Origin: a virus
Lineage: Duplodnaviria; Heunggongvirae; Uroviricota; Caudoviricetes
Reading direction: 5' to 3' (one strand)
DNA length: 10,347 bases
Virus record (IMG/VR): IMGVR_UViG_2698536570_000008
Below are positions 1 through 10,347 of this stretch, in pieces; the first letter of the stretch is position 1; each line of letters starts with the position of its first letter. Under the pieces are notes generated by a model that worked only from the letters and a program-made list of their open reading frames with translations, was not told the origin of the DNA and made no database searches. The translations under genes were made by a program, and so were the position numbers.

Positions 1-171
1 TCACTGCACGCTTACATATAGGCTCCAGTCATCCTGTTTTCTCTCACCAAAAATATGCTTGCGGTATTCTTCCTGCTGGCGTCTCCATATTTCCATCATG
101 TCTGGCTGGTTCTTTTCTCGCATTTTTCGAATCTGCTCAAGGATGAACTCTATTTGCTGCTGATTTGTCAT
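1..171 (-). CDS. Hypothetical small protein (56 aa, MTNQQQIEFILEQIRKMREKNQPDMM...), nin-region-like position downstream of the replication genes
   Basis: ATG at 171..169 (minus) preceded by AAGGAG-like SD (complement of 174-179); stop TGA is complement of 1..3. Not in the ORF track because it is under 60 aa. No family recognised. Confidence 0.35.
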   Translation of the reverse strand: MTNQQQIEFILEQIRKMREKNQPDMMEIWRRQQEEYRKHIFGERKQDDWSLYVSVQ

Positions 172-181
172 GCTCACTCCT

Positions 182-397
182 TTACTTTAAATCCAGACTC
201 CGAATAATTCTGTTGCGCTGAAACTCATTGTTGAGTTTGGACAACCGTCGAAGAACACGGTCACGCGGATAGCGTCGTGCAGCAGGTGAATGCTCATACA
301 ACTCATCAATCGGCAAACTGGACGATGAACGATACCGATACCAACGCACCAACTCTTCACGAAAATTAGCCCTGACAAGCTCAGCTATCGTACTCAT
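182..397 (-). CDS. Hypothetical protein (71 aa), nin-region-like small ORF downstream of the helicase
   Basis: ORF track 182..397 (-); ATG at 397..395 preceded by GGAGG SD (complement of about 405-409); same strand as the replication operon. No family recognised. Confidence 0.5.
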   Translation of the reverse strand: MSTIAELVRANFREELVRWYRYRSSSSLPIDELYEHSPAARRYPRDRVLRRLSKLNNEFQRNRIIRSLDLK

Positions 398-425
398 TTC
401 TTAAAGCCTCCAATTCCCTCTCCCC

Positions 426-458
426 CAAATAAAAAGGCCTGCGATTACCAGCAGGCCT
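426..458 (-). terminator. Rho-independent terminator downstream of the helicase gene
   Basis: Inverted repeat aggcctgc (435-442) / gcaggcct (451-458) with 8-nt loop; on the minus strand the hairpin is followed by TTTTTATTT (complement of 426-434). Confidence 0.65.
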
Positions 459-486
459 GTTATTAGCTCAGTGATGTAGATGGTCA

Positions 487-1923
487 TCAGAATCCTCCTT
501 TCTTCTTGGACTGCGGTTCCTCGCGTTCACGGCGGCGCATTTCAGCAGACTGTTGGTCTGTGTCATAAATAGCGCCATTTGCCTGAATGCAATACACCGT
601 GCCGGTATTGCCATGACGATTGAGACGAAGGATTAGTTCGGTTTCACCAGGTGGAACACTGTCATCAAAAGCACCTTCCCGATGGATCCCAACCCAATAA
701 TCGCAATCCTGTTCAATCTGCCCTGTATCTCGTGAGTCACTTGGTAATGGGCGTTTATTGGTTCGGCTTTCCAGTGCGCGGTTAAGCTGTGTCAGAAGCA
801 CAACAACGCAATCAAGCTCTTTGGCAAGGTTCTTCAGTCCTTTGGTGATCATGCCGTAAGCAAGGTCGTTGCGATCGGCCTTCTCAGCGGTCATTAGTGT
901 CAGGTAATCGACCAGAATCATGCCAACACATCCTTTTTCTCGCTTGATTCGACGGCTTTCGCTAACGATTTGAGCCAGAGATAATCCCGGCGTGTCGTCG
1001 ATGTAAAGCAGGTCGATTTCACTCAAACGATTAGCTGTTTCGATCGCCCTGTTGAAGTCACCATCGTAATCACCCTGATAGCCGTCATCAGCGTCATTTG
1101 TCGCCGGAAGGTAAAAAATATTCGGGTTAACACCAGACTTCTGCCCTACCAGTTTTTCCAGTATCTGATCACCTGGCATTTCAAGGCTGAACATCAGAGC
1201 GGGCTTTTTCTCATGCACTGCGCAGTTGATTGCCATCTGGCTGTATAGCGTCGTTTTCCCCATCTTAGGGCGAGCGCCAATGACAAACAGAGAGCCTTTC
1301 ACCAGACCTTTCGGTGACAGCATCCTGTCCAGCGATGGGATCCCTGTGCTCATTCCTCGTTGTTCGCCTGACGGGTCAAATCGCTTCTCAAGGTCGCTAA
1401 CCCAGCCTTCCATGACCTCACCAAATGAACGAAGGCCGCGACGCGATCCGGTTTTTGCATGGTCTGTCAGTTGCGTGAAAATCGACTGAATAGCTTCGTA
1501 CTTCTGTGTTGCAGTCATTCCGTTGCGGGAATAGAGCAATTCCGTCGCTTCAGTCATGCGGTTGATGGCGTAGCGTTCCATTGCGGTTTCACGAACCTGC
1601 ATTGCATAGGCAACGATGTTTGCTGCGCTTGGCGTGTTCTTTGCGATCTCAGCGATATAAGCAAAACCGCCAACAGACGCCGTTAACGATTTACGCTCCA
1701 GTTCATCGAAAAGCGTCAGGCCATCTACTGGCTTTTGCTCCCGGTGCATTCTGGTTATTTCTTCGAAAAGGATTTTGTGTGGTCGGCAGTAAAATGAATC
1801 AGGCTTCAGCATCGCCAGAACTTTCTGGACGCGCTCACTGCTGTCATCATCCAGAAGTAATCCACCAATCACCGCCTGCTCTGCCTCGATGCTATGGGGC
1901 GGCGCATAAAAATTATCGGTCAT
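487..1923 (-). CDS. DnaB-family replicative DNA helicase (phage P22 gene 12-like)
   Basis: ORF track 487..1938 (-). Walker A motif GARPKMGKTT and an N-terminal HSIEAEQAVIGGLL motif typical of DnaB. Preferred start is the ATG at 1923 (MTDNFYAPP...) with GAGGG SD, 7 nt after the O-like stop; the GTG at 1938 is the alternative. Confidence 0.85.
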   Translation of the reverse strand: MTDNFYAPPHSIEAEQAVIGGLLLDDDSSERVQKVLAMLKPDSFYCRPHKILFEEITRMHREQKPVDGLTLFDELERKSLTASVGGFAYIAEIAKNTPSAANIVAYAMQVRETAMERYAINRMTEATELLYSRNGMTATQKYEAIQSIFTQLTDHAKTGSRRGLRSFGEVMEGWVSDLEKRFDPSGEQRGMSTGIPSLDRMLSPKGLVKGSLFVIGARPKMGKTTLYSQMAINCAVHEKKPALMFSLEMPGDQILEKLVGQKSGVNPNIFYLPATNDADDGYQGDYDGDFNRAIETANRLSEIDLLYIDDTPGLSLAQIVSESRRIKREKGCVGMILVDYLTLMTAEKADRNDLAYGMITKGLKNLAKELDCVVVLLTQLNRALESRTNKRPLPSDSRDTGQIEQDCDYWVGIHREGAFDDSVPPGETELILRLNRHGNTGTVYCIQANGAIYDTDQQSAEMRRREREEPQSKKKGGF

Positions 1924-2812
1924 CGTGTTCACCCTCACGAACTTTCAGGTAGGTATTATCGTTAAGCAGGAAATCAAATCCCTTTTTGTGCCAGACGGTT
2001 CCGCGCTGATGGTTTGGGCGCTCTTCGAACATCCATCGGCAATTTTCGCCTACGTAGCTCAAATAATTTCTCCAGTCCTGCATCGTGAACCCATGCCCGT
2101 CAAGCTGGCGGGTTATCACTCCGGCTTTGCGCCAGAACGTTCGGATCTGGTTTTTACGCTTGTCATTCAGTGCGCGGATTTTTGGCGCTTCAGGAAGGAT
2201 TTCGTGGTAAGCATCGACAACATCCTGACAGCTAACGGAAGGTTTTTTCTTGTCAGACTTTTTGTCTGCTGTGGCACTCTCTAATACGTCAGTATTAGAG
2301 ATAATATTATTATATTCTTTATCTGTGGTAATTTGCTGGTAATCTGCTGGTACAGTATTGCTTACAGGCATTGGTATTTCTGGCTTTGAGGTGGTAATTT
2401 GCTGGTAATCTGCTGGTACAAAATTTGACTGATAATCGTCATATTTCTCTACCGAGAAAACTGAGAATTTACCGTGTGAAACCCAGTCAATCATGCCGAG
2501 TTTTTTGAACTTTCTAAGCAGGTACTGAACGCGATCTGGTTTGAGTCCTGTTTCAAACGCCAGAGAGTTTCTACCGCCAAGTAGCTTCCCTCTGCCTACC
2601 AGAATTTCTCCTGCGTCAGTCATTACATACTCAGGCGTATGCTTTGCTTTGAGGATTAAGTGAACCCACAGATGCGCAGCTTCTGCGTCCTTGTAAAACG
2701 GCACATCCATAATTTTACGGTGCAGCAAGGCATACCCCTTACCGCTGCTTTGATGCGGTTGTTGTAGCCTTCTGGCCTCTCTGGCTTCGGCTAGATTAGA
2801 TATGTTACTCAT
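1913..2812 (-). CDS. O: Replication initiation protein, lambda O / P22 gene 18-like (replisome organiser)
   Basis: ORF track 1913..2812 (-), 299 aa; strong SD AAGGAGAAAGG before the ATG at 2812; sits between cII and the helicase as in lambdoid phages; contains the internal iteron array that encodes the duplicated peptide [10 protein letters not shown]. Confidence 0.75.
2322..2420. repeat. Putative replication origin: iteron array inside the O-like gene with an adjacent AT-rich stretch (2281-2320)
   Basis: Exact 30-bp direct repeat gtggtaatttgctggtaatctgctggtaca at 2325-2354 and 2391-2420, each made of about 11-bp subunits (ctgtggtaat / ttgctggtaat / ctgctggtaca); immediately followed in gene orientation by the AT-rich stretch ctaatacgtcagtattagagataatattattatattcttt. 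Confidence 0.6.
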
Positions 2813-2951
2813 GACCTTTCTCCTTCTGCATCAGCTTCACTTTTTCCAACTCAGCCCGGAATCGACCAGGCTGCTTGAAGCTGGACAGGAAGCGATCACG
2901 TAGTATGTGTTTGTGAATTTTGTCCTGGTAAGGACTGAGTTGTTTTGTCAT
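2805..2951 (-). CDS. Hypothetical small basic protein (48 aa, [21 protein letters not shown]...)
   Basis: Internal ATG (2951..2949) of ORF track 2805..3044 with AGGAG SD upstream (complement of about 2957-2961); overlaps the O-like start by 8 nt. The longer track ORF would overlap the cII 3' end, so the shorter start is preferred. Confidence 0.35.
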
Positions 2952-2985
2952 AATGACTCCTGTGGATTGATCCAGTCTTTCTACA

Positions 2986-3267
2986 TCAGGCCTCGAAGAA
3001 TTCGCCGTTCTTCGGGGCTTTTTCTTTTGTAAGGTAATTGGCAAGCCGATTAGTCAATTCAGCCATTTCATCGTCTTCGATTCCGTATTCCAGAACAGCC
3101 AGCATCATGCTTACCTGCGAGAAGAAACCATTCTTCCATCTGCTTACCTGATATTCAGGAACCCCCATTGCTCGAGCGAATGTCTTCTGCCCCATCAGTG
3201 CCAGTTTGTTCAGCAAGGCTGACTCGATGCGAGCCGCTTTCTTGCTTTTAGTTGCAATAGTACCCAT
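2986..3267 (-). CDS. cII: Transcriptional activator CII (lambda cII family)
   Basis: 93 aa; [11 protein letters not shown]...QVSRWK...[17 protein letters not shown] closely parallels lambda CII ([11 protein letters not shown]...QISRWK...MLLAVLEWGVVDDDMARL, from memory); AAGGAAA SD; position between cro and O. Confidence 0.85.
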
Positions 3268-3275
3268 AGATAATT
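3242..3275 (+). promoter_or_regulatory. Candidate pRE (CII-activated promoter) reading antisense through cro toward cI
   Basis: TTGC-N6-TTGC (3242-3245 and 3252-3255, plus strand) lying inside the first codons of cII as in lambda pRE, with a -10-like GATAAT at 3270-3275. Confidence 0.4.
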
Positions 3276-3343
3276 TCCTTAATGATTAGATAGAGTTGGC
3301 TTCGCAAAGAAACGCAAAACCATAGAGATTTGTTTCTGGTAAT

Positions 3344-3375
3344 GCCCTTTTTCAGGGCGGGGATGTGTAAGAGCG
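3344..3375 (-). promoter_or_regulatory. nutR: nutR (N utilisation site: boxA + boxB) in the cro-cII interval
   Basis: On the minus strand: boxA CGCTCTTA (complement of 3368-3375) followed by boxB GCCCTGAAAAAGGGC (complement of 3344-3358), matching the lambda nutR boxB as I recall it. Confidence 0.8.
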
Positions 3376-3383
3376 GGAATGTC

Positions 3384-3599
3384 TTAAGCGGCTTTGTGTT
3401 CCGGCGGGAACAAGCCATCTAGCGTTGTCTTGCTCCCCAATTTATTCAGCGCCTTTACCAGGCGACGGCACGACTCTAAATCTGGAGTCCGGATACCTGA
3501 CTCGTAGTTAGCTAAGCGGGACTGGTTCCAGCCACACGCGCCTGCTAACGCAGATTGAGTGATGCCAAGCTTTTTCCGTTCGTTGGCAATGTTGTTCAT
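3384..3599 (-). CDS. cro: Cro-like HTH repressor (first gene of the pR operon)
   Basis: 71 aa; HTH signature LGITQSALAGACGWNQSRLANYESG; divergent from the cI-like gene across the operator region; AAGGAAA SD. Confidence 0.75.
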   Translation of the reverse strand: MNNIANERKKLGITQSALAGACGWNQSRLANYESGIRTPDLESCRRLVKALNKLGSKTTLDGLFPPEHKAA

Positions 3600-3632
3600 A
3601 GGTTTCCTTAAGAGCTAGTTCACTCAGTCTTT

Positions 3633-3698
3633 ATTAAACACATATTGTGATTGATAGTCAACACAAATCGTGTAAAGCCTTAAACCACGGAATGTGAT
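3633..3698. promoter_or_regulatory. OR operator cluster with divergent pR (minus) and pRM-like (plus) promoters
   Basis: Dyad-symmetric sites ACACATATTGTGAT (3638-3651), ACACAAATCGTGTA (3661-3674), CCACGGAATGTGAT (3685-3698). pR on minus strand: -35 TTGACT (complement of 3656-3661), 17-bp spacer, -10 TTTAAT (complement of 3633-3638). Possible pRM -10 TATAAA at 3698-3703. Confidence 0.6.
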
Positions 3699-3703
3699 AT
3701 AAA

Positions 3704-4345
3704 ATGCGCATGAACAGAACAGAAACTATCGCCGCGCGTATCAAGCGATTACGGGAAGATAAAGGGCTTTCACAGAAGGCTCTGGCGGAGCTTTGCGGCT
3801 GGGCTTCACAATCTCGGATCGGCAACTATGAATCAGGAACCAGAAGCGTTAGTGTTGATGACGCAGAGGTAATAGCTAAAGCTTTGGGCGTCGCTCCGGC
3901 AGAACTGCTTTTTGGCGACAACTATCAGGGACAATACAAGCCAGGGGAAAAGTTTCCGTTGATTAGCTGGGTTAGCGCAGGTGCATGGAATGAGGCCGTA
4001 GAGCCGTACAACCCTCAGGCAGTGGATGAGTGGTATGAATCAGATTGTCACGTTGTCGGTGACGCCTTCTGGCTCAGGGTTCAGGGCGACTCAATGACAG
4101 CTCCTACCGGCCTTAGCGTTCCTGAGGGTATGCTGGTTCTGTTCGACACTGGAAAGGAAGCCGTTAATGGAAGCCTGGTAGTTGCGAAGCTGACAGATGC
4201 TAATGAAGCCACGTTCAAGAAGCTAATCATTGATGGCGGTAACAAATACCTGAAAGGGCTTAACCCTGCCTATCCGTTGATCCCAATCGACGGCAACTGC
4301 AAGATAATCGGCGTAGCAGTGCAGATGATGATGAAATTCTCCTGA
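3704..4345 (+). CDS. cI: CI-type prophage repressor (N-terminal HTH + C-terminal LexA/S24-like autocleavage domain)
   Basis: 213 aa; HTH LSQKALAELCGWASQSRIGNYESG; C-terminal PLISWVSAG...VQGDSM...ATFKKL...NGNCKIIGV with the catalytic Ser/Lys context shared with P22 C2 and LexA; start could be ATG 3704 or 3710 (no SD, possibly leaderless). Confidence 0.9.
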   Translation: MRMNRTETIAARIKRLREDKGLSQKALAELCGWASQSRIGNYESGTRSVSVDDAEVIAKALGVAPAELLFGDNYQGQYKPGEKFPLISWVSAGAWNEAVEPYNPQAVDEWYESDCHVVGDAFWLRVQGDSMTAPTGLSVPEGMLVLFDTGKEAVNGSLVVAKLTDANEATFKKLIIDGGNKYLKGLNPAYPLIPIDGNCKIIGVAVQMMMKFS

Positions 4346-4368
4346 TATACCCGCCACTTAAAAACATC

Positions 4369-4392
4369 AAACCCGCTTCGGCGGGTTTTTTG
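4369..4392 (+). terminator. Rho-independent terminator after the repressor gene
   Basis: cccgc (4372-4376) / ttcg loop / gcggg (4381-4385) followed by TTTTTT. Confidence 0.7.
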
Positions 4393-4432
4393 TTGCCCAA
4401 AGAAAATTAAATTACCTTAAAAATCAATGAAA

Positions 4433-4495
4433 ACACGTGTTGTGATAAAAACAATCACATTTCGTGTTGACAGCACGAACACAATTTGTGATTAT
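4433..4495 (+). promoter_or_regulatory. OL operator cluster with pL promoter
   Basis: Sites ACACGTGTTGTGAT (4433-4446), ATCACATTTCGTGT (4454-4467, inverted) and ACACAATTTGTGAT (4479-4492), same consensus as OR. pL: -35 TTGACA (4467-4472), 17-bp spacer, -10 GATTAT (4490-4495). Confidence 0.65.
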
Positions 4496-4534
4496 CTAGC
4501 CATCAGCAGGACGCACTGACCACCATGAAGGTGA

Positions 4535-4565
4535 CGCTCTTAAAAATTAAGCCCTGAAGAAGGGC
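4535..4565 (+). promoter_or_regulatory. nutL: nutL (boxA + boxB)
   Basis: boxA CGCTCTTA at 4535-4542 and boxB GCCCTGAAGAAGGGC at 4551-4565, about 35-65 nt downstream of the predicted pL start; matches lambda nutL as I recall it. Confidence 0.85.
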
Positions 4566-4833
4566 AGCATTCAAAGCAGAAGGCTTTGGGGTGTGGTGAA
4601 GCCAGCTAGTCACTGGCAAGTGCTTACCTACTGTTGAGCGGTGAAGCGCTCCCAACGCTAGCAATAGCGTGGACGAGATGGGGAGCCGCGGGCGATAAGG
4701 CCGCCATAACGCGCATGTTGTCGCATGGAAAAATCGCTGGGGTGCCGGTTATACCCCTCCGAATGAGACTCAACAAGCTGGAGCTAGACTACCAGCCACC
4801 ACACCACCAAAGCTAACTGACAGGAGAATCCAG

Positions 4834-5166
4834 ATGGATGCACAAACACGCCGCCGCGAACGTCGCGCAGAGAAACAGGCTCAATGGAAAGCAGCAAATC
4901 CCCTGTTGGTTGGGGTAAGCGCAAAGCCAGTTAACCGCCCTATTCTCTCGCTGAATCGCAAACCGAAATCACGAGTAGAAAGCGCACTGAATCCGATAGA
5001 CCTTACGGTGCTGGCTGAATACCACGAACAGATTGAAAGCAACCTGCAACGTATTGAGCGCAAGAATCAGCGCACATGGTACAGCAAGCCACGCAGTGAA
5101 ATGGGTGTGACCTGCTCAGGCCGCCAGAAGCAACGCGGAAAATCAATTCCAGCTTATTACGATTGA
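4834..5166 (+). CDS. N: Antitermination protein N (lambda N-like)
   Basis: 110 aa beginning MDAQTRRRERRAEKQAQWKAANPLLVGVSAKPVNRPILSLNRKPKSRVESA (arginine-rich boxB-binding motif), near-identical to lambda N as recalled; AGGAG SD; downstream of pL/nutL. Confidence 0.9.
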   Translation: MDAQTRRRERRAEKQAQWKAANPLLVGVSAKPVNRPILSLNRKPKSRVESALNPIDLTVLAEYHEQIESNLQRIERKNQRTWYSKPRSEMGVTCSGRQKQRGKSIPAYYD

Positions 5167-5174
5167 GGTGAGCC

Positions 5175-5312
5175 ATGCTCAAGAAAGTCAAACGCCGACT
5201 TTACAAAGAAGGTAGATATTCATGCCAATTGCCAAAATGCGACACAACAAAATGGAGTGTCGATGATTGGTGTAACTGGATAGATAGATACGGAACTTGG
5301 TGGGATAAATAA
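5175..5312 (+). CDS. Hypothetical small Cys-containing protein (45 aa, MLKKVKRRLYKEGRYSCQLPKCDTTKWSVDDWCNWIDRYGTWWDK)
   Basis: ATG at 5175 with GAGGTGA SD 5 nt upstream, 8 nt after the N stop; stop TAA 5310-5312. Under 60 aa so absent from the ORF track. No family recognised. Confidence 0.3.
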   Translation: MLKKVKRRLYKEGRYSCQLPKCDTTKWSVDDWCNWIDRYGTWWDK

Positions 5313-5369
5313 CAGGTAACTTAAGCGTATTTACTTTCGCAGCAAACCACTTATTTGAGAGGAATTAAT

Positions 5370-5993
5370 ATGTCATCAATCCGCTTAACTACGAGAATGA
5401 AAGAGGAAATCGCTCGTAACGCTTTAATTAAGTCTGGGGTTTTCACTGAACTTGAAGAAGTAACAAAGTTAAATAACCAGCTTGCACTTGACGCCAGAGT
5501 TATTGCGTTTGGCGGTAAAAAGAAAACTGAGGAAGTGGATCAGTTATCATCCAAGTTGGTAGCTCTAGGTGAAGAACTTGAAAAGATGGGATGTTCATTT
5601 TACTTATACGATGTTCGTTCTACTTCAATTTATCTGACTGTATCTGGCAGAAGGGTTGGATGGTATTCATATGGGAAAGACGGCAACGGCGAAGATATAT
5701 TGCTCCCTACTCCGACCAAAGATAAATGCATGTTTAGCGCAGAACACGAAATAACAAAAAGGTTTGATGAAATCTGCGCATTGCAACAAAAACTTGAAGC
5801 CAAGAAAAAGGATATCGTATCAAATGTATGGGCTGCTTTGAACTCAGTCACAACAGTTAAGCGACTTATTGAAGTTTGGCCTGAAAGCAAAGAATTGCTA
5901 CCAAAAGAAGCAGATAAAGCAAGTACAGCACTTCCTGCTTTACGGGTAGAAGATTTGAATAAGATGATTGGACTTCCTTCCGAGGCCGCATAG
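5370..5993 (+). CDS. Hypothetical protein, 207 aa, first gene of a low-GC accessory island (unknown function)
   Basis: ORF track 5355..5993; preferred start ATG 5370 with GAGAGGA SD; codon region about 38% GC versus about 50%+ for flanking phage genes; not hydrophobic, no motif recognised. Confidence 0.7.
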   Translation: MSSIRLTTRMKEEIARNALIKSGVFTELEEVTKLNNQLALDARVIAFGGKKKTEEVDQLSSKLVALGEELEKMGCSFYLYDVRSTSIYLTVSGRRVGWYSYGKDGNGEDILLPTPTKDKCMFSAEHEITKRFDEICALQQKLEAKKKDIVSNVWAALNSVTTVKRLIEVWPESKELLPKEADKASTALPALRVEDLNKMIGLPSEAA

Positions 5994-6008
5994 TCGGCCT
6001 TTATTTTG
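5982..6008 (+). terminator. Possible intrinsic terminator or attenuator overlapping the stop codon of the 207-aa gene
   Basis: aggccg (5983-5988) / 6-nt loop / cggcct (5995-6000) followed by TTATTTT. Confidence 0.45.
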
Positions 6009-6030
6009 GGCATAAACAACAGAGGTGAAT

Positions 6031-6318
6031 ATGAAAGAGTTTAAGGGTACGCCTGGTAAATGGAAGTACACGGTTAGAAACGTCAACGAGATGATGACTA
6101 CGTTCCATGGTGTGACGATTGGTGACACATACATTGAAGCAGCAACAAGAAATGAAAGGGAGGATGCGCTACTGATAGCGGCAGCACCTGACCTTCTCGA
6201 AGCACTTCAGTTATTACTTAAGCAATCCAAAAATAGAACAACGACAACATATCCAGAATGGTATGAAGCTGTTAATAAAGGTCTTGCAGCAATCAGAAAA
6301 GCTCTTGGGGATAAGTAA
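6031..6318 (+). CDS. Hypothetical protein (95 aa, MKEFKGTPGKWKYTV...LIAAAPDLLEALQ...), low-GC island
   Basis: ORF track 6025..6318; ATG 6031 with AGAGG SD; stop TAA 6316-6318 overlaps the next start (TAATG). Confidence 0.6.
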   Translation: MKEFKGTPGKWKYTVRNVNEMMTTFHGVTIGDTYIEAATRNEREDALLIAAAPDLLEALQLLLKQSKNRTTTTYPEWYEAVNKGLAAIRKALGDK

Positions 6319-6506
6319 TGAAAGTAAAAATAACTGCTTCTAATACCAGTTTTGTTAGTGTTGGTGATATTACAGAAGTAATAACAAACCATGATGGAAC
6401 ACAAGTTATGTGGTCTGATTTTTGTAAAAGATATGAGCGAGTCACTTGGTGTAAACTCGTATGGGGCGTCGAATACGAAGAATTACCTGAAATGCATGAC
6501 GAATAA
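6318..6506 (+). CDS. Hypothetical protein (62 aa), translationally coupled to the upstream gene, low-GC island
   Basis: ORF track 6318..6506; ATG overlaps the upstream stop by 1 nt; low GC. Confidence 0.55.
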   Translation: MKVKITASNTSFVSVGDITEVITNHDGTQVMWSDFCKRYERVTWCKLVWGVEYEELPEMHDE

Positions 6507-6601
6507 GCACTGTGTATTCATTCCAACGAGTGAATACACGGAGCAATGTCGCTCGTAACTAAACAGGAGCCGACTTGTTCTGATTATTGGAAATCTTCTT
6601 T

Positions 6602-6627
6602 GCCCTCCAGTGTGAGGGCTTTTTTAT
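6602..6627 (+). terminator. Rho-independent terminator (tL-like) between the low-GC island and the cIII-like gene
   Basis: gccctc (6602-6607) / cagtgt loop / gagggc (6614-6619) followed by TTTTTTAT. Confidence 0.7.
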
Positions 6628-6691
6628 ATGCATACCAATAACGCTTCACTCGAGGCGTTTTCGTTATGCAATCAAATATAAGGAGTTACCC

Positions 6692-6826
6692 ATGATGCAC
6701 TTTCAGCTCGCGGGTAGCGGCGTCATGTCCGCTTTCTACCCGCACGAATCTGAATTATCACGCCGAGTTAAACAATTAATCAGAGCAGCAAAGAAACAAC
6801 TGGAGGCGTTATGCGCAATGAAATAG
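6692..6826 (+). CDS. cIII: cIII-like small protein (44 aa, MMHFQLAGSGVMSAFYPHESELSRRVKQLIRAAKKQLEALCAMK)
   Basis: Strong SD TAAGGAG 6 nt before ATG 6692; small size and position immediately upstream of the Kil-like gene as in lambda/P22 pL operons; the amphipathic central helix is reminiscent of CIII. Family assignment is from gene order plus weak similarity only. Confidence 0.45.
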   Translation: MMHFQLAGSGVMSAFYPHESELSRRVKQLIRAAKKQLEALCAMK

Positions 6827-6963
6827 CCATTAATCACCAGATGCTTCGTGCTGCACAGAACAAAGCAGTAATAGCCAGATTTATTGGTGATTCCAAAATG
6901 TGGCTTGAAGCAAATAAAGCGATGAAATCAGCTATCAACCTTCCGTGGTATCGCAGGAAATGA
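6811..6963 (+). CDS. kil: Kil-like host division inhibitor (50 aa, MRNEIAINHQMLRAAQNKAVIARFIGDSKMWLEANKAMKSAINLPWYRRK)
   Basis: ATG 6811 with GGAGG SD; overlaps the cIII-like 3' end; motif IA-FIGD-KM--EA resembles lambda Kil (IATFIGDEKMFREA, from memory). Under 60 aa so not in the ORF track. Confidence 0.5.
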   Translation: MRNEIAINHQMLRAAQNKAVIARFIGDSKMWLEANKAMKSAINLPWYRRK

Positions 6964-7130
6964 GTTTTACAGATAACTGGTCAGACGAAGAATTCATTCG
7001 TCAGATGAAAGAATTAATCGGTAACGAAGGAGATATTCATGTCACTTGCAACCACAGTGAAGGAGAGCAAGTTACAGAGACGCATGTACACGCAGCAGGC
7101 GTTAATGTATCGCCAGAAGGGAGATCGTGA
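6960..7130 (+). CDS. Hypothetical small acidic protein (56 aa), in the position of P22 arf
   Basis: ORF track 6945..7130; ATG 6960 overlaps the Kil-like stop (ATGA); lies between kil-like and erf. Function not supported by motifs. Confidence 0.35.
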   Translation: MSFTDNWSDEEFIRQMKELIGNEGDIHVTCNHSEGEQVTETHVHAAGVNVSPEGRS

Positions 7131-7219
7131 AGGTGTTCGCGTATTTTTGAATGCGGCAAAGACTGAAGTATTAAATCAGCGTTATTTCCTTGGGCCATGT
7201 CCATTCTGAGAACAATCAT

Positions 7220-7825
7220 ATGAGCAAAGAATTTTACGCAAGACTGGCAGCTATTCAGGAGAATCTGAACGCGCCAAAGAATCAGTACAACTCATTCGGC
7301 AAATATAAATACAGAAGCTGCGAAGACATTCTTGAAGGCGTTAAGCCGTTACTGAATGGCCTGTTTTTATCAATCAGCGATGAAGTTGTGTTGATTGGTG
7401 ATCGGTATTACGTGAAAGCAACGGCAACTATTACTGATGGCGAAAACAGTCATACAGCAACCGCTCTTGCACGAGAGGAAGAAAGCAAGAAAGGAATGGA
7501 TTCTGCACAAGTTACGGGAGCTACAAGCTCTTATGCACGCAAGTATTGCCTCAATGGTTTGTTCGGTATTGATGATGCGAAAGATGCAGATACAGACGAG
7601 CATAAACATCAGCAGAACGCAGCAGCAAAGCAATCAAAACCATCACCTACACCTGAACAGGTTCTAAAATCATTCACTGACGCAGCAATGCAGAAAAACA
7701 CCGTGGAAGAGCTTAAACAGGCGTTCGCCAAAGCGTGGAAGATGCTCGAAGGCACACCGGAGCAGCGCAAAGCGCAGGACGTTTACAACATCAGACGAGA
7801 CGAATTAGAAGGAGCGGCTGCTTAA
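7220..7825 (+). CDS. erf: Erf-family single-strand annealing recombination protein (P22 Erf-like)
   Basis: MSKEFYARLAAIQENLNAPKNQYNSFGKYKYRSCEDILEGVKPLL...GDRYYVKATATITDGENSH...GATSSYARKYCLNGLFGIDD strongly recalls P22 Erf; ORF track 7190..7825 with internal ATG 7220 as the likely start. Confidence 0.9.
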   Translation: MSKEFYARLAAIQENLNAPKNQYNSFGKYKYRSCEDILEGVKPLLNGLFLSISDEVVLIGDRYYVKATATITDGENSHTATALAREEESKKGMDSAQVTGATSSYARKYCLNGLFGIDDAKDADTDEHKHQQNAAAKQSKPSPTPEQVLKSFTDAAMQKNTVEELKQAFAKAWKMLEGTPEQRKAQDVYNIRRDELEGAAA

Positions 7826-8208
7826 TGGCACATTCGATTACTGTAAGACTAAACAAGCCCGCAAGAGAGTTTCAGGCCGGGGAAAATATCGGATTCAACA
7901 TCCGTGCTGGCGTTCAGTATTACGATCGCCAGACAAAAAAGAAAGAATGGACAAACTACAGCGCCGTTGTATTTGCCAAGCCGGGAGCGCAAGCGGATTA
8001 CTACCGTAGCGTTCTGGTTGAAGGAGGCATTGTGGAAATTACCGGAGAAAACATCAGGGTTGATGTTTATCAGGGGCAAAATGGTCAATCAATCACTCTT
8101 GAATTACTGAATGCAAAGATTGGATTTGCAACTTCAGGAAACAGCCAACAGCAGCAAAGTAGCAATCATCAAAATCATCCTGAATACGACGATTCAATTC
8201 CCTTCTAA
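7825..8208 (+). CDS. ssb: Phage single-stranded DNA-binding protein (SSB-like OB fold with acidic C-terminal tail)
   Basis: 127 aa from ATG 7825 (TAATG overlap with erf stop); C-terminus ...PEYDDSIPF mirrors the bacterial SSB tail DDDIPF; Gln/Ser-rich linker before the tail; the longer ORF-track N-terminus is spurious. Confidence 0.7.
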   Translation: MAHSITVRLNKPAREFQAGENIGFNIRAGVQYYDRQTKKKEWTNYSAVVFAKPGAQADYYRSVLVEGGIVEITGENIRVDVYQGQNGQSITLELLNAKIGFATSGNSQQQQSSNHQNHPEYDDSIPF

Positions 8209-8231
8209 AGTAGCAAAATAAGGATTCCATT

Positions 8232-8525
8232 ATGCCAGCGCCTCTGTATGGTGCGGATGACGCGCGCCGCTGTTCCGGCAATTCCGTATCGGAGGTGCTG
8301 GATAAATTCAGAAAAAACTACGACCTGATAATGTCGCTACCGCAGGAAACGAAAGAGGAAAAGGAATTTCGCCATTGTATATGGCTTGCAGAGAAAGAAG
8401 AACGCGAGCGAATTTACCAGACATCAATCCGACCATTCCGCAAAGCCACATATACCCACTTCCCTGAAATTGACCCGCGCCTGCGTAATTACCGCTCACG
8501 CTATGGCGCTATCAGTAATGACTGA
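8232..8525 (+). CDS. abc2: Putative Abc2-like anti-RecBCD protein (97 aa)
   Basis: Size and position downstream of erf match P22 abc2; the sequence [10 protein letters not shown]...[43 protein letters not shown] resembles my recollection of Abc2. Not verified by search. Confidence 0.5.
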
Positions 8526-8535
8526 GGAATTTACC

Positions 8536-8703
8536 ATGAGAGGACTTGCATACAATCCCGGCATTCTTCCGGCAGAAATGATTATTCGCCAACGCGTAAA
8601 GCCAATGCCATCGAGAGAGGAATTGCTTAAGAGAAAGAGTTTCGGTTCTGTTAATGACAACAAATATCTGAATGCGATGTGGCGCAAAGGAGGCAACCAG
8701 TGA
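8536..8703 (+). CDS. Hypothetical small protein (55 aa, [34 protein letters not shown]...)
   Basis: Internal ATG 8536 of ORF track 8386..8703 with GAGGA SD; stop TGA 8701-8703 overlaps the next GTG start. Confidence 0.4.
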
Positions 8704-8972
8704 GTAATTCAGCACGACTACAGCTTGGTTTTTCACCGCTATCAAAAACTATCATGCTGGCAAAAATGCGCGATGTTGAAGGTGGACGTATGCGCGTTGG
8801 CAATGATCCAGGTCGTGATGTTACCAATGAGGCTGCTCAATTGGTGTGGCGACTGGTCATGGCTGAAGGTGGTGAGATCGCGTGGGAGCTGGATGATGGT
8901 TCTCGCATGGTGTTGAAGGCAGAAAAGCAGGAGGCAACCAGTGAGCAACATCGACAAACAGGCGCTGCGTGA
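8700..8972 (+). CDS. Hypothetical protein (about 90 aa; GTG start)
   Basis: ORF track 8679..8972; GTG 8700 preceded by a perfect AGGAGG SD (8688-8693) and overlapping the upstream stop (GTGA); ATG 8679 is an alternative start. Confidence 0.4.
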
Positions 8973-9330
8973 AATCGCAGCGGCAGCAGTTGGCGCACAT
9001 GAGCGCCTTAGTGTTATGCCGCCTGATGACATTTTCGATATCTCACTGGCAGAAGGAACTCAGCTTGATGCAGATATCACTGCCTTGAACGCGCTGAACT
9101 CCGCAGCAAACCCCGCCACCGTGCTGGCGCTGCTGGCATCGCTGGAAGCCGCAGAGAAGCGGATTGCCGAGCTGGAGGCGCGGCAGGTTGTACTGCCGCG
9201 TACGCAAGATGTTCACCCGTTAGGGCCACAGTCGGCGAAAATTTTTTGTGATTTTCACAGAAATATTATCAACAGATGCGCCGATGAGATTCGCAAAGTT
9301 GGCGTTAATGTCAGCATAAAGGGGGAGTAG
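8941..9330 (+). CDS. Hypothetical protein (129 aa; GTG start), Ala/Leu-rich central region
   Basis: ORF track 8941..9330; start context is the same 17-bp AGGAGGCAACCAGTGAG as at 8688-8704; overlaps the upstream gene by 32 nt. Confidence 0.5.
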   Translation: MSNIDKQALREIAAAAVGAHERLSVMPPDDIFDISLAEGTQLDADITALNALNSAANPATVLALLASLEAAEKRIAELEARQVVLPRTQDVHPLGPQSAKIFCDFHRNIINRCADEIRKVGVNVSIKGE

Positions 9331-9334
9331 GGAT

Positions 9335-9519
9335 ATGGCTGAATTTACGAAAGAGCGCATTATCGAAGAGATGAAAGCATCGACGCAGAACACCAGTGGT
9401 ATGTTTGAAATCAGCGAGGACACCATATGCGCGTTGATGTCCATGCTCTCCTACCCGCCAGCGCCGGTATCTGTGCCCGCTGCGATGGAAATTGATGATG
9501 ACTTTGACAGCGCGTTTGA
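9335..9519 (+). CDS. Hypothetical protein, 5' portion only (runs into the assembly gap)
   Basis: ATG 9335 five nt after the upstream stop, with a purine-rich upstream stretch; reading frame continues into the N run at 9520. Confidence 0.4.
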
Positions 9520-9569
9520 NNNNNNNNNNNNNNNNNNNNNNNNNNNNNNNNNNNNNNNNNNNNNNNNNN
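9520..9569. other. Assembly gap (50 N)
   Basis: Run of 50 unresolved bases; true length of missing sequence is unknown. Confidence 0.95.
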
Positions 9570-9857
9570 CTGGAGTGGGCTGCACAATTGGCAGAAGCCA
9601 ATCATCCGCAAACAGGTGACTGGTTGTACGACGACCCAATCGATCTTGCCAGGGCGATTCGCAAAGGTCCTGATATGCCTACTGTTCAGGCTGGCAACTC
9701 TCCGGTAACTCCGGATGGTTGGGTTATGGTGCCGAAGGAGCCAACTCAGGCCATGATTAAAGCGTGGCTATCAGAGATTGCTAACTTTCGCGGTCATGCT
9801 GCTGGTTACAGGGCTGCTATAGAAGCAGCACCACAACTGGAGGTTAACCGTGGCTAA
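9570..9857 (+). CDS. Hypothetical protein, 3' portion after the gap (possibly the same gene as 9335..9519)
   Basis: Open frame from the gap edge to TAA 9855-9857 (...GWVMVPKEPTQAMIKAWLSEIANFRGHAAGYRAAIEAAPQLEVNRG); frame relation across the gap cannot be determined. Confidence 0.4.
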   Translation: MEWAAQLAEANHPQTGDWLYDDPIDLARAIRKGPDMPTVQAGNSPVTPDGWVMVPKEPTQAMIKAWLSEIANFRGHAAGYRAAIEAAPQLEVNRG

Positions 9858-9887
9858 CCTGCAACTTGCCGTCAAAGGTGAATAACA

Positions 9888-9916
9888 ATCCTCGCACTCG
9901 CGGGGATTTCTTTTAT
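9888..9916 (+). terminator. Intrinsic terminator (first of a tandem pair)
   Basis: 8-bp stem aatcctcgc / gcggggatt (one G-U pair) with 4-nt loop, followed by TTCTTTTAT. Confidence 0.55.
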
Positions 9917-9919
9917 CTG

Positions 9920-9945
9920 AACTCGCTACGGCGAGTTTTGTTTTA
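9920..9945 (+). terminator. Intrinsic terminator (second of a tandem pair)
   Basis: aactcgc (9920-9926) / tacg / gcgagtt (9931-9937) followed by TTTTGTTTT. Confidence 0.65.
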
Positions 9946-9957
9946 TGGAGATGATAA

Positions 9958-10125
9958 ATGCACTTTCGAGTCACAGGTGAATGGAATGGAGAGCCATTCA
10001 ACAGGGTTATCGAAGCAGAGGACATCAACGACTGCTATAACCACTGGATGATATGGGCGCAGATAGCACATGCAGACATAACCAATATTCGAATTGAAGA
10101 ACTGAAAGAACACCAAGCCGCCTGA
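9958..10125 (+). CDS. Hypothetical small protein (55 aa, MHFRVTGEWNGEPFNRVIEAEDINDCYNHWMIWAQIAHADITNIRIEELKEHQAA)
   Basis: ATG 9958 with GGAG SD 6 nt upstream; stop TGA 10123-10125. Not the frame listed in the ORF track (9866..10051), which lacks an SD and spans the terminators. Confidence 0.4.
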   Translation: MHFRVTGEWNGEPFNRVIEAEDINDCYNHWMIWAQIAHADITNIRIEELKEHQAA

Positions 10126-10139
10126 TGGCGGTTTTTTCT
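10118..10139 (+). terminator. Possible weak intrinsic terminator overlapping the stop of the preceding small gene
   Basis: ccgcc (10118-10122) / tgat / ggcgg (10127-10131) followed by TTTTTT. Confidence 0.45.
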
Positions 10140-10155
10140 TGCCTGGAGAATTAAG

Positions 10156-10347
10156 ATGACCGATACCAGCCTGATTCCTGAGAAAGAAGTGATGAACAAG
10201 CTCGGTGTTTCATCACGACAGACAATCTGGAACTATACCAAACGGCACGGATTTCCGAAGCCAGTCAGAACCCACCCCAAATCATACCTTCGTGAAGCTG
10301 TTGAAGGGTGGATTCTTAACGGTGGCGTTAACCAGAAATGCTCCTGA
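10156..10347 (+). CDS. xis: AlpA/Xis-family DNA-binding protein (putative excisionase)
   Basis: 63 aa; LIPEKEVMNKLGVSSRQTIWNYTKRHGFPKPV...YLREAVEGWI fits the AlpA/excisionase winged-helix pattern; located at the distal end of the pL operon where xis-int lie in lambdoid phages; stop TGA coincides with the window end. Confidence 0.65.
   Translation: MTDTSLIPEKEVMNKLGVSSRQTIWNYTKRHGFPKPVRTHPKSYLREAVEGWILNGGVNQKCS

Follow-up and report, generated by a model that had tools for sequence, protein, structure and literature searches.

Positions 5170–6510 of a tailed-phage sequence (Caudoviricetes; IMG/VR record IMGVR_UViG_2698536570_000008) carry four small open reading frames (ORFs) between the genes of antiterminator N and cIII. 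They raise the question of whether a new exclusion or anti-defence cassette, acquired as a unit, is located there, as was proposed in a first-pass annotation. The window analyzed here is the whole stretch of 10,347 nucleotides, which is 100% identical to E. coli AW1.7, whose prophage has decayed, as seen from a Q pseudogene and IS66 insertions. Our preferred answer, which we regard as likely, is that the interval is a hypervariable lambdoid slot filled with three separately exchanged modules of early lytic accessory genes, whose products presumably act at the host interface.

Slot, Flanks, and Base Composition

The flanking genes were placed correctly by that annotation. N and cIII were verified with the Pfam profiles N36 and cIII, a terminator-like hairpin was located at 6602–6619, and all four ORFs were present between them on the plus strand (Table 1). 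The last 12 codons of N, starting at 5130, fall inside module A. On its right side the slot is closed by cIII and kil, which are conserved.

Table 1. Features of the N-to-cIII region (positions in the window).
Feature	Position	Strand	Remarks
pL-like promoter	4467–4495	+	TTGACA, 17-nt spacer, GATTAT; 10/12 consensus, TG extension
nutL boxA, CGCTCTTA	4535–4542	+	Read from sequence
nutL boxB hairpin, GCCCTGAAGAAGGGC	4551–4565	+	Read from sequence; also flagged by hairpin scan
Antiterminator N	4834–5166	+	Pfam N36, 1.6e-26; RefSeq 'antitermination protein N'
Module A	5130–5338	+	Variant N 3' end and orf45; breakpoint mapping
orf45	5175–5312	+	45 aa
Module B	5339–6023	+	Nmad5 gene, its ribosome-binding site, and terminator-like hairpin; breakpoint mapping
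Nmad5-family gene	5370–5993	+	207 aa
Terminator-like hairpin	5982–6001	+	Overlaps Nmad5 stop codon; moves with Nmad5 module
Module C	6024–6506	+	orf95 and orf62; breakpoint mapping
orf95	6031–6318	+	95 aa counted from ATG
orf62	6318–6506	+	62 aa
Lambdoid boundary sequence with terminator hairpins (6602–6619, 6640–6659)	6507–6691	+	Upstream of cIII
cIII	6692–6826	+	Pfam cIII, 2e-30
kil	6811–6963	+	Pfam Lambda_Kil, 1.7e-20

The N-to-cIII interval of lambda carries ral, sieB, and ea10. It is the same slot on the same strand with the same N-dependent logic of early expression, its content is likewise non-essential, AT-rich, and exchangeable, and the conserved junction and the terminator before cIII are common to the lambdoid intervals and the window. 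The view of this interval as a lambdoid accessory slot was borne out by other E. coli prophages, which hold different cargo there, namely Ral, a superinfection exclusion protein, HNH endonucleases, or Ea10. Pfam and PHROG scans of the four proteins gave no match to Ral, SieB, or Ea10, detecting other families only, and an Rfam scan of the whole window detected no RNA family.

The GC content of the island was 39.7% against 47.8% for the remainder of the window, which places it within the lowest 0.35% of same-size windows of the prophage (mean 51.2%), and its GC3 was 0.24–0.39. The dip noted in the first-pass annotation is hence real for the island, though the 207-aa gene was evaluated at 40.1% instead of 38%, and the supposed contrast with flanking genes of more than 50% GC was overstated, as the adjoining kil, arf, erf, and ssb have only 41–45%.

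On the right side, positions 6499–6700 are 100% identical to HK97, in which they are annotated as terminator plus cIII, and the same stretch of Sf6 is annotated as 'bsq4; boundary sequence' and 'terminator'. In lambda this stretch is interrupted and split around ea10. Among 5426 E. coli genomes, 2234 contain the boundary sequence. Judging from these annotations, the right edge of the island is the known lambdoid boundary sequence with its predicted terminator before cIII.

Three Independently Shuffled Modules

Sharp and recurrent breakpoints were identified at 5129/5130, 5338/5339, 6023/6024, and 6506/6507, which delimit the modules A, B, and C. Similarity stops at 5129 in 52 loci. For 80 IMG/VR viral loci whose Nmad5 is 93–97% identical to the window copy, matching begins at 5339 in 63 and stops at 6023 in 72, and a direct jump from 6023 to 6507 was observed in 56. 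Only a few of these 80 loci also contained orf45 (two), orf95 (seven), or orf62 (one), and cIII started 228–229 nt past Nmad5 in 8 of the 18 loci with a recognized cIII. A similar picture was obtained for the 5426 E. coli genomes when at least 80% of a segment was required for presence: the Nmad5 gene was detected in 209, the orf45 segment in 125, the orf62 segment in 102, and orf95 in 5, while the complete four-gene set was found in AW1.7 only.

Neither the 80 loci nor the 5426 genomes nor the breakpoints exhibited co-inheritance of the four genes as a single cassette. The N-to-cIII island consists of three independently shuffled modules and is not a single acquisition, so that the single-cassette view was not confirmed. 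The supposition that the ORFs belong to no recognizable family also failed, since Pfam families were assigned to three of the four and PHROG families to all of them. An unrelated new cassette acquired as a unit is therefore not what this interval contains; the genes assort independently and each falls in a catalogued family. The region represents ordinary lambdoid mosaicism built from known phage families.

Small Proteins of Modules A and C

The orf45 product, unannotated in RefSeq, was assigned to Pfam DUF5484 (2.6e-12; score 46.7 bits, cut-off 27) and to phrog_1871 (1.4e-22), and BLASTP detected 50% identity with RB18 gp55.4 (E 2e-13). It shares the size class (43–45 aa) and the core DTTKWSV.DW..ID..G.W with T4-type gp55.4, though the latter resides in T-even genomes and orf45 in a lambdoid one. 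In T2, gp55.4 is transcribed early to middle (PMC13001434), and orf45 is likewise early, judging by its position. A zinc-binding role of orf45 was rejected, because the T4-type homologues do not retain its three cysteines. A connection between gp55.4 and the Tmn defence system was also discarded, as their joint mention is a mere transcript list in a 2026 preprint (PMC13001434). Literature searches on DUF5484, on the PHROG/Pfam identifiers, and on mEp235 in combination with anti-defence yielded nothing relevant.

The orf95 and orf62 products were matched to phrog_1273 (3.8e-27) and phrog_10407 (1.5e-45), respectively. The former is a probable member of PF27050 (Phage_P22_Y8K6), to which precomputed hits assign all its listed homologues, among them cluster representatives 91–99% identical to orf95; the family takes its name from an uncharacterized ORF of phage P22. 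RefSeq calls it 'XkdD/Y8K6 family phage-associated protein', though NCBIfam gave no match for any of the four ORFs or for the GS04 protein carrying this label. Salmonella Y8K6 genes occupy the same slot as orf95 (order N, DUF7446, Y8K6, GP17, cIII), and family members share with orf95 the AAPDLLEAL hinge and the C-terminal ending ALG. The orf95 protein combines an invariant type-A N-terminal domain with a variant of the C-terminal helix, which in strains GS04 and E2348/69 is joined to a different N-terminal domain. An orf95-orf62-type gene pair is also present in these two strains. The structural model of orf95 was too poor for a structure search (pLDDT 69 overall, and below 50 for most of residues 1–37). 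A weak sequence match of orf95 to the RNA polymerase beta-prime subunit (E 0.08), in which no stretch exceeded the threshold, was taken as chance.

These two genes may be a cognate two-protein unit, either toxin-antitoxin-like or of an effector-adaptor type, in which the variable C-terminal helix fits the downstream partner. The orf95 stop codon overlaps the orf62 start codon (TAATG), orf62 travels with the same C-terminal variant even where the N-terminal domain differs, and distinct small ORFs (66, 70, and 53 aa) lie downstream of other C-terminal variants; furthermore, the N-terminal 60 residues of Y8K6 proteins are very strongly constrained by purifying selection (omega 0.03–0.07) while residues 61–86 are hypervariable. 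Adjacent DNA is, however, trivially co-inherited, and hence linkage alone accounts for this pattern. One locus (L099) has no downstream small ORF, Pfam, NCBIfam, and PADLOC gave no match to toxin-antitoxin or defence families, and the orf95 model is of low confidence in its N-terminal half, so that we rate a cognate pair as unlikely. The arrangement can also be pictured as an invariant Y8K6 effector domain with a swappable specificity helix and a matching partner.

Nmad5-Family Protein of Module B

The 207-aa protein was matched to Pfam Nmad5 (PF18757) at 2e-70 (score 237.5 bits, curated cut-off 27) in full length, with residues 4–203 aligned to positions 1–206 of the 206-position profile, and to phrog_1965 at 1.8e-81. 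RefSeq labels it as Nmad5, 'putative nucleotide modification protein'; the Nmad names reportedly originate from Iyer et al. in 2013. Proteins 94–96% identical to it are encoded at the same position after N in HK542, mEp235, and Stx1a-converting phages. In the examined Stx2a phages, the gene is interrupted by an IS element. The family comprises 2415 clusters at 50% identity from both temperate and virulent phages, and a typical member is a standalone protein of about 200 aa. In Serratia and Providencia prophages, its gene is the first one after the S24 repressor.

The window protein bears the C-terminal signature T162..K/R-L...WPE..ELLP...LPA..V.DLN..IGLP. Among 40 sequences of 24–56% identity, T162, L166, P178, and N197 were invariant, and W170, P171, E172, L176, L196, and G201 were at least 90% conserved; no catalytic residue pattern was recognized among the conserved positions. 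A structure comparison gave no match to an enzyme-like fold, and sequence-based searches for solved-structure homologues of Nmad5 and orf95, performed with single sequences and with profiles, returned noise alone.

A pN/pS ratio of 0.40 was evaluated for Nmad5 against 0.04–0.08 for erf, ssb, and kil, and it evolves at approximately ten times the rate of its neighbors; the value for its C-terminal module is 0.18. The window allele contains four private substitutions and differs from the consensus by eight nonsynonymous and no synonymous changes. In view of these changes and of the degraded state of the prophage, the AW1.7 copies of the island genes may now be free of selection. Diversifying selection on Nmad5 was considered and rejected: dN/dS is about 0.8 against the window copy but 0.40 over all pairs, so that only the window allele shows the excess.

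A functional clue was provided by a distant homologue, approximately 25% identical to the window protein, in the Dhillonvirus phages SM_A8 and SM_S22, which escape from Tmn by Nmad5 K216E/K296E (PMC11846954). The position of these mutations aligns with R165 of the window protein, beside the invariant L166 and the WPE motif, and both forms share the C-terminal signature including this basic residue. The Dhillonvirus form is larger (254 aa) with an insertion of about 40 residues, and its gene is a lone reverse-oriented one amid head and lysis genes, whereas the window form is a standalone protein of 207 aa encoded in an early operon. Deletion of nmad5 in Dhillonvirus did not confer escape, and the direct trigger of Tmn in T2 is RIIB (PMC11846954, PMC13001434); the link between Nmad5 and Tmn is hence indirect.

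Expression Signals and Proposed Role

A consensus scan of 4300–6965 detected the pL-like site as the sole plus-strand promoter-like site. None was found inside the island by this simple search, which weak or non-sigma-70 promoters may escape. Downstream of the pL-like site lies nutL (4535–4565), which we take to be identical to that of lambda. Among the features of a moron, an autonomous unit of promoter, gene, and terminator, the Nmad5 module has the terminator-like hairpin at 5982–6001, while by the consensus scan alone the island has no promoter-like site. The lack of an own promoter and the location behind pL, nutL, and N suggest that the island genes are early lytic, non-essential accessory genes rather than defence genes expressed from the prophage.

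The following scheme is consistent with these observations. In the degraded AW1.7 prophage, the interval 5170–6510 would be the slot of the lambdoid pL operon in which accessory content is hypervariable. Modules A, B, and C lie there end to end and would have been swapped in one by one at conserved junctions, one of which is the boundary sequence with its terminator ahead of cIII. The island genes would be transcribed from pL only upon loss of the repressor, and N together with nutL would carry RNA polymerase past the internal hairpins. Their products may be small binding proteins of the phage–host interface that serve host takeover or counter-defence, a role that we infer from position, timing, and the one genetic result in the approximately 25%-identical homologue. 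The working part of Nmad5 is likely its conserved C-terminal helical module, which would touch a host or immune component and would not be a nucleotide-modifying enzyme. A more specific version, in which Nmad5 is misnamed and is a widespread early counter-defence or immune-sensed factor with R165 in its contact surface, and in which Y8K6 and its small ORF separately make a modular pair, appears rather doubtful.

Alternative Explanations

That the four ORFs arrived as one horizontally acquired cassette encoding a joint new exclusion or anti-defence system is suggested by their contiguity, close spacing, common strand, and uniformly low GC, and by the ral, sieB, or ea10 genes that other phages hold in this slot. 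The rare co-occurrence with Nmad5 described above largely refutes it, as do the restriction of the full set to AW1.7 and the sharp breakpoints between modules; the genes come from different families, each with a wide distribution, and a comparison with PADLOC-DB 2.0 rejected a known defence system, as no family was obtained at E ≤ 0.1 for any of the four proteins. We consider such a cassette extremely improbable. The broader proposal of a new exclusion or anti-defence function under N antitermination survives in part: the slot, the pL/N logic, and the Tmn link of Nmad5 agree with it, while the PADLOC result does not. A lysogen-expressed defence or superinfection exclusion gene similar to sieB or rex would be in keeping with the superinfection exclusion protein present in this slot elsewhere, with HicAB and other cargo near the repressor of related prophages, and with the apparent toxicity of Dhillonvirus nmad5 on cloning (PMC11846954). 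The consensus scan found no internal plus-strand promoter-like site for it in the island, PADLOC gave no match, and Nmad5 and DUF5484 often occur in phages that are strictly virulent (Dhillonvirus, T4-like, and phages of about 70 kb), in which exclusion borne by a lysogen is meaningless. We judge this explanation very unlikely.

Nmad5 could also be part of a DNA base-modification pathway that shields phage DNA from restriction, as its RefSeq name implies. In Pseudomonas M6-like phages and SN1, the only phages reported to have the gene neighborhood on which the family name is based, an Nmad5 gene adjoins a thymidine hypermodification cassette (aGPT-Pplase, kinase, rSAM, and PLP enzyme) (PMC9476957). 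The similarity of the M6-like phages to the window protein is, however, confined to residues 121–207, and the hypermodification enzymes encoded beside their Nmad5 genes are absent in the window. Over the examined 27 kb of the AW1.7 prophage, no base-modification enzyme gene was annotated, and none was found beside its homologues in the Serratia, Providencia, metagenome, and Dhillonvirus loci. As the protein also exhibits neither an enzyme-like fold nor a catalytic residue pattern, and most family members are standalone, a modification pathway has a low probability, comparable to that of lysogen-expressed defence. A slot of separately exchanged early lytic modules remains our preferred explanation.

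Significance

For the window itself these results are of very little importance, its genes being members of catalogued families in an apparently defective prophage. They bear more on the families. The RefSeq label 'Nmad5 family putative nucleotide modification protein' is unsupported in lambdoid contexts, because lambdoid Nmad5 has no partner enzymes, enzyme-like fold, or catalytic residues, and the sole functional mutation known for the family lies within the signature. The early genes Nmad5, gp55.4/DUF5484, and Y8K6 are abundant, and some of them are common to model phages (T4-type, P22) and lambdoid prophages; they are reasonable and cheap targets of screening for host takeover or counter-defence.

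Prophage Layout and State

The window matched, at 100% identity, an E. coli AW1.7 prophage that adjoins sbcB; pL transcription runs along the plus strand. The features of the operon and of the comparison loci are listed in the table below. The nutL site corresponds to that of lambda. Further P22-type early-left genes lie downstream, for which RefSeq gives a phage anti-RecBCD and an ead/Ea22-like product; the operon thus combines N, cIII, and kil of lambda type with arf, erf, and anti-RecBCD genes of P22 type. Between the repressor and pL there is no rex-like cargo, whereas the related E. coli prophage L097 has HicAB and further small genes at this position. ORF calls around 9518–9570 are unreliable because a 50-N run lies there inside overlapping ORFs (9335–9619 and 9492–9857), where RefSeq places a single 585-nt hypothetical gene starting near 9335. 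In the AW1.7 prophage (L001, 7188–15175), an internal stop interrupts Q, ninF carries a frameshift, and the nin region holds two IS66-family elements, located between ninB and the replication genes. This prophage looks defective.

Features of the pL operon, its modules, and the Nmad5 comparison loci
Locus	Feature	Position	Remark
Window	LexA/S24-type repressor	3704–4345	
Window	Bidirectional terminator	4369–4388	Perfect hairpin directly after repressor gene
Window	pL-like promoter	4467–4495	
Window	nutL boxA	4535–4542	CGCTCTTA
Window	nutL boxB	4551–4565	GCCCTGAAGAAGGGC
Window	N	4834–5166	
Window	orf45, Nmad5, orf95, orf62	5175–5312, 5370–5993, 6031–6318, 6318–6506	Island; between N and conserved non-coding stretch
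Window	Module A	5130–5338	Last 12 N codons and orf45
Window	Module B	5339–6023	Nmad5, its ribosome-binding site, hairpin 5982–6001
Window	Module C	6024–6506	orf95 and orf62
Window	Terminator hairpins	6602–6619, 6640–6659	In conserved non-coding stretch upstream of cIII
Window	cIII	6692–6826	Followed by kil, arf, erf, ssb
Window	Anti-RecBCD; ead/Ea22-like	8232–8525; 8941–9330	RefSeq
L092 (Stx2a phage, LC616058.1, 9000–14500)	Nmad5 halves	2130–2588, 3920–4126	IS ORFs 2704–3917
L008, L009, L101 (Dhillonvirus)	Nmad5, 254 aa	2533–3297, 2536–3300, 1548–2312	

Composition and Families of the Island

The four ORFs reported in the first-pass annotation were all present, each with a plausible ribosome-binding site. 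The low GC content described there was confirmed (39.7%, compared with 47.8% elsewhere in the window, within the lowest 0.35% of same-size windows across the prophage), but the contrast had been overstated; the 207-aa gene has 40.1% GC, and the conserved neighbors kil, arf, erf, and ssb only 41–45%. The statement that these genes belong to no recognizable family did not hold. The 207-aa protein matched Pfam Nmad5 over its full length (2e-70), the name already used in RefSeq. The 45-aa ORF is Pfam DUF5484, whose homologues occur in 1037 phage records, the majority from T4-like phages. Its three cysteines are not conserved in a homologue with 50% identity, RB18 gene 55.4, so that a metal-binding role is unlikely. 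The 95-aa ORF belongs to PF27050 (Phage_P22_Y8K6; 241 clusters in Escherichia, Salmonella, Enterobacter, and Citrobacter), and the 62-aa ORF to PHROG 10407, a family of narrow range (21 clusters in Escherichia and Salmonella). None of the PADLOC or NCBIfam models matched the four island proteins. The genes are already catalogued and annotated, and their novelty is low.

Independent Modules

Presence was evaluated in 5426 complete E. coli genomes as a match to at least 80% of a segment. The Nmad5 segment was found in 209 genomes, orf45 in 125, orf62 in 102, and orf95 in 5, while the whole interval occurred only in two AW1.7 assemblies. Of 80 IMG/VR contigs whose Nmad5 is 93–97% identical to that of the window, 2 carried orf45, 7 carried orf95, and 1 carried orf62, and cIII started 228–229 nt past Nmad5 in 8 of the 18 contigs with a recognized cIII. 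Independent assortment of this kind contradicts the earlier proposal of a single separately acquired cassette.

The breakpoints were nucleotide-identical among the IMG/VR contigs: the match is lost at 5129 (52 loci), begins at 5339 (63 loci), ends at 6023 (72 loci), and resumes at 6507 (56 loci). These shared nucleotides define modules A, B, and C. The final 12 N codons (5130–5166) move with the orf45 module and not with the rest of N. Since the match to most other loci stops at 5129, a recombination joint lies within the N coding sequence. On the right flank, HK97 is 100% identical to window 6499–6700, annotated there as terminator and cIII; the flank is annotated as "boundary sequence" in Sf6 and is split around ea10 in lambda. 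In other E. coli prophages the slot is filled by Ral, by an HNH endonuclease, by a superinfection exclusion protein, or by other hypothetical proteins. The interval is a classic case of lambdoid module exchange at conserved junctions, and confidence in this structural and evolutionary description is high.

Nmad5

The Nmad5 family comprises 2415 clusters at 50% identity, almost all of them standalone proteins of approximately 200 aa, from lambdoid and Stx phages, Dhillonvirus, ~70-kb phages, Pseudomonas M6-like phages, and Bordetella and Vibrio phages. The deeply conserved positions cluster in the C-terminal segment, where T162, L166, P178, and N197 are invariant and W170, P171, E172, L176, L196, and G201 nearly so; no catalytic-looking set was found among the conserved positions. 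The "nucleotide modification" name was traced to an Nmad5 located beside a thymidine-hypermodification cassette in M6-like phages (PMC9476957), which match the window protein at residues 121–207 only. Partner enzymes for hypermodification were found neither in the 27 kb of the AW1.7 prophage examined nor in any other Nmad5 context examined, and prophages of Serratia and Providencia have Nmad5 immediately past the repressor, followed by unrelated genes. A true modification role in the lambdoid context is unlikely.

The all-pairs pN/pS of E. coli-type alleles was 0.40 (0.18 in the C-terminal module, 0.58 for residues 76–150), as compared with 0.04–0.08 for erf, ssb, and kil, indicating a gene that is constrained yet fast-evolving for this operon. 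Relative to the consensus of 72 near-identical copies (from L012–L091), the window allele has 8 nonsynonymous changes and 0 synonymous ones; four changes are private (I66L, S67G, S79L, and E150V). This pattern suggests relaxed selection and fits drift in a crippled prophage. In the Stx2a-converting phage examined, Stx2_716 (L092), an IS3-family element with transposase ORFs of 108 and 296 aa interrupts Nmad5 near codon 35, and lambda-type ea10, cIII, and kil follow the split gene. The same split was seen in all Stx2a records among the matches listed (48 Stx2a records with a match in the collection), which indicates that the gene is dispensable.

The sole experimental data on the family concern Dhillonvirus mutants escaping Tmn, which carry nmad5 K216E (SM_A8) or K296E (SM_S22); reversion restored Tmn sensitivity, deletion of nmad5 gave no escape, and cloning attempts failed with apparent toxicity (PMC11846954). 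Comparison of both phage genomes showed that K216 and K296 are one residue, in NTDK-K-LIKAWPE, with which R165 of the window protein aligns, just N-terminal to the invariant L166 and the WPE motif. The 334-aa SM_S22 start call is probably over-extended; its 80 extra N-terminal residues overlap the scaffold gene. The Dhillonvirus Nmad5 is a lone gene, transcribed against the spanin, scaffold, and capsid genes around it. In T2, Tmn is triggered directly by RIIB, so Nmad5 probably plays an indirect part.

orf95 and orf62

Residues 1–60 of Y8K6 are almost invariant across genera, residues 61–86 are hypervariable in sequence and length, and the last ten are conserved (alignment A3). Purifying selection on the first 60 codons is very strong (omega 0.03–0.07 at dS ~0.2); relative to a metagenome copy (L095), synonymous sites have reached saturation, yet differences affect just 11 of 140 nonsynonymous sites. 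Two Y8K6 members share one pL operon in an E. coli prophage, L098 (3001–3279 and 3946–4188). The window protein is a chimera: GS04 and E2348/69 encode a 98-aa protein nearly identical to orf95 from residue 44 on and different in the central part (residues 12–43). The same overlapping orf62 directly follows the 98-aa protein in both, and other C-terminal variants precede different small ORFs. The products of orf95 and orf62 may form a cognate pair, but the physical linkage of the genes alone accounts for the pattern equally well.

Expression and Proposed Role

The four ORFs sit behind pL, nutL, and N, and a consensus-based scan found no internal promoter-like site in the island. Their transcription would begin only once the repressor is lost, with polymerase modified by N reading through hairpin 5982–6001 and the boundary terminators. 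The frequent occurrence of Nmad5 and DUF5484 in virulent phages makes a defense role expressed from the prophage unlikely. The island genes were shown to be non-essential and to assort independently, and Nmad5, DUF5484, and Y8K6 are three abundant early-gene families. The products of the island genes may be small early proteins that act by binding at the phage–host interface, in host takeover or counter-defense, a functional reading held with moderate to low confidence.

Follow-up and report, generated by a model that had tools for sequence, protein, structure and literature searches.

The gene and its setting

What kind of protein is encoded by the largest gene in the variable part of this phage early region, and what may it do there? 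The 207-aa open reading frame had been described as the main cargo gene of an island. We considered it within the window, by which we mean the whole stretch of DNA analysed (10,347 nucleotides). The gene itself is defined by two features:

5357-5363, + strand: Shine-Dalgarno sequence GAGAGGA, 6 nt upstream of the ATG (direct reading of the sequence)
5370-5993, + strand: Nmad5-family gene, 207 aa (PF18757; phrog_1965; 100% identity to the gene of E. coli AW1.7)

The reading frame begins with the ATG at 5370, ends with the TAG at 5991-5993 and specifies a product with a predicted mass of 23 kDa. An alternative in-frame TTG at 5355 would lengthen the protein by 5 residues, but we prefer the ATG because GAGAGGA is placed six bases before it; the canonical ribosome-binding site and start codon noted in the original prediction are thus retained. 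Between N (4834-5166) and Erf (7220-7825) no other ORF is as long, in agreement with the rank given to it within the island. A 19-residue hydropathy scan reveals no transmembrane-like stretch (maximum Kyte-Doolittle mean 0.93; GRAVY -0.30; pI 6.65), and the protein models as a fully soluble helical/beta structure, in agreement with the earlier view that it is not a membrane protein of the SieB type. The gene is intact in 79 of the 82 close homologues, and the median pairwise dN/dS among 65 distinct alleles is 0.34. The ORF is therefore a real, intact gene under purifying selection, and its product is a cytoplasmic member of the Nmad5 family.

The window represents the early region of a lambdoid E. 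coli prophage, with a pL operon resembling those of P22 and HK97, and its whole length is matched with 100% identity by a prophage of E. coli AW1.7. Its remaining features are:

minus strand: DnaB-like helicase, O-like initiator, cII and cro
3704-4345, + strand: cI (HTH and S24)
4369-4388: bidirectional terminator-like hairpin (terminator scan)
4467-4495, + strand: pL-like sigma-70 promoter, TTGACA-17-GATTAT, TG-extended (promoter scan)
4535-4565, + strand: nutL, with boxA CGCTCTTA at 4535-4542 and boxB GCCCTGAAGAAGGGC at 4551-4565 (exact pattern matches)
4834-5166, + strand: N antiterminator gene (Pfam N36, E=1.6e-26; phrog_271)
5175-5312, + strand: 45-aa DUF5484 gene (Pfam PF17583, E=2.6e-12)
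6031-6318 and 6318-6506, + strand: two small ORFs (phrog_1273 and phrog_10407)
6692-6826, + strand: cIII
6811-6963, + strand: Kil
6945-7130, + strand: 61-aa ORF (phrog_2123)
7220-7825, + strand: Erf
7825-8208, + strand: SSB-like protein
8232-8525, + strand: Abc2 (PF11043, E=5.7e-64)
8941-9330, + strand: Ea22-like protein
10156-10347, + strand: excisionase-like ORF (phrog_66 match)

The operon thus runs from pL through nutL, N, the DUF5484 gene, Nmad5 and the two small ORFs to cIII and Kil, and continues with the phrog_2123 ORF, Erf, the SSB-like gene and Abc2. In phage HK542 the position matching the pL-like promoter is annotated as "similar to lambda PL", and boxA and boxB are identical to those of lambda nutL. 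An Rfam scan of the window gave no matches.

Nmad5 occupies a variable, low-GC stretch between N and cIII: the G+C content is 0.37-0.41 across 5.2-6.6 kb, compared to 0.52-0.55 over N. In lambda and P22 this slot contains ral and other accessory genes. A comparison of 82 close loci reveals that the flanks of Nmad5 are mosaic. Neither the 95-aa ORF nor the DUF5484 gene is often found alongside; the latter, which is rarely inserted between Nmad5 and N, accompanies Nmad5 in just 2 of these loci. Its presence distinguishes the window from the loci of the HK542 type; in HK542 the Nmad5 gene (HK542_033) also belongs to the pL operon and directly follows N. Among the 29 close loci that share the N type of the window, Nmad5 starts 21 nt past the N match in 26. 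Nmad5 is therefore a stand-alone gene, which belongs to no fixed multi-gene system and has no constant partner.

Transcription from pL

The hairpin and T-tract that had been reported over the end of the gene are indeed present:

5982-6010, + strand: hairpin and T-tract overlapping the stop codon (terminator scan, fold calculation)

According to the terminator scan, this element consists of a 7-bp stem with 5 G-C pairs, a 6-nt loop and a T-rich tail. Its folding energy of -13.2 kcal/mol is unremarkable in comparison with shuffled sequences (z = -1.03). Nearly all of the 82 close relatives that were compared also have the hairpin; among them no compensatory covariation was found, and the variants disrupt base pairs instead. 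A function as a terminator is plausible. No other terminator-like site precedes this one downstream of pL; a simple consensus scan detected none on the + strand between 4388 and 5982. Because nothing resembling a terminator separates pL from this hairpin, Nmad5 is probably transcribed together with N, immediately on infection or induction and before antitermination is needed, an estimate of timing that depends on a hairpin of ordinary stability and on the simple consensus scan. In its position within the N-cIII slot of the pL operon and in its presumed early expression, Nmad5 resembles Ral of lambda and P22. There is, on the other hand, no sequence relationship between the two, and the Pfam scan gives only Nmad5 above threshold.

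Family membership and distribution

The protein had been considered unassignable to any family, which turned out not to be the case. Residues 4-203 span positions 1-206 of the 206 in the Pfam profile PF18757 (E=2e-70; score 237.5 bits, cut-off 27), whose full name is Nucleotide modification associated domain 5, and the protein also matches phrog_1965 (E=1.8e-81), a family of unknown function. Judging from these full-length profile matches, its identity as a member of the Nmad5 family is nearly certain. A search of NCBIfam with the 207-aa protein gave no match. The gene, the family and the name are already in public databases, hence the assignment has little novelty: the identical gene of AW1.7 is labelled by RefSeq/PGAP as "Nmad5 family putative nucleotide modification protein".

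Orthologues with approximately 95% identity are encoded by HK542, HK244, mEp235 and many Stx1a- and Stx2a-converting phages. Those of HK542 and mEp235 are full length with 95.7% amino acid identity, those of the Stx1a phages have 94.2%, and that of HK244 has 98.1% at the DNA level. The records of HK542, HK244, mEp235 and the Stx1a phages call the product a "hypothetical protein", and in the literature on HK542 and mEp235 we found nothing on the Nmad5 gene. Of 5,426 complete E. coli genomes, 3,297 share at least some portion of the window and 211 have the Nmad5 gene. At a greater distance, a search with a profile among 1.84 billion cluster representatives (clusters at 50% identity) retrieved 2,450 relatives at E<=0.001, and nearly all of the best 150 of these are 190-235 aa long. 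Among the matches listed from a collection of 5.8 billion proteins there are no fusions to other domains, PF18757 being the sole domain. A scan of genome contigs yielded four loci only.

Members of the family are found in strictly lytic phages as well, including N4-like phages, Yuavirus, Dhillonvirus and Enc34-like phages. The notion of island cargo therefore holds in so far as the gene lies in a variable, low-GC accessory slot, but not in the sense of a gene peculiar to this prophage, since the family comprises 2,450 clusters and extends to lytic phages. The same distribution bears on the idea, implicit in the original prediction, that Nmad5 is a prophage defence or superinfection-exclusion gene that benefits the lysogen. 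A low-GC, variable prophage region beside the immunity region is a common site of such genes, in accord with this idea. We nonetheless consider it very improbable: in the lysogen, transcription from pL would be shut off by the repressor, as inferred from the biology of lambda; the gene has no constant partner; strictly lytic phages carry it as well; and the comparison with defence-system profiles, which had been proposed as a check, gave no match in PADLOC-DB at E<=1 for Nmad5 or for the ORFs at 5175-5312, 6031-6318 and 6318-6506.

Among the phage families without an assigned function, that of Nmad5 ranks with the larger ones, and it is linked to escape from the Tmn defence. The word "modification" in its name reportedly goes back to the founding paper of Iyer et al. 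(2013), in which the name is said to have been chosen for genomic association with nucleotide and DNA modification genes. We argue that the label "nucleotide modification protein" is a case of guilt by association and that a docking or adaptor factor is the likelier identity.

Genomic neighbourhoods

At 70% identity, 172 loci were grouped into 24 Nmad5 clusters, whose neighbours were annotated together with those in several public records and contigs. The second-largest cluster has the order DUF2800 PD-(D/E)XK nuclease, Enc34-type SSB, Nmad5 and family-A polymerase (PolA), which recurs in Acinetobacter phage Scuro and in a Providencia prophage. In Pseudomonas phage Amjad_SA, Nmad5 is placed between a DUF3799 PD-(D/E)XK protein and AAA_24, and a further locus has Nmad5, AAA_24 and DUF669 in this order. 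The N4-like phages of the G7C type have PolA, ThyX, Nmad5, a PD-(D/E)XK exonuclease, primase, Sak4 and SSB; locus L176 has UvrD, PolA, Nmad5, an RNase_T-like exonuclease, PurZ and genes of the MazZ/DatZ type; and locus L177 has ThyX, Nmad5, an Rv2179c-like exonuclease and PolA. In Yuavirus SN1, Nmad5 is found between aGPT-Pplase1 and a thymidylate-synthase-like hydroxymethylase. Early-left operons of temperate phages include L174, in which Nmad5 is two genes from an MT-A70 methyltransferase and accompanied by an SSB, and another one, in which it is upstream of a protein with a gp5.9-like domain, while in SPN3UB it is in the nin region, near DinI. In Dhillonvirus and one metagenomic contig, by exception, a lone Nmad5 gene is surrounded by head and terminase genes. 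The common denominator of these neighbourhoods is a replication, recombination and nucleotide-metabolism module, not base modification as such.

One candidate was rejected: gp41 of N4 (202 aa), encoded at the syntenic place ahead of the exonuclease, has no Pfam match and scores -0.8 bits with the HMM of the family, hence we regard it as unrelated.

The neighbourhoods also permit an evaluation of the interpretation that the family name itself suggests, namely that Nmad5 is itself an enzyme that modifies nucleotides or DNA, or a subunit that targets or regulates a modifying enzyme and so helps it to act on phage DNA. The SN1 arrangement, the proximity to ThyX in the N4-like phages and L177, the PurZ and MazZ/DatZ-type genes of L176, and the methyltransferase of L174 all speak in its favour. 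The Nmad5 proteins of Yuavirus phages M6 and SN1 belong to the same family as ours (residues 121-207 of the window protein can be aligned), and their context agrees with the family name. However, the thymidine-hypermodification cluster of Yuavirus contains a kinase, aGPT-Pplase, rSAM and PLP proteins and the hydroxymethylase, none of which was found in the window. More generally, the ORFs scanned across the 10.3-kb window include no thymidylate synthase, kinase, aGPT-Pplase or methyltransferase, and no modification genes were found in the early region of HK542. The 5-NedU hypermodification of M6, the single such pathway to have been dissected, has been rebuilt in vitro from gp51-gp54, in a paper that is silent on Nmad5; the pathway was thus reconstituted without this protein. 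Modification clusters are, moreover, themselves embedded in replication modules, and the protein has neither conserved catalytic residues nor a relative in fold or sequence among known enzymes. On balance, we regard a direct part in modification as quite unlikely.

Predicted structure and conserved residues

Two AlphaFold2 models of the protein have the same layout (pLDDT 86.2 and 88.3; pTM 0.70 and 0.76), with pLDDT of 85-98 over the folded blocks within residues 1-180. Three parts of the protein are of interest:

5391-5843, + strand: folded body, with helices in residues 8-72, a beta-hairpin region in 86-122 and a long helix in 127-158 (AlphaFold2)
5847-5903, + strand: the most conserved block, SVTTVK(K/R)Lx(E)xWPExxELLP, residues 160-178 (150 representatives)
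5931-5978, + strand: C-terminal peptide LPAxxVxDLNxxIGLP, residues 188-203, predicted to be unstructured

The original prediction of a coiled-coil-like N-terminus is borne out as to its helical nature, the region appearing in the models as three confident helices instead, and the Gly/Tyr-rich central segment is present and models as the beta-hairpin region. Short helices are located on the C-terminal side. The body is predicted with confidence to be a helical bundle with a beta-hairpin tip. A Foldseek search of the PDB gave no convincing relative (best E = 0.59), the BFVD structure search retrieved only other uncharacterised Nmad5 proteins, and sequence and profile searches of the PDB found nothing meaningful.

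In an alignment of 150 representatives, conservation of at least 80% is found for R5, L6, I14, A18, K21, G23, R43, G48, G49 and G93 in the first half of the protein, for V153, T162, L166, W170, P171, E172, E175, L176 and P178 in and near the WPE block, and for L188, P189, L196, N197, G201, L202 and P203 at the C-terminus. The window protein has all of the family motifs, i.e. RL(T)..I..NA..K.G, the GG pair, WPExxELLP and LNxxIGLP. The only polar residues at this level of conservation are R5, K21, R43, T162, E172, E175 and N197, and the alignment contains no conserved cluster of His, Cys, Asp and Ser residues of the kind seen in enzymes. All four segments of the protein are close to neutral in charge. 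This pattern of conservation, combined with the neutral charge, argues against an enzyme, a DNA mimic and a strongly basic DNA-binding protein alike. Nmad5 is probably not an enzyme, a reading that derives from the lack of conserved residues of catalytic type, the neutral charge, the single-domain architecture and the reconstitution of the M6 pathway. An unusual enzyme could, on the other hand, operate despite the absence of conserved catalytic residues.

The C-terminal peptide combines two properties. It is strongly conserved among the 150 representatives (L196 99%, N197 100%, G201 95%), with the motif present in 138 of them at a median of 6 residues from the end, and yet its pLDDT is 46-57 in both models, even with an alignment of 54 sequences. 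A peptide that is conserved and at the same time predicted to be unstructured in a monomer would be typical of a motif by which a protein docks on a partner.

Motifs that bind the beta-clamp near a protein terminus have the form QL[SD]LF or QLxLxL. The tail consensus N-x-[LM]-I-G-L-P has a loose resemblance to the hydrophobic-Gly-Leu end of such motifs, with N in place of Q and without a hydrophobic residue at position 2.

Tmn escape in Dhillonvirus

Functional data on the family are confined to relatives from Dhillonvirus. Phages of this group that escape the Tmn defence carry K216E or K296E in Nmad5, and reverting the escape change restores sensitivity to Tmn (PMC11846954). Deletion of nmad5 leaves the phage viable without allowing escape, and the gene could not be cloned, being apparently toxic (PMC11846954). 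The Tmn-escape change thus behaves like an altered interaction specificity, not like a loss of function.

The Dhillonvirus proteins (PhiSMS22, PhiSMA8) and the window protein have in common an N-terminal RLT and a C-terminal block KKLIxxWPE...LNxxxGxP. They differ in that the Dhillonvirus protein examined has 254 aa with a large central insertion, compared to 207 aa here, and the identity of 31% is confined to the C-terminal 100 residues; in addition, the Dhillonvirus gene stands alone on the opposite strand, within the head module, and the phage is lytic. In a pairwise alignment, residue 216 of the 254-aa homologue corresponds to R165 of the window protein, provided that the numbering of PhiSMA8 is that of the aligned homologue. 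Position 165, a conserved basic position (K in 51% and R in 23% of sequences), is part of TVK(K/R)L just ahead of WPE. If the alignment is correct, the escape site points to functional activity of the conserved surface at the C-terminus.

These observations speak for the proposal that Nmad5 is a counter-defence or host-takeover factor in a Ral-like slot, which would neutralise, or be monitored by, a component of host immunity or DNA surveillance. The abolition of Tmn defence by the K-to-E change, but not by deletion, resembles a gain of function, and the gene appears to be toxic (PMC11846954). The accessory slot next to N, upstream of the first terminator-like site, the sporadic distribution among lambdoid prophages and the conserved unstructured C-terminal peptide would also fit. 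Against this proposal, the gene is kept in the replication modules of several lytic groups, in a manner more reminiscent of housekeeping than of fast-evolving anti-defence genes; the protein is not acidic and does not mimic DNA; and the prophage already has Abc2 against RecBCD. We consider the proposal doubtful, although far from negligible, and note that it overlaps with the adaptor reading developed below should the protein dock on a partner from the host.

A specific role against RecBCD was given less weight, as Abc2 is encoded in the same operon; a Pfam scan of the Nmad5 protein detected no RecBCD-inhibitor family (Gam, Abc2 or T7 gp5.9). The "nucleotide modification associated domain" in a validated defence system of the DefensePredictor paper is Nmad2, not Nmad5, and hence irrelevant here.

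Dispensability

The concern that the ORF might be a pseudogene in related phages applies in part, namely to Stx2a-converting phages with a gene split by an insertion of the IS3 family. In Stx2_716 the split occurs after approximately nt 5476 (window numbering) and is caused by a 1,311-bp element that encodes the OrfA and OrfB proteins of this family. The other Stx2a records listed have the gene in two pieces (123 places in 77 records), which correspond to residues 1-37 and 34-207. As the phages concerned probably belong to a single clone, the gene is likely to have been split only once. Because the insertion interrupts the gene there, Nmad5 is dispensable in the Stx2a lineage. Together with the presence in 211 of 5,426 genomes and the viable deletion mutant of Dhillonvirus, the split copies indicate dispensability more generally: Nmad5 is an optional accessory of lambdoid phages and is sporadic among their prophages.

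Proposed function

Taking these results together, we propose that Nmad5 is a dispensable, non-catalytic adaptor or modulator that acts through the WPE block and the C-terminal peptide, and we would assign to this reading a probability of roughly 0.45. According to this scenario, the protein would be made early from pL, together with N. It would then contact a partner protein via the WPExxELLP surface and the C-terminal peptide, both the mechanism and the partner being inferred from conservation and models, while family membership, operon anatomy and distribution are directly shown. The target may be the DNA replication or recombination of the phage, or a conserved host protein of DNA metabolism. 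The assignment to DNA metabolism follows from the recurrent neighbours, i.e. exonucleases, SSB and annealing proteins, family-A polymerases, thymidylate synthases and base-modification genes. Such neighbourhoods are themselves a criterion of guilt by association, and some Nmad5 genes are found among head and terminase genes. Host-takeover genes, too, may be located within replication modules, as exemplified by genes 5.5-5.9 of T7.

It is tempting to go further and to consider the Nmad5 proteins as widespread immediate-early factors, whose peptide and WPE block would dock on a conserved hub protein of proteobacterial DNA metabolism or immunity. We think this extended version unlikely. If true, it would account for the toxicity on cloning, for the presence in replication modules of unrelated phages, and for the defeat of Tmn by a single charge reversal at the equivalent of R165.

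Genetically, the lambdoid copy in HK542 or mEp235 would be well suited to finding both the partner and the function of Nmad5, being small and dispensable.

Integrity and possible replacement of the Nmad5 gene

The Nmad5 gene is not intact in all relatives of the prophage. In the Stx2a-converting phage Stx2_716 it is interrupted by an insertion sequence of the IS3 family, 1,311 bp in length, at a point that corresponds to ~5475/5476 in window coordinates, and a two-piece Nmad5 of this kind is also found in the other records of Stx2a-converting phages that are listed. The element resembles IS629/IS1203. In phage N4, the position before the exonuclease gene, which Nmad5 holds in the G7C-type N4-like phages, is taken by gp41, a protein with no detectable similarity to Nmad5; gp41 may represent a non-homologous replacement.

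LC616058.1 (Stx2_716), 2149-3459: IS3-family insertion sequence, with OrfA (108 aa) and OrfB (296 aa)
NC_008720 (phage N4), 11739-12347: gp41, 202 aa

Members of the enterobacterial Nmad5 subfamily terminate in ...P(S/T)E(A)AA-COOH (last residues at window 5985-5990), an ending reminiscent of the ssrA-like C-terminal degrons, which are recognized by ClpXP. It is not kept family-wide, the terminal AA being present in 21 of the 150 family representatives.

Neighboring genes of the early region

The following features of the window flank Nmad5:

4369-4388: GC-rich hairpin with a perfect 8-bp stem and T-runs on both strands, directly 3' of cI
5175-5312: DUF5484 gene (45 aa, phrog_1871), between N and Nmad5
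6602-6619 and 6640-6659: two terminator-like hairpins, just upstream of cIII
6811-6963: Kil, overlapping the end of cIII
7220-7825: Erf
7825-8208: SSB-like gene, whose product has the C-terminus DDSIPF
8232-8525: full-length Abc2, a P22-type anti-RecBCD gene (PF11043, E=5.7e-64)

The hairpin behind cI appears to be a terminator that acts in both directions and sets cI apart from pL. The DUF5484 gene, of unknown function, is missing in nearly all close relatives, where Nmad5 directly follows N; it has the appearance of a small insertion of recent date. What is given as a 79-aa ORF at window 6587 is in fact cIII; its Pfam match covers residues 37-73, and the start of the gene is probably at window 6692.

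Exactly 50 consecutive N at window 9520-9569, an assembly gap or masked stretch, lie inside the ORFs around 9335-9857, and the ORF calls there are therefore not reliable. Upstream of this region, the succession of Erf, the SSB-like gene and Abc2 identifies the recombination module of the prophage as P22-like Erf/Abc2, rather than Bet/Exo/Gam.
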